A DNA stretch of 64,000 nucleotides from Candidatus Cloacimonadales bacterium (GTDB lineage Bacteria > Cloacimonadota > Cloacimonadia > Cloacimonadales > JAIOQZ01): positions 1,152,001 to 1,216,000 of the forward strand of contig CAXXTU010000002.1 of NCBI GenBank assembly GCA_963662655.2, read 5' to 3'. The position numbers were made by a program, and so were the translations under genes. Shown here piece by piece: positions 1 to 64,000 of this stretch; positions within the stretch are counted from its first letter, which is position 1; every line of letters starts with the position of its first letter. Under the pieces are notes generated by a model. The model was not told the DNA's origin, did no database searches, and worked only from the letters and a program-made list of their open reading frames with translations.

Positions 1-1170
1 CAGCGCCGGGCGCATGGCGTCCCAGGCAGCGCGCATCTCGGGGATGATCGGCATGAGCTGCCCCGCTTCGATCTGCGCGGCGGAAGTTTTCACTGTGGGG
101 TCGTTTGCAAACTCGGGATCGTTGTACAGCGTTTTGATCGACGGGATCGACTTGAACTCGGTCGCGAAACGTTTCTGAACAGTCTCGGACGTCAGCCAGG
201 TCAGAACCTTCTTCGTGGCTTCCATCACTTCGGGCTTGGTGTTGGAGTTGATCGAGTAGCCGGTGGCAGATACCATTGGGCTGCACCACAATCCCGATTC
301 TTCCACGTAAGGGATCTTCGCAAGGCCGAAATCGACCTCCGGGGACCCCATGTATTTCTGCCACGACCAGTCGCCGTTGATGATCATACCGGCGTTACCC
401 TGGTTGAACATGTTGTCCGCGATGTCGTAATCGCACTCGGGTGGCATAATCTTATAGACGTCGCGCATGTCCTTGATGAGCTTGAACGCCTTCGCCGCCG
501 CAGGTGAATCGAGCTGAGGCTTGTTGTTCTCGTCGAAAACCCTACCGCCGTAACCACCGAAGAACGGAACATACCAGAAAGGTTCCGTGTAATTCCATAC
601 GAGTCCCCACTGGTCGATCACGCCATCGCCGTCGACATCTTTCGTCAGCTTCTGGCCGTACTCGATGAGCTGCTCGATCGTCTCGGGAGGACCGGGTAGT
701 CCCGCCTCGTCAAAAAGTCGTTTATTATAAGGCAAAGCGAGGTGGTTGCCGATGCGGTCGGCGATCTGATAGAGATGCCCTTTATAATGAATCAGGCCGT
801 TGGCCGTGAATTTCTTGAAAAACTCTTCCGGGAAAACCTCTTCAAGGGGCATGATAATACTTCGGTCGCTGTTTTTCAGCTTCATCACCTCAAACGGTCC
901 GATCTGGTCCATGGGACCATACACCAGTTCGGGACCGCCGCCGGTAAATGCCGCCGCCGCCTGATACCCCGTCCTGAGTTCTTCCACGTTCTTGGATAAT
1001 AGTATGACTTCGATATCGGGATTGTCCCTCATGAACTCGTCGACAACATCTTTGAGGAGCGGTCGCTTGTTCGGCTCCATCGTGTGCCAGAGATGGACTT
1101 TGTCTATCGAAACCAGAATTTGCGCTGTAACAAATAGAAATAATAACGTTAATGCTAATGTCTTTCTCAT
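1..1170 (-). CDS. Sugar ABC transporter substrate-binding protein (MalE-like), runs off the left edge
   Basis: Not in ORF track. Manual translation from ATG at 1170: MRKTLALTLLFLFVTAQILVSIDKVHLWHTM...LALPYNKRLFDEAGL...FNQGNAGMIINGDWSW...MPIIPEMRAAW; signal peptide plus SBP family 1 motifs; open to base 1. Confidence 0.85.
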   Translation of the reverse strand, partial: MRKTLALTLLFLFVTAQILVSIDKVHLWHTMEPNKRPLLKDVVDEFMRDNPDIEVILLSKNVEELRTGYQAAAAFTGGGPELVYGPMDQIGPFEVMKLKNSDRSIIMPLEEVFPEEFFKKFTANGLIHYKGHLYQIADRIGNHLALPYNKRLFDEAGLPGPPETIEQLIEYGQKLTKDVDGDGVIDQWGLVWNYTEPFWYVPFFGGYGGRVFDENNKPQLDSPAAAKAFKLIKDMRDVYKIMPPECDYDIADNMFNQGNAGMIINGDWSWQKYMGSPEVDFGLAKIPYVEESGLWCSPMVSATGYSINSNTKPEVMEATKKVLTWLTSETVQKRFATEFKSIPSIKTLYNDPEFANDPTVKTSAAQIEAGQLMPIIPEMRAAWDAMRPAL

Positions 1171-1443
1171 CCTGAACCACCGTCGATTCGTTTTTTGAAT
1201 TCTTATACCTCAAACAAATCCTAATTTATGGAATCGCGTAAATTCGCTGTCAATTTATTTATTTTTCAGCCTGATCGACAATGAACCAGTATAAGTGATT
1301 CAAATGAAAGCAGGATGCCACTATTTAACCTTATGCCAATGCTTTGCAAGTTGACAGGATTGAAGTCTACCACAACACGCTTCGTAAGGATTTGATGAAA
1401 AATAGTCGTGAATTCTTTATTAACAAGCTTCAAGCCGATTCCA

Positions 1444-1571
1444 GCGCGCGAGCAGATTCGTTCGATCCGTTTCCACCGGGGTGTTTCACAGCCTTACCTC
1501 GATACTTACCTTGATTTATAAGGCTGTGGTATATCCCCGGTGGAAACGGATCGGGCGAAGATGCCGTGCGC
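1444..1571 (+). repeat. Structured intergenic hairpin element, family A, copy 1
   Basis: AGCAGATTCGTTCGATC...GGTGTTTCAC...GTGGTATATCC...GATCGGGCGAAGATGC long imperfect inverted repeat; same motifs at 32321 and 42806. Confidence 0.85.
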
Positions 1572-1579
1572 GTCCCGCG

Positions 1580-2485
1580 TTAACCCCGCGGATGATAGAG
1601 CCGGTGCTGCTCGATGATGTGCTGCATGTCGATATTGGTGTAGATTTGCGTTGTGTTGATGCTGACATGCCCCAATAAAAGTTGAACGGTACGGAGATTC
1701 GCACCACCCTCGAGCAAATGCGTCGCAAAGGAGTGCCGGATAATATGCGGATGCAGCTTCTCCCACCAGGCAAAGCCCAGCTTCTTCGCCTCCTCGCGCA
1801 ATATCTTCCAGACTCCCATCCTGCTCAATCCCTTACCGGAGCGATTCAGAAACAGCACGTCCGTTTGCTTCTCTCGCTTGAGCCGGAATCGATACTTGTT
1901 CACATATAATTCAAGATACTTCAGGGACTCCCCTGCTATCGGCACGATGCGCTGCTTGTTCCCTTTTCCGGTTACGCGAAGCACGTGCGATTCCCATATA
2001 ACATCGTGTACGGAAGCTCCAATCACTTCCGATATCCGCAAACCCGTGGCGTACATGAGCTCGAGCATCGCTTTGTTGCGGAGCTGCAAGGGGGTTTCCA
2101 GCGGAAGCGCGTCGAGATACTCGAGAATCTCTTCCTTGGACAGCACTTCGGGGAGTCGTTTGGGCGACTTTATGGGTGGAATGCTCTCGATGTGAAAAGA
2201 TAACGGGACGTCCTCTTCCGCGAGAAACTTGTAAAAGGATACAATCGTGCTTCGCTTTCTGGCAATGCTGGTGAAGGCAAGCCCGATTTCCTGCAAGTAC
2301 ACGAGATGGTTGACAATATGATCGATCGTAGCGTTTTCCACCGGTCGATCCATGTCCTCAAAAAACTGGACGAGATCGTTCGTGTAGCTTTCCAGCGTGT
2401 TGTCGGCAAGCCCCTTCTCGAGCTTCAAGTAGCTCCGAAACTGGTTCAACAGCGCTCTGTTGTGCTTTGACTCGATTCGCTCCAA
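1580..2485 (-). CDS. xerD: Site-specific tyrosine recombinase XerD
   Basis: LRNKAMLELMYATGLRISE, GKGNKQRIVP, HPHIIRHSFATHLL, LLGHVSINTTQIYT, C-terminal YHPRG. Confidence 0.9.
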   Translation of the reverse strand: MERIESKHNRALLNQFRSYLKLEKGLADNTLESYTNDLVQFFEDMDRPVENATIDHIVNHLVYLQEIGLAFTSIARKRSTIVSFYKFLAEEDVPLSFHIESIPPIKSPKRLPEVLSKEEILEYLDALPLETPLQLRNKAMLELMYATGLRISEVIGASVHDVIWESHVLRVTGKGNKQRIVPIAGESLKYLELYVNKYRFRLKREKQTDVLFLNRSGKGLSRMGVWKILREEAKKLGFAWWEKLHPHIIRHSFATHLLEGGANLRTVQLLLGHVSINTTQIYTNIDMQHIIEQHRLYHPRG

Positions 2486-2548
2486 AACGCACTCCCAATC
2501 TCTATCCTGAAAATCCTGACCTATCCCGGGAATCCTGCTTCAGATAAT

Positions 2549-4090
<1,542 letters not shown>

Positions 4091-4195
4091 TTATGGGATT
4101 TTTGTCAAGACGGAAATATTGGCAGTTCGCTAATTTTATCTTTCGCCAGTAAATAGAGCGCTAAAGCTCTCCTCCGGCGATCCGTACGATTGGTT

Positions 4196-6370
4196 TTAAA
4201 GAGGCATGTCAACTTCGTAGAAAAAACCGGCTTCCCAGTTTCTGCCCGGCTCCGGCTGCCCGGAATCGATCTCATAAACCGCATCCAGAAGGTTGTTGAG
4301 CTTTCCATAGAAAACGGGCTGAAGCCATTGGCTACCCGACAGCTTCAAGCAATACTTCGCATCGATATCGAGCACCTCGTACGGATCGAGCGCGCCCATC
4401 ATGTTGTCCAGCGTCGTGTAGCGTTCGCCGATCCTGTTCCAGGATGCGCCAATCGATGCGCCCCAGCTTTCCAGATTCAGCTTGAGGCTTGTCACCGAGA
4501 CCGGTATGCCCGGAACGGTTTTGCCGTAGTGATCCGCATGCGAACCGTCTTCATCGGTGCTTCGATCTTCCGCGAAAGTGCGCTGCCAGCTCCCCGAGAA
4601 ATGCGCAAACGGCACCGGACTCAACATCAGCTCCATCTTGAAATTTCTGACAATCGTCGCGCCAATGTTATCCGGCTTCCAGCCATATACTGATTTATGC
4701 CAGAAAATCAGATCGTCAACCTGCTGATCGCTCCATGTAATCCCAAGATCGATCATTTCCTTGTACCAGCTTGACAGCATAACCTGATACCCGAAACTCT
4801 TTTCAGGCTCGAGATCGGGATTCCCCATCGCCTGTCCCCCGCCTTTCCAGTAGAGGTCGTACAGCGACGGCAAGGAGTATCCGGTCCCGCAATCTGCACC
4901 GACTTTCAAACCGATCGTGTCCTCGCTCTCCAGTTCCAAACCCGCCTTCCAACTGGAGAAGTTCTGGTCGTCCTGCATGTCGGAGTGAACATAGTCGTGC
5001 CGGTAATCCAGGTTGACAGTGGTGAGAAACCAGCGCATATCGATTTCGGATGATATCCGCAAATGGGGTGAAAGGTTCGTTTGTTTGATCGGTTCAACGT
5101 CGCTCCAGTAGGTAATCCGATCCTTGTATTCATATTGTTGGGTTCTCCAGGTAAAGGTCGGCTCCACCTCGAGAAATTCATTAAAGTATATCATCGTCTC
5201 CTGATCCGCGCCATAAGATTCGTAGAAGTTTTCACCTTTCGCAACGGCGGTGAACGCGGTCGATCCCGTGTTGTCGTACAGCGTGTATTCCTTACTGTAG
5301 TGAGGCACCAGGCGGAAATGTGCGACGTCGAAGCGCTTGTCCATATCAAGGGACATCCGCAAGGATCGCCCTTGCAGATTCGCGTCGTCGTACGCCGCGA
5401 TTTGCGTGTATCGACCGATCATCTGCTTGGAGAACTCGCGATATAGAACGCTCAGGCGGTTGCCGAACGGCACGACGGGAATCTCTTGATTCAGCGAGAA
5501 ATCCCAGCTCGAAACGGCATTGTTGATATTCTTCTGGGTTTCACCCTGTTGATCCTTGTACTCGAAGTCCGCCCGATTGTACAGGTGGCTGACGCTGATG
5601 TCCGTCTTGCATATCCAGCTCCAGAGCGAGGCATCCAGCCGGTTCTTTTGTAGGTCGTACGAGCCAGCGCTCTGACTGGTGAGCAGTTTGAGATTGGTCG
5701 TGGACGATTCCATCTCGTCACGCCGGGTTACGATATTCACAATGCCGCCGATGGCGCCGCTTCCGGCAATCGCGCCCGATCCGCCTTCGATGATCTCCAC
5801 CCGTTCGATGATCGAAGCGGGAATGCTGGAGAGGTCGAACGAATTCCCGGAGCTGTTGACGACAACACCGTCGATCATAACTACCGTGTGTTTGGACTTC
5901 TGGCCCTGCAGCGAGACATAACGGCTTTCGCCCGGGAGGCTGCCTCCCGTCATGTACAAGCCTGTCTCTTTTCGGATGATATCCGCGACGTCGGCCGCTT
6001 CGAGCTGCGCCTCTTCCACGACGATGGTTTTCTTTCCGCTGTAATTGGGAAGACGCGGAGAATATCGCATCTCCCGTATCCTCATACCGTCTATTCGAAC
6101 AGCTTCTACGCTCAACACAACCGTTGAATTCTCGGTAAGCTCTTTTATCGTGACACTTTGCGAGAGAAAACCAATTTTTGCGAAAGAAAGGGAATCGGCA
6201 GCAGCGTTGATGGTGAAGTTTCCGTGCATATCCGTATAGACGCCCCTCTCACCGCATGTGACGATGACATTCTCAACAGGTGCCCCGGATTCATTCACCA
6301 CACGGCCGGAGATGGCCGAAACCGTCGTGAAGATTAGCAGTAATATGGAGATGGATAACGCGCGCATCAA
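4196..6370 (-). CDS. TonB-dependent receptor (BtuB/iron-complex type) with N-terminal carboxypeptidase-regulatory-like domain
   Basis: Signal peptide; plug motif VMIDGV...IERVEIIEGGSGA...GAIGGIVNIVT; GNPDLEPEKS; NNLLDAVY...PGRNW. Confidence 0.88.
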   Translation of the reverse strand: MMRALSISILLLIFTTVSAISGRVVNESGAPVENVIVTCGERGVYTDMHGNFTINAAADSLSFAKIGFLSQSVTIKELTENSTVVLSVEAVRIDGMRIREMRYSPRLPNYSGKKTIVVEEAQLEAADVADIIRKETGLYMTGGSLPGESRYVSLQGQKSKHTVVMIDGVVVNSSGNSFDLSSIPASIIERVEIIEGGSGAIAGSGAIGGIVNIVTRRDEMESSTTNLKLLTSQSAGSYDLQKNRLDASLWSWICKTDISVSHLYNRADFEYKDQQGETQKNINNAVSSWDFSLNQEIPVVPFGNRLSVLYREFSKQMIGRYTQIAAYDDANLQGRSLRMSLDMDKRFDVAHFRLVPHYSKEYTLYDNTGSTAFTAVAKGENFYESYGADQETMIYFNEFLEVEPTFTWRTQQYEYKDRITYWSDVEPIKQTNLSPHLRISSEIDMRWFLTTVNLDYRHDYVHSDMQDDQNFSSWKAGLELESEDTIGLKVGADCGTGYSLPSLYDLYWKGGGQAMGNPDLEPEKSFGYQVMLSSWYKEMIDLGITWSDQQVDDLIFWHKSVYGWKPDNIGATIVRNFKMELMLSPVPFAHFSGSWQRTFAEDRSTDEDGSHADHYGKTVPGIPVSVTSLKLNLESWGASIGASWNRIGERYTTLDNMMGALDPYEVLDIDAKYCLKLSGSQWLQPVFYGKLNNLLDAVYEIDSGQPEPGRNWEAGFFYEVDMPL

Positions 6371-7143
6371 TCGATCGGATAGGAAAGCATGGGGTGTCCA
6401 GTGGCGGGATTGCGAACTAGGGGTACTGTTATGCCGAAAACTTCGCGAAGGTTGCTTTCCGTGACAACATCCGCAGGAGAACCGTCCGCAACAAGTTTTC
6501 CTGCTTTCATCAGGAGAATGCGTGGGCAGTAACTGATGGCCAGGTTAATGTTGTGCGAGACAAGAATCACCAGCTTGCCTTCCTCGCGGTTGATCGTGCG
6601 GATCAGTTGCATAATCTCCAACTGGTGGTTGATATCCAGATGGGAGAAACTCTCGTCCATCAGAATGGCGTTCGTGTCCTGCGCCAGGGCTCTCGCGATG
6701 GATACGCGCTGCTGCTCACCACCGCTGAGCTGAGAAAACGGCTGCTTTCGCAGCCCGAGCAGATCGAGTTTCTCGAGGATGGAGTCAACCATCTCCCGAT
6801 CGGCTTTCGTGTAGTCCCGCCAGGTATCCAGGTATGGAAAACGTCCCATCATGACGACATCCTCCACGAGGTAGTCGAATTGCAGATGGAAGTCCTGCGG
6901 AATCAGGGCGAGCTCTCTTGAGAGTTCGTTGCGAGACATCGCGTGGGTGTCTTTACCGTGAAGATAGGCCTTCCCTGCGATGGGATGAATGTGCCGAATG
7001 AGCGTTTTGAGGAGAGTCGATTTGCCGCATCCGTTCGGCCCGATCAGGGCACAGAAGTCGTTTCCATCGAATCCGACGCTGAGCCTGTCGATAACATTTT
7101 TCTCTCCGTATCCTGATGTCAACTCTTCTATTTTCAAATACAT
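6367..7143 (-). CDS. ABC transporter ATPase, iron-siderophore/cobalamin family
   Basis: GPNGCGKST, LSGGEQQRV, LMDESFSHLDINHQ, SHNINLA; overlaps receptor start. Confidence 0.92.
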   Translation of the reverse strand: MYLKIEELTSGYGEKNVIDRLSVGFDGNDFCALIGPNGCGKSTLLKTLIRHIHPIAGKAYLHGKDTHAMSRNELSRELALIPQDFHLQFDYLVEDVVMMGRFPYLDTWRDYTKADREMVDSILEKLDLLGLRKQPFSQLSGGEQQRVSIARALAQDTNAILMDESFSHLDINHQLEIMQLIRTINREEGKLVILVSHNINLAISYCPRILLMKAGKLVADGSPADVVTESNLREVFGITVPLVRNPATGHPMLSYPID

Positions 7144-7160
7144 GTTGATATCGATTTACC

Positions 7161-8135
7161 CTAAAGGGTGATATTATTGTGTTTCAGGTACCATTGACAG
7201 GTCTTTGCGATCTCTTCTTCGATCGTGTACCGCTGAACATAGCCGGCTTCGCGGATTTTCTCGCTGTAATAAAACGTTGCCGTGTTCAGTTTGTACATTC
7301 TCTCGCTGTTGATGGGAAGATCCTTGTTGAGGATTTTGCCCAGGACATCGAATATCTTGCCGACACTGTAGGCGAGTCCGTATGGAATTTTGAAAGCAGG
7401 GTAGCGGAATCCCTTGTTCGAAGCGATGAGCTGCATCAACTGACGGACAGTGATGTATGGCTTGTCGATGCAGTTATAGATTTCGAGGCCCGGCTTGAGC
7501 CTGTCGATGGCGAAGATTATCATATCGATGAAATTCGAGAGCGAAACCATCGATTTCACGTGGCTGCCCTCGTCGATCGTAGCCCAGGGACGCCTGTGGA
7601 GCATGTCGATCAGGTTGTACATGTTCGCGCTGTTATAGGGGCCATAAATGATGGACGGCCTCAGGAAAATGACTTCACGTCCAGGAACTTTCTCCATCCA
7701 TTCCTTCACCGCGTTTTCACCTTCCAGCTTGGATGCGCCGTAATAGTGGTTCGGCCGCAGTTCGCCATCCTCATCACAAGGCTTCACCTGATGGCCGTAT
7801 ACGCCGACGGTGCTTACGTAGATCATCCGGTTAACATTCGTGGCCCAATCGCAAAGCTCTACGGTCGCTTGCAGGTTATTGAGGTAGTACTCTTCCCTCG
7901 TCAACCCGAAATCATGCTTTTCTGCGGCGCAGTGGATGATCAAGTCAAGACTCGATTGATCGATACGACACAAATCTTCCCGGCTGAGCAGATTGCCGAA
8001 AACCGTAGCAGGATGCGATTTAATCGCGCACTCTTTCTTCTTATCTATCCCAACGACCTGATGGCCGAGTTGCTCCAGTTCCCACATGAGTCGGGAACCG
8101 ACGAAGCCGGTAGAGCCAGTTATCAAAACCTTCAT
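7161..8135 (-). CDS. NAD-dependent epimerase/dehydratase (extended SDR)
   Basis: MKVLITGSTGFVG, YGASK (YxxxK), LRPSIIYGP. Confidence 0.9.
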   Translation of the reverse strand: MKVLITGSTGFVGSRLMWELEQLGHQVVGIDKKKECAIKSHPATVFGNLLSREDLCRIDQSSLDLIIHCAAEKHDFGLTREEYYLNNLQATVELCDWATNVNRMIYVSTVGVYGHQVKPCDEDGELRPNHYYGASKLEGENAVKEWMEKVPGREVIFLRPSIIYGPYNSANMYNLIDMLHRRPWATIDEGSHVKSMVSLSNFIDMIIFAIDRLKPGLEIYNCIDKPYITVRQLMQLIASNKGFRYPAFKIPYGLAYSVGKIFDVLGKILNKDLPINSERMYKLNTATFYYSEKIREAGYVQRYTIEEEIAKTCQWYLKHNNITL

Positions 8136-8260
8136 TAACGTATCCTTGCCTGCGATCTGCATGAGTCATGTTTACACACGAATTCAACTCGAACCATTGG
8201 CTGATTTTTGTAATTTTTGTCAACTCTCGATCAATGCAATCTCGCGACAAACATGCATTC

Positions 8261-8466
8261 GTCCACTCGCCGCGCGGCGGGGCGGCGTTGAAAAGCCCTC
8301 ATTCCATTTTCAATCCCGCTCTCAGAATCGGCACCAAGTTCACCCCCGGTCATGCGCTGAAGACTGTTAGGCTTTTCTGAATGCAAGAGTTGTCGCTTGC
8401 GCAACAAGCGACAACTCTTGCATTCGGTGCGCGAAGCGCACACGCCGCCCCGCCGCGCTGGTGGGC
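8261..8466. repeat. REP-like multi-stem element, family B, copy 1
   Basis: 17-bp inverted repeat 8272-8288/8442-8458; GAAAAGCC/GGCTTTTC; perfect 21-bp stem 8379-8399/8405-8425; GTGCGC-GAA-GCGCAC at 8427-8441. Confidence 0.8.
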
Positions 8467-8508
8467 AACATCTTCGAGTCGGTGCCTCGTTTGCTACCGG
8501 AAAACCCG

Positions 8509-9969
8509 TTATTGCTCGACTTCCGAAAACTTATCGACTTGAAAAATGTAGATCTCCGTATCGGGGTCCTTGAATGCGTCGGGTGAAATCCCCGCCTTGT
8601 GCGCGCACAGACTTCCGAGGAAAGTCGGCAAATCCCAACCCGTTTCCGTTGCGACCTGCGGCAGGTATACACCGCTCGCATAGCCTTTACGCACCCACAC
8701 CCCATCGGTTCCCAGGCGTATCGACTGCCAGTCGGAAATCCGCTGCATGGGACTCAGCACCGATATCTCGATGGTTATCCTGTCCAGCTCGGCGGAAGTA
8801 ACCTGCGAGAACCTCGGATCGTGGAACGCTGCGGAGAAAGCCATGTTGTTAACCGCCTGATAAAGGGGTTCTCTGGCAATCATTTGCCCGATACACCCCC
8901 GCAGATTCTGACCCTTGTTCAGCGTAACAAAGACAGCCCGTTCCGCGCACAACTCCTGGTCGTCCGGTCGCTCCGGGTTATGCTTCTTGCCTGTTTTCAT
9001 GTAGGTTTCGATGCTGGTTCGAGCGAGCTTGAGAAGGTATTCCCTCTGCTTGTCGTTCATTGAATGCTCCTCCTGCTTTTTCTGATAAAATACAATCGAG
9101 CTGTAGCCGACTACCCGGCTCGACGAGGTATCACCCACGGCGTCTCCTGAATTCGCGTACTTGAGAAGAGCGCTCTCCTCCGCGCCGTAGTACTTCATGA
9201 TGTCGATGAAGACCATGAGAGAGCTATAACCGCAAAGCTCGCAATCGCCGTTCTCGATCGCGCGCCCCAATTGTTCCCAATCCTTTCCGGTAATCAAATC
9301 GATTGTCCGCCTGTCCATGTTCATCGCGGTTCGATAATCGTGGTAGTGTGACATATCCGAACTCTCGACGATCAATACTCGCTTACCGCTTTGTCGGATC
9401 GCTTCGATAATGGCCGAGGAAAGCTTCTTCAACAGCTTTTTGTCGCGCGTGGAGGTGATGACGGGAACGATCCTGAAATCGTTCAATCGATGCTGCAAGA
9501 ACGGCAACTGCGCATCGTTACTGTGCTCCTTTAGATGCAGCTTTGGCTGACTGACAAAGCGTTTATCGGCGCTTATTATACTTTTAAAGATATCGTTATC
9601 GATAGGTACTTCACCTAAAGGTGTAGAATATGAATCGCAATCATATATGCTTACAATGTCTTCGAGATAATGATGGCTGGATCCAAGTAGAATGACCGTA
9701 TCGAAATCGCCCGGAGAAACCAGCGAATATCCATACGCCGCTACCTGCCCGGAATACACGTATCCCGCATGCGGAGAAAGAATCCCACAGAGCTTTATCG
9801 ATCGAAGCGAATCCGGCAGGTCAGCGTTCGCGAAAAAGCCATCGAGCATATTCGTCAGTTCATCGGGATTATCAGGATACCACATTCCTGCAACCGCTGG
9901 CTTTCGTACCTGGCACGAGAGCAATATAGTGCTCAGTAAAAATGCGATGGCGAGGATTCGATGCTTCAT
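8509..9969 (-). CDS. amrB: AmmeMemoRadiSam protein B (MEMO1) - protein A (AMMECR1) fusion
   Basis: RKPAVAGMWYP, PHAGYVYSG, EHS, SSDMSHY, VVGY (MEMO1) then VFVTL...LRGCIG...DPRF, YLPQVATE (AMMECR1); start MKHRILAI. Confidence 0.92.
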   Translation of the reverse strand: MKHRILAIAFLLSTILLSCQVRKPAVAGMWYPDNPDELTNMLDGFFANADLPDSLRSIKLCGILSPHAGYVYSGQVAAYGYSLVSPGDFDTVILLGSSHHYLEDIVSIYDCDSYSTPLGEVPIDNDIFKSIISADKRFVSQPKLHLKEHSNDAQLPFLQHRLNDFRIVPVITSTRDKKLLKKLSSAIIEAIRQSGKRVLIVESSDMSHYHDYRTAMNMDRRTIDLITGKDWEQLGRAIENGDCELCGYSSLMVFIDIMKYYGAEESALLKYANSGDAVGDTSSSRVVGYSSIVFYQKKQEEHSMNDKQREYLLKLARTSIETYMKTGKKHNPERPDDQELCAERAVFVTLNKGQNLRGCIGQMIAREPLYQAVNNMAFSAAFHDPRFSQVTSAELDRITIEISVLSPMQRISDWQSIRLGTDGVWVRKGYASGVYLPQVATETGWDLPTFLGSLCAHKAGISPDAFKDPDTEIYIFQVDKFSEVEQ

Positions 9970-10021
9970 GGTTACTCCTGATTTGATTTGCGACCAGTAC
10001 AATACGATTGCAAGCTTTTTC

Positions 10022-12118
10022 TCATATTTTCCTCGAGATGACTCCAGAAACAAGCATTGCAACGGTGATCACCAGGCAAAAGACAATTGTCAATCTGATC
10101 CCACCAACCGGAATGAGGAAAAGTCCGGCGCCAAGGCCACCGACCATCGCCCCAAGGCTGTCCAGGTGATAGAACACAGCCGCCGTTTGTTCAACGGAAT
10201 CCATTCGATCGAGGAGGAGCTTGAGATTCGCTCCTTCACAGAACGCGATCGCGAAATTCATGATCAGCAACACAATCACAGGGATAACAGAAGAGGACGT
10301 TAGCAGAATCGACGCTTGCACGATCATGCTCAGGAGCAGCAGACGACGATAGGCTCCCCTGCCAATCGAGACGAGAAAACCCGCGCTGAGTCCAGCCATG
10401 AAAAACGTGGCGAACAACGCGACATACAGATATATCGTTCCATAGCGAGCCTGCAACAGATAGATGAGACAAAGCTGCAAGATGAATGTAATGAAGCTGA
10501 CAAGGAACAGATTGTAGCCAACAAGGTTCTTCCCGGCCCTGCGGAATGCAAAGGCAGGTATCACACTCAACAGCAAGAAAACTGCCAAGAGGAGATATTT
10601 GTATCGTTTACTCCCGCTCGTACCCCATTTTACGCCCAGCTTCTCCAGCCAGATCCCGATGCTCTGGAGATACACCTGAGGATTTGTGATCGAGTTGATG
10701 ATCTTTACCTCTTCAAACTGCGCCATTTGCCCGATTCGCAAATAATTACAACGAGAAAAGATCAGCGCTTCGTTGAAAATCTCCCACTGGGGCGGCAAGC
10801 TCACGCTCCGCGAGACCAGCGTGTCAATCTCACAGGAGATGTAGCGCCCCGGCGAGCCGACGAACAGATTCCTTAATGCCGGGATGATGACATAGTTCGG
10901 GAAAACCTCCGAGAAGGTTTTTTCGAAAATCCGATTCATCTTCGTCTGCGACTCCGTCATCGCGTTTTCGCCATTATCCAGCGCGATAACAATAACTGAA
11001 AGGTTATCTTCCAGCGCATATCTAAATGATTCAATGAATTCGATCGTGTAATATCGATTCAAAGCAAGCGTTTGCGGATCGGACTCATCGACAATTACCA
11101 TGTCGTAGCGCTGCTTTGTATTCCTGATGTATTGCATAGGATCCGCCTGCTGGACGTTGAGCTTGCGGTCATCCATGATCCCTTTCTGGAATCGCTGGGC
11201 AAGCAGCGGATTAACCTCTAAGACATCGATCCGGCCAACGCTTTCGCATAGGGACAATTGATGCGGCAGGCCATTGAACAAATTTCCGATGTAAAGGATC
11301 CTTCCAGGGTTGGGATGCTGCAACAAGCAGAATCCCGCGATTTCCTCCGGATAGCGCTTCTCCCCACTGCTTCCTATGATCTGCCCGTTCAGGTAAATAT
11401 TCTCCTGCCCATTATACCGCGTAACATCCAGTCTTCCGTATGGGGAATCGTCCGTATCCACAATACATTCTGGCTGATATCGATTGGCGTTGATTCGTTG
11501 ATACCCAAAGAACGAAACGCTCGCCACCAGTAAGGCGAAAAGTGCAACCGCCCACCGATAGCGATGAAACGAAGCAAACGCAACGTACAGCCCAACGGCT
11601 AACGTTATTCCAATAAGCAGCAACTGCTGAGTAACAATCTGAATCCCTGCAATAAACAGTATACCCCCCGTGGCAAATCCAAGGCTTTCAAGCAGATATC
11701 CCCGGCGAATGACACGTTTGAGATCGCTCTCGCTGATGGCTTGCTTACGGCAGAGTAGCGGAAACAGTATTCCACTCAAGATACAAGTTGGCAGCATGAC
11801 GATCGTTACAAGCAGGAAAATCGCAGGAATATCCAGTAATTCACCCGTGACGGGTTGCATCAGGGTAGAGATCGGGCGAATGAGAATAAACGTCCCCTGC
11901 ACAGCAAGCATGAGCAGAAGGAAAACCGGGCCGGTATATCGTTGGGTCTTGCCGAAGATACGCACACGTGACAACACGGATCCAGCGGCCACAAAGCCGA
12001 GCCACAGGGACAGCATCACCGTCAGGATCATCTCATTGCCACCTGTGCAGCTCATCAATTCACGAATGAATACCGTTTGAGCAAGGAAGGTAATCAGGCC
12101 AAGCTGGAAAAAGGGCAT
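10022..12118 (-). CDS. Multi-pass membrane protein with spermidine-synthase-like (SAM-methyltransferase fold) central domain
   Basis: N- and C-terminal TM blocks (QTVFIREL...GGNE; YHLDSLGAMVGG); centre DSPYGRL...QADPMQYI...YDMVIVDESDP...NRYYTIEF; start MPFFQLG. Confidence 0.75.
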   Translation of the reverse strand: MPFFQLGLITFLAQTVFIRELMSCTGGNEMILTVMLSLWLGFVAAGSVLSRVRIFGKTQRYTGPVFLLLMLAVQGTFILIRPISTLMQPVTGELLDIPAIFLLVTIVMLPTCILSGILFPLLCRKQAISESDLKRVIRRGYLLESLGFATGGILFIAGIQIVTQQLLLIGITLAVGLYVAFASFHRYRWAVALFALLVASVSFFGYQRINANRYQPECIVDTDDSPYGRLDVTRYNGQENIYLNGQIIGSSGEKRYPEEIAGFCLLQHPNPGRILYIGNLFNGLPHQLSLCESVGRIDVLEVNPLLAQRFQKGIMDDRKLNVQQADPMQYIRNTKQRYDMVIVDESDPQTLALNRYYTIEFIESFRYALEDNLSVIVIALDNGENAMTESQTKMNRIFEKTFSEVFPNYVIIPALRNLFVGSPGRYISCEIDTLVSRSVSLPPQWEIFNEALIFSRCNYLRIGQMAQFEEVKIINSITNPQVYLQSIGIWLEKLGVKWGTSGSKRYKYLLLAVFLLLSVIPAFAFRRAGKNLVGYNLFLVSFITFILQLCLIYLLQARYGTIYLYVALFATFFMAGLSAGFLVSIGRGAYRRLLLLSMIVQASILLTSSSVIPVIVLLIMNFAIAFCEGANLKLLLDRMDSVEQTAAVFYHLDSLGAMVGGLGAGLFLIPVGGIRLTIVFCLVITVAMLVSGVISRKI

Positions 12119-12123
12119 CTCAC

Positions 12124-13215
12124 CTACTCTTCGGGCGCATTGAAGCGACCGTATATCTTGTAATCGCAATACTTGCAGCAGCCATTCACAATGTCCACGC
12201 GATTGATCCGGTATCCGCTGCGATCGATAAGAAGGCGCCCACAATTGGGGCAATACGTGTCCTCTTTGTCCGTCTGCAAATTACCGAGATAGACATAGTG
12301 CAATCCCTCTTCCTTAGCGATCGTATAGGCCATCTCGAGTGTATTGACCGGAGTTGCGGGACGATTCATCAAGCGGTAGTTGGGAAAGAACCGGCTTAAG
12401 TGCAGCGGGAACTCGGGCCCAACCTCCTCGATCATCCACCTACACATCTCCCGGATCGTCTCGGGATCGTCGTTCGCAGTCGGAATGATCAGATTTGTGA
12501 TCTCCATTTCGATTCCAGATTGCGCGCATTGTATTATTGTTCTGAGAACCGGCTGAAGGCTTCCCGTGGTATAGGTCGTATAAAAATCTTCGGAGAAGCC
12601 CTTTAGATCGATGTTGGCGGCGTCCAGATAGGGCAGCAGCATTTTCAGCGGCTCCTCGTTGATATATCCGCAAGATACCCACACAGTCTTCAGGCCGGCT
12701 TCCTTTGCAAGCTTTGCAATATCGAGCATGTACTCGTAGTAGACCGTTGGTTCCGTGTAGGTAAATGCAATGCTTCGGCAATCGTTCTCTCTTGCCAACT
12801 CGATAATCTCGCAAGGCTGCGCGGGACGGTCACGGAGCTCGTCAGGAGCTGATTGCGATATTTCCCAATTCTGGCAGAAATTGCAGCGCAGGTTGCATCC
12901 TGCCGTGGCCAGCGAAAGAATCTTTGTCCCCGGCAGGAAATGGAAGAGCGGTTTCTTCTCGATGGGATCCACGTGGATGGCTACCGGTCGGGCATAGTTG
13001 GTTGCATACAGTTTGCCGTCGATGTTTTTGCGTACCCGACATGTTCCCGATTTCCCTTTGGCAATCGTGCATCGCAATGGACACAGGTTGCATCGAACCT
13101 GCCTGCCATCGAGCTTTTCGTAAAACATCGCTTCACGGACGGGAACACTCTTGGCTCCAATGAGTAGCGTGAGAAGTAAACTCATGATCAGCCAGATTCT
13201 TACGCGAGCTTTCAT
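12124..13215 (-). CDS. amrS: AmmeMemoRadiSam radical SAM enzyme
   Basis: CNLCPLRC...GTCRVR, DPIEKKPLFHF, CNLRCNFCQNWEISQ, FTYTEP, C-terminal CPNCG/CKYC. Confidence 0.95.
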   Translation of the reverse strand: MKARVRIWLIMSLLLTLLIGAKSVPVREAMFYEKLDGRQVRCNLCPLRCTIAKGKSGTCRVRKNIDGKLYATNYARPVAIHVDPIEKKPLFHFLPGTKILSLATAGCNLRCNFCQNWEISQSAPDELRDRPAQPCEIIELARENDCRSIAFTYTEPTVYYEYMLDIAKLAKEAGLKTVWVSCGYINEEPLKMLLPYLDAANIDLKGFSEDFYTTYTTGSLQPVLRTIIQCAQSGIEMEITNLIIPTANDDPETIREMCRWMIEEVGPEFPLHLSRFFPNYRLMNRPATPVNTLEMAYTIAKEEGLHYVYLGNLQTDKEDTYCPNCGRLLIDRSGYRINRVDIVNGCCKYCDYKIYGRFNAPEE

Positions 13216-13275
13216 ATCGGCCTCCCGTCATGATAATGATCGTCCGCAGTTCCATGTCAAGGTTTTGCCTTTCAG

Positions 13276-13439
13276 TCTTTTCCAGCGAGGGGAACTGCCG
13301 CTCGTTCAAGAATATCATCCAAGCCCCTGGATGCATACGTATGCATCCAGGGGCTTCGTGCGCGAAGCGCACGCGCCGCCCCGCCGCGCGAGCGTGCTCA
13401 GCAGACTCCAGGTTTCGTGGCTTCCCTCGCTGGAAAAGA
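13276..13439. repeat. REP-like multi-stem element, family B, copy 2
   Basis: 16-bp outer inverted repeat 13276-13291/13424-13439; perfect 36-bp palindrome 13321-13356; GTGCGCGAAGCGCAC-GCGCCGCCCCGCCGCGC at 13358-13389. Confidence 0.8.
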
Positions 13440-13512
13440 AAAAGAGCGCCCGAGATGGACGCTCTCCTAGTGCTTTAGCAAGCCGTGCGTTCAACAAGCA
13501 CTCCAACGCGAT

Positions 13513-16500
13513 TTATTTCAATAACAGCATCTTCTTTGTAGATGTGTAACGTCCGGCTTTCATCCGGTATAAATAAACGCCCGACGCGCATTGACTTCCT
13601 TTCTCGTCCAGGCCGTTCCATACGATCCGGTAATTACCTTCCGCCATCACTTCATTACAGAGGGTTTGTACCTTCTGACCGCGGGTGTTGAATATCTCCA
13701 GCGCTACTTTCTCCGACTGCGCGATCGAGAAACGAATCTCTGTCTCGGGTTGAAGGGATTTGGAGAATTCTGCATCAGCATCGACGTCGTTGGCACTGGG
13801 ATATCTTCCTCGGAAGTGCCCATGACCACGCCAAACCAGTCCAGCACATCCTCGATCATCTCCTCGCGCACATCGTCCGAAGTGACCTGCGACAAATCGA
13901 AGGAGAAGTAGAATCCCTTGTAAATGAAGTTATCGATCCACGTTGCACACACGCCGTGATAGAGGTACGCCTGACCGTTAATCGGGCCGTCCTCGAACAT
14001 GTACGCGTTATGCGAACCGATCTCGGGATTCTGAACAACATCCTCGTACCAGCTCGGGCACGCATCCTTCTCGAAGAGACAGTCGGGAGTATTTGCGTAA
14101 ACCGATATCTCGTCCCCCTCGTTGCCAACCGGCGAATCGTCGAGGCAGACAATCGATCCGTTGGCGTAACCAATGTAGTCCGGACCGGCCAGACCGTTTG
14201 TTCCGCCACCGATTCCCGTTCCGATGTAGGATGTGCGGAAATACGCCGTCAGGAGAAGTTTGCGCGGATCGCTGTTCGGAGTTCCGCTTTGTGAATAGGC
14301 AAAGTTGTCGGAAGCAAAATATACGTTCTTCGGCTCATTGGCCGTTCCCGAATCCATAAACTCAACCAGCGCGGTTGAAAGCGTGTCGCTGTCCTCTCCG
14401 GGAGAACCGGAATTCGCGAAAGCGATAATGCTGGTGTATTGTGCCGGGAAGCGGTATGACTCGTATTCCTGCCAGTCGTAGATATCGTAATCGACCTCGA
14501 GGTTGTCCAGGATATCGATGTAAACCGGCAGCTCGACATGCTCGTAATCCTGCGATCCCGAATACGCCAGCAGCACCTTTGTTTCTGAGGTTGGCAATGT
14601 TGTGAGCGAGAACACATCATCCGGAGCGCCGCAAGGAAGCGTCGAAGCATTGCCCAGTTCGTCTGTAGCGCTGAAGTAGTACTCGAAGGTCAATCCCGAA
14701 CCAATCTCCTGCACCGTGAAATGATGAAGATTGCCCTGTACGTCGTCCGGCGAAACCGTTTCCCATTCGCCGTCGTAGCGATAGTGCAGGTTCGCTGAAT
14801 CGATCGCGGACATATCGACGATGTTCGCTTCGAACTCGATTGTCGAATTGAATGTGTTGCTCAATTCCTCATGAACGATAACCGGTGGCTGGACATCTTC
14901 TCCCGGGTAGAAGCGTATCGCCAGTTCGTTGTGCGGAAGGTTCCCTTCCGGCTCGAACCCCTGCCAGACGCTTCCCGAGACCAGCTCTCGCAGATAGCAC
15001 AAGCCAATATCGGCTGTCTCATTCTGGATCGCGATGGTCGAGCTCTGTCCGTAATTATGGGGAGCGTTTGTTCCTGTCTGGCCGGTTGCTACATTTTGGT
15101 ATTGCATCAGGATATCGCCACTCTCGTAAAGGATCACTTCGAAATTCAGATAGTCTTGCAAGCCCGTTCCCGAATGAAAACGGAAATCGTGCCACTGAAT
15201 CACGCAGTAACGATTGGGAGCGACGCCAAAGGTCTCGTAGTAGATGTCTCCCACTCCTTCATCCGCTTCCAAGTCATCCCAGTAAACGGAGATAAGGGCC
15301 GGCATCTGCGAATACCCGGGGATTGGGTAGGTCCAATTGAACACGTTGCCGTCGTTGCCCCAGCCATTGTTCGGATAATCCTGATACCATGTGTTGTCGG
15401 CAAGGAGCATTTCACCGTTGGTGTCCACGTAAAACGTTTCGTACGTCGATCCGTAAAACGGAAATCCGAAGCCGAACTCGATGGGAGCGGACATGTTGTC
15501 GTCGCCATAAAAGGCGTTCACACCATACATTATCGCGGAAGACCCAGTCGAAGAGATATCGATCCAGTTGTACTCGGGCCCGTCTTCCGTTTCGCTATCG
15601 ATCCAAGAATAACCAAAATCGTCCGGTCCGCCTTCCCCGTAATGCTGGGCAACGATGAATTCCGCAGAAATTTCGTTATTGCTCTCGTCGCCGTCCTCGA
15701 GATCGATCGTGAACGTTATCTCGTAATTGCCTTCCATATCCGGCGTACAGGCAACCGGGAAAGTGTACTCGATCGCCTCTCCCGCTCCGATCGTTTGCTC
15801 GCAAGTAGCCGTCTCTTCATAGAAGACTTCCTCTTGTGAATCGATTATCTGGCAGCTTACGTCGAATGAACTCGACATAGCGCCCGTGCCGTCATTGTAT
15901 ATGGAAAACGTGGGATTGATCTCAAGATCGAGATAGGTCATGACCATTGGGACAACCGTGCCCTGGGCTATCAGATCGATTTCCGGAGCTTGCTCCACGA
16001 TCACTTGCACTTCGTCGCTTGCAGACGAATTCTCATTCGTGATCGTGAATGTCAGCGTCTCCGTTCCAAACCAGTCAGGCGAAGAAAACGCGACATCGTA
16101 ATCTTCAATGGATACGCCGATATTGTTGTTCCCGGAAACGGTGAGTTCCGCATTATCGGGTTGCGCATTGTTTACATAAGGAAGAAAATCGACCGTCAAT
16201 CCTTCTCCCTGTACAAAGGCAAAGTTTTCCGGTAAATCGATCTCCGGCTCCACATTGCCGATCGATCCCACGAACACGTCGTCAATCACGATTCCGTACG
16301 TGTCGCACTCCCACATAAAAGCGAGGTATACGTCCTGATTGACGTAATCCTCCAGGGAAATGCTGTATCGCTGGTATGTCGGATCCAGCTCGTCCGTATC
16401 CAGCAATGTGTAATCAAAATCGTTTATTTGCGGATCTTCGTTGGAAAGAAGAACCTGCAAGTTTTCCGAACTGAACCAGGATCGCGCGTAGAAATGTAAC

Positions 16501-16769
16501 GAATCCCCCTCTTCAACCGTGAATTGGGTGGTAATCAACCAGTCTACGCTCTCGTTCGGGAAGTAATTCTCACAGAACATCGCATGCGAACCGCCATGAG
16601 CGTAAGGCTCGTTATCGATAACATGCCACTCGCGTCCATCGCCATCATCGTCGATGACGATCCATCCTGTCGGCGTCGTTCCCGATTCGAAATCCTCATG
16701 GATCTCCCAATCTGCAAACGCCATTCCTGTCAATGCGATCAGAAACATCGCAAATAAAATCTTCTTCAT
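13513..16769 (-). CDS. Large secreted protein: cleaved-adhesin-like N-domain, Ig/CARDB-like domains, C-terminal FlgD-Ig tail; frameshift near 13748
   Basis: Signal peptide; EDFESG..PTGW.VID.DGDG..W; after NSPNPFNP the -1 frame continues ETEIRFSI...IFNTRGQKV...WNGLDEKG...SGVYLYRM...KKMLLLK* to 13513. Confidence 0.8.
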
Positions 16770-16787
16770 CTCAGCCTCCTGCGTAAT

Positions 16788-18152
16788 CTACTCCAGTGTT
16801 ATGGTCGGTGAATCAAAATTGACCGTCCATTCCAGATCACCCTTCACCGAACCTCCAAAAGAAACGTTCTCACCCCAATAAATCGAAAAAGCGCTTGGCG
16901 CTTTATGCTGAAGCGACGAATCGATCGCTCCGCCTCCCAAGCTGTAATTGGTGTTGATACAAATCAACGCAACTTCGCCACCCTGGGGGCCTCCCGCTGC
17001 AATCGCCTTTTCGATTAACTCTCTGTTGTCCGCATCGTAATCAACGACCCTGTTGTCCCGAATCGTCATCCTCAGGTTGTGAATATGCTCGCCGAACGCC
17101 TGGCCGACCTTTGCCTGAATCGTCCCGTTCAGGGTCCCGGGACGAGGGAGCACAAGCACCTTGCCACCCGGAAGGTTGATGATCGGGCTCTGGCGAGGAC
17201 TGTCTCCGAACGACCCGTACTCGCACACGACCCTGTCGATCTCGAAATCCAGCGTCGAGCCGTTCTCTTTGATCCTCATGACATTGTGATCGAGCAAGTT
17301 GCTTCCGACAGCGTCCGTCGCCTCGTAGAGCTGAGCATAGTCGATATCGAGCGCTTTCCAGAAGCGGATTTCGGAGATGATATCGCTCTCGTGAAGCGTC
17401 TCCTTCATCAGCCCCGGCATGATGGCCACCCGGATTTTGTTGCGCGCAATGATTTCGCGACTCTTCTCGAATCCACGGGCTCGGATCGCCATGCGCTCCT
17501 CGCCCTCCATCGGGATGTAACGCGCCTCGCCGTTGAGGTTCAGGAACACGTTGTGATTCTGGAGAAGCGAGTTGAATCGCTCGTAATCATGCGTGAGTGC
17601 GGACAATGAAAATTCGCTGTTTTTCGTTTTGATAAATTCAGCATGCTGGTAGATTACCGTTGTGTCGATCTGTCGCCGCCCCGCTTCCACTAGTAGTTTC
17701 TCCACCAGCGGCATGTTGTACTTTCCGGTGGTGACAAGCAGGCTCTCTCTCGGGCGAAGACGCAGGCAGTCGTTCAGAAGCTTCACAGCGAGGAAATCGA
17801 GATTGATACCGTAATTCTCCTTCAGAATCGCGTTGAGGAGCTCGCGGCTGTTCATCGGACCCGATACGGTATTCTTTCCTAGCGAGAAATCGATCACGTA
17901 GTTCAATGCACACGCGCGATAGTATTTTTCCTTGTTGTTGGCGGCGGTGTCGTCCTCGATGCGTATGAGCCCCTCGTTCTGCAATCCCTTAAGATTGTAA
18001 TGAACCTTTTGCTTGCTAACGCCGAGGATGTCGGCCAATTGCTGGCATGTAGCCGGATTCAGGATCAGTTCATTCAGGATTCGAAACTTGATGTCCGATC
18101 CCAGTTCCTTGATCTGCGTGTGCTTGTTGATGATGAAAACGTTCTCAATCAT
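16788..18152 (-). CDS. ArsR-type winged-HTH regulator fused to a degenerate M29-like aminopeptidase domain
   Basis: RILNEL...TCQQLADILGVSKQKVHYNLKGL...EKYYRA; C-terminal CLRLRPRESLLV, INLPGGKV, IYWGEN..FGG. Confidence 0.7.
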   Translation of the reverse strand: MIENVFIINKHTQIKELGSDIKFRILNELILNPATCQQLADILGVSKQKVHYNLKGLQNEGLIRIEDDTAANNKEKYYRACALNYVIDFSLGKNTVSGPMNSRELLNAILKENYGINLDFLAVKLLNDCLRLRPRESLLVTTGKYNMPLVEKLLVEAGRRQIDTTVIYQHAEFIKTKNSEFSLSALTHDYERFNSLLQNHNVFLNLNGEARYIPMEGEERMAIRARGFEKSREIIARNKIRVAIMPGLMKETLHESDIISEIRFWKALDIDYAQLYEATDAVGSNLLDHNVMRIKENGSTLDFEIDRVVCEYGSFGDSPRQSPIINLPGGKVLVLPRPGTLNGTIQAKVGQAFGEHIHNLRMTIRDNRVVDYDADNRELIEKAIAAGGPQGGEVALICINTNYSLGGGAIDSSLQHKAPSAFSIYWGENVSFGGSVKGDLEWTVNFDSPTITLE

Positions 18153-18255
18153 TCCCGCTCCTTCACTTTACGAATTATTCAAAACGAATATACGAGCAGA
18201 CGATTCGCAAGTCAAACGAATAATCTGTGTTCATTTTCACAATCGCCACCAAATA

Positions 18256-18477
18256 AGTCAAGAAATTTTTGACTAATCATCTCCAAATATGATACCAATT
18301 ATCCCGTCGCAAGAAGCCGGGATACGCTCCGGATAAAGCATTATATAATATAATGCTATATGCCCATCAGTAAAAAGTTCTCATCAAGCACCTTTTCTTG
18401 TCAATTTTTACTTTACCGAAAATCGCATGTCGACGAGTCCGCACAAATTCTTTTATGTTGGTCAAAAAAATATTGAC
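18256..18477. promoter_or_regulatory. Three GTCAA-N7-TTGAC operator-like sites plus a 21-bp palindrome in the divergent promoter region
   Basis: AGTCAA-N7-TTGACT 18256-18274; GTCAA-N7-TTTAC 18400-18416; GTCAA-N7-TTGAC 18461-18477; AGCATTATAT-A-ATATAATGCT 18337-18357. Confidence 0.6.
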
Positions 18478-18538
18478 AGAATTTTTGCAGCAAGTACCAA
18501 TCGGGCTCATGAAGATTATTCCATAAAGGAGGTTCATA

Positions 18539-21500
18539 ATGCGGAACGTAATCATAGGTATTTTCTTGTTCATCGCAATCAGCGCGTGGGCATCATCCTC
18601 AGACTACGTATTCTCTGTCGATTCAGCAACTTATACGGAGATCGCCGGCACGCATCTCGTTGGTGAGGGCGTTACCAGCACAACCGCCTCAGGCATCAAT
18701 ATCGGCTTCGACTTCATGTACAACGGTGAGGTTTTCACGCAGTTCGGAGCTTGCTCCAACGGATTCCTGATCATGGGAGACGGAACGACCAGCTCTCGAA
18801 GCAACGACCTCTCCAGCACCTTCATTTATCCGCTCATCTGCCCACTTTGGGACTATCAGAGGGTCGGATACGACACCGGAGAGATTTCATACGTCCTGGA
18901 GGGCGCAGCGCCCAATCGCATCCTCAAGGTTCAGTTCTACAACATGTACTGGTACAAAAGCATGGAACCGTACAACATCGTGAACTACCAGGTATGGCTC
19001 TACGAGACATCCAACAACATCGAATTTCACTATGGCTCCTTCGGCACAGCGCCGGGTGGAACCGCCAGCGCGTCCATCGGCATGAACATGCGCCAGAACG
19101 GCGAAACGCAGTTCGTCAGTATAACACCTGGCGATCCGGCCACGGCAAGCACGACAACCGACAACGACAACATCGGAGCAAGTGAAGCCGGCTACTTCTT
19201 CAACGGCATGGTTTACCGTTTCGCCTACAATCCGGCGAACCAGGTCATCAACTCCGCGGTTGTCACGCAAGCCAGTTCGGCTGGAGTTGAACTCGGAGCG
19301 GACAATCAACAGCTTCTTCGCATCGACGTCAACACGACCAACTCCGGCAATCCATACAGCGTAAACGGACTCACCTTCACAAACAGCGGAACCCTCACCA
19401 ATGGAACCGCGCGCATCTATTACACCGGCTCATCGAGCTCATTCTCGTCAGCCAATGCGCTGGGCGATTCCTACACGTTTACCTCGACAGGCGAAAGCCT
19501 CGCGTTCACCTTCTCTCAGGAGCTCATCGACGGCAGCAACTACTTCTGGCTGGCGTACGATATCCGGGGGGATTACGCATACCTGAACATGACTGCCGAC
19601 GCGATCGCCACCGCGATCGACATCCCCGGTGACGCGACTGTGCTCACGACCCCCGATCCCGAAGGATCGAGGCTCGTGGACGACACAACCGCTCCCGCGA
19701 TTAGCTACAGCAATCTCTCATCTCCCTACAACACAGACGACCGCACGCTGTCCGGCGTAACCATCACCGAGGCGGTCAGCATGAACGTCACGCCGCGCAT
19801 GTATTACAAGAAAAGCGCTAACGCAGACGCATTCGGCTCCTACCCCGAAGACAACGCTGCCACATTCGACGGATGGAAATTCGCTGAGGGCTCATATATC
19901 GGCAGCGCCTGGAGCTTCGATCTGGATGTCGATTTGATATTCGGCGGACTCACCGACGGCGACGTCGTTCAATACTTCGTCGTGGCGCAGGACGACAAAC
20001 CGGGTTCTCCGAACGTGGCTTCGCGCCCCGAAGGTTTTGAAGGAACGGTTACCGCGCCAACGACAGCGCCTTATTTCAGCTCGACATACAACATCATCCT
20101 TCCGCTCGCGGGTGACTATTACGTTGGGCCAGCCGAAGCCATAACCAGCCTTTTCGATTTCTTCGCCTACGCAGAAGCGCGCGGCATCGGCGGAGACGCC
20201 ACCATCTGGTTCACCGGCGACATTGAAGAGCCGGACAACGCCGAGCTCGATACGCTCGACGAGTACGGCGCAGGTGGCTGGACCATCTCGATCAAGCCGG
20301 TTCCGGGAACACCCGTCACCATTACAGGTGACTTCTCGGGATCGATGGTTGTAATCGACGCTGTGGACAACGTCGTGATCGACGGCGGAGAGAACATGGA
20401 GCTCACATTCGCTCCCTTGTACTACCGCGCACGCTGCCTCGAATTGAAAGACAGGACATCCAACACCGTTATCAAGAATTGTAACTTCTTCATCCAGAAC
20501 GAGTCGATCAACTCAAGCGCTTACGGCATCTACAACAGCAATGGAGGACTCACCGATATCCTGATCGACAACGTCAATATCCATTCCTGCGGTTACGGCA
20601 TCTACTTCGCCGGCAGCTCGCTCGATTACAGCCATAACATAACGATCCGCAACAGCCGCATCGGGAGCGACACCGAAGCCGAGTACTTCCTCGTCGAACC
20701 GGTCTACGTTCGTTATGTGGACAATCTGACCATTACCGGAAACGACATCGGAGGCTCTCTCTCGGACTCCTGGGCTCCGCGCGGCGTTGACCTCTACTTC
20801 GTCACCAACGCCGATGTGACATCGAACATGGTCCACGACATCATCTATTCAGGCTCGATGGGCATGGCTGCAAATGGAATCTTCGTCAGCAACCTCACCG
20901 GATCGAATCCGAACATCAACATCCACAACAACATGATCTGGCATTTCGGCGGCGATTGCGACCGGCCAACGTACGCTCCTGCCGGCATCCGCATCAACGG
21001 CGACTCCGTTGGCGGCATTTCGATCTGCTACAACACCGTTTACCTGCCGGCCGACGACGTCTACGGAATGGGAGATTACGACGACGACTTCACATTCAGC
21101 ACAGGCATCATGATCGATAACGGCTCCGGCATCTGCCCCACCGGAATCACCATGAAGAACAACATCTTCGATAACCGGCTCGGCGAGCGCACCGGCATCG
21201 ATCTCCCGACATACGCGACAGCCGTCTACGTTCGCAGCACGGGAACATTTGCCAATCCGTTCAGCGATATCTCGAACAACCTCTATTACACCGCCAATGC
21301 GGACAACAACGTCATCGCACTGCACTTCGATAACGACGCGACCTACAACTGGTACGCAACGCTCGCAGAATGGACGACCGCAACCGGTGAGACCGGAGCA
21401 GTTAACGCCGACCCGCTCTACGACGAAGCCAGCATACCGCACCTGCTCAACACCTCACCGGCCATCGGAGCCGGCGTTGCGATCCCGGAAATCACCACCG

Positions 21501-21775
21501 ACATCGATGGCGACCTCCGCAGCGATCCGCCATGTATCGGCGCAGACGAGCGTGGCGGTTTCGTTCTGCTCGCTCCGACAAACATCACAATGACTCAAAC
21601 AGGCGAATTGTTCACGATATCCTGGAACGAAGTTCCCGGCGCCCTCGGATACAATATCTATTGGTCCGACGCACCGGATGGGGAATATTCGCACTTCTGG
21701 TACACGACCGGAACCTGGATCAGCACATCTCCAGATAGTTCGATGAAGTATTTCAGGGTAACTGCTACACAATAG
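18539..21775 (+). CDS. Large secreted protein with parallel beta-helix repeats and FN3-like C-terminal domain
   Basis: RBS AAGGAGG; signal peptide; repeated YGIY/ITGNDI/IHNNMI/ICYNTV/MKNNIF; SPAIGAG..I..ITTDIDGDLR...CIGADE. Confidence 0.75.
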   Translation: MRNVIIGIFLFIAISAWASSSDYVFSVDSATYTEIAGTHLVGEGVTSTTASGINIGFDFMYNGEVFTQFGACSNGFLIMGDGTTSSRSNDLSSTFIYPLICPLWDYQRVGYDTGEISYVLEGAAPNRILKVQFYNMYWYKSMEPYNIVNYQVWLYETSNNIEFHYGSFGTAPGGTASASIGMNMRQNGETQFVSITPGDPATASTTTDNDNIGASEAGYFFNGMVYRFAYNPANQVINSAVVTQASSAGVELGADNQQLLRIDVNTTNSGNPYSVNGLTFTNSGTLTNGTARIYYTGSSSSFSSANALGDSYTFTSTGESLAFTFSQELIDGSNYFWLAYDIRGDYAYLNMTADAIATAIDIPGDATVLTTPDPEGSRLVDDTTAPAISYSNLSSPYNTDDRTLSGVTITEAVSMNVTPRMYYKKSANADAFGSYPEDNAATFDGWKFAEGSYIGSAWSFDLDVDLIFGGLTDGDVVQYFVVAQDDKPGSPNVASRPEGFEGTVTAPTTAPYFSSTYNIILPLAGDYYVGPAEAITSLFDFFAYAEARGIGGDATIWFTGDIEEPDNAELDTLDEYGAGGWTISIKPVPGTPVTITGDFSGSMVVIDAVDNVVIDGGENMELTFAPLYYRARCLELKDRTSNTVIKNCNFFIQNESINSSAYGIYNSNGGLTDILIDNVNIHSCGYGIYFAGSSLDYSHNITIRNSRIGSDTEAEYFLVEPVYVRYVDNLTITGNDIGGSLSDSWAPRGVDLYFVTNADVTSNMVHDIIYSGSMGMAANGIFVSNLTGSNPNINIHNNMIWHFGGDCDRPTYAPAGIRINGDSVGGISICYNTVYLPADDVYGMGDYDDDFTFSTGIMIDNGSGICPTGITMKNNIFDNRLGERTGIDLPTYATAVYVRSTGTFANPFSDISNNLYYTANADNNVIALHFDNDATYNWYATLAEWTTATGETGAVNADPLYDEASIPHLLNTSPAIGAGVAIPEITTDIDGDLRSDPPCIGADERGGFVLLAPTNITMTQTGELFTISWNEVPGALGYNIYWSDAPDGEYSHFWYTTGTWISTSPDSSMKYFRVTATQ

Positions 21776-21826
21776 TATGCCAAAAAGAAGTCAGTATTAA
21801 ATTCCCCGTGTAGTTGACCCAAAAAT

Positions 21827-21858
21827 AAATCCCCCGGAGAACCTTCTCCGGGGGATTT
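21827..21858. terminator. Bidirectional intrinsic terminator
   Basis: AAATCCCCCGGAGA-ACCT-TCTCCGGGGGATTT between convergent genes. Confidence 0.85.
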
Positions 21859-21873
21859 TCCTTATTGAAAAAA

Positions 21874-23202
21874 CTATTCCCCTGCGATTAGCTTGATGAA
21901 GTTGGTGGATACACTTACGAACCATCCAACGGATGTTTCCTTTTCAGTGAGATCCCCTTCGGCCAGCGATCCCTTCTCGATCAACTCACCCTCGGAGTAA
22001 CGTTGCTTCAGCACATCCGTCTGCCCAATCGCCACACCGCCACTGAGCGCGAGGATATCCTTGGGTCCCCAGATAAAACCAACGCCGGCAAAGACGCGAC
22101 TTTTATCGATCTGCCCCTCTTCAAATCCGAAGCCGAAGTTCAGGTTGAATTTCCAATACCAGTCGGTGCGGCACGTATAGTGGAACATCGCTCCGTAGGT
22201 GAGTTTCTGCTTCTTGTTATCGCGATTGCGCCTGATAACCATAAGCGTATCGTTCTCCGTCTTGTCCAGCCGGTAGGATTTGTCGTATAAATCTCCCACG
22301 AAAAAGAAACCGGCAGTTACAAACTGCTGGCTCCCGCCCCGCGTCTCAATCTGAAACTCGATCGGAATGGGCGTTTGCTTCACCCTGTCCTTAAACTCCT
22401 CACGCACGACCGGCTGCACCTTGATCGCCACGACATCGCAGTCAGCCTTGATGAGATTCGATGAATAGGTGAAATCATTCTCGCTGATCTTCTTGTATCG
22501 ATTAAAGGCCAATTCTGTTTTTATAACATCAATGCTATCAAGCTCCTTTTTCATTTTCTCTAGGTTCTCTATAATCTTATTTGAATGATCGTTATTTATT
22601 GATTGTAGTTCAATTACTTGATTCGATATATCTGATCTTAATGTTCCAATTGTTGACACATTTTCATTAGCAAGGCTATCCATCGTCGTTCTAATAATTG
22701 CCAGGATTTTTTTTGGATCTTCACCTGAAATCAATTGTTCTCTGCACATATTTATCGCATTAATTATATCATTGATCTTCTCATATCTTGAACGCAGAAT
22801 ATCAACCTGTTCAATTACCCCTACTACATCACGCTCATTAACTTTATCCTGTTTCAACGCTTTTAGTTCATCCGCAAAACCATTTATGTTAAAATCGAGA
22901 CTCGCAGACTTCCCTTTTAAAAAACTTCCCGCAGGATCTAATGCGGTTGAATAGTTCAAGCCTTCGCTAGTAATTTCATAGTTATACACAAATGGGTTCG
23001 CGTTCTTGAGCTTCAAGGTGAACTGCTTATTGTAACTTGCGACCATTTCACCAGGATTGTTTTCTCCGTTTATTGTGTACTCGATGGGTGTTTTACTGCC
23101 CCTTGCTTTGAAACATGCACAGGACATACAAGAACAAATCAGCAGCAGCACAAGAAACCTGAGGACGATTTTTACAAGTAAACTAGCCTTACCAAAGCGC
23201 AT
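21874..23202 (-). CDS. Hypothetical exported protein (helical middle, beta-rich C-terminus)
   Basis: Long ORF; RBS AGGGGG before MRFGKA; hydrophobic Cys-containing N-terminus; no recognised family. Confidence 0.65.
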   Translation of the reverse strand: MRFGKASLLVKIVLRFLVLLLICSCMSCACFKARGSKTPIEYTINGENNPGEMVASYNKQFTLKLKNANPFVYNYEITSEGLNYSTALDPAGSFLKGKSASLDFNINGFADELKALKQDKVNERDVVGVIEQVDILRSRYEKINDIINAINMCREQLISGEDPKKILAIIRTTMDSLANENVSTIGTLRSDISNQVIELQSINNDHSNKIIENLEKMKKELDSIDVIKTELAFNRYKKISENDFTYSSNLIKADCDVVAIKVQPVVREEFKDRVKQTPIPIEFQIETRGGSQQFVTAGFFFVGDLYDKSYRLDKTENDTLMVIRRNRDNKKQKLTYGAMFHYTCRTDWYWKFNLNFGFGFEEGQIDKSRVFAGVGFIWGPKDILALSGGVAIGQTDVLKQRYSEGELIEKGSLAEGDLTEKETSVGWFVSVSTNFIKLIAGE

Positions 23203-23572
23203 AATTCCCCCTTGAGTAGTCAGTATATACATAAAATTCAAGAATATTGCATTCTCCTATTTACCATCTGATACAATGAGGCCAAAGAAATAATCACAAT
23301 GTCAATAAATATAATTTTTGTTACCAGAGAGTGCCTTACAAGAAACATGGTTCCAATTACTTACACACCCACATTAATTTCATGAGTCTTCCTCATTCTT
23401 AATTTTTCCGCGCAAGTTGCGGTGATTCGGATCGATCGGCGAGTATTACGTGCAAATCGAGCGCTGATCGCTTGAGCGGAAAAAAGTTCGCACCTTGGGG
23501 AAATATTTTCTCCCTGCTGGGCGCAACATCACGGAAACAGGCTTATAATCACCCATTTCCATGCGCTTCGAT

Positions 23573-23588
23573 TGGCATCGCGATTGCA
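23573..23588 (+). promoter_or_regulatory. Sigma-54 -24/-12 promoter upstream of fliD
   Basis: TGGCAT-CGCGA-TTGCA with canonical GG-N10-GC spacing. Confidence 0.7.
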
Positions 23589-23643
23589 AAATTAAAGGCG
23601 GCGGGGTCTGACATGGCTCCGCGAAAGAAAGTGCGGATTTTTC

Positions 23644-23671
23644 TAAAGAATGGATGTCTCACGTACGATAT
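23644..23671 (+). promoter_or_regulatory. Sigma-28-like promoter upstream of fliD
   Basis: TAAAG-N15-TACGATAT just before RBS GGAGG. Confidence 0.55.
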
Positions 23672-23688
23672 ATTACTGGAGGTAGAAG

Positions 23689-26031
23689 ATGTCTGGAACC
23701 ATAACTTTTTCAGGACTCTCATCGGGTATCGATTTTGATTCGATGATCGATGAGCTTGTCGAAGCTGAAAAATACCAGGCTCGCCAGCTTGAAGACTGGA
23801 AGGGAGAGTGGGAGGAGAAGATCGATCTCCTCGCGGAGTTGCGCACGAAGTTTGCCAGCCTCGACACCACCATGACAAAACTCAGTTCACCGTCATCATT
23901 CTGGAAGCGGCTTGCGAACACCACGAACGATAACATCGCCACGATCGCGGTGGATAGCAGTGCGCAGCCGGGAACGTATTCAATCGAAGTGGGAAGCAAC
24001 ATCCAGCACATCTACTCCAGCAGGGGTTACTCCGCAGCTTCCGACATTGCGCTCAACGATGTCACGGAGTTTTTCACCGTATCGGTCGGTGGTACGGATA
24101 TTGGTACCATCGATGGCACCGGCGGCAAGACACTGGACGACATTGCCGCTGAAATCGACGCAATGGACGGTGTTAGCGCTGAGGTTATCAACGACGGCTC
24201 CTCCAGCAACGCGTATCGCCTCCAGATTACCGCGGACGATGGCGGAAGCGCGAATGAAATCACCGTAACGCAGACCAATACCGATGTATTCAGCGTTGGC
24301 ATCGACGATGTTGAAGTTATCGATGACAAAGGTGGCGACACATTCAACGTCAATTCCGGTGCAGGAAACTATTCAGGCTATGTGAATAAACGATTCAATT
24401 TCGAAGTCGTCGAAGGCGGGGAAATCGGAACCGACGAAATCAAGATCAAATGGACCGACGATGTTGAAGGCAGGTCGGGAACCATGACCATCGACGGCGC
24501 AGGAACTTATGCCGTAACGCAGGGTATCGAGCTGACATTCGCTGCCGGCGAGACCTACGAGGAAGACGCGCTGTTCGCCGTGGATGTGTTCCATCAGGAT
24601 TTCCAGAAGGCTCAGGATAGCGGCCTGGCATCCGCCGAGAAGGAAGTACACTCCGGCATGGCCGACCGCGATACTACGCCCGTTACGACCACCGATGCAA
24701 CATTCAGCTACACTTATGCCGGCCGATCCGGCGGTTCCGTCACCGTTGAGGCGGGAACGACGCTGGAAGAGCTTGCGGAAAAGATCAATAGCGACCCCAA
24801 GAATCCGGGCGTAAAGGCAACCATCGTCAACGACGGAACAGGCGCGCCTAACGCGTACCACCTCGTCCTGACCTCCACCAAAACCGGCGCGGCCAACAAG
24901 ATCGATAACATCGATTTCTCGTCGTTCACCGGAAGCGGCTTCGCATCGGGATCATTCACCGAGACCCAGAGCGCTACCAACGCGATGGTCAAGCTCGACG
25001 GATACCCCTCCGGAAGCGTGTACCTGCAGAATAACACCAACCTTTATAGCGATCTGATCGACGGTGCGTCCGTCACGATAAAATCCGTCGGTACAACCGA
25101 GCTCTCCATCGAAAACGACGTCGACTCCATGGTCTCCCTTGTTAAGGATTTCGTGGACGGCTACAACGAAGTGATGGGCTACATCAACGAAATCACCGAA
25201 GTGAATCCGAAGGAAGAGATTTCTGTCTACTCATCGGACGATGAAGAGGCCGACACATCGAGCCAGAATCAATCGGCCGCCCTCGCGGGTAACTATACAT
25301 TGTTCCTCATGGAGAGCAACCTGAAGAACTTCCTCGTTACCCGTGCCGAAGGCTACGAGGATGGCGAAGATCCCTACCTCCTTCTCTCGCAGCTCGGGAT
25401 ATCCACCAGTGACGACGACCTGCTCGAGTTCGACGAAGACGAGCTCCGCGATGCCATCAACGAAGACCCGGAATCCGTGGTCAGCTATTTCTCCGACAAC
25501 AAGGTCGGCGTTGTGGACAGCTCCGATGTCGCATACTATGGGGGAACCAGCAGCACCCAGCCGGGATCTTACCACTATAAAATCGTTGTTGACGCCAGTG
25601 GAACCCCGACAAGCGGCCTGCTCTGGAAAGACGGCGAAACGGAAGCAGATGCGATTACTCTGGCAATCAGCGGAAACAAGCTTACTGCAATGTCCGGCGA
25701 CGCCAAAGGTATGGCGTTGGAAATGTTGAGTTTAGACGAAGGAACTTATGATGGAACCGTCCGTGTTAAATATGGAAAATCACATGAATTCGACGACCTC
25801 ATGGACGATATTCTCAACGAAGAAGACGGAATGATTAAAGTTCTCGAGAGAAGCTACGAGAATATAATAGATAACATTGACACGAAGATCGCAAGGGAAT
25901 TGGATCGAGTGGCGCTGGTCGAGAACCGGTACCGCACACGATTTGCCAATCTGGAAACTACGCTGACGAACTATAACGGACAGCTCGACGAGCTCCAGCA
26001 GCAGATAGCTTCCATCCCGTCGATAGGATAA
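23689..26031 (+). CDS. fliD: Flagellar filament cap protein FliD (long form)
   Basis: ITFSGLSSGIDFDSMIDELVEAE; FVDGYN; LSQLGI..LEFDE; C-terminal RYRTRFANLE. Confidence 0.93.
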   Translation: MSGTITFSGLSSGIDFDSMIDELVEAEKYQARQLEDWKGEWEEKIDLLAELRTKFASLDTTMTKLSSPSSFWKRLANTTNDNIATIAVDSSAQPGTYSIEVGSNIQHIYSSRGYSAASDIALNDVTEFFTVSVGGTDIGTIDGTGGKTLDDIAAEIDAMDGVSAEVINDGSSSNAYRLQITADDGGSANEITVTQTNTDVFSVGIDDVEVIDDKGGDTFNVNSGAGNYSGYVNKRFNFEVVEGGEIGTDEIKIKWTDDVEGRSGTMTIDGAGTYAVTQGIELTFAAGETYEEDALFAVDVFHQDFQKAQDSGLASAEKEVHSGMADRDTTPVTTTDATFSYTYAGRSGGSVTVEAGTTLEELAEKINSDPKNPGVKATIVNDGTGAPNAYHLVLTSTKTGAANKIDNIDFSSFTGSGFASGSFTETQSATNAMVKLDGYPSGSVYLQNNTNLYSDLIDGASVTIKSVGTTELSIENDVDSMVSLVKDFVDGYNEVMGYINEITEVNPKEEISVYSSDDEEADTSSQNQSAALAGNYTLFLMESNLKNFLVTRAEGYEDGEDPYLLLSQLGISTSDDDLLEFDEDELRDAINEDPESVVSYFSDNKVGVVDSSDVAYYGGTSSTQPGSYHYKIVVDASGTPTSGLLWKDGETEADAITLAISGNKLTAMSGDAKGMALEMLSLDEGTYDGTVRVKYGKSHEFDDLMDDILNEEDGMIKVLERSYENIIDNIDTKIARELDRVALVENRYRTRFANLETTLTNYNGQLDELQQQIASIPSIG

Positions 26032-26052
26032 CCGAAAGTCACAGGGGGAAAA

Positions 26053-26487
26053 ATGGATCAACGGCTTCAGACATACAAGCAGGTCAACGTCAACACGATG
26101 AATCGCGGAAAAATAGTTGTCATGCTGTTCTCAGGAGCCATCACGTTTCTCGGCAAGGCCAAGTTCTACGCCGAGAAGAATGATTTCTTCAACAAGGGTA
26201 AGTACATCACCAAGGCTCAGAACATTATCGACGAGCTGAACTACTCTCTGGATATGGACAAGGGTCAGGAGATTTCGAAGAACCTCCGTTCGATCTATGT
26301 ATTTCTATCCAGATACCTTACCCAGGCAAACGCGAAGAACGATCCGCAAATGCTCACGCGTTCCATCGGGATTCTCCAGAATCTCAAGGATGCGTTCAGC
26401 GAGATCGTCAACAATCCGGATTACGCGGAAGCGCAAACCGTTAACAAGAGAGAGATGGTGCAAAATGCGATCCGGCGTTGGGTATAA
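26053..26487 (+). CDS. fliS: Flagellin export chaperone FliS
   Basis: YKQVNVNT..GKIVVMLFSGAI..KAQNIIDELNYSLDMDKGQEISKNLRSIY; follows fliD. Confidence 0.95.
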   Translation: MDQRLQTYKQVNVNTMNRGKIVVMLFSGAITFLGKAKFYAEKNDFFNKGKYITKAQNIIDELNYSLDMDKGQEISKNLRSIYVFLSRYLTQANAKNDPQMLTRSIGILQNLKDAFSEIVNNPDYAEAQTVNKREMVQNAIRRWV

Positions 26488-26539
26488 TTTACTTGACCGA
26501 TTGCAGGTTGCATAGTACTCTGTTCTTGTGGAGGTCGTT

Positions 26540-27067
26540 ATGACTGTCGATAAGGTGATTAATCATATCGGTACACAATCCGTGGCGCAGGAACGCCTGA
26601 AAGAGGCCGCGGAAAAAAGCAGCTTAAAGAAACAAGATAAAGTTAGCCAGTCGGAGATTACCTCCGAGCAGGATCGTGCGGAATTCTCGGACCAAGCCAA
26701 ACAACTGCAGGAGACTGAGAAGATATTGCAGTTCGCGCTCGAGAAACTCGAGAAATACGACGAGGTTCGCAACGACAAGCTTGTCGATGTTCAAGACAGG
26801 CTCGACAGCGATTATTATTTTGGCGATGACATCGACGAGCAAATCTCCGAGAAGATCATTTCTCCCCGGGAACTTCTGAACACCGTGCGTAACAACATGG
26901 AAGTTCGGGAGTACATGGATCGCTTCAAGGAGATGGATTCCATCGAAGAAGATATCGATCAGGAGAAACTGATCGAGATCCGTAATCGCGTCGCCCAAGG
27001 TTATTACGACGATCCTGAAGTCCTGAATCAGACCGCTGACCGCATCCTTGAATTGCTGCGCGGATAA
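26540..27067 (+). CDS. FlgM-like anti-sigma-28 factor with duplicated C-terminal motif
   Basis: DRAEFSDQAKQL then EVRNDKLVDVQDRLDSDYY and DQEKLIEIRNRVAQGYY...TADRIL; RBS GGAGG; flagellar context. Confidence 0.6.
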   Translation: MTVDKVINHIGTQSVAQERLKEAAEKSSLKKQDKVSQSEITSEQDRAEFSDQAKQLQETEKILQFALEKLEKYDEVRNDKLVDVQDRLDSDYYFGDDIDEQISEKIISPRELLNTVRNNMEVREYMDRFKEMDSIEEDIDQEKLIEIRNRVAQGYYDDPEVLNQTADRILELLRG

Positions 27068-27078
27068 GATGGCGTAAC

Positions 27079-27528
27079 TTGAAAGAAGTTCACTTCAAGC
27101 TATTGAAGCGCTATATTGACGAGCTGATCGTCAAACAAGGGATTCTTCACGTGGAGAATCCCGACGTTATTGTGGAAAAGGTCAAGATCGACTTCCTCGT
27201 CAAGCTCGCTTTTCGATTCTACGGTAAACTCTATCGCGGCGACGTGCCCCACATCTACCTGAATCAGTGGGAATGGTTTCGCTGCACAGCATGCGAAACA
27301 CCCTGCGAGGCGTTCAAGCATTTTACCGGAAGCAATGACGAAAATCGTGAAATCCCCCGACATTGCCCATTGGGCAGAAATTCGGAAGCAACCATCCACT
27401 GTTGTAACTGCGGAAACGAGTTTGTAAGCCTCAAACCGGAGAACAAACAACTCTACATGCCGCTGTGTGACGAATGTGTTGACGTGATCGGCGAAGAGAT
27501 GGAAATCTGGGGACGCCTTTTCGATTAG
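27079..27528 (+). CDS. Hypothetical Cys-rich, putatively metal-binding protein
   Basis: CTACETPC, HCP, CCNC, CDEC; 11 bp after previous stop; TTG start. Confidence 0.55.
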   Translation: MKEVHFKLLKRYIDELIVKQGILHVENPDVIVEKVKIDFLVKLAFRFYGKLYRGDVPHIYLNQWEWFRCTACETPCEAFKHFTGSNDENREIPRHCPLGRNSEATIHCCNCGNEFVSLKPENKQLYMPLCDECVDVIGEEMEIWGRLFD

Positions 27529-27839
27529 GCCGTTTCCGTTTCAGCACACTTTTTATCTTGTTTGATCCGATAAACATCGGGAACGACTCTACGATTAGCC
27601 TGCCTCACACAGATAACTTCCAAGAACAGGTATATCCCAATAGAAAAGCACTCCATCAAACTTGGAGGTTGAATCCATCCTCAATCCTTCCTTCGTGACA
27701 CCTGAGCCTACATCAATCTGTCACTCTGATGCTGTGTGTTTTGCAAAGCAAAACACGGATTCTTCAAAGAGTCGAAGGGGCATTCAATGATGAATCCATC
27801 CGTCGATCCTGTTGAGAGATTCAATAAATCTCGCTTCGA

Positions 27840-29510
27840 CTAAAACAATCCCTTTATCTCTCCGTTATCATCCACATCGATGCTTAGCGCCGAAGGCTTC
27901 TTGGGAAGCCCGGGCATTCGCATGATGTCGCCGGTGATCGGAATCAAGAATCCCGCCCCAGAAGCCACAAGTATCTCCCGAACAGTCACCAGGAAATCCT
28001 TGGGCCTGCCCAGCAACTTCGGGTTGTCGGATAGTGACTTCTGCGTCTTCGCGATGCAGATGGGCAGGTGCTCCAGACCGTACTTCTGTATCTTCTTCAA
28101 GTCCTGTTTTGCCTGCGGTGTGAGATCGATGCTCTCCGCTCCGTAAATCTCGCTGGCCACCTTGAACATCTTCTTCTCGAAGGGGAGATTCCAGTCGTAC
28201 AGCGGGTTGAGCCGGCAGTAGTCGTTATCTACGAGATCGATGACCTTCTCGGCCAGCTCGATTCCGCCCTTGCCGCCCTGTCCCCAGAAATCGACGACGC
28301 TCGCTCCGAAATCCTGCCCGGCGGCATAGCTTCTCACCATCTCGAGCTCCTCCTCGGTATCCGTGGCAAAGCGGTTAATGGCCACCACTGATTTCATACC
28401 GAACTTGCGGATGTTCTCCAGGTGCTTGCCGAGATTCTCGAGCCCGGCCTCGAGCGCTTCCATGTCAGGCTCGTTCAGATTTTTCAGCGACGCCCCGCCG
28501 TGGTGTTTCAGCGCTCGCACCGTCGCCACAAGTACGACGGCATTTGTGCAAAACTGGCCGTACGGACACACGATGTCGAAGAACTTCTCCGCACCAAGGT
28601 CGAATCCGAATCCCGCCTCTGTCACAACGTAATCCGCCAGCCTGAGCGCGGTCTTGGTCGCGATGATGCTGTTGGTTCCCTGCGCGATGTTCGCGAACGG
28701 GCCTCCGTGAACGAAAGCCGGCGTGTTCTCGATCGTTTGCACGAGGTTGGGCTTGAGCGCATCCTTGAGCAGCGCGGTGATCGATCCCTCGAACCCAAGC
28801 TCCCTCACCAGAACCGGCTTCCCGTCGTATGTGTAGCCGACAGTGATATTGCCGATGCGCTCCTTGAGCTGCCTGAGGTTGTTCGAGAGGCACAGGATCG
28901 CCATGATCTCCGAGGCCGGCGTGATATCAAAGCCGTCCTCGCGCGGGATTCCCTGGCTCTTGCCGCCCAGGCCGATCACAACGTCGCGCAGCGAACGGTC
29001 GTTCACATCCAGCACCCTCTTCCAGGTGATGCGGCGCGGATCGAGCCCAAGTTCGTTATCGTTGTATACGTAGTTGTCGATGAGCGCGGCGAGAGTGTTG
29101 TTCGCCGCCGTGATGGCGTGCATGTCGCCGGTGAAGTGCAGGTTGATATCCTCCATGGGCAGCACCTGTGAGTAGCCGCCACCGGCTGCCCCGCCCTTGA
29201 TCCCGAAAACCGGTCCCAGGGATGGCTCCCTGATCGCGACGATGGTCTTCTTCCCCACCTGATTCAGCGCCTGGGCGAGTCCGATCGAGTTGGTAGTCTT
29301 GCCCTCACCGGCAGGCGTGGGCGTAATCGCGGAAACCAGAATGAGCTTCCCGAACGGCTTGTCTCTAATGCGGTCAAGCGCTTCATACTTGATCTTCGCT
29401 TTGTAGTCGCCGTAAAGTTCCAAATCCTCTGGCTGAAGGCCGATCTGCTGGGCAATCTCGGTAATGGGCTTAAGTTTCGCCTTTTGAGCGATATCGATAT
29501 CGGAGAGCAT
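27840..29510 (-). CDS. fhs: Formate-tetrahydrofolate ligase
   Basis: TPTPAGEGKTT, GIKGGAAGGGY, VHGGPFANIA, VVTEAGFG, MRMPGLP. Confidence 0.98.
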   Translation of the reverse strand: MLSDIDIAQKAKLKPITEIAQQIGLQPEDLELYGDYKAKIKYEALDRIRDKPFGKLILVSAITPTPAGEGKTTNSIGLAQALNQVGKKTIVAIREPSLGPVFGIKGGAAGGGYSQVLPMEDINLHFTGDMHAITAANNTLAALIDNYVYNDNELGLDPRRITWKRVLDVNDRSLRDVVIGLGGKSQGIPREDGFDITPASEIMAILCLSNNLRQLKERIGNITVGYTYDGKPVLVRELGFEGSITALLKDALKPNLVQTIENTPAFVHGGPFANIAQGTNSIIATKTALRLADYVVTEAGFGFDLGAEKFFDIVCPYGQFCTNAVVLVATVRALKHHGGASLKNLNEPDMEALEAGLENLGKHLENIRKFGMKSVVAINRFATDTEEELEMVRSYAAGQDFGASVVDFWGQGGKGGIELAEKVIDLVDNDYCRLNPLYDWNLPFEKKMFKVASEIYGAESIDLTPQAKQDLKKIQKYGLEHLPICIAKTQKSLSDNPKLLGRPKDFLVTVREILVASGAGFLIPITGDIMRMPGLPKKPSALSIDVDDNGEIKGLF

Positions 29511-29901
29511 AGAACCTCCTTGCTCTAATTTTCTCTGTTATGAACAAACACAATTTCCGCTCTGACAGACCATAGAAGGAAAATCAGAAGAGGCGGAAAT
29601 TTTTCTCAGAGAGGCATCTCCGTTTGAACAGCCAGAGAAATTATGGCTTTTCAAACGGAAAACGTATTACACCTTTTCAAGAATTCGTATAAATAGGATA
29701 ATCAAATACTTGACCCTAACAAATTTTTTACATTCCGCATGCCCCTGATTTATCCTGAGGCCCGTTCAGGCACCCTGACGCATTCAATATTATGAATCTC
29801 GATATTGATTTTCTCAATATCTTTCTTGATTTATTTTATTTTCTCCTTGACATATTCAATCCACCATACACTTTTGCCTCAGATATCTAATGGAGGTTCT
29901 C

Positions 29902-30261
29902 ATGAACAAGAGACTCAGACAGTGTCCGGTATGCAATCAAGCGCTCGATATTGTAGAATACCACTGCCCGTCATGCGACATCACCATCCGCGGAAAATTC
30001 GGTATTGGCGAGCTCGCAGCTCTTTCGCAAGCGCAGCAGGAATTCGTTAAGGTATTCATCTGCTGCGGAGGAAACATCAAGGAAGTTGAAAAACGTCTGA
30101 AAATATCCTACCCTACCGTAAAGAACCGTCTGGCCGAGGTCGCATCATTCTTGTGCGACGACAGCCCTGAAGAAGATTACAGCGACGTCTTGAACGAAAT
30201 CAGCGAAGGAAACATCAGCGTGGACGACGCGCTGAAACGACTCGAGAAAACCCGGAGGTAA
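29902..30261 (+). CDS. DUF2089-family protein (zinc ribbon + HTH + SHOCT-like tail)
   Basis: CPVC...CPSC..IRGKF; GNIKEVEKRLKISYPTVKNRL; EGNISVDDAL. Confidence 0.88.
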   Translation: MNKRLRQCPVCNQALDIVEYHCPSCDITIRGKFGIGELAALSQAQQEFVKVFICCGGNIKEVEKRLKISYPTVKNRLAEVASFLCDDSPEEDYSDVLNEISEGNISVDDALKRLEKTRR

Positions 30262-30263
30262 CA

Positions 30264-31682
30264 ATGCAAAAGTTGGAACACAAGCAAAATATAAGCGTAA
30301 AAGCGGAACCCACGATCAACATCGAATCGGAAAACCTCGGTGTGAAAATTACCCAGAGCGACGAACAGGAAGTCGTGCTGAAGGCGGAACTGGAATTCAT
30401 CCCGCGGCACACCGATACCGAGATTACCATCGAGGATTTTATCACAATGAAATACGATTGCGAGTCGAACGAGGTATCGGTAGAAATCGAGCACCCGGAG
30501 GTGCGCAAACTCACTGGCAAGATCGAGCTTTCCATCCCCGCGAGCTCGAAGCTGAACGTCGAAATGGAGAACGGCTCCGTTCATTTGAGAGAGCTCATCG
30601 TCACCGGCACGGTCGAGACGGAGAACGGCTCAATCCGCTTCGATAAAATCGATGGCGACATCAAGCTTATGACCGAGAACGGCCAGATTGTCGGCGAGAA
30701 GCTCAAGGGAAATCTGGAAATCGAAACCGAGAACGGCTCCTGCAAGATCGGCGAATGCGAGGGCGGCACAATCAAGATGGTTACCGAGAATGGATCCATC
30801 TCAGCCGCGCGCATGCTGTACGGTTCCGCGACCGTCGAAACGGAAAACGGAAAGATTTTCTACGACTTCATTCCGGTGGAGTCGGGCGAGTTCGACTTCA
30901 AATCGGAGAACGGTAAAATCCAGCTCATCATTCCGGAGGAGATCGAATACGACATCCGCGCATCCACCTGCAACGGCAGATTCTACGTGGGCGTCGAAGG
31001 CGACTACCGCATCAACAATACGGACTTCGGCAAGGAAATCAACAAGGTCAAGGGAAGCGGCAAGGTGAAAATCGACGCCGAAACGAACAACGGCTCCATC
31101 ATCCTGATGAACCAGTATCAGAAGCAGGACGAGTGGCAGAAGATCAACTGGTCGCACCACGTGAACAAGAACATGAAGAACGCGCTCGGGGTTGTCTCGA
31201 AAGTCATCGGAAGGATCGGAAGCGAACTGGAAAACGTCGACATCAACATCTCCCCCGAAGATCAGCAGAAAGTGATCCAGAAAATCCATATCGTTGGTGA
31301 AAAAATCAATCAGGCCGCCGAGAACATCCAGAGAAAGGCGCAGATCAGCTCCGAGAAGCTCGAAGGGCTCGACGAATTGGGCGCCGACCTCGAGAAGCTT
31401 GGCGCAGAGCTGAAAATCAAGCTCTCCGGCCTGGGCAAGGACATTTCCGAGTCTGTCCAAAAGGAGTTCAGCGATCTCCAGGATTCACCCGAATGGCAGA
31501 CCATCGTCAAGCGAGTGAAGCGCGTAAAGCGGCACGAACACCACGCGCATCACGACCATCAAAGGCGCCACGAGCACAAGGTCGAGGATGTTCAGCAGAG
31601 TCGCCTGCAGATACTCCAGATGCTGCAGGAAGGCAAGCTGTCTGTCGAAGAGGCCGAAAAGCTCCTCAAGGCTATCGATTAA
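30264..31682 (+). CDS. DUF4097 (toastrack/YvlB-like) beta-repeat protein with SHOCT-like tail
   Basis: Repeated (T/M/S)ENG turns; C-terminal RLQILQMLQEGKLSVEEAEKLL. Confidence 0.8.
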   Translation: MQKLEHKQNISVKAEPTINIESENLGVKITQSDEQEVVLKAELEFIPRHTDTEITIEDFITMKYDCESNEVSVEIEHPEVRKLTGKIELSIPASSKLNVEMENGSVHLRELIVTGTVETENGSIRFDKIDGDIKLMTENGQIVGEKLKGNLEIETENGSCKIGECEGGTIKMVTENGSISAARMLYGSATVETENGKIFYDFIPVESGEFDFKSENGKIQLIIPEEIEYDIRASTCNGRFYVGVEGDYRINNTDFGKEINKVKGSGKVKIDAETNNGSIILMNQYQKQDEWQKINWSHHVNKNMKNALGVVSKVIGRIGSELENVDINISPEDQQKVIQKIHIVGEKINQAAENIQRKAQISSEKLEGLDELGADLEKLGAELKIKLSGLGKDISESVQKEFSDLQDSPEWQTIVKRVKRVKRHEHHAHHDHQRRHEHKVEDVQQSRLQILQMLQEGKLSVEEAEKLLKAID

Positions 31683-31695
31683 CGCAAGGGAGAAC

Positions 31696-32085
31696 ATGAT
31701 GGAAGGTCGCAAAAGAATCCTGCAACTGGTCGCGGAGAACAAAATATCTCCCGCGGAAGCCTCCAGGCTCATCCACGCGCTGATCGAGAAGCAAATGATG
31801 GCGGAAAAGGCCCGTCAGTTTGTAATCAGCGTATGGAAGGAGAACGAAGAAAAACCCTCGATGCTGCTCAAGATTCCCATCAAGATGATCCAGCTCGGAG
31901 CGCGGTTCATCCCGCTGAAGGCCCACGTGGGTCTCACTGTGGACTGCAACGAGTTCGATTTCAGCGCCGTGAACTGGACGGAGATTTTCGAGATCGCCGC
32001 CCGTGGTGAAATCGACGACATCCTGAGCATCGATCTCCTCGATCAGGAAGGGAATCCCGTCAGCATTCGTATATACACAGAATAG
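31696..32085 (+). CDS. SHOCT-like domain protein of the DUF2089 operon
   Basis: RKRILQLVAENKISPAEASRLI...KIPI; RBS AAGGGAG. Confidence 0.75.
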   Translation: MMEGRKRILQLVAENKISPAEASRLIHALIEKQMMAEKARQFVISVWKENEEKPSMLLKIPIKMIQLGARFIPLKAHVGLTVDCNEFDFSAVNWTEIFEIAARGEIDDILSIDLLDQEGNPVSIRIYTE

Positions 32086-32095
32086 GAGTTTTCTC

Positions 32096-32254
32096 ATGAG
32101 GAATCCGATCTCTATCCTCCTGACCATGCTGAGACGTTTACGTCGTACAAAAGAGGAGCCGGCCGAGCCAGTCTCTCTCCTCTATGCTAACGACCGGCTC
32201 CGTTCATCGTCCCAGATAGTGCATACCCCAAAACAGCATGAATCAATCTGGTGA
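32096..32254 (+). CDS. Putative 52-aa small protein
   Basis: AGGAG RBS; MRNPISILLTMLRRLRRTKEEPAEPVSLLYANDRLRSSSQIVHTPKQHESIW; lies before the operon terminator. Confidence 0.4.
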   Translation: MRNPISILLTMLRRLRRTKEEPAEPVSLLYANDRLRSSSQIVHTPKQHESIW

Positions 32255-32268
32255 TTCCTCAACTCAAA

Positions 32269-32303
32269 AGGGAGACGATTCCCCATCGTCTCCCTGATTT
32301 TTT
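32269..32303 (+). terminator. Intrinsic terminator
   Basis: AGGGAGACGAT-TCCCC-ATCGTCTCCCT followed by a T-run. Confidence 0.8.
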
Positions 32304-32320
32304 ATAATATATAAATTCAT

Positions 32321-32478
32321 GCTCCGTGAGCAGGTTCGTTCGATCCGACGTGAAGGCGTGGTGTTACACTTCGTGAAGCGCGGCTCAATCGCTATGTAAC
32401 AAGTTATTATCCCATTCGCGCTGAACGATGTGTTATATCCACGACGGAGCGGCGCGATCGGGCGAAGATGCCACGGGC
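32321..32478 (+). repeat. Structured hairpin element, family A, copy 2
   Basis: CCGTG-A-GCAGGTTCGTTCGATC...GGTGTTACAC...GTGTTATATCC...GATCGGGCGAAGATGC-CACGG. Confidence 0.85.
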
Positions 32479-32548
32479 GGATACTCCGAAACAACATTTT
32501 CATTGACGATTCAACCCAATCTGCAAGGCTCACGTCGAAGGAAGTTCT

Positions 32549-33403
32549 ATGATCGGATATCTGAAGCTTTTCTACTATCTTGTGCGCCCGAATACGGTGT
32601 TTCTGCGCCGCATATCGAAGGGTATCGGCGACAACCTCCTCCTCTCGATGCTTGCACGAAAGCTGAAAGAGAAAGACGCCTCCACGTTCATCGTGGTGGA
32701 AACGCCCTACCCGGAGCTCTTCGAGAACAACCCGAACGTTGATTGGGCCATGCCGCTGCATTTCACAACCACGAAGCGCTTCATCAAGCCAAAGTACCAT
32801 ATCGACCCGTCCACTCAAATCCACCTGACGCAGCAGATGCTTCGCTATATCGGCATCGACGAGAAGGGAATCCCAGAACTGTACTTGACGCGAGAGGAAA
32901 TCGATGAAGCTCGCCGGCTCGTTCCTGGGAAATTCATCGCGATATGCCCGGAAGGCAAGCAAACCCACTCGGCCAACATCAAAGAGTGGGATGTGGATCG
33001 ATTCCAGAGAGTCGTTGATTTGCTTCCCGATCACCGGTTCGTCCAGATCGGGGCCAAAGGCGGTATTTTACTGGAAGGCGTTCAGGACATGCGGGGACTT
33101 CCCCTGCGCGAGAGCGCCGCGATCATGGCGAACGCCGATCTCTTCGTCGGTCTCGAAGGCGGCCTCATGCACATGTCCAGGGCGGTAGGAACACGGTCCG
33201 TCGTTATCTACGGCGGCTTTATCCATCCACGCGTTTCGGCCTACGATAACGATATCGTCATCTATATTGGCGTGGATTGCTCGCCCTGCTTCACATCGGA
33301 TGTCCCGAACAGACACTGCGATCACAAGAAATGCATGACGGCTATCTCTCCGGAGATGGTCATTGATTCAATCCGAATGGAGCTTGATTCAGGAACGCAA
33401 TAA
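32549..33403 (+). CDS. Glycosyltransferase family 9 (heptosyltransferase-like)
   Basis: GIGDNLL, LFENNPNV, KEW, LRESAAIM..ADLFVGLEGGLMH, CSPC...C..KKCM.AISPE. Confidence 0.85.
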   Translation: MIGYLKLFYYLVRPNTVFLRRISKGIGDNLLLSMLARKLKEKDASTFIVVETPYPELFENNPNVDWAMPLHFTTTKRFIKPKYHIDPSTQIHLTQQMLRYIGIDEKGIPELYLTREEIDEARRLVPGKFIAICPEGKQTHSANIKEWDVDRFQRVVDLLPDHRFVQIGAKGGILLEGVQDMRGLPLRESAAIMANADLFVGLEGGLMHMSRAVGTRSVVIYGGFIHPRVSAYDNDIVIYIGVDCSPCFTSDVPNRHCDHKKCMTAISPEMVIDSIRMELDSGTQ

Positions 33404-33417
33404 CTACCGTTGGCAGG

Positions 33418-34344
33418 TTAAATCTTTTCCAGAATCTTTCGGACCGTATTGTATCGAGTGCGATACTTCGCCCTCTTCCCCGAACTGCCGTGTATCATTT
33501 TTGTGTAGAATTGAAGCGACTTCCATGAGAACACCAGGCGTAGGAGCATCCGAATCAGGCTGTGGCGATGGAAATGATGTTTTTTTATATAATGTAGAGC
33601 GCTCTCCTTCTCAGCTACCTTGAAGATGTCGTACTCTCCTACAGGAAGCGAATCCCGCGTTGCGCAATGCTTGTGAAGCGCTTTGTACTGAGGAAACCAG
33701 TGGTTATGCTTCCCGGTAACATCGCGAACCATCTTGCACAGATCAACATCCTCGTAATACATGAAGATGCCGTCATCGAATCCCCCGACTCGATCGAAAT
33801 CGACTTTTCGTATCAGCATCAAAGCGCCCGTTACCCAATCCACAACGATTTCACGTTGATAATCCGTCCTGTAATTCGCGTACCTGCGACAGTATTTCGA
33901 GGGTATCTTCTTGCACAGGGGGATTTCATTCGCGACAACGAGCATTGGTGGCGGGAAGAAGGAGAAGGTCTTTTGCGACGATCCGTCGGGCAATACCAGT
34001 TTGGTACCGGAAATCCCCGCGTTGAGCTGTTTGTGCTTCTCGATAAGCTCCGCCAGGAAATCCTCCTGGATGATGATGTCCGAATTCAGGATAAGAAGAA
34101 AATCCCCCTCGGCGTGCCTCACCCCGAGGTTCATTGCACGCCCATAGCCGAGATTCTCCGCGGATTCAATGACCTGCACTCCGCTGAACGGATCTCGTAT
34201 CCTCCGCACCGAGTCGTCCCCCGATGCGTTATCCACGACGATGATCTCGCTGGAAATCGAATGGATGTTCTCTAGAATGCTGGCGATGCATTCGCAAGTC
34301 ATCTCCGGTGTACGGTAGTTTACAATAATAATCGATACTTCCAT
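33418..34344 (-). CDS. Glycosyltransferase family 2
   Basis: VSIIIVNY, IIVVDNASGD, NLGYGRAMN, LNSD, WVTGALML, GFDDGIFMYYEDVDLC. Confidence 0.92.
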   Translation of the reverse strand: MEVSIIIVNYRTPEMTCECIASILENIHSISSEIIVVDNASGDDSVRRIRDPFSGVQVIESAENLGYGRAMNLGVRHAEGDFLLILNSDIIIQEDFLAELIEKHKQLNAGISGTKLVLPDGSSQKTFSFFPPPMLVVANEIPLCKKIPSKYCRRYANYRTDYQREIVVDWVTGALMLIRKVDFDRVGGFDDGIFMYYEDVDLCKMVRDVTGKHNHWFPQYKALHKHCATRDSLPVGEYDIFKVAEKESALHYIKKHHFHRHSLIRMLLRLVFSWKSLQFYTKMIHGSSGKRAKYRTRYNTVRKILEKI

Positions 34345-34648
34345 GGGGCAATGAGCGGAGCTCAAATATTTTTGTCAACTCTGATCTGATGCATGAACGG
34401 AAACGATAAATCCCGCTTCTGAGTCATACTGTTTCTCATAGCAGATACCTCCAGACGCAATTTCAGCTCTAAATGCTTCGTCTAGCCCGAGATAAATCTT
34501 TTTGCACATGAGAAACTATATATACGGGATTCCCGGACATCGGTTTTATATCCGGGAAATCATTGACAATTGATCCTTGTTATGCTCGTGTTGTGAATGT
34601 GTGTAATTCTCGAATTCACATCTGACTACACGATAATGAGGTACATTT

Positions 34649-34876
34649 ATGCCAGGATTCGAACCCGTCACACTCGATCAATGGATCGAAGATATCCTTC
34701 GGAAATACCCTGATTCACAGGATTTCCTGAGCAAGCGTGGGATCGTTTGCGTTATGTGCGGAGAGCCTGTTTGGGGTTCTCTGGATGAGCAGATGGATGA
34801 GAAAGGTTTCGACGACGCAAAGAAAAAACAACTTCTAGAATCGCTCAATGAATTCCTTGAAATCCAAAAAGGATAG
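34649..34876 (+). CDS. Small DUF1858-like protein
   Basis: IEDILRKYP...FL..RGIVCVMCGE..WGSL; RBS GAGG. Confidence 0.7.
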   Translation: MPGFEPVTLDQWIEDILRKYPDSQDFLSKRGIVCVMCGEPVWGSLDEQMDEKGFDDAKKKQLLESLNEFLEIQKG

Positions 34877-34906
34877 GTTTAAAGTTCGTAAAGAAATAAA
34901 TTGTGG

Positions 34907-34936
34907 TTGACACGTGTTGTGATTCATGACTATTAT
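34907..34936 (+). promoter_or_regulatory. Sigma-70-type promoter of the oxidoreductase operon
   Basis: TTGACA-N18-TATTAT. Confidence 0.5.
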
Positions 34937-35030
34937 GACCAGTTATTTCTGTTTTTTAACGAAGTAGCGCGATTATAATAAAATACAATCTGCGCGAAAT
35001 CCGCATTTCCCGCAGTGAAGGAGGATGTGA

Positions 35031-36323
35031 ATGCTTGAAATGCAGATCGAGAAAATGCATCAGGCTCACAAGATTGTTGCCGACGCTCCCTTCGAAATTG
35101 TGCAGTTGAATCGCGGTTATGCCAATCGCACATTGCACATTGACATCAGTTCGAACACAATTGAAACCAAGCCCGTTACCCAGCAGATGAAAGACCTTTG
35201 GATCGGTGGGAAAGGATTCGACCTTTGGCTCACCTTTCAGTTAATCAACAGGGATACCAAATGGGACAGCCCTGAAAATCCCCTGTGCTTCAGCTCGGGG
35301 CCGCTTGGTGGCACAACTTCATTCCCGGGTTCTGGTAAAACCATTGCCACGACGATCTCACCTCTCACCCACTCAATGATGGACTGCAACGTCGGTGGAT
35401 ATTTCGGACCCTACCTGAAATTTGCAGGATTCGACGCGTTGAGCGTAGCCGGAAAGGCCGATGAGGAAACCATCGTTGTCATCGATGCCGTGAAAGCGCG
35501 CATCACCATCGAGCAAGCGCCGATGGAAAGCGTCGATTCACATCTCCTTGCGGAAGAGCTTACAGAAATGTACGCCGACGACGAGCTGGACAAGCGAAAC
35601 ATCGCCATCATCTCGGCAGGTCGCGGCGCTCAGCATAGCCGTATGGGCGTTCTCAATTTTTCATTTTACGACTGGCGTCGTCGCGTGGCTCGTCTCAAAC
35701 AAGCCGGCCGCGGCGGTTTGGGAACCGTGTTCCGCGATAAAAAACTCAAAGCGATCGTTATCAAGAATCGCGGGATTACACCTGCGTGGCGCGTGCACGA
35801 AAGCAAGGCCGCCCTCAAGATGCGCCCGAAAGAGCTCAAGAAGGTTCCCGACGAAAAGATGCACACCATCTGCGACATCATCGCCAAGTGGAACCGCGAT
35901 CCCGAGTACGTCATCGAGATGATGCAGGACATACAGAACGAGTTCCGCTGTATACCGCAGGCTGCGATCGACGAGCTGACCGCGCAGACGGGAACGCCCC
36001 GTTCCTGGCTCTATCATATCGCTACATTCTATAAAGCTTTCAGTCTGGAAGAAAAAGGCGAAACCATCATCCAGGTCTGTATGGGAACCGCATGCCACGT
36101 GAAAGGCTCCGCGAAGATTCTCGATGAATTCGAGCGCGAGTTGGGCTGCCCCGTGGGCGGAACGACCGAAGACCGCAAGTTCAGCCTGGAAGGCGTTGCC
36201 TGCCTGGGAGCGTGCTCCATCGCGCCGGTGGTGAAAATCGGCGAGGAAGTTCACGGCGGCGTGCAGGTCAAGGACGTCAGGAAACTGATCGAACAAGCCA
36301 AGAAGGAGAAGAACCATGCGTAA
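35031..36323 (+). CDS. Fusion: aldehyde:ferredoxin oxidoreductase N-terminal domain + NuoE/HydC-like [2Fe-2S] domain
   Basis: GYANRTLHIDIS, IGGKG, ISPLT, GGYFGPYLKFAGFD, AGRGGLGTV..KKLKAIVI; then ATFYKAF, VCMGTACHVKG, VACLGACSIAP. Confidence 0.9.
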   Translation: MLEMQIEKMHQAHKIVADAPFEIVQLNRGYANRTLHIDISSNTIETKPVTQQMKDLWIGGKGFDLWLTFQLINRDTKWDSPENPLCFSSGPLGGTTSFPGSGKTIATTISPLTHSMMDCNVGGYFGPYLKFAGFDALSVAGKADEETIVVIDAVKARITIEQAPMESVDSHLLAEELTEMYADDELDKRNIAIISAGRGAQHSRMGVLNFSFYDWRRRVARLKQAGRGGLGTVFRDKKLKAIVIKNRGITPAWRVHESKAALKMRPKELKKVPDEKMHTICDIIAKWNRDPEYVIEMMQDIQNEFRCIPQAAIDELTAQTGTPRSWLYHIATFYKAFSLEEKGETIIQVCMGTACHVKGSAKILDEFERELGCPVGGTTEDRKFSLEGVACLGACSIAPVVKIGEEVHGGVQVKDVRKLIEQAKKEKNHA

Positions 36324-38196
36324 ACTCTCACCCCATGATATTCCTCGCATCGCCGGTGAAGAGAAAGCACGTCAGGCAGCCTGGAAAGGCATGCTGATGG
36401 TATGTACGGGAACCGGCTGCGTTTCCGCGCATGGCTTCGATATTCTTCACGCGCTCCAGAAAGAGATTAAGGACGCCGGACTGGATAACGAGTGGGTCGC
36501 AGTGGGAACCGGATGTAACGGTTTCTGCGCAGCGGGTCCCATCGTCGTGGTCCAGCCGCAGGGCGTGTTCTATCAGAAAGTGAAAATCGAAGATACAAAG
36601 ACGATCGTCGATGAGCACCTCAAGGGCGGAAGTCCCGTTGAAAAGCTCCTGTTCAAGGATCCGGTCAGCGGAGTTGTCGCTCAAACGATGGACGAGATCG
36701 GCTTCTTCCGTAAACAAGAGCTGATCGCGCTTCGCAACAAAGGTCTCATCGATCCCGAGAATATACAACACTATATCGCGCGGGGCGGATACGACGCATT
36801 GCGCAAAATCCTCGAACGCCAGGAGCCGGAGGCCGTGATCGATGAAATCATCGCCTCGGGAATCCGCGGACGCGGCGGCGGCGGCTTCCCCTCCGGAATC
36901 AAATGGAGATCGGGTCGCAAGGCAGCCGAAGATCGCAACGAGGAAATCTACGTGGTTTGTAACGCCGACGAAGGCGATCCGGGTGCGTACATGGATCGCA
37001 GCATCATCGAGACCGACCCGCACTCCGTAATCGAAGGTATGCTGATCGGCGGTTTCGCCGTTGGAGCGAAGGAAGGCTTCGTCTACATGCGCAAGGAATA
37101 CCCGCTGGCCATGGATCGTCTGCACATCGCGATCGACCAGGCAAGGGAGGCGGGTCTTCTGGGTGAAAACATCCTCGGCACAAGTTTCTCGTTCGACATC
37201 CGCGTTCACCGCGGCGCAGGCGCGTTCGTCTGTGGCGAATCGACCGCGCTCATGGCATCGATGTCCGGTCGTGCGGGTGAACCGCGTGCGAAATACGTAC
37301 ACAATGTGGAATATGGATATAGAGATAAACCGACCGTCCTGAACAACGTCGAGACCTGGGCGAACATCCCCGTCATTATCGAAAAGGGAGCTCAGTGGTT
37401 CGCGAGTATCGGCTCGGGCGACGTGAGCGAAAGTCCGTGGGGCGGCTCCAGCGGCGCGAAGGTATTCTCGCTGGTGGGAGACATCCGCAACACGGGGCTC
37501 GTGGAAGCGCCAATGGGAATATCGCTTCGTGAGATCATTGAGGATATCGGCGGCGGTATCCCTAACGGACGGCAGTTCAAAGCCGTGCAGACGGGCGGAC
37601 CGAGCGGCGGCTGTATCCCCGCTTCCATGTTGGACATGCCGGTCGATTTCGATTCACTTACCGAAGCCGGCTCCATGATGGGCTCCGGCGGTATGATCGT
37701 GATGGACGACCACACCTGCATGGTGGACGTAGCGCGCTACTTCGTCGATTTTCTCGTCGATGAGAGCTGCGGAAAGTGCACGCCGTGTCGCGAGGGACTC
37801 TACCACATGCGAAACATCCTTCAGCGCATCTGCGACGGCGAAGGAAAAGAGAGCGACATCGATACCCTGGAAGAGCTGGCGAACACCATTCGCGAAACCA
37901 GCCTCTGCCAGCTAGGCGCGAGTGCGCCCAATCCTGTGCTTTCCACGCTGCGCTACTTCCGCGATGAATACGAAGAACACATCCGTGACAGGAAATGCCG
38001 CGCCGGCGTTTGTAAAGCGCTGATCCGCTACGAAATCAACGACAAGTGTATCGGTTGTACCGCGTGCGCGAGGGCCTGCCCGGTCAACGCGATTACCGGT
38101 GAAACCAAAAAGCTGCACGTTATCGACGCGGAGGCCTGCATCAAGTGCGGCATCTGCTACGAAACCTGTAAATTCGGCGCTGTGGAGGTGAAGTAA
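36316..38196 (+). CDS. NuoF/HydB-like FMN/NADH-binding subunit with N-terminal [2Fe-2S] and C-terminal 2x[4Fe-4S]
   Basis: VCTGTGC..CNGFC, GRGGGGFP, NADEGDPGAYMDR, GAGAFVCGE, ESCGKCTPCREG, CIGCTACARACP, CIKCGICYETC. Confidence 0.93.
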   Translation: MRKLSPHDIPRIAGEEKARQAAWKGMLMVCTGTGCVSAHGFDILHALQKEIKDAGLDNEWVAVGTGCNGFCAAGPIVVVQPQGVFYQKVKIEDTKTIVDEHLKGGSPVEKLLFKDPVSGVVAQTMDEIGFFRKQELIALRNKGLIDPENIQHYIARGGYDALRKILERQEPEAVIDEIIASGIRGRGGGGFPSGIKWRSGRKAAEDRNEEIYVVCNADEGDPGAYMDRSIIETDPHSVIEGMLIGGFAVGAKEGFVYMRKEYPLAMDRLHIAIDQAREAGLLGENILGTSFSFDIRVHRGAGAFVCGESTALMASMSGRAGEPRAKYVHNVEYGYRDKPTVLNNVETWANIPVIIEKGAQWFASIGSGDVSESPWGGSSGAKVFSLVGDIRNTGLVEAPMGISLREIIEDIGGGIPNGRQFKAVQTGGPSGGCIPASMLDMPVDFDSLTEAGSMMGSGGMIVMDDHTCMVDVARYFVDFLVDESCGKCTPCREGLYHMRNILQRICDGEGKESDIDTLEELANTIRETSLCQLGASAPNPVLSTLRYFRDEYEEHIRDRKCRAGVCKALIRYEINDKCIGCTACARACPVNAITGETKKLHVIDAEACIKCGICYETCKFGAVEVK

Positions 38197-40187
38197 TGGA
38201 AAAGGTCAATATCATCATCAACGGCAAAGAAGTAACCGTCCCGAAAGATACCTACCTGCTCAAGGCGATGCAGAACGAGGGAATCACCGTTCCGACGCTG
38301 TGCCACCACAAGGATCTTACTCCTTCCGGCACGTGCCGTCTCTGCGTGGTCGAGATCGAGCAGAACGGGAAAAAGAAAATCGTTACGAGTTGCAACTATC
38401 CGGTTCGCAGCGAGATAAAAGTAGAAACCGATAGCGAGCGGATCAAGCAGCATCGCAAGATACTGGCGGAACTCTACCTCGGTCGCTGGCCCAACGTGCC
38501 GGTGATCAAAGATATCGCCAAACGCTGCGGTGTTTCGGAGAGCCGTTTCACGAGTGAAATGACCGAAGAGAGCGAGAAGGCTTGCATCCTCTGTACACAT
38601 TGCGTACGCGGCTGCCACGAGTTCATCATGGAAGACATCCTCGATTTCGCCGGACGCGGAATCAAGCGCCACCTGACGATGCCATTCGGTGAAGTCGATC
38701 CGCATTGCATCGGCTGCACGAGTTGCGCATACGTCTGCCCCACCGGAGCGATCGAGGTGGTTGACGATCTCCAGAATCCGGTCAATCCGCAATTGATCCG
38801 TGATTACGGAATGCGCATCAACGCCGAGATGGCTACGCTGGACAAGAACCAGTGCCGCATGCGCGAAGTCGGAACCGCAAACATCGTCGATGTCATGGAC
38901 GCTTACGATCTGCTACCGGTGCACAACTATAAGTTCGGCAAGCATGAGAATACCAAGAATATCGATTCGAAAATGCTGAAGAAGAAGTATTTCACCCAGC
39001 AAATGCCGGATGGTTGCTGGAAAGGCTGTTCGATGGCGTGCGCCAAGACGGTGGATGGCTTCGAGCTGAAGACTGGCCCCTACAAAGGCGAGAAAGTATG
39101 TGTGGATGGACCGGAATACGAAACCGCAGCCGGCGCTGCCAACATGGGCTGTTTCGATGCCGACTTCCTGGTGGAATTCAACTTCTACTGCGATACATAC
39201 GGTGTGGACACCATCTCCATGGCTACCTGTACCGCCTTCGTGATGGAAGCATTCGAAGCAGGCCAGATCACGACCGAGCACACGGGCGGTCTCGTCCTCA
39301 ACTTCGGGGCCACGGACGCTGTCCTCGAAATGTTACACCAGATGGCTCGCGGAGAAGGGTTCGGCGTGGACGTCGGACAGGGTATCCGCTGGCTGAAGAA
39401 TAAGTGGGCCAAAGAATACGGAGCCGACGGCGATTTCCTTCAGGACATCGGTATGGAGATCAAGGGCCTGGAATATTCCGAGTATGTCTGCAAGGAATCT
39501 CTCGCACAGCAGGTGGGATATTCAGCCGCAGTAAAAGGTCCTCAGCACGACGAGGCTTGGCTGATCTTCATGGACATGGTCAACAACCAGATTCCGACCT
39601 TCGAGAACAAAGCGGAAGCGCTCTATTACTACCCGCTCTGGCGCACATGGTTTGGCTTGCTCGGCCTCTGTAAGCTCGTCTGGAACGATGTCGTTCCTCT
39701 CGATAACAGCAAGTTTCCGCCTCCGGTCGCAGCTAAGGTTCCCGGCCATGTGGAAGACTTCTTCAAGTTCTTCGAAGGTATGACGGGAATACCGCTGGAT
39801 GAGGAGAAGATGCTGGCGCAATCGGCTCGCGTCCACAACCTCCAGCGAATTATGTCTCGCATGCTGGGCTACGGAACGCGTAAGGACGATATACCGCCTT
39901 ACCGCGCTGTTGGCCCGGTGACCGAGGAAGAATTTCTCTCGCGTCAGGAGCGGTTCGACAAACAGCTCAAGGAATTGCTGGGACTCGATCCGGAGAAAAT
40001 GCAGCTCGATGAGAAACGTAAAGTACTGCGAGAGTATCGCTATCAACAATACAACAAAGCGCTCGATGCCGCTTACGAAAGACGTGGATGGACCCGGGAT
40101 GGCGTTCCGAAAGTCGAGCGTCTCAAGGAACTCGGTATCGATCTGCCGGAGCTGATTGCCATTATCCAGAATGATCAATCCGCATGA
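38196..40187 (+). CDS. Fusion: NuoG/HydA-like N-terminal Fe-S domains + aldehyde:ferredoxin oxidoreductase C-terminal domains
   Basis: PTLC..GTCRLC..TSC; CILCTHCVRGC; CIGCTSCAYVCPTGA; then LPVHNY, CWKGCSMAC, GPEYET, CDTYGVDTIS, KGLE, YERRGW..DGVP. Confidence 0.9.
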   Translation: MEKVNIIINGKEVTVPKDTYLLKAMQNEGITVPTLCHHKDLTPSGTCRLCVVEIEQNGKKKIVTSCNYPVRSEIKVETDSERIKQHRKILAELYLGRWPNVPVIKDIAKRCGVSESRFTSEMTEESEKACILCTHCVRGCHEFIMEDILDFAGRGIKRHLTMPFGEVDPHCIGCTSCAYVCPTGAIEVVDDLQNPVNPQLIRDYGMRINAEMATLDKNQCRMREVGTANIVDVMDAYDLLPVHNYKFGKHENTKNIDSKMLKKKYFTQQMPDGCWKGCSMACAKTVDGFELKTGPYKGEKVCVDGPEYETAAGAANMGCFDADFLVEFNFYCDTYGVDTISMATCTAFVMEAFEAGQITTEHTGGLVLNFGATDAVLEMLHQMARGEGFGVDVGQGIRWLKNKWAKEYGADGDFLQDIGMEIKGLEYSEYVCKESLAQQVGYSAAVKGPQHDEAWLIFMDMVNNQIPTFENKAEALYYYPLWRTWFGLLGLCKLVWNDVVPLDNSKFPPPVAAKVPGHVEDFFKFFEGMTGIPLDEEKMLAQSARVHNLQRIMSRMLGYGTRKDDIPPYRAVGPVTEEEFLSRQERFDKQLKELLGLDPEKMQLDEKRKVLREYRYQQYNKALDAAYERRGWTRDGVPKVERLKELGIDLPELIAIIQNDQSA

Positions 40188-40800
40188 GCTTTTCGCCCGT
40201 AACGTGCCCGGATCCACCGAAGCGCTTCAAAACGCTGCGGTGGGTCTGGCCGGTTGCGGCGGATTGGGCTCTAATGTTGCCGTCGCCCTGGCGAGAGCCG
40301 GGATCGGAAAGCTGATCCTCGCCGATTACGATCGCGTTGAATTAAGCAATTTAAATCGGCAACACTATTTTCTTTCCGATGTGGGAAAGTACAAGACAGA
40401 AGCTCTGTCAGACCATTTGAGGAACATCAACCCGCAAATAAAAATCGAACTTTTCATAAAAAAACTTGCGCCTGCCGATATAATCACAATTTTTGGTCAA
40501 GCTGACGTTCTGATCGAAGCATTCGACAGAGCGGAAGCGAAGCAGTGGTTGATTGAGACATGGAGCAAGGCCTTTCCCAGCAGACCGATTATCGTTGGTA
40601 ACGGACTTGCCGGCTTGGGTGCAACAGAATCGCTTATCGTCCGTAGAATGGGACATATCTGGTTTTGCGGCGACGGCTTCAGCGACGCGAATATCGGGCT
40701 TTCAGCTCCACGCGTCGGGATCGTGGCGATGATGCAAGCGAATGTCGCAATCGAACTTCTTGGAAAGGAATCTCATGATACTGGTCAACGACCGAGATGA
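40171..40800 (+). CDS. thiF: ThiF/MoeB-family sulfur-carrier adenylyltransferase
   Basis: GLAGCGGLGS, DYDRVELSNLNRQ, EAFD, APRVGIVA. Confidence 0.82.
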   Translation: MINPHELFARNVPGSTEALQNAAVGLAGCGGLGSNVAVALARAGIGKLILADYDRVELSNLNRQHYFLSDVGKYKTEALSDHLRNINPQIKIELFIKKLAPADIITIFGQADVLIEAFDRAEAKQWLIETWSKAFPSRPIIVGNGLAGLGATESLIVRRMGHIWFCGDGFSDANIGLSAPRVGIVAMMQANVAIELLGKESHDTGQRPR

Positions 40801-40975
40801 AGTTAGGTTTCACGAAGGTATAACCGTACGGGAAGTTCTGGACGCGATGGGCTATGATTGGGCATTATTGACCGTAACAGTCAACGAAACATTTGTCCCT
40901 CCGGAAGAATATCGCGCCTATGTCGTTCCCGACAACGCCGATTTCAAGGCGATGCATCTGTTCCATGGCGGATGA
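40775..40975 (+). CDS. thiS: ThiS/MoaD-family sulfur carrier
   Basis: 66 aa ubiquitin-like size, MILVN..., C-terminal HGG. Confidence 0.8.
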   Translation: MILVNDRDEVRFHEGITVREVLDAMGYDWALLTVTVNETFVPPEEYRAYVVPDNADFKAMHLFHGG

Positions 40976-41162
40976 TCTAACGATCGTCTTCGTTGGGTTA
41001 GTTGAACTCAAATGAAAAAAAGACTGAATATTAAGATTATCAATCGTAATCCACGATTCAATGCGCATTTTATGAGCGTTTTCGCCAACGAATAACGAAC
41101 ACATCCTGTATTTCTACAAATCAATCTGACACTATAAATCTATCTACATGGAGGAAAACACT

Positions 41163-42689
41163 ATGCAAGCATTCTTACAACGACTGGGCATCAAAGAAGT
41201 GAATCCTGGCGCATACTGCGGTCGCTGGCTGGACACTCAGGGTGAAGTCATCGACGTATACTCTCCGATCGACGATTCCCTGATTGCGAAAGTTAAATCG
41301 GCCACGGTTGAGGATTATGACATTGTGGCTCAAGAAGCTCGCGAAGCCTTCAAAACCTGGCGCATGATCCCCGCTCCGCAGCGTGGCGAAATCGTACGTC
41401 AATTGGGCGAAGAACTCCGCAAACACAAGGAAGACCTCGGCAAGCTCGTTACACTTGAAATGGGCAAGATATACACCGAAGGTCTTGGTGAAGTTCAGGA
41501 AATGATCGACATGGCCGACTTCTGCGTGGGGCTCTCCCGTCAGCTTTACGGAATGACGACCCACTCCGAGCGCCCGTTCCACCGCATGTACGAGCAGTGG
41601 CATCCGCTGGGCGTGGTGGGGATCATCTCCGCTTTCAATTTCCCGGTGGCCGTGTGGTCGTGGAACGCGTTTATCGCGGCAGCATGTGGCGACACCATGA
41701 TCTGGAAGCCGTCGTCATCCACTCCGCTTACCGCAATCGCGATTCAGAACATTGTTCACAATGTTCTGGAAGCCAACGACATCCCCAAGGGAATCTTCGG
41801 AATGGTTATCGGACGCGGAAGCACCATTGGCGAGAAGCTGATCAACGATCCAGAGGTCCCGCTTATCAGCGCGACCGGTAGCTGCGCTATGGGCAAGAGA
41901 GTTCACCAGGCAGCGGCAAAGCGTTATGCACAGGTGATTCTCGAGCTCGGCGGCAACAACGCTGTTGTCGTGATGGAAGACGCCAACGTCGAGCTGGCGC
42001 TGAAAGCCGTTCTCTTCGGCGCGGTCGGAACCGCAGGACAGCGCTGTACGTCAACCCGCCGTGTTCTCATCCACGAATCCCTGCACGACAAATTCGTCGA
42101 ATCGCTCAAGAAGGCTTACTCGTCCGTGCCAATCGGCGATCCGCTCGATGGTAAGACCCTGATGGGACCGCTCGTGGACGAAGCAGCCGTCAAGGCATAC
42201 AAGAACGCGATCGAACTCGCGAAAGAACAGGGTGGTAAAATCGTTTACGGAGGTGAAAGCGTTGAATCCGGCGTTCCCGGCAAGCTTTACGTCAAGCCGA
42301 CCATCGTTCTAGCTGAAAACGACTGGCCTATCGTGCAGAACGAAACCTTCGCACCGATACTTTACATCATCAAGATCAAGGACATCGATCATGCGATTGA
42401 AATCCACAACGCAGTTCCGCAGGGACTTTCCTCGGCGATCTTCACCAACAACCTTCGCTACAGCGAACGCTTCCTCTCCCACGCCGGCAGCGATTGCGGT
42501 ATTGCCAACGTCAATATCGGAACCTCCGGAGCGGAGATTGGCGGGGCGTTTGGCGGTCAGAAGGAAACCGGCGGTGGTCGCGAGGCCGGCAGCGACGCAT
42601 GGAAGGCTTACATGCGCCGTCAGACCAACACCATCAACTGGTCAACCGAGATTCCTCTCGCACAGGGTGTGAAATTCGATATCGATTGA
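41163..42689 (+). CDS. Aldehyde dehydrogenase family 7 (aminoadipate-semialdehyde/P6C dehydrogenase-like)
   Basis: GEVQEMID, SAFNFPVAVW, LELGGNN, GTAGQRCT, ETFAP, GAEIGGAFGG.KETGGGRE.GSDAWKAYMRRQT. Confidence 0.93.
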   Translation: MQAFLQRLGIKEVNPGAYCGRWLDTQGEVIDVYSPIDDSLIAKVKSATVEDYDIVAQEAREAFKTWRMIPAPQRGEIVRQLGEELRKHKEDLGKLVTLEMGKIYTEGLGEVQEMIDMADFCVGLSRQLYGMTTHSERPFHRMYEQWHPLGVVGIISAFNFPVAVWSWNAFIAAACGDTMIWKPSSSTPLTAIAIQNIVHNVLEANDIPKGIFGMVIGRGSTIGEKLINDPEVPLISATGSCAMGKRVHQAAAKRYAQVILELGGNNAVVVMEDANVELALKAVLFGAVGTAGQRCTSTRRVLIHESLHDKFVESLKKAYSSVPIGDPLDGKTLMGPLVDEAAVKAYKNAIELAKEQGGKIVYGGESVESGVPGKLYVKPTIVLAENDWPIVQNETFAPILYIIKIKDIDHAIEIHNAVPQGLSSAIFTNNLRYSERFLSHAGSDCGIANVNIGTSGAEIGGAFGGQKETGGGREAGSDAWKAYMRRQTNTINWSTEIPLAQGVKFDID

Positions 42690-42707
42690 TCGATCGATTG
42701 TAGATAT

Positions 42708-42735
42708 AAAGGGAATCCTCCGGGATTCCCTTTTT
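42708..42735 (+). terminator. Intrinsic terminator
   Basis: AAAGGGAATCC-TCCG-GGATTCCCTTTTT. Confidence 0.85.
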
Positions 42736-42805
42736 CATTGTCTTAATCACGATTCACATGATTTCCGCGATTTACAGGATGGAGAGACGTCGCTGGCCTA
42801 TGGCA

Positions 42806-42907
42806 GTCGTACGCACATTCGCCCGATCGCCCCTCCATCGTGAATGAACACGCCTGCGCCGTGTAACACCACGCCTCCGGAGCGATCGAACGAATCTGCT
42901 GTACGAC
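42806..42907 (-). repeat. Structured hairpin element, family A, copy 3
   Basis: Minus strand GTCGTAC-A-GCAGATTCGTTCGATC...GGTGTTACAC...GTGTTCATTC...GATCGGGCGAATGTGC-GTACGAC. Confidence 0.85.
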
Positions 42908-42997
42908 GATCAACTGAATCAGGCGATTGGAGGTTTTCCTTTACGTTTTCCATGCTCGTTTTACGGTTTGTTCATGAAGCATGCCAGGAGGCAATCA

Positions 42998-43600
42998 ATG
43001 AGCTATGACCTTGAAGCCGAGAAGTGCTGCTGGTTCGCGCCTGAAGTGGCGTTCGGGCTTAGCTATAAGTGCATTGAGCCAGGGCAGACGCTGCTGGATA
43101 TCGGCATCGGCACCGGACTCAGCTCCGATCTTTTCCGCAAAGCCGGACTGATCATCCACGGCATGGATATCTCGGAGGAGATGCTCGATATCTGTCGTGA
43201 TAAGGGATATGAGAATCTACAGCAGCACGATATCCTGCAATTACCTTATCCCTATGGTGAATAAAGCATGGATCATGTTGTTTGTACCGGAGTGATGCAC
43301 TTCTTCCCGGATCCCGAACCCATTTTTGGAGAAGCTGCCAGGATTGTCAGGAAAGGTGGACTTTTTGTGTTCGTCGTGGCTGATCGACAGCAAGATGAAC
43401 CTGGCGAGATCGTAATCGGAGAAGAAATCGCTGGCGCGCATCAAAACGTGGTTCTATACCGATTCGGGATGGATCGAGTCCGCTCCTGGGTTGCTTTATA
43501 CAGATTCGAAATGGTACGAGACATCTCGTTCACGGTTTTTGCCGATGCAAGTCGCCGATTCCCCATGCAGATGAGGGCTTACGTGGCAAGGAAGCTGTAG
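42998..43600 (+). pseudogene. Class I SAM methyltransferase interrupted by an in-frame TAA at 43262-43264
   Basis: LLDIGIGTG, GMDISEEML, LPYPYGE*SMDHVVCTGVMHF...RIVRKGGLFVF all in one frame. Confidence 0.75.
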
Positions 43601-43631
43601 CATACTATTTCAGCGATGTTGGAATAAAGAA

Positions 43632-43656
43632 AAGAGCAGGATTACATCCTGCTCTT
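43632..43656. terminator. Hairpin terminator between convergent genes
   Basis: AAGAGCAGGA-TTACA-TCCTGCTCTT; U-tract on the minus strand. Confidence 0.7.
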
Positions 43657-43709
43657 CTAGCAAGTGAGTTTCTATGTCTCTATTTCGGAGAGAATCTGAT
43701 TATTAGCAG

Positions 43710-45521
43710 CTATTTCAGTAGAACCATCTTTTTCACGGAAGAGCGGTCGTCTGCATTCAGTTTATAGAAATACACACCGGAACTAACGCGGTGGTTACCA
43801 CCATCGAGCCCGTCCCAGGTCACCGAATGAGTTCCTCTTGTTCTCTCCTCGGAAAGGAGCGTTCTGATCTTCTGACCCTTCAGGTTGTAGATATCGACTT
43901 CCACGTGAGAGTCATTTTCCAGATTGAAGGAGATGGTCGTCGTCGGATTGAAGGGATTGGGATAATTCTGGTTCAAGGTGAACGGAGCGGCTTCGACGTC
44001 GGTACCGCCATTATCCATCGTGCCACCATCATAATAAATATCATCGAGACCGAATTCACACTGGATTCCGTGCTCTTCCAGAATCACGAACGAGTAGCTG
44101 AGCATTCTCAGATCGATGTATTCTCCCCGGATATCTTCAACAGGGATGATCGCCTGACCCCATTCGCCATTGCGCTGGAGATTGTAGGTTGTCTGGTTTG
44201 CGGGGAACTCGACATAGGACTGATTGCCCCATGAATCGATGATGCCAATCTTGAAGGTAACGTTCGCTGGAATCTTGATCATGAATTTCAGATCGCCGTC
44301 GCCGAACTCGAAGAGATTCAGCGGCTGCTCCGACATGATACCCGCGCCAAACCAGCCGATGCCGTTTGTGATCCAGGAAATGCCGTTCTCGCCCTCGTAT
44401 GGAGGGATCGAACCCTCGTTGAGCGTTCCTTCCCACACGTAGATGTGGGAATCGACATCGATCTCGCAACTGTTGTAGGTTTCGGTCTCATCGGTGAAAA
44501 GCCCGTACGATTCGTACTGTGGGGTCGGTGGACCCAGATGAACTTCGCCCTGCCCGTTCCATTGCATGACCTTGATATAGTCGATGTACATCTCTGCAGG
44601 GAAGGACATCGAGACCGGCTGGCCGCTTCCCGGATCGCCCAGGTTGTAAGCGTCTGTCAAAGCGCCGCCGATGGCCATGTTCGCGATCAGGTAGAAGGTG
44701 TCGTTGAACTCGGCTGAAAGGCTGTCGATCACATAGGGTTCTTCGAACAGGTCGTACTCGACATCGTTATCGATGACCGTGAATCGCAGGCTGTTCTCGT
44801 CCCAGTAGGTTCGATAGGTAAGGAATCTTCCGGTCAAACCCGGATCGTAGTTGTAGTAAGGCCGGCAGGATTCATCGGTAGGATCCCATGAAAGGCTTGC
44901 CGCGCCGGATGGGTTCTCCGGCGTCACCGCGTCATCGGAATAATAGATCGCGTTCGCGCTCGTCATCTGATTGACGGTGGAGTTATCCATGTTGTTTCCG
45001 CCGTTATGGCCGTCGTGTAGATTACGGAAAGAAGCGGTATGCCCCATTTCCATCATGTCGATCTCACCGCAGCGAGGCCAGGTGTAATTGCTGGTTCCCA
45101 GCATCCAGATAGCCGGCCATCCGCCCAAATTGAGATCGGGAATGAGAACGCGGCTTTCAATCACGCCGTACTTGATCGAAACAAAAGATTTCGTGTTCAA
45201 GCGAGCCGATGTGTAGTTCAACGGATTTCCCCACTGATCCACGATTCCAGGCCCCGATTCGTTTCGTGCCGTGATCCGCAGGGCATTGTTGCCCGGATCG
45301 CTCGGCATCTCGGTGATTTCTGCATTATCCGACTGGTAATACTGTAATTCGCCGTTTCCCCAACCCCAGGAACCGTTTCCGGTCTCCACGAGCCAGTTGT
45401 CCAAATTATCGAAGTTCTCTTCCCAAATCACATCCCCAACCTGGGCGGAAAGAAAACCAAAAGCAAGAAAAGCAAGCAACAGTAGTGATCGAAGGTGAAA
45501 TTTCTGCTCCATTTTAGTCAT
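43710..45521 (-). CDS. Secreted GH16 beta-1,3-glucanase with CBM-like module and FlgD-Ig tail
   Basis: GWGNGELQYY, TSARL, WPAIWMLG, WPRCGEIDMME; NYPNPFNP...SGVYFY...KKMVLLK. Confidence 0.88.
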   Translation of the reverse strand: MTKMEQKFHLRSLLLLAFLAFGFLSAQVGDVIWEENFDNLDNWLVETGNGSWGWGNGELQYYQSDNAEITEMPSDPGNNALRITARNESGPGIVDQWGNPLNYTSARLNTKSFVSIKYGVIESRVLIPDLNLGGWPAIWMLGTSNYTWPRCGEIDMMEMGHTASFRNLHDGHNGGNNMDNSTVNQMTSANAIYYSDDAVTPENPSGAASLSWDPTDESCRPYYNYDPGLTGRFLTYRTYWDENSLRFTVIDNDVEYDLFEEPYVIDSLSAEFNDTFYLIANMAIGGALTDAYNLGDPGSGQPVSMSFPAEMYIDYIKVMQWNGQGEVHLGPPTPQYESYGLFTDETETYNSCEIDVDSHIYVWEGTLNEGSIPPYEGENGISWITNGIGWFGAGIMSEQPLNLFEFGDGDLKFMIKIPANVTFKIGIIDSWGNQSYVEFPANQTTYNLQRNGEWGQAIIPVEDIRGEYIDLRMLSYSFVILEEHGIQCEFGLDDIYYDGGTMDNGGTDVEAAPFTLNQNYPNPFNPTTTISFNLENDSHVEVDIYNLKGQKIRTLLSEERTRGTHSVTWDGLDGGNHRVSSGVYFYKLNADDRSSVKKMVLLK

Positions 45522-45564
45522 ACATACCTCTGCGTTCGTTTTTTTTATTCACAATCTGTATATT

Positions 45565-46185
45565 TTATTCTATTTTCGATATCGTGTTTGACTCGGTATC
45601 GAACACATAACCCCACTCGCTCAAATCGGCGAGCGCCTCTGCTGGATCACTGTAAAGCGGAAGCAGGTTCAGTTCGGAGGGATCGAACAGGCTCTCGCCA
45701 ACGATGTCCCTCAGCACGACCGCATAATACGTGTCGTCATCGATCCACCATGCGCTCCACCAGGTCACCGAGCCGTAGAAGTGATCGAGTACCGCGCGAT
45801 AGGCTCTGATCGCCTGCGCTCTCGCATTGGGGCTTCCGCCCTCCGTGTAGAGCTCATGAAGCGATTTCGCCGTGTAATATTGATATTCGCCCATGGGGCT
45901 TCTCGCCAGCATTGAGGCCCAAAGGTAAAATTTCGCTTTGGGAGAAGGACATTCGTCGTTCAGATCCCAGACGTTTTCCGAGTTCAGGTTCGCTTCCGCA
46001 AATGGATTGTCCGGATTATCCAGCACTTCAATGTTCGGATAGATTCCTTCGTCTGCCGAGTACAAGTCGAGCGAAAGGTCCGTCGGGAGTTCAACCGTTG
46101 TCGAAAGGGTTCCATTCTTCGAGTCACATCCGGCGATTAAGCCCAGCGCCAGGATGATCACAGCCCAGATGATTAAATTTCTCAT
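45565..46185 (-). CDS. Uncharacterised lipoprotein in the glucan locus
   Basis: Lipobox LIAGC; RBS GGAGG; sits between the GH-barrel and GH16 genes. Confidence 0.75.
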   Translation of the reverse strand: MRNLIIWAVIILALGLIAGCDSKNGTLSTTVELPTDLSLDLYSADEGIYPNIEVLDNPDNPFAEANLNSENVWDLNDECPSPKAKFYLWASMLARSPMGEYQYYTAKSLHELYTEGGSPNARAQAIRAYRAVLDHFYGSVTWWSAWWIDDDTYYAVVLRDIVGESLFDPSELNLLPLYSDPAEALADLSEWGYVFDTESNTISKIE

Positions 46186-46199
46186 TGTTTCCTCCCTCC

Positions 46200-49100
46200 T
46201 TAGAACTCGATCCGGTAGTAGAGACCTGTCTGGAATTCGTAGTCGTTGTTGATTCCTTCCGTCTCGTTGCTCGGAGAATTTTCATCCAACGTTCTCAAGA
46301 TGGTCTTGTAGCCGATCTTGCTGGAGACGGAATCGTCCAGCAGGTTGTCGATCAGAACGGCAAGATCGAGCTTGAACTGATACGGATAGGTGATGTTGAA
46401 TTGACGATACCAATCGTACGGTCCCCAGGCGTCCTTCTTCGCGTACGCCGCAACGATGTACTTCTGGTTGAATGTGAACTCGGTTTCGAGCGTGTAGAAT
46501 TCGGCAGGGGCTCCATCGGGATTCCCGGTGGATTGCTGCTTGCCGACGCCGAGGTTGGTGACGATGTGCAGGTCGGGATTGGGGTTCATGATGACGCTAC
46601 CCTTTGCCTCCCACACTTCCTCTTTGGGAAGTCCGCTTCCGAATGGAGCATTCGTCTCGCCTTCCTGATAATAGAACAGGTATGCGTCGGTTTCCGTTGT
46701 ATATTTTGTATAGTTTCCGCCGACCGTGAACGCGAATCCCGCGTCTTCTTTCGCATCGCGATTCCAGTCGTAGAAATTACTTGCGGGGGTTGGATCGTAG
46801 GTGATGAAGAATTCGCCGGAGACAGCCTCGCGGTTGTCCAGCACAGCGAACGGATCGTCGTCGCGGTTGCGGGGCGAAGTACCCGTGTAGAAGTCCGTGC
46901 CGTCCATGTGAGGCTCGGAGGAAGGCACCGCGTCGATCAGGTTCTCGCGATACATCGCGCGAGGAAGCAGCCATACATTGCCGATCGGAATCAGCATACC
47001 GGCTTCGTAAACGATCTTGTTACCGAGCGACGAGTACGGCATGGTCGAATTCCTCTCGACGAGCGCTGCGCCGCCATCGGCAACCAGACCCGCGTATTGA
47101 ACAGACGCATCGATCAGCGTGGAGCCGAGGTTGAATGACAGTTTCGCTTTGGCTGCCTGCGTATCCTTGAACTCGATCTCGTCCCTGTAAATCTGATCGT
47201 TTTCCACATACTCATATTCTTCGTCGATCCTCTCCGTGCCGGAAACGAGGTATCCGATCTCGATTGTCGTCCCCGGGATGTAGTCCGTCTTCAGCGAAAG
47301 CGCTGTTTGACGTGTCGCCCGTTCGGTAGCTTCCGTTGCTGTCGATGAGGCGTCCGCCTGCGCGAAATCCTCGGAGTGGACGAACGTGTACTGGAATCTG
47401 TCGCTTCCGAACTGGTATTTCACGATCGCCTTCGGATTGGCGCCCCAGTATACTTCGGGACCGGCCACGATTTTCAGACCTTCCAGATAGCGCTTTCCTT
47501 CGAACTCGACACCGTAGGGAGCCTTCGCGTTCCAGATGTCCATCCCTTCCATATCGGTCGCTTCGTGCATCAGGCCAAAGAAATCGCCTTCATAGCCCCA
47601 GTGGTAACGCGGGACGTGGTAGAAGGTAGTGAAATTGTAATTGTCGCCTTTATATCGCGCCTCGAAGCTGTAAATCTCGATGCGCTCATTGTCGTTTACT
47701 TCCTGTGTGGTGTTGACCTTCACACCGTTCTCGTCTTCTTCGGTGGTGACGGTGACGTAACTTTCGCCGCGCTTCCCGTAGTACTGCTCGAGCTGTAGGT
47801 CGGCCATGTTGCCAAGAAGGTTCAGGGTGAATTCGCCGTCGATGCGGTTGGTGGGCTGGAACTCGAAATCGAGGAAGAGCATCTCGCCGTTGGTGAAATC
47901 GATTCCGTCCTTGCCGTCTTCTTCGATCGGCTCGGACTTCCCGTTGAAGGCTAAATCGCCTTGCAGGCGTCCGCCCGAGAGCTTCAGCACATCGCCGCCA
48001 AGCCCGTCCTTCTGGACCATGCGAAGCGCACTCTTCATGCTGAGGAATTCCATATCGATAGTATCGATCTCGCGATTCATCTCGGCTTTATCAACCAGGT
48101 ACGGGTCGATCGCCCACATCTTTTTCATTACGTCGTAAGCCATACGAGGCGTCGCTTCGGACACCCCGTCCTCGTTTTTCTGCTCGAGCCGGCAGATGCC
48201 GAACCATTCTTCGTTCATGTTGTTCTTGCCATGCACGAAGTCGAACGAGTAACCACCGTTGCTCCAGGAGGCGTTCTTGTCGTGGATGTCGAGATTCTCG
48301 GTCTGCTTGTACTTCCACCATTCGTCGCGCCACTCGAAGAGACATCCGCCGAGTGCGTTTCCTTCATCGCCTTTATCGTAGCTCTTGTTGTAAATCTCGA
48401 TCCAATTGCCCTTGACGATATTCGCCTGGCCTACCTGCTCTTCCTTGAATGTCAGCGCGTTGAATGCGTCGCTGCCAAACTCGGTGAGCATCACGGGCAG
48501 GCCGAGCTCGTCGTGAACCCGTTGCCACATGTCCGTGAAGCTGATACCGCGGTAGGCGTTTACGCCGAGGATATCCAGATCCTTGCAGTATTCCTTGATG
48601 AGGTCGATGTACTGGATATCGCCGTTCACGATGAGATACGGGTGGGTCGAATCGGCTTTCTTCGCTTCTTCGATCGCTTCATTATATAAGCTGTAGAGAT
48701 ATTTTGCTTTTTCTTTGTGGCGTTCGCCTTCGGGGATGTTCTCGATCTCGAAGCTTGCCCACTCGAGTCCGTAGTTGTTCTCGTTGCCGAGCGCGAACAT
48801 GAGGACACCCGGGATATCCTTGTAGAGGTTTACCATCTCCACGAAATCCCTTTTCAAGGTTGCGCGGGTGGTGGGATCGGAGTAGTTGGTCCAGACATAC
48901 CATACGCCGTCTACATTGTAACCGTAGCGTCCCATCAGGTGATTGATCACCGTCATGATGCCGTAGTGCCTGTAGATGTATTCAATCCATTTGGGTGGGA
49001 TTCCGCCGAACTGCCTGATCGTGTTGACGCCGGCGTCCTTCATCAACTTGCATTCATAATCCAGAATCTTCTGAATCTGCTCGTCCGATTTCGACCAGAG

Positions 49101-49295
49101 GTTGTAGGAGTAATTTTCCCCGATGGGTGTGTAGCCCCATACAATACCTTTGACGAAATAGTCGTCGCCGTCAACCTTCAGTTTCCAGCCATTGTCGTCC
49201 TGATATGTCGATACGGCGTTGGGCTGGTTGGGTGTCGCAGCCAGTGCCATACTAATGAAAAATACGAGTGGCAAAGTAATACAAATACGCTTCAT
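46200..49295 (-). CDS. Clan GH-A (GH2-TIM/GH158-like) glycoside hydrolase fused to a putative outer-membrane beta-barrel
   Basis: Signal peptide; GVNTIR, ALGNENN, GVNAYRG, LTEFGSD, FEWRDEWWK, EEWFGI; long beta-rich C-terminal region ending YYRIEF. Confidence 0.75.
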   Translation of the reverse strand: MKRICITLPLVFFISMALAATPNQPNAVSTYQDDNGWKLKVDGDDYFVKGIVWGYTPIGENYSYNLWSKSDEQIQKILDYECKLMKDAGVNTIRQFGGIPPKWIEYIYRHYGIMTVINHLMGRYGYNVDGVWYVWTNYSDPTTRATLKRDFVEMVNLYKDIPGVLMFALGNENNYGLEWASFEIENIPEGERHKEKAKYLYSLYNEAIEEAKKADSTHPYLIVNGDIQYIDLIKEYCKDLDILGVNAYRGISFTDMWQRVHDELGLPVMLTEFGSDAFNALTFKEEQVGQANIVKGNWIEIYNKSYDKGDEGNALGGCLFEWRDEWWKYKQTENLDIHDKNASWSNGGYSFDFVHGKNNMNEEWFGICRLEQKNEDGVSEATPRMAYDVMKKMWAIDPYLVDKAEMNREIDTIDMEFLSMKSALRMVQKDGLGGDVLKLSGGRLQGDLAFNGKSEPIEEDGKDGIDFTNGEMLFLDFEFQPTNRIDGEFTLNLLGNMADLQLEQYYGKRGESYVTVTTEEDENGVKVNTTQEVNDNERIEIYSFEARYKGDNYNFTTFYHVPRYHWGYEGDFFGLMHEATDMEGMDIWNAKAPYGVEFEGKRYLEGLKIVAGPEVYWGANPKAIVKYQFGSDRFQYTFVHSEDFAQADASSTATEATERATRQTALSLKTDYIPGTTIEIGYLVSGTERIDEEYEYVENDQIYRDEIEFKDTQAAKAKLSFNLGSTLIDASVQYAGLVADGGAALVERNSTMPYSSLGNKIVYEAGMLIPIGNVWLLPRAMYRENLIDAVPSSEPHMDGTDFYTGTSPRNRDDDPFAVLDNREAVSGEFFITYDPTPASNFYDWNRDAKEDAGFAFTVGGNYTKYTTETDAYLFYYQEGETNAPFGSGLPKEEVWEAKGSVIMNPNPDLHIVTNLGVGKQQSTGNPDGAPAEFYTLETEFTFNQKYIVAAYAKKDAWGPYDWYRQFNITYPYQFKLDLAVLIDNLLDDSVSSKIGYKTILRTLDENSPSNETEGINNDYEFQTGLYYRIEF

Positions 49296-49371
49296 AATTG
49301 TTGAGCAATCGTATCGGACCATCTTCCGCTCCCTTGTTGTAATCAGTAAAGCGCTCCGTAATTCGTCACGC

Positions 49372-51323
49372 CTCTATATAGCAATTGAAATGCGGCGAAT
49401 AACTGTCAAGTATATTTTATCATTATTCCATGTATTTCCACATCGTTCCCTCACTAATATCGCTCATAAAGGGGTTATCGCAAATAAATCAAATTGATTT
49501 CAGCCTGAATCCTCTTTGCATCGCATCTCATATTCTTCTGCGGTACTTACCGACTTGTTTGAACCTTGCTATACTGCGCATTATCCCCGGAGTTTTTCTA
49601 GAGAGCGCCGTAACTCGCGTGAGTAATTTTAGACTATATAGCAGTTAGATTTCGAATGGTTTTAAGCTGCACGACCGTCTGACGTTTCGATCGGATCGCC
49701 TGCATGTATTTGCAATACTGGCAGGCATTAACGAAAAAAGCTATCTCTTCGCGGCCTTCGAGCAGGAGTTCCTAATCGTGAGATGCGCCGGAAGGATCGC
49801 ATGCTGGTAATCGAGATCGACACCCTCAATCATCGAGAGAAGCATGCCCACGGACCGCTCCACGATCGCATCGATCGGCGCGGCAATCGTCGTGAGCGCT
49901 GGAAACACCTTGGAAGCGACCACGATGTCGTCGAATCCGACGACACTCATCTCGTCGGGAATCTGGAATCCGTTCTCGCGAATCACTTTCATCGCGCCGA
50001 TTGCCATGGAGTCGTTCGCGCACATGATCGCAGTGGGGGGATTCTTCAGAGACAGCAGATACTTGGCCCCCTGCTCGCCCGATTCGTAGGAGAAATCGCC
50101 CTTGAATATGAGCTCCTCATCGACCTTCGCGCCCTGGCTTACCAGCGTGCTTGTGTAGCCCATCAATCTCTCGCGGCACACATCGGAATCGAGTAGACCG
50201 TTGATGAAGCCGATGCGACGATGCCCGAGCGACCACAGGTAATTAACGGCCTCGCTGCTTCCGTTGAAGTTGTCCAGCGTCACCGAGGGGATCGATTTGT
50301 CCGACGAGAGGTTGTCCAGCAGGACGATGGGAAGCATGCGCTTGAGCTCCTGGATTTTGTTCTCGATGCGTGGGAAACAACAGATGATCACGCCGTCGAT
50401 CTTCTTCTGGTTGTTGAGCGGATTCAGGTCGTCCGGCTCGGAGAACAGCACCAGATTGTAGCCCTTCTGCTTCACGACCTTTTCCAGCGCATTGAATACG
50501 AGCGAGTAGTAGGGACTGGAAATCCCTTCCTTGATTCCCTGATCGAGGAAAAAACCGATGTTGTGCGTGATTTTGGGCGTCATCTTGCTGTGGCTGACGA
50601 AAGTTCCCTTGGTGGTGAACTTATGGAGAATACCCTCTTCGACGAGCTCGGTAATCGCTCTTCTGACGGTCATATAAGACACACCGTGGATCTGGGCGAG
50701 CGCACGTTCCCCGGGCAGTTTCCCGTTGACTTCTCCGCTCCGGATTCCGTCTTTGATTTTCTCTTTCACGCTGATATATTTCAGTGTTTTTCCACTCATC
50801 GGTATTCCTTTTAGTATTCGCTGTTTTCCAGTGCATTCTCATACGCTATTTCAATAATATATAGCAGTGCTCGCAAATTGCTATATTTCGGTCAAGGTAT
50901 TTATTCAAAATTCCTCTTAATTTTCCTCGTTCCCGAAGTTTTTTAGCAATATCCCCCCGGCATTTCTCCCATTGGATGTACCGAAACCAAAGCAGGTATT
51001 GCCACAATCGCCAGGTAGTAATCGAGAGATAATGCATCGATAACTAAATCTCTATCACGCTGTATTACTGCCAATTAACCGCCTTTACGCCGGCTCGCTG
51101 ATTCCTACCCACACGTAGAACGGCATGATGTTATTCGCGATATACGCCGCGACAACAAGCACAAAAAGGCGCGCCGACCTCCGAAGTATAGCAGTGAATT
51201 TTTTTTGCCTTCATCGACAATAGCAATGAGTTGGCTTACCGTTCATTTTCATTATATTCTCACACAGAAAATAAAAAAATACTTGACGCGCATAATTCAT
51301 GAGACGTTATTTGCTATATAGCA
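49372..51323. promoter_or_regulatory. Repeated TGCTATATAGCA operator-like sites around the regulator gene
   Basis: Perfect at 51312-51323; near matches 49372-49383, 49567-49578, 49632-49643, 50855-50866, 50879-50890; half-site 51187-51193. Confidence 0.7.
49741..50799 (-). CDS. GntR-HTH / LacI-type sugar-binding regulator (AraR-like)
   Basis: KLPGERALA..GVSYMTVRRAI..L..KGTFV; LGHRRIGFI, AIMCANDSMAIG, SVVGFDD, PALTT. Confidence 0.92.
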   Translation of the reverse strand: MSGKTLKYISVKEKIKDGIRSGEVNGKLPGERALAQIHGVSYMTVRRAITELVEEGILHKFTTKGTFVSHSKMTPKITHNIGFFLDQGIKEGISSPYYSLVFNALEKVVKQKGYNLVLFSEPDDLNPLNNQKKIDGVIICCFPRIENKIQELKRMLPIVLLDNLSSDKSIPSVTLDNFNGSSEAVNYLWSLGHRRIGFINGLLDSDVCRERLMGYTSTLVSQGAKVDEELIFKGDFSYESGEQGAKYLLSLKNPPTAIMCANDSMAIGAMKVIRENGFQIPDEMSVVGFDDIVVASKVFPALTTIAAPIDAIVERSVGMLLSMIEGVDLDYQHAILPAHLTIRNSCSKAAKR

Positions 51324-51379
51324 TCATGAAGGGAATTTCATACGTTTTCCCGTGATAATAAAATTGTGAGGTCCGTATT

Positions 51380-54300
51380 GTGAAACGAAGAATTCTGAGT
51401 TCAATCCTGCTTATTTTCATCGCAGCTTTCCTGCTTGTCAGTTGCGATACGATCACGGATCCGGATCCAGTTCCGGATACGACTCCCTCAACCAACTACA
51501 CGCTCGTATGGGCCGACGAATTCGACGGCGCGTCGAGTACGCCGGATCCAACCAACTGGAATTACGATCTCGGCTACGGTTATGGAAACAACAACGACGG
51601 CTGGGGTAACGACGAGTGGCAGAAGTATACCGACTCGGAAGAAAACGTCCGCGTCGAGGATGGCAATCTCGTTATCACCGCCACCTGGGATTCAACCAAC
51701 TACATCGTTCCCGGAAAACGGGACGGCTCGATCACATCAGGACGGATCAACACGAAGAACAATTTTTCCATGAAATACGGCAAAATCCAGGCGCGCATCA
51801 AGCCGCCGCAGGGCGCTGGCATGTGGCCGGCGTTCTGGTTGCTTGGCGCAAACTACGACGAAGTGAGCTGGCCGTACTGCGGCGAAATCGACATCATGGA
51901 GATGAGCCCTCTCTACCACGACGAAAAGACCTCGATTTGCACAATCCACTGGTGGGACGAAGACGAAAACGCGCACCTCTCCTTCCAGGGAACGAAGGTT
52001 TTCAACGAAGCGCTTGCGAACGACTTCCACATCTTCGAGATCGAGTGGGACGCAAGCCGCATCATCGGTCGCATCGACGACATGACCTACATGACAAGGG
52101 TCCTCGATCCCGACACGATGGATGAATTCATGAACCACTTCTTTATTATAATGAACATAGCGGTCGGCGGAGGCTACGGCGGAGCGCCCAACAATACCAC
52201 CCCCTGGCCGCAAAAAATGTATATCGACTGGATTCGCGCCTATCAGAAAGACGTGTCCAACGATGACGTCGAGACGTTTGGTATCTTCACCGATACAACA
52301 CCGGTCGACGACAGAATCACCCCGGGACTCGACGCTGAAATCTACGTTTGGGAGAACACGCTCCTTGCCGGAGGAATGCTCCCGTACGAAGGCGACAACG
52401 TGATGTCGTGGGCCACGACAGGCATCGGATGGTTCGGCATGGGCATTCAGGCCAATCAACCGCTCGACCTCTCAGGCTTTGCCGGTGGCAACATGAACCT
52501 CATGATCAAGATGCCGGCTGAAGTATCTTTCCAATCGGCATCAACGACACCAACGGCAACGAAAGTTATGTCGACTTCCCCGCCAACGAAACGGCTTACG
52601 GACTGGCCAGAGACGGCGAGTGGGGACGGGCGACGATCCCGATCGAGACGATCAGGGGCAACGTTGACCTGAGTTCGTTGAGCTACGCCTTCATGATGAA
52701 GGAAGAAAGCGGTACGCAGTGCCAGTTCGCCATCGACGATATCTACTGGGACGGCGGAGGCCTGGCCATCAGTTCCGTCGCTTTCAATGCGGGAACCTAT
52801 TACTCCGATGACAGCAACGCGTATATCACCGTTACGGACGAAGCCGCTGCAGGAACGCAGGTCACGGCGACCGTCGATAACGGAACCGACACGATCTCGC
52901 TCGATGTAACGCTGGACGACAACGGCACAGGAACCGCTGTCGTGAACTTCGGTGCAACGGACGACGAAACCGACACCATAGCCATCGCAGTAGGCAACAC
53001 GCTCACAGTAAGTTATACAGACACATACGGAACCCTTAGAACAGACAGCGCTATCATAACCGCTTCCGGGCCGACCGTCGGAACATTCGGCGTATTCACC
53101 GACACAACGCCGGTCACAACGATGCTCACCATTGGCGAGGACTCGGAAATCTACGTCTGGGAAAACACACTCACACAAGGTTCGATCGAACCCTTCGAAG
53201 GCTACAACGTCATCACCTGGCAAACCACCGGCACAGGCTGGTTTGGCGGTGGCGTGATGGTCAACGATGGCATCGACCTCACAGATTTTGCAGGTGGCTC
53301 TGTCAAATTCATGATGAAAATGCCGGCTGAAGTCACCTTCAAAATCGGTGTCCAGGACACCAACGGACACGAACACTACGTAACCTTCCCCGCTTCGACG
53401 AACGTCTTCGGACTCACAAGGAACGGCGACTGGGGTCAGGCGATCATCCCCGTGAACGAACTCGCGGACGGCGTTGATCTCTCCGCCATGAGCTATGTAT
53501 TCACTATCCTCGAAGAGAATGGTACCGCTTGCGAATTCGCGATCGACGATATTTACTGGGAAGAAGGTTCCGGCAATCAGGAAGGCGATAGCGACATCGC
53601 TTTCGACGCGCAATCCTACATGGAAGACGCCACAAGCGCGACCATCGCCGTCCTGGACGAAGACGCCGCCGGTTCAACGGTGGCTATAACCGTCGACAAC
53701 GGCTCGGAGAGCATCTCCATCGACGTTGTCCTCGATTCGAACGGCGACGGAACGGCGACCGTTAACTTCGGTGCGACCAATGACGATACGAACACCCTCG
53801 CAATCGCTGCGGGAAACACGATCACGGCCTCTTTCACCGATTCGCACAGCGATCTCCTCACCGACACGGCGACCATTCAGTCTTCGGGTCCCGGCGTGGA
53901 CAGATTCGGTATCTTCACAGACACAACGCCAGTCACGGACGGGATCACCGTTGGCAGCAACGCCAACATCTACGTCTGGGAGAACACCCTGACAGCCGGT
54001 TCCATCGAACCTTACGAAGGCGACAACGGAATCTCCTGGCAGTCAAATGGCATGGGATGGTTCGGCGCGGGTATTCAGTCCACACAAGCGCTCGATCTCT
54101 CTGCCTACGCAGGCGGAACCGTCGAAATCATGATCAAGATGCCGGCAAACGTCACCTTCAAGATCGGTATGACGGACCAGGCAGGTCACGAGAAATACGT
54201 GTCCTTCCCGGCAAACCAGACGGTGTTCGGTCTCACCCGCGATGGCGAGTGGGGACGCGCCTCGATTCCGTTGAGCGAGTACATCTCCACCATCAACTTC

Positions 54301-54411
54301 CAATCGATGGATTACGTGTTCACCATTCTGGAAGAAAACGGCACACAATGCGAATTCGGACTCGATGACATCTACTGGCAGAAAGCTACTTCCCGCAACG
54401 CAGGCAAGTAG
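51380..54411 (+). CDS. GH16 beta-1,3-glucanase lipoprotein with 3 CBM-like and 2 Ig-like repeats; one frameshift near 52533
   Basis: Lipobox LVSC; WADEFDG, GWGNDEWQ, WPAFWLLG, GEIDIME; ORFs 51380-52672 and 52678-54411 join through the -1 frame (FQIGINDTNGNESYVDFPAN...) matching the later repeats. Confidence 0.82.
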
Positions 54412-54458
54412 GGCAAGCCTCATGATATAATGAATCTATAACGCGCAAAGGAACGGAC

Positions 54459-56387
54459 ATGAGCAAACACGCACATCACAGAACAAGATCGGAAGATCGG
54501 ATATCCTTGAAGCAGAAATCCGCGTATGCTGTTGGAATGCTGGTAAACAATCTGCAAGCGGCAGCGTTACCGGCAATGGTTGTCATACTCAATCTCGGGC
54601 TTGGCATGGACGTACTACTGGTCGGGCTGATCGGATCGATTCCGCGCATCTTCGATGCCGTCTCGGATCCGTTGGTCGGCTTCATTTCCGATAACACCCG
54701 CACCCGTTGGGGACGGCGCAGGCCGTTCATCTTCATTGGAGCGTTATTGGCGGGGCTGATTTTTGCCGTGATGTGGCAATTGCCTTCCGGATACATCGAC
54801 GTGCTGAAAAGCAAGCCGGTGCACGCGCATCAAACAATCGTCGGGGATTTCAACCCGGAAACAACGTTGGAAACCGGCGATATCTCCGTTCCATTCAACG
54901 CGGAGCAGCCCACGTACGTTACCTTTGTATTATACGGCCCGGCCGATCTCTCTTCCGACCTCGGCGCAAGCAACCTGGACGGATTCCCGCAGGTCGAGCT
55001 CAATGTCGATCTCCCCGAATACCAAACCATGCAGGTCGCGATGCACGAGAGCGGAGATAGCGGAGAGACCTGGGCGATCGATCTTACGCAAGCCGATTCA
55101 CAGGACAACAACGGAAAGCTCTATCAATTCCCGCTGGCCGGACTGAAACTCGATGAAGCGCAAAACATCTCCGGTGGTAACGGTCAACTCGACCTTCCCA
55201 CCATAGAGTACATGACGGTGTCCGTGAAAGGCGTCGAAGGAAGCGGCGTGGCGACCATCCACGCACTCAAGTTCCGCAAAAGCGAGAGCTTCTACACCGG
55301 TTACTTCGTCTACTTCCTGATCATGTCGATCCTGTTCTTCCTCGCCTATACATTGTATGCGACGCCTTTTGTGGCTTTCGGCTACGAAATGACTCCCGAC
55401 TACCACGAGAGAACCCGGCTTCACGCGTTCGCCAACACCGTTGGGCAGCTCGCGTGGCTCGGCGTTCCCTGGTTTTACGCCATCATGGCGAGCAGCCTGT
55501 TCAAGGATACCGTTCACGGCGCTAGAACCCTGGCGATCTATGTCGGTATTGCCGTGGCAGCTTTGGGTATTCTTCCCGCGATCTTCCTGAAAGAGCGACA
55601 GGTTCTCGAACCCGTCCAGAAGGCGACCAAGGGTGTCTGGAAGAACATGGTCGAATTCTTCAAGGGCGTGGTTATCACCTTCAAGAACAAGCCCTTCGTC
55701 AAACTTTGCGGAGCGACCTTCCTGGTGTTCAACGGATTCCAGCTTGGCGCATCCTTCTCGATTTATGTCATGATCTATTACCTTTTCCACGGCAACGACG
55801 CCAGCGCCGGCAAGCTCATGGGCTGGTTCGGCATGATTACCTCCATCGCAACCCTCGCGGTTATTCCTCTCACCGGCTGGATCGCAACCAGAATCGGCAA
55901 GAAGAGAACCTTTTTCATCACCATCTCGTTTTCGCTCATCGGATACGTGGTCAAATGGTTCGGTTACAATCCGGCGCACCCGTACTGGCTGCTTTTCGCA
56001 GCTCCGTTCGTAGCCTTTGGAACCGGCTCGCTCTTCACCCTCATGGGCTCCATGATCTCCGATGTCTGCGACTATGACGAACTCGAAACCCACCAACGGC
56101 GCGAAGGCGTGTTCGGCGCGATCTACTGGTGGATGGTAAAAATCGGAATGTCGATCGCCGGTCTGATGACCGGTGTACTCCTTAAATTCGCGAAATTCGA
56201 TCAGGCCCTCGGTGCAGGTCAGGACGCCACCACGCTTCAACTTCTCCGCTTCTTCGATGTCGCGATCCCGTTTGTTACATCCGCGATCGCCATCTGGATC
56301 ATTGCGTCGTACGCGTTGAGCGAAGACCGCGCCTACGAAATCCGCGGAATTCTCGAGGCAAGACGCCTGAAGAAATCGGCTGAGTAA
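54459..56387 (+). CDS. GPH-family (MelB-like) MFS sugar symporter with inserted soluble domain
   Basis: DAVSDPLVGFISDNTRTRWGRRRPF, EMTPDYHERT, SMISDVCDYDEL...RREG. Confidence 0.9.
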   Translation: MSKHAHHRTRSEDRISLKQKSAYAVGMLVNNLQAAALPAMVVILNLGLGMDVLLVGLIGSIPRIFDAVSDPLVGFISDNTRTRWGRRRPFIFIGALLAGLIFAVMWQLPSGYIDVLKSKPVHAHQTIVGDFNPETTLETGDISVPFNAEQPTYVTFVLYGPADLSSDLGASNLDGFPQVELNVDLPEYQTMQVAMHESGDSGETWAIDLTQADSQDNNGKLYQFPLAGLKLDEAQNISGGNGQLDLPTIEYMTVSVKGVEGSGVATIHALKFRKSESFYTGYFVYFLIMSILFFLAYTLYATPFVAFGYEMTPDYHERTRLHAFANTVGQLAWLGVPWFYAIMASSLFKDTVHGARTLAIYVGIAVAALGILPAIFLKERQVLEPVQKATKGVWKNMVEFFKGVVITFKNKPFVKLCGATFLVFNGFQLGASFSIYVMIYYLFHGNDASAGKLMGWFGMITSIATLAVIPLTGWIATRIGKKRTFFITISFSLIGYVVKWFGYNPAHPYWLLFAAPFVAFGTGSLFTLMGSMISDVCDYDELETHQRREGVFGAIYWWMVKIGMSIAGLMTGVLLKFAKFDQALGAGQDATTLQLLRFFDVAIPFVTSAIAIWIIASYALSEDRAYEIRGILEARRLKKSAE

Positions 56388-56404
56388 CCGCCTGAGGTAT
56401 CCCG

Positions 56405-58078
56405 ATGAGAGCCCATCCCGTTTTCGCCAGATCGCTTAAAATCGCACTGCTCTCGGTTGCGCCGTTCATCGCGCTTGCGCAACAGATCGACATGACGAAG
56501 GAGATCACCGTTACCTCCGCGTCAGGATCGAAGCTCGCAAGACAGGACAATGTCGCGTTTCTGGAGGGCGAGGCGGAAGGAAACGTGCTTCGCATAGACC
56601 CACGCGTCCGCAAGCAGACGTTGGATGGTATCGGAACTTCGTTTACGGAATCCGCCGCGTTCGTTCTGGCTCATCTGGATGAAAACCGGCGAGCGGAAGT
56701 CATGCAGAAAATCTTCGGCGAGAATGGAGCGAATTTCACCCTCACCCGCACGCATATCGGGGCTTGCGATTTCACGGTGAAGGGTAAGTATTCTTACGAC
56801 GACGTGCCGGGCGACAGTGAGCTGAAACATTTTTCGATCGCCCCGGACACGGACGGATTCGATCCCAGCGAATACCCCGGGATCAAGGATCCGGCTTACG
56901 ATCTCCTCCCCATGATCAAGCAGGCGATCGCCATCAAGAGCAAACAGGAAGACACCACGCTACGAATCGTGGCTTCCGCCTGGACTGCGCCATCCTGGAT
57001 GAAGGACATCGAAGAATGGTACATCCCGGGAGCTCCCGAGAACAACTGGCAAGGCACCGGCGGTTCACTGAAAGACGAGTACGTCTCCGTGTATGCAGAA
57101 TACCTTGTAAAATACTTGCAAAGCTACCGGAACGAAGGTGTCGATATCTGGGGAATGACGCCCGTCAACGAGCCGCATGGAAACAACGGGCAGTGGGAGA
57201 GCATGAGCTTCTCCCCCGAAACGCAAAACGACTTTATCAAGAAATATTTGGGGCAACAGCTACGTGCAGGTGGGTTCGGTAATCTCAAGCTCCTCGTCTA
57301 TGATCAAAACCGCGACGGTATCGAGCCATGGACGGACGTGATCTTTGCCGATCCCGGCACTGCACCGTACGTTTACGGCGTTGCCGTTCACTGGTACGAA
57401 AGCACCAATCAGGTGTACGAGGAAACATTCGAGAGGGTTCACGAGAAATTCCCGGGCTTTGCGATCATCCATACGGAGGGTTGCATCGACGACCTCGGCA
57501 AGGACGCGCCCGAGGGCGTTTCGGACCCCGTCAAATTCAAGGAAACCAACTGGTTCGACAAAGACGATTTCTGGTGGAACGACAACGCCACCGATTGGGC
57601 CTATACCGTTCCCTGGCAGGGTGTGAACGTGAAAGACCACCCCGCCTACGCTCCGGTTCATCGCTACGCGCGCAACATCATCGTGAGTATCGATCACTGG
57701 ATGCAGGGCTGGATCGATTGGAACATCGTCCTGGACAGCAGCGGCGGCCCGAACCACGTCAACAACTTCTGTGGCGCTCCCATCATGATCGATACGAAGA
57801 GCCAGAAGGTATATTACACGCCGGTTTATTATGTGCTGGCTCAGTTTAGTAGAACCATCCGCCCGGGAGATCGAGCCGTAAAAACGCAAAAGCTTGCACC
57901 AACTCTCGGGCAGGATGACCTCCACACGTGCGCGACAATCAACAACGACGGCCTTCTGAGCGTGCAAGTTCTCAATACCACGCAAGAGCCCATCCGGTAC
58001 AACCTTCAAATCGGCAAACGCTTCGCGCCGATCACCATCGAAGCGAACGCGGTTCAGACGGTGAGGGTGCAACTATGA
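56405..58078 (+). CDS. Glycoside hydrolase family 30
   Basis: GIGTSFTESAA, RTHIGACDF, ASAWTAPSWMK, TPVNEP, VHWY, HTEGC, GWIDWNIVLD..GGPNH. Confidence 0.9.
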   Translation: MRAHPVFARSLKIALLSVAPFIALAQQIDMTKEITVTSASGSKLARQDNVAFLEGEAEGNVLRIDPRVRKQTLDGIGTSFTESAAFVLAHLDENRRAEVMQKIFGENGANFTLTRTHIGACDFTVKGKYSYDDVPGDSELKHFSIAPDTDGFDPSEYPGIKDPAYDLLPMIKQAIAIKSKQEDTTLRIVASAWTAPSWMKDIEEWYIPGAPENNWQGTGGSLKDEYVSVYAEYLVKYLQSYRNEGVDIWGMTPVNEPHGNNGQWESMSFSPETQNDFIKKYLGQQLRAGGFGNLKLLVYDQNRDGIEPWTDVIFADPGTAPYVYGVAVHWYESTNQVYEETFERVHEKFPGFAIIHTEGCIDDLGKDAPEGVSDPVKFKETNWFDKDDFWWNDNATDWAYTVPWQGVNVKDHPAYAPVHRYARNIIVSIDHWMQGWIDWNIVLDSSGGPNHVNNFCGAPIMIDTKSQKVYYTPVYYVLAQFSRTIRPGDRAVKTQKLAPTLGQDDLHTCATINNDGLLSVQVLNTTQEPIRYNLQIGKRFAPITIEANAVQTVRVQL

Positions 58079-59190
58079 TGTCGCGCGGCTGTCGATTCCT
58101 TGTCTTCCTCATTCTGCCGATTTTACTCCTATCGGCGTGTGGACACGGGAGCGGTAGCCGGAATAACGAGCTCGGTGTAGTCGGGAAAAACCTGATGGAA
58201 GGTATAACACCCGTGAAGCGCGATCCTTTCAATCGTCGTGCATTCAGGCCGGACAAGACCGATCCACTCTACCTCAAAGGCGTGTCGTACGGACCGCATC
58301 GTAAGGGGCAGGCTCCCTGGGGCGAATCTCCCACGGACGAGCAGCTCGAAGAAGACCTTTCAATTATATCCAGCGTCTGGCATCTCGTCAGAATCTATAA
58401 CGCCGACGACATCTCCGGGAGAATCTTGCGGATCATCCGGCAGAACAACCTCCCCATAAAAGTCATGCTGGGCGTATGGCTGGAAAACGAGACCGACAGA
58501 CCCGGCATGCGAAAAAATAACGTCGATAACGTCCTCCAGGCCATCGAGCAGGCCGACGAATACCCCGAGATCGTTATCGGGCTGAATGTCGGCAATGAAA
58601 CGCAGGTCTACTGGTCTGCACACAAGATGGAAGAAGATGACCTGATACGCTATATCCGTACCGTACGCAATCATATCGAGCAACCCGTCACTACCGCGGA
58701 CGACTACAATTTCTGGAACAGGCCGGAGAGTAAGGCCATCGAAAATGAGATCGATTTCATCACCATGCACATCCACCCGCTCTGGAACGGGAAGACACTC
58801 GCCGAGACCTTCGACTGGATCAGCAAGATGCGCTTCGATATCATCACGAAGGTTGGAAGCATGGATGTCGTAATCGGTGAGGTAGGCTGGGCCACGGATT
58901 ACAACGCAGACAAGAAGGGCGACGGTGAGCAGGGAACGCTCGTCAAAGGCGAAGTTGGGATCGATGCACAGGGAGAATTCCTCATCGGGCTCGACAAGTG
59001 GATCGAAGACAAGCGCTGCACTACGTTTCTGTTCGAAGCGTTTGACGAATCCTGGAAAGGTGGAGCGGAGAGCACCGGCCCCAATGAGATCGAGAAGAAT
59101 TGGGGTGTGTTTTACGAAAACAGGAAACCGAAAGAATCCTTTTTAAGGTATTTAGAAGATAAAGAATCAAGAAGAATAAGACAATTATAA
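58075..59190 (+). CDS. Glycoside hydrolase family 17 lipoprotein
   Basis: ATGA overlap with GH30; lipobox LSAC; SYGPHRKGQ.P, VRIY, NVGNE, GEVGWAT, FEAFDESWK, EKNWG. Confidence 0.88.
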   Translation: MMSRGCRFLVFLILPILLLSACGHGSGSRNNELGVVGKNLMEGITPVKRDPFNRRAFRPDKTDPLYLKGVSYGPHRKGQAPWGESPTDEQLEEDLSIISSVWHLVRIYNADDISGRILRIIRQNNLPIKVMLGVWLENETDRPGMRKNNVDNVLQAIEQADEYPEIVIGLNVGNETQVYWSAHKMEEDDLIRYIRTVRNHIEQPVTTADDYNFWNRPESKAIENEIDFITMHIHPLWNGKTLAETFDWISKMRFDIITKVGSMDVVIGEVGWATDYNADKKGDGEQGTLVKGEVGIDAQGEFLIGLDKWIEDKRCTTFLFEAFDESWKGGAESTGPNEIEKNWGVFYENRKPKESFLRYLEDKESRRIRQL

Positions 59191-59205
59191 AAATTGGAGG
59201 AAAAG

Positions 59206-62200
59206 ATGTACAAGACATCCATGTTCGTTACTCTGTTGCTTTTCTTTGTTCTTGGCTCGGGCCTCTTTGCCCAGACAAGAACCATTGATTTCGAGACCGG
59301 AGAAACCGGGACCGCCTGGAACTGGGTCGTCACCGAAAACGGATCGAACCCGGCCATGACATTCCCGGCGAATCCCGCAAGCGATGCCGTTAACGGCTCC
59401 GCAAACGTCGCCGAGTTCACCGCGCTGGACGCAGGAGCCAATTGGGCGCTTTGCTTCACCGACGACATCGATGATTTCAAGTTCAACGCAAACAACAGCA
59501 CTGTCAGTATTATGGTCTACAAGCCCGTAATCAGCAATATTGCCATCAAGTTTGAAGGATCGAGCCCGGCAGTCGAGATCCAAATACCGAACACTGTCGT
59601 GAATCAGTGGGAAAACATCGTATTCGATTTTTCCGGTTCGATCGGAAACACCTACAGCAGGTTGGTGATCATTCCCGATTTTGCCAATAGGGATCAGGAC
59701 AACGTGATCTATTTTGACAACATCGTGATGCCTTCCGGCAACGTGTTCACCCCTGAACCCAACGTACCGGAAGTTGCCGCGCCGGTTCCGACAGTCGACG
59801 CGGAAGACGTGATTTCCATCTACAGCGATTCCTACACCGATCTCGAAGGCACCAACTTCGCAGCTCCGTGGGGTCAATCGACAGTTGTTTCCTTTGATGA
59901 CATCGAAGGCAACAACATGATGAAATACGCCACCTTCAACTTCCAGGGAACGCAGCTTCTCGGAGCTCACAACCTTACGGCCATGACACACGTTCACATC
60001 GATATGTGGACCGACGACGCCACCGTCGTGAAATTCTCACCGATCAGCGCTTTGAATGGCGAGCACCTCGTGAGCCTCGAACCGATCAACGCGGAAACAT
60101 GGAACAGCTACGACATCCCGCTCGAAGACTTCACCGGTCTCCGCTGGGATGATATCCACCAATTAAAATTCGACGGACAGGCTGGCGTATATCCATCCAC
60201 CATCTATCTTGATAACATCTATTTCTACGCTTCGGATGCAGCAAGCGACGACGCGACTCTCAGCGATCTCCGTGTGGACGACACGACCGTCGATGGATTC
60301 GCTTCCAACGTCTACTCCTACAACGTTGATCTCCCGGAAGGAACCGAGATCGTTCCGACCGTGACAGCGACAACCAACCACACCGGCGCTTCCTATCAGA
60401 TCAACAACGCGACCGAACTTCCCGGAACAACCTCCGTTGTCGTTACAGCCGAAGACACCACAACCTCGTTGACCTATATCATCAACTTCACCGTGGGTTC
60501 TTCAGTACCGACCCAGCCCACCGCTGCCGCTCCGACGCCCACGCATCTTCACGAGAACGTGAAATCCGTATTCAGCAACGTCTACGGCGACATGGCCGGC
60601 GCAAACTTCAACCCGTCCTGGGGACAAACCACACTCGTCCTTTTCGAGCTCATCGAAGGCGACACCGTCATCAAATATCAGAACTTCAACTATCAGGGAA
60701 CCGAGTTCCCGGCCACGAGCATCGAATCGATGGAATACGTTCACATCGACATGTGGACTCCGGACGCGACCGTCGTCATGTTCTCCCCCATCAGCGGATC
60801 ACGCATCGAGCACCTTGTCTCGCTCACTCCGCTCGTGCAAGGCACCTGGAACAGCTACGACATCCCGCTCACCGATTTCAGCGACATAGACCTTTCCGAT
60901 GTCTATCAGCTCAAGTTCACGGCCGAGCCGGGATTCAACCCCTGCAACGTATGGATCGACAACGTATTCTTCTGGAAGAATCCCATCGGTGCAGGCGCGG
61001 ACGCAACCCTCAGCAACCTGATGGTCAACGGAACCACTGTTACCGGCTTCTCGTCCGGCGTTTACACCTATAACGTCGAGCTTCCCTACGGAACGACAGA
61101 AGTCCCTGTCGTTACCGCAACTACAACCGATCCTCTGGCAAGCCACCTTGTAACCAACGCTACAGGGCTTCCCGGAACCGCTACTGTTGCCGTCACCTCC
61201 GCAAACGAAGAGGAGCATCTGAATTACACCATCAACTTCACCGTTGGCGATGAAGTGGCAGAACCAACCGTTGGCGCACCGATTCCCGATGAACCGGCGC
61301 AAGACGTGATTTCGATTTTCAGCAACACATACGGCGACATGGCCGGCACGAACTTCAATCCTTACTGGGGACAGCAAACCGTCGTCACATTTGAGGGAAT
61401 CGACGGAAACACGACCCTGAAATACGACAACTTCAACTACCAGGGAACGCAGCTCGCAGGCAGCATCGACCTTTCCCTCATGGAATACGTGCACGTCGAT
61501 CTCTGGACAGCGAACGCGGAACAAGTTCAGTTCTCGCCGATCAGCATCTCCACCGGCGAGGTTCTCACATACTTCTCGCCGCTCGAGCAGGAAACCTGGA
61601 ACAGCTTCGACATCCCGCTCGAAGACTTCACAAACCTCTCCATGAGTGATATTCACCAGCTCAAGTTCGTAGGAACGACAGGTTCGACCGTATATCTCGA
61701 CAACATCTACTTCTGGAAGAATCCGACCCAGGCCGGATCGGACGCGACACTCAGCGATCTCAAGGTCAACGGTACAACCGTAACCGGTTTCGCGCCGTCA
61801 ACCTTGACCTACTCTGTCGAGCTTCCTTACGGAACCACCGAAGTGCCTGCCGTTACTGCAACCACAACCGATCCCCTGGCAGATTACGTAGTAAACGACG
61901 CCGCCGAGCTTCCTGGAACCACCACCGTAGTCGTAACCGCTCAGGATGAAACAACAATCCTCACCTACAGTGTGGTATTCACCATTGAAAATCCTGTACC
62001 AAGTACTGGAGCTCCGAATCCAACATACGCACCAGCCGATGTGACATCCATCTTCAGCAACGTCTATGGCGACATCGCAGGCGCGAACTTCAATCCCAAC
62101 TGGGGACAGCAGACAACCGTCACCTTCGAGAACATCGATGGCAACACAACCCTGAAATACTCGAACTTCAACTACCAGGGAACCGAGTTCCCAACCACCG

Positions 62201-62706
62201 ATATGACGGCTAGAGACTACGTTCACATCGATATCTGGACGCCGAACGCGACCGTCGTGAAATTCTCACCCATCACCACATCGGGTGAACTTCTCCTCGA
62301 ACTCGATCCGCTGGTGCCAATGACCTGGAACAGCGTCGATATTCCACTCAGCGATTTCGCCGGCCTCAACATGGCGGAAGTCTATCAGCTCAAGTTCGAT
62401 TGCACGGCGGGGGTCTGGCCTTCAACCGTGTTCCTCGACAACATATTCTTCTACACTGCCGAAACAACACTCGCAGCGCCGCAGAACGTTGCGATTACCT
62501 TCAACGGCGATCAGGTTACCGTGACCTGGGATCCTGTCGATGGCGCAAACGGCTATAAGATATATGCATCCGATTCACCGAACGGAACATTCGAAGAAGT
62601 GACCATGGGTGTATTCTACCCCACAAGCTGGACCGGAATCATAGAAGAAGGACGCAAGTTCTTTTATGTAAAAGCAAACGACAACGTTGTTCGTTCGAAC
62701 AACTAA
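59206..62706 (+). CDS. Secreted multimodular putative glycan-binding protein (4 CBM-like and 3 cadherin-like repeats, FN3-like tail)
   Basis: Signal peptide; 4x APxP..V.S.FS..Y..WGQ.T..NFN(Y/F)QG..H.D.WT..QLKF..DN.(Y/F)F; 3x DATLS(D/N)L.V..GF..LP.GT..VP.VTATT; no catalytic motif seen. Confidence 0.8.
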   Translation: MYKTSMFVTLLLFFVLGSGLFAQTRTIDFETGETGTAWNWVVTENGSNPAMTFPANPASDAVNGSANVAEFTALDAGANWALCFTDDIDDFKFNANNSTVSIMVYKPVISNIAIKFEGSSPAVEIQIPNTVVNQWENIVFDFSGSIGNTYSRLVIIPDFANRDQDNVIYFDNIVMPSGNVFTPEPNVPEVAAPVPTVDAEDVISIYSDSYTDLEGTNFAAPWGQSTVVSFDDIEGNNMMKYATFNFQGTQLLGAHNLTAMTHVHIDMWTDDATVVKFSPISALNGEHLVSLEPINAETWNSYDIPLEDFTGLRWDDIHQLKFDGQAGVYPSTIYLDNIYFYASDAASDDATLSDLRVDDTTVDGFASNVYSYNVDLPEGTEIVPTVTATTNHTGASYQINNATELPGTTSVVVTAEDTTTSLTYIINFTVGSSVPTQPTAAAPTPTHLHENVKSVFSNVYGDMAGANFNPSWGQTTLVLFELIEGDTVIKYQNFNYQGTEFPATSIESMEYVHIDMWTPDATVVMFSPISGSRIEHLVSLTPLVQGTWNSYDIPLTDFSDIDLSDVYQLKFTAEPGFNPCNVWIDNVFFWKNPIGAGADATLSNLMVNGTTVTGFSSGVYTYNVELPYGTTEVPVVTATTTDPLASHLVTNATGLPGTATVAVTSANEEEHLNYTINFTVGDEVAEPTVGAPIPDEPAQDVISIFSNTYGDMAGTNFNPYWGQQTVVTFEGIDGNTTLKYDNFNYQGTQLAGSIDLSLMEYVHVDLWTANAEQVQFSPISISTGEVLTYFSPLEQETWNSFDIPLEDFTNLSMSDIHQLKFVGTTGSTVYLDNIYFWKNPTQAGSDATLSDLKVNGTTVTGFAPSTLTYSVELPYGTTEVPAVTATTTDPLADYVVNDAAELPGTTTVVVTAQDETTILTYSVVFTIENPVPSTGAPNPTYAPADVTSIFSNVYGDIAGANFNPNWGQQTTVTFENIDGNTTLKYSNFNYQGTEFPTTDMTARDYVHIDIWTPNATVVKFSPITTSGELLLELDPLVPMTWNSVDIPLSDFAGLNMAEVYQLKFDCTAGVWPSTVFLDNIFFYTAETTLAAPQNVAITFNGDQVTVTWDPVDGANGYKIYASDSPNGTFEEVTMGVFYPTSWTGIIEEGRKFFYVKANDNVVRSNN

Positions 62707-62725
62707 ATTCTCCGGAGGATATAAA

Positions 62726-64000
62726 ATGAAACGCAACATATTCATGACAATGCTCATCCTTATCATGAGCACCTACATGTTCGCGCAGTACCAAACCGTC
62801 GATTTCGAGACGGGCGGACTGGGCGCAGAATGGGGCTGGACTGTCGGCGAAAACGGCGACAATCCGCCGCTCGAATTCGTATCGAACCCATCGGCAAGCG
62901 GTGTCAACACATCCGCAACCGTGGCTCAATTCAACGCACGCGCTGCCGGCATGAGCTGGGCGCTCTGCTACACCGACGACATCAACACGTTTGAATTCAA
63001 CGCGAGCAACTCGACCCTGAGCATCATGGTGTACAAGACTGTTATCAGCCCTGTCGCCCTCAAGTTCGAAGGTGGCAGCACACCGGTCGAGGTTCAGGTA
63101 ACCAACACCGTGACCAACCAGTGGGAGACCCTCACATTCGATTTCTCGTCGGCTATCGGAAGCGCTTACGGCCGCCTTGTAGTGATCCCCGATTTCGTGG
63201 ATCGCACCGAAGACCGCGTGATCTATTTCGACAACATCGTGATCCCGACCGGAAACACCAATCCGCCGGCAGAACCGGAAACCGCAGCTCCAACACCGAC
63301 CTATGATGCTGCGAACGTGATCTCTCTGTTCTCCAACGCATACACCAATGTAACCGTCGATACCTGGTCTGCCGATTGGGATAACGCTGCCGTCAGCGAC
63401 GTTCAGATCGACGGAAACGATACCAAGCTCTATACCAGTATGACTTTCGCCGGTATCGAATTCATCAGCGAAACCATCGACGCAACCTCGATGCAATTCT
63501 TCCACATGGATCTCTGGACTCCGGACGATACATCCGCTCCGGCCGTATTCAACGTCAAACTCGTCGATTTCGGCGCTGACGGCGCATACGGTGGCGGCGA
63601 CGACGTGGAACACGAAATTTCCTTCGGTTCCGATGTCATGGACACGGAAACGTGGGTCGGGCTCGACATCCCCATGAGCGATTTCACCGGACTGACAACC
63701 AAGGCGCATCTGGCGCAGCTTATCATCTCCGGCGATCCGAACACCATATACATCGACAACATCTATTTCCGCTCCGGCAATTCGACACCGGATATGCCCG
63801 AAGTGGCGGCGCCGTCTCCAACCTACAATGAAGACGCCGTAATCTCTCTGTTCTGCAACGAATACACAAACGTGGCCGTAGATATGTGGTCGGCCGAGTG
63901 GGATCAGGCGAACGTCGGCGACGTTCAGATCCAGGGCAACGACACCAAGCTCTATACCGGCATCACCTACGCGGGTATCGAGTTCATCTCTCATATGCTC
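62726..64000 (+). CDS. Paralogous secreted putative glycan-binding protein, runs off the right edge
   Basis: Not in ORF track. RBS GGAGG; MKRNIFMTMLILIMSTYMFAQYQTVDFETGG..., N-domain paralogous to the previous gene; AAPTP..VISLFSNAY..YIDNIYF modules. Confidence 0.82.
   Translation, partial: MKRNIFMTMLILIMSTYMFAQYQTVDFETGGLGAEWGWTVGENGDNPPLEFVSNPSASGVNTSATVAQFNARAAGMSWALCYTDDINTFEFNASNSTLSIMVYKTVISPVALKFEGGSTPVEVQVTNTVTNQWETLTFDFSSAIGSAYGRLVVIPDFVDRTEDRVIYFDNIVIPTGNTNPPAEPETAAPTPTYDAANVISLFSNAYTNVTVDTWSADWDNAAVSDVQIDGNDTKLYTSMTFAGIEFISETIDATSMQFFHMDLWTPDDTSAPAVFNVKLVDFGADGAYGGGDDVEHEISFGSDVMDTETWVGLDIPMSDFTGLTTKAHLAQLIISGDPNTIYIDNIYFRSGNSTPDMPEVAAPSPTYNEDAVISLFCNEYTNVAVDMWSAEWDQANVGDVQIQGNDTKLYTGITYAGIEFISHML

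Follow-up and report, generated by a model that had tools for sequence, protein, structure and literature searches.

Our analysis of a 64,000-nucleotide stretch of a Candidatus Cloacimonadales genome (the window) identifies a WOR/AOR-family aldehyde oxidoreductase whose gene is cut in two, the halves being carried on the outer ends of a BfuABC core encoded between them. This fused-split layout represents a real family, confirmed by its recurrence in many phyla. As an overall explanation we favour, on a slight balance of probability, a split WOR mounted on the BfuABC ends that bifurcates electrons, relies on a salvaged tungsten cofactor and oxidizes a semialdehyde substrate.

The features of the locus are collected in Table 1. 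The coordinates and frames given in the initial annotation proved exact, and domain scans bore out its reading of the three chains: an AOR N-domain joined to NuoE in ORF1, a full HydB with extra N- and C-terminal Fe–S domains in ORF2, and in ORF3 an Fe–S N-terminus running into the remaining AOR domains, which has no HxxxCxxC cluster and, in the Pfam scan, no H-cluster/Fe_hyd domain. AFOR_N and AFOR_C both score above the Pfam cut-off, on two separate chains. The genes overlap, as had been described, by 8 nt (ORF1/2), 1 nt (ORF2/3, TAATG), 17 nt (ORF3/thiF) and 26 nt (thiF/thiS); the ThiF/ThiS pair (40171-40975) itself had been missed. The true HydA proteins of the host are encoded elsewhere in the genome.

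Table 1. Features of the split WOR locus (positions in the window)
Feature	Coordinates	Strand	Basis and remarks
DUF1858-like 75-aa protein	34649..34876	+	weak Pfam and TIGR03980 matches below cut-off; membership doubtful
Sigma-70-like site, TTGACA-18-TATTAT	34907..34936	+	~95 nt before ORF1; 11/12 matches, total count at chance level
ORF1	35031-36323	+	430 aa; Pfam AFOR_N 33-246 (E 2e-47), 2Fe-2S_thioredx 282-423 (E 4e-42)
ORF1 part 1, WOR/AOR domain 1 (aa 1-~250)	35031..35780	+	Pfam AFOR_N; intact relative L062 aligned to 1aor; invariance
ORF1 part 2, linker + BfuC/HydC/NuoE	35781..36323	+	Pfam 2Fe-2S_thioredx; best PDB matches 8a6t_C, 9mqx_C
ORF2, intact BfuB/HydB	36316-38196	+	626 aa
ORF3	38196-40187	+	663 aa; Pfam Fer2_4, 2x[4Fe-4S] domain, AFOR_C 207-648 (E 3e-88)
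ORF3 part 1, BfuA Fe-S arm	38196..38765	+	A1 [2Fe-2S] C36/47/50/66; two [4Fe-4S] C130-C181
ORF3 part 2, WOR/AOR domains 2-3	38766..40187	+	Pfam AFOR_C; [4Fe-4S] ligands C274/278/282/492
ThiF/MoeB-like adenylyltransferase	40171..40800	+	NCBIfam PRK08644, thiF_fam2 over cut-off
ThiS/MoaD-like sulfur carrier 'WorX'	40775..40975	+	66 aa, GG end; TIGR01683 E 2e-6, below cut-off
NAD-dependent piperideine-6-carboxylate (P6C; aminoadipate semialdehyde) dehydrogenase	41148..42689	+	NF050084 over cut-off

After AOR domain 1, ORF1 continues through a new conserved P-A-W linker into BfuC, whose C1 [2Fe-2S] site is formed by C350, C355, C391 and C395. ORF2 comprises thioredoxin-like 2Fe-2S, Complex1_51K, SLBB, NADH_4Fe-4S and two Fer4 domains in Pfam, with an N-terminal [2Fe-2S] site (C30/35/67/71), an FMN/NAD site and two C-terminal [4Fe-4S] clusters, and B1 is assigned to C485/488/491/531 and the Zn/B2 site to C468, H555, C561 and C566. 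The N-terminal part of ORF3 is closest to WorA (9mqx_A, E 1e-40), and the match stops at query residue 191 (target 188 of 247), where AOR domain 2 starts; this BfuA arm (clusters named as in PMC12318220) has no A3, no A5/zinc finger and no WorS-recruiting helix. Upstream, the DUF1858-like gene stands beside the operon solely in the two same-genus loci, promoter and terminator counts in the region are at chance level, and no Rfam family matched within 34200-41300.

The break in aor costs zero AOR residues and falls where, in intact relatives (~60% identity), a loop connects domains 1 and 2. The search of other genomes that the initial annotation had proposed found the same architecture in 42 of the 80 loci fetched, in many phyla; the fusions are likewise present in all of the best 120 ORF3 protein clusters listed and in two of the three other genomes of the host's genus. 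In trees from which four duplicate rows had been removed, fused-split forms are monophyletic for the C half (48 rows, SH-aLRT 100; L050, carried there as 'split', is a contig-truncated intact type) and for the N half (43 rows, SH-aLRT 98), as one clade nested among intact forms for both halves. Insertion of a hydCBA cassette into an intact aor, as proposed earlier, thus gains support from both the site of the break and this nesting. The order of events looks stepwise, since the earliest branches are forms whose AOR N-domain is encoded by a free gene; a single origin of all split forms, including two with a free N-domain gene, is not rejected (C half, AU p 0.41, 52-row subsample). Against two same-genus genomes dN/dS is 0.02-0.07, indicating purifying selection. 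That the locus is an assembly chimera or a relic is hardly credible: a host without a cofactor pathway would suit a relic, but a relic would need relaxed selection, of which dN/dS gives no sign, and a chimera is ruled out by identical junctions in those 42 loci and in same-genus genomes, with frames intact in kin. One sample, probably the source, provided two DNA runs; these span both junctions without differences and do not count as independent support.

Across all 104 C halves the catalytic and cluster residues do not vary, nor do the key pocket residues across all 96 N halves; the set includes 26 from MoaC-negative Cloacimonadota. On the pterin/Mg side of domain 1, K103, N120, K223, Q224 and R227 correspond to R76, N93, R182, A183 and R186 of Pyrococcus furiosus AOR (PfAOR), and the second-shell residues T227, E307, Y308, E309, Y430 and H451 of ORF3 to T243, E311, Y312, E313, Y427 and H448. 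This copy retains the PfAOR N93, D338 and D343 positions; we take N93, the A183 backbone and the DxxGxD and DxxGLC motifs to be pterin/Mg contacts. Clade-wide, G stands at PfAOR D489, I/L/V at K82, and K at both R76 and R182. D489, R182 and K82 are presumably pterin contacts, and the substitutions at these three positions would fit an altered cofactor pocket. The single-chain model of ORF3 has a good AOR fold and matches FOR (1b25), WorL (9mqx_D) and AOR (1aor); its pLDDT is <50 at 140-192, making it unreliable at exactly the 2x[4Fe-4S] domain and for cluster geometry.

Judged from sequence, the three chains very probably assemble into one enzyme. Chains 1 and 3 would close the bis-pyranopterin pocket, and electrons would pass from W through the AOR [4Fe-4S] cluster to the BfuA clusters A4, A2 and A1 on the same chain, with neither WorS nor a nanowire, and from BfuA to BfuB/C, reducing NAD+ and ferredoxin together. 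We envision one active site per Bfu core. The enzyme probably does bifurcate electrons, its likely mode being a WorS-less, 1:1 version of bifurcating WorABCSL. The published bifurcation markers are A/E232, M234, F367 and GGPSG in T. maritima numbering (PMC7311640). By offset to 7p5h_B, BfuB presents A224, M226 and G427-G431 at three of these; at F367 the mapping is approximate, the gapless offset giving A359, with F362 nearby and a Y in WorB opposite F362. Of the two segments previously likened to bifurcating HydB subunits, GAYMDR thus holds two published markers (A224 and M226), whereas FKAVQ holds none, the marker being the GGPSG just after it. All Cys/His ligands and flavin loops of the BfuB FMN site, of B1-B5 and of BfuC C1 are present. 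The NAD-binding region of ORF2 is closest to WorB (9mqx_B), with a common CGES...PRxKYxH signature; NADP specificity, considered from the CGES motif, was dropped because NAD-binding WorB carries the same motif.

At least 10 of the 42 split loci have lost the flavin/NADH parts of BfuB, so bifurcation is dispensable in the family. The Bfu part might accordingly be non-bifurcating here too, serving as an NAD-only or ferredoxin-only outlet or mainly as a scaffold replacing WorS, as the repeated decay of flavin motifs in relatives that keep B1 and BfuA would suggest. We consider this improbable, as the host copy retains all clusters and motifs under a dN/dS of 0.04-0.06, and WorABCSL requires both acceptors according to the available text of PMC9304861.

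How such an enzyme obtains its cofactor is less obvious. No MoaA, MoaC, MoaE, MogA, MoeA, MOSC or tungstate transporter was found in the host genome (98.95% complete, two contigs): family searches for MoeA, MoaC, MoaE and MoaA-C had no match, and tblastn of that genome with same-order MoeA, MoaC, MOSC and WtpA gave none either. The sole MoCF_biosynth match is CinA, and the host's binding proteins are of PstS, sulfate, PotD and ThiB types. Two candidates were rejected: both PF12849 matches considered as TupA are PstS, and the sole PF00384 match proved to be an Nfn-like BfuA of 1136 aa in which the domain is partial. The initial annotation had assumed tungstopterin; the host-wide absence of the pathway is not visible from the window. 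Among 41 genomes of the same order (kin), aor occurs in 29, MoaC in 3 and MoeA in 2, and MoaC is absent from 26 of the 29 aor carriers, although kin are not independent and co-occurrence counts, here and below, overstate. Because no synthesis genes were found in the host, we lean towards an enzyme that holds an imported tungsten cofactor (Tuco).

Riboswitches and a candidate importer point the same way. The Moco/Tuco riboswitch RF01055 scores over cut-off in 33 of the 41 kin (28/29 aor-bearing, 5/12 aor-less). For 39 of 61 matches downstream genes were examined: 21 precede a lipoprotein/TonB-receptor/ECF-S operon, 12 an ALDH (10 PruA-like, 2 P6C-type), three an AOR, two WtpA and one an Fe–S protein. 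The host's riboswitch lies before PruA and is P3-less, a form linked to Tuco in the available text of PMC2408646. The candidate importer in the host is an ECF-like operon (G000:C2:~512300-515900) with an S-component, a molybdopterin-binding-like (PF00174-like) exported protein and two ATPases, which may import the finished tungsten cofactor; no riboswitch stands in front of it, no ECF T component was identified, and a search of the host for homologues of the kin operons' lipoprotein and TonB receptor found none. An ECF S-like gene occurs in 30 of the 41 kin, 20 of them with it at most ~2 kb behind a riboswitch, and in none of 13 MoaC-positive genomes of other phyla; beyond the kin set, 16 of 19 MoaC-negative genomes do not have it, and four aor-less kin do. 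The MoaC-negative kin genome G012 also encodes a canonical AOR of 603 aa, accompanied by MoaD and MoeB. Salvage of the tungsten cofactor is our best reading of these patterns. A metal-only (tungstate) importer combined with an unrecognised pterin pathway would give a similar pattern.

The partner pair beside the enzyme is likely concerned with its maturation. Within the order, 25 of the 29 genomes with aor carry thiF and none of the 12 without aor does, and thiS adjoins it in most loci; a role as thiamine genes was rejected, the host having no ThiG. ThiF thus looks dedicated to this WOR, and the predicted task of the WorX/ThiF pair is to mature the cofactor after salvage or to repair it. That ThiF tracks the enzyme in hosts without MPT synthase argues against a role of WorX in pterin synthesis alone.

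The same tracking could indicate that the cofactor is made by a route non-homologous to MoaA/C/E/MoeA, perhaps via WorX, ThiF and a MobB-like Fe–S protein, with the riboswitch-controlled operon importing only tungstate or a precursor. The MobB-FeS gene adjoins thiF-thiS in six kin and is present in the host, Moco clusters of the same order already employ a MOSC protein and have no visible MoaE, and the host's sulfate ABC transporter is of a type able to carry molybdate (PMC2408646, available text). Yet nothing that could carry out the pterin ring steps was found. A TIGR04317-like radical SAM protein, rejected as a partner, reaches a score of 134 where the cut-off is 380, and aor-less kin have it too; the MobB-like gene is present in 27/29 aor-bearing but also 6/12 aor-less kin, a weak co-occurrence profile. 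Organic cofactors, moreover, are the typical cargo of TonB receptors and ECF S-components. We regard such a route as unlikely.

More remote still is a pterin-independent WOR clade, with a different metal–sulfur centre built with WorX/ThiF. It would account for the clade-wide D489G, R182K and K82I changes and for genomes in which MoaC was not found (12/42 split-bearing and 11/38 intact-bearing, completeness not given, including every Bipolaricaulota-titled locus genome). Against it, MoaC is present in 57 of the 80 locus genomes, FOR has several of the same changes yet binds Tuco, the Moco/Tuco riboswitch fronts the split operon itself in the kin genome G016, and tungstate-transport and Moco genes flank the split operon in loci of Krumholzibacteriota type. 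In 6-8 loci of the family the neighbours of the operon are a Wtp-like ABC transporter, a ModE-like gene and moeA, a link to tungsten.

Both the riboswitch and the gene neighbourhood suggest what a WOR lineage of anaerobes that degrade amino acids acts on. The adjacent P6C dehydrogenase is probably not a subunit but a counterpart that works without metal, and its orthologue lies behind a Moco/Tuco riboswitch in G009 and G012. PruA stands beside an intact aor in loci L057 and L063; in six Bacillota loci the neighbour is a cluster for an amino-acid dehydrogenase of SoxA/SoxB-like type. The pocket has K76, E450 and W452-type residues in common with FOR, whose best substrate is glutaric dialdehyde (PMC12096430). 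Amino-acid semialdehydes (glutamate-5-, aminoadipate-6-) are a possible substrate class, to which we give somewhat less than an even chance, with NAD-linked PruA as a putative backup when the cofactor is short. Joined together, these readings would make Cloacimonadota tungsten-cofactor auxotrophs that take up the finished cofactor from their community through a riboswitch-controlled ECF/TonB system that includes a molybdopterin-binding-like protein, complete its maturation by means of WorX/ThiF and employ a WorS-less split enzyme to convert glutamate-5-semialdehyde to glutamate, bifurcating to ferredoxin and NAD+, while the riboswitch turns on NAD-only PruA when cofactor is lacking. This full scenario is speculative and rather unlikely; if true, it would mean that bacteria cross-feed a pyranopterin cofactor in intact form and that proline/ornithine catabolism has a new step that conserves energy.

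Among known systems the nearest is WorABCSL (Wor-Bfu, Class IV WOR) of Acetomicrobium mobile (PDB 9mqx; PMC12318220, PMC9304861, PMC13328260), which likewise joins a WOR catalytic fold to a BfuABC core and shares a BfuA with A1, A2 and A4 but no A3, the CGES/KYxH NAD-site signature of BfuB and a WorX gene in the operon. Here, however, the WorL part is divided between two chains, one piece being joined to BfuC and the other to BfuA, no split locus has a WorS-like gene, and the WorA zinc finger and adaptor helix are absent, so that no (SL)3 nanowire is expected. The gene order is L'-C, B, A-L'', whereas the two published WOR orders are SLCBA and CBASL, and the host lacks a Tuco pathway. The WorL part belongs to a distant lineage (intact relative L062 against 9mqx_D, only E 3e-50); Class IV is defined by WorL in clade 62, 63 or 87 of a 92-clade tree (PMC13328260). 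That survey selects proteins with both AOR domains on one chain, and the widespread split branch is therefore invisible to it by construction. Our literature search, with most subscription papers outside its reach, turned up no account of the split layout, nor of any cofactor importer under riboswitch control.

Type 1 Bfu enzymes (FeFe-HydABC, Nfn-Bfu, Fdh-Bfu, F420-Bfu) also carry the catalytic domain on the BfuA C-terminus, feeding via A4, and the available text of PMC9304861 lists no WOR-type member; the second catalytic piece riding on BfuC sets the present enzyme apart, and ORF3 lacks the H-cluster domain found in the A subunit of FeFe-hydrogenase HydABC. The split enzyme offers a minimal one-site Bfu system for studying BfuABC bifurcation, with natural deletion variants. 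An intact ~720-aa WOR lineage (Bacteroidales, Clostridia, Cloacimonadota, Bipolaricaulota; e.g. Fervidicella metallireducens, L062), of which we found no characterised member, shares identical pocket residues and the thiF-thiS link at ~50% N-half and ~60% C-half identity, but consists of a single chain, frequently preceded by a gene for a small polyferredoxin of 127-140 aa (27 distinct loci), which is absent from the split loci. P. furiosus FOR and AOR have the same fold, the same second-shell residues, the four cluster Cys and, as in FOR, HxEAW; the enzyme here differs in its ~20% structural-alignment identity, in G for D489 and in being split and Bfu-fused.

Published Moco/Tuco regulons (RF01055) likewise place P3-less RNAs before WtpA and AORs, and the targets given in the available texts of PMC2408646 and PMC3766115 fall under metal transport, synthesis of the cofactor and enzymes that use it, with no ECF/TonB importer or NAD-linked semialdehyde dehydrogenase named. 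The available text of PMC6147048 poses as an open question why pterin enzymes occur in genomes that lack the pathway; such 'orphan molybdoproteins' are there mostly of the DMSOR and XO families; the candidate importer, sensor RNA and backup enzyme of the present host make salvage directly testable. New here are the 99%-complete host without the pathway, the purifying selection on the gene and the ThiF partner that tracks it.

The three overlapping ORFs lie where the initial annotation had placed them, as a re-reading of coordinates and frames confirmed, and a Pfam scan bore out its domain assignments: ORF1 joins AFOR_N to a NuoE/HydC domain, ORF2 is a complete HydB, and ORF3 begins with an arm of 2Fe-2S and 2x[4Fe-4S] domains and continues into AFOR_C. 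The nearest solved structures are HydC/WorC for ORF1, HydB/WorB for ORF2 and, for the ORF3 arm, WorA of Acetomicrobium mobile (9mqx_A, E 1e-40). The AOR break falls in the loop after KALVV; in intact, single-chain relatives this loop runs on to NLNNP, the counterpart of DLQNP in ORF3, so that the AOR sequence is complete across the break.

Locations of the genes and loci discussed (G000:C2, a host contig; L, fetched loci; G, same-order genomes)
Feature	Location	Strand	Remarks
ORF1	window 35031-36323	+	
ORF2	window 36316-38196	+	
ORF3	window 38196-40187	+	
thiF	window 40171-40800		overlaps ORF3 end; over cut-off in family search
ThiS-like gene	window 40775-40975		overlapping gene after thiF; 66 aa, GG at C-terminus
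Piperideine-6-carboxylate (P6C) dehydrogenase	170 nt past thiS-like gene		family search
Riboswitch and PruA, host	G000:C2:2050521-2052302 (L247)		P3-less riboswitch directly before PruA (NAD-dependent glutamate gamma-semialdehyde dehydrogenase)
ECF-like operon, host	G000:C2:~512300-515907 (L286:804-4408)	minus	no riboswitch
MobB-like GTPase	G000:C2:997971-998699; L202:5320-6057		C-terminal putative Fe-S domain
SoxA/SoxB-like cluster, host	G000:C2:3255047-3258186		four-gene amino-acid dehydrogenase cluster
Complete kin Moco clusters	L126:10902-14675; L127:10183-13468		order moeA-moaA-moaC-MOSC-mogA
Canonical AOR, MoaD, MoeB	L252:1048-4067 (G012)		603-aa AOR; downstream of riboswitch
Riboswitch, lipoprotein, TonB-dependent receptor	L254:1083-3800; L261, L264, L269, L270, L272, L274, L277, L278		lipoprotein ~270 aa, no Pfam match
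Two toxin-antitoxin-like genes	L020:7142-7844		small; between bfuB and bfuA-aor; Synergistia-titled

The same architecture recurs in other genomes. In a contig scan covering 24 of 64 parts, 577 of 600 stretches proved to be relatives, and the best 80, which were retained, divide into 42 BfuA-AOR(C) fusions and 38 intact ~720-aa WORs. The fusion loci comprise fifteen with three genes, nine with ORF1 and ORF2 fused, one such fusion with a frameshift, ten fused and shrunken, six cut by contig ends and one with a separate N-domain gene; their titles name Cloacimonadota, Krumholzibacteriota, Aminicenantes, Myxococcota, Bdellovibrionota, Elusimicrobiota, Synergistota, Bacillota and others. The fusion is also common to all of the best 120 protein clusters listed (71-90% identity). 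Within the order, 29 of 41 genomes (host included) carry aor, 12 split and 17 intact, and in the tree their rows cluster with Cloacimonadota-titled records. Trees built separately for the two halves (quick search, SH-aLRT support only) each place the fused-split forms in a single clade amid intact forms (C half, 48 rows, SH-aLRT 100; N half, 43 rows, SH-aLRT 98). A free N-domain gene is present at two loci that fall outside this clade, and at one of them, L147, bfuC stands alone with its own start; this suggests an order in which the BfuC fusion followed the split and the fusion to BfuA. A single origin of all split forms is not rejected by a tree test on the C half. A small polyferredoxin gene accompanies 27 distinct intact loci and no split locus. 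The shrunken variants (L001, L005, L007, L016, L018, L030, L033, L034, L038 and L041) drop flavin/NADH or C1/B3/B4 parts while the B1 cluster region stays, and so form a series of natural deletions in the Bfu core.

The catalytic machinery appears complete. To compare its residues, intact L062 was aligned to P. furiosus AOR (PfAOR), and the residues named in PMC13328260 and PMC12096430 were followed. In PfAOR numbering, all 104 C halves share T243, E311, Y312, E313, Y427, H448 and the four cysteines of the cluster without exception, and all 96 N halves share N93. Clade-wide changes are R76K, R182K, K450E, Y452W and D489G, and P. furiosus FOR shares R76K, K450E and Y452W. We take R76, R182, K450 and D489 of PfAOR to be pterin contacts; a rival reading is that the WOR pocket holds a pterin-free centre. 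In the column of D343 (ORF3 D338), Asp is replaced by Cys in 16 of the 104 C halves, a possible extra metal ligand in that sub-branch. All five modules show dN/dS of 0.02-0.07 against two same-genus genomes, with dS close to saturation. The predicted ORF3 model (mean pLDDT 80, unreliable at residues 140-192) matches FOR, WorL and AOR.

Homology and conservation lead us to infer that the AOR halves dock, and the ORF1 and ORF3 chains would together rebuild the WOR pocket. In WorABCSL, according to sections of PMC12318220, electrons pass from WorL through WorS to A4, A2 and A1 and on to BfuBC. Here the AOR cluster part and A4/A2 share the ORF3 chain, with ten residues between them at the junction, a layout that would bypass WorS and the nanowire. 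BfuBC would then reduce NAD+ and ferredoxin jointly; ORF2 retains every cluster ligand and the flavin loops, plus A224, M226 and GGPSG. The ten shrunken relatives lend some weight to a rival reading, that the Bfu part is a non-bifurcating outlet. The host has six Complex1_51K genes on G000:C2 (L131, L132, L133), including that of the window operon. The others belong to a pair of FeFe-hydrogenase operons, in one of which bfuB occurs twice, and to an Nfn-like Bfu whose A subunit is 1136 aa long; one more is an RnfC-sized gene.

The host genome (98.95% complete, two contigs) encodes a single AFOR_C, in ORF3, and has no match to MoeA_N, MoaC, MoaE or Mob_synth_C, each search being positive in 11 of 14 controls. 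Same-order MoeA, MoaC, MOSC and WtpA queries gave no host tblastn match at E 1e-3; TupA, WtpA and ModA were not found in the host, and a sulfate ABC system is present. The sole MoCF_biosynth match was rejected as a Moco gene, being CinA, and a MoaA query matched only generic radical SAM proteins. Among the 41 kin, MoaC occurs in three and MoeA in two; MoaC is absent from 26 of the 29 aor carriers, including all 12 split carriers and four other single-contig genomes. Judged from these negative searches, the known cofactor route is absent in the host and the same-order lineage has lost synthesis. In the locus set, 30 of 42 split carriers and 27 of 38 intact ones have MoaC (genome completeness not given), and Wtp-like, ModE-like and moeA genes adjoin the operon at 6-8 loci, which on genomic grounds marks the split WOR family as tungsten-linked. 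The simplest reading, since MoeA is absent as well, is that the host's cofactor would be imported whole; a rival is an unrecognised synthesis route. Two kin Moco clusters are complete, with no moaE within the stretch; one comes after wtpABC and a riboswitch. G012 is a single-contig genome without a MoaC or MoeA match.

WorX (ThiS/MoaD-like) and ThiF would finish or repair the imported cofactor. A ThiF orthologue occurs in 25 of 29 aor carriers versus 0 of 12 aor-less kin, and the four carriers without a match are assemblies of 90-500 contigs. Kin thiF is usually paired with thiS, often far from aor, and ThiG was not found in the host. Linkage of MoaD/MoeB genes to aor is already described in part of PMC1779556. 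The MobB-like GTPase is present in 33 of 41 kin and adjoins thiF-thiS in six. Because kin genomes are not independent, the kin counts for thiF, riboswitch and S gene are descriptive only.

The Moco/Tuco riboswitch (RF01055) scores over cut-off in at least 33 of 41 kin, part of the candidates having been scored per genome. Downstream genes were read for 39 of 61 hits. The first gene is an unknown lipoprotein in 19, followed mostly by a TonB-receptor-like or ECF-S-like gene, and an ALDH in 12 (10 PruA-like, 2 P6C-type; three over the family cut-off, others by BLAST); in one it is a TonB-type receptor and in one an S gene, and the remaining riboswitches precede canonical AOR (2), the split operon (1, G016), WtpA (2) and an Fe-S protein (1). 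Portions of PMC2408646 tie P3-less forms, such as the host's, to Tuco and demonstrate repression by the cofactor for the E. coli RNA. The host ECF-like operon, comprising an S-component-like gene, an exported protein whose relatives match the molybdopterin-binding family PF00174, small lipoproteins and two ATPases, is a candidate Moco/Tuco importer. Of the 41 kin, 30 carry its S gene (26 of 29 aor carriers, 4 of 12 aor-less), and in 20 of those 30 it lies within about 2 kb downstream of a riboswitch. Beyond the kin set, none of 13 MoaC-positive genomes from other phyla has it, and 3 of 19 MoaC-negative ones do. The lipoprotein and TonB-dependent receptor of kin are candidates for outer-membrane pterin-cofactor uptake; no homologue of either was found in the host.

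An NAD dehydrogenase repressed by the cofactor would be a metal-free backup, as expected by analogy with B12 switches, for which B12-independent isozymes are a listed category (PMC3766115, in part). Reading the riboswitch-controlled PruA/P6C-type dehydrogenases in this way points to glutamate-5- and aminoadipate-6-semialdehyde as substrates. In line with this, a PruA or P6C dehydrogenase lies beside aor in the window and, at over 59% identity, in five fetched loci; in six Bacillota loci the neighbour of intact aor is a SoxA/SoxB-like cluster, a group that includes proline dehydrogenases; and the pocket is FOR-like. The host SoxA/SoxB-like cluster, 30-39% identical to those in Bacillota, possibly supplies the semialdehyde.

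The WOR survey, in the portion consulted of PMC13328260, takes only proteins with both AOR domains, which leaves split forms outside it. Searches of the open-access literature found no paper that describes the split layout or a pterin-cofactor importer under riboswitch control; orphan molybdoproteins are an acknowledged puzzle (PMC6147048, in part). The split layout is real, widespread and apparently undescribed in print, and beyond the layout itself the analysis adds leads on cofactor auxotrophy, importer and substrate. In its mode of working the split WOR would resemble WorABCSL. Unlike Class IV enzymes, it has neither separate L and S subunits nor a WorA adaptor; its plan is nearer to that of Type 1 Bfu enzymes, among which excerpts of PMC9304861 list no WOR-type member, than to that of WorABCSL.
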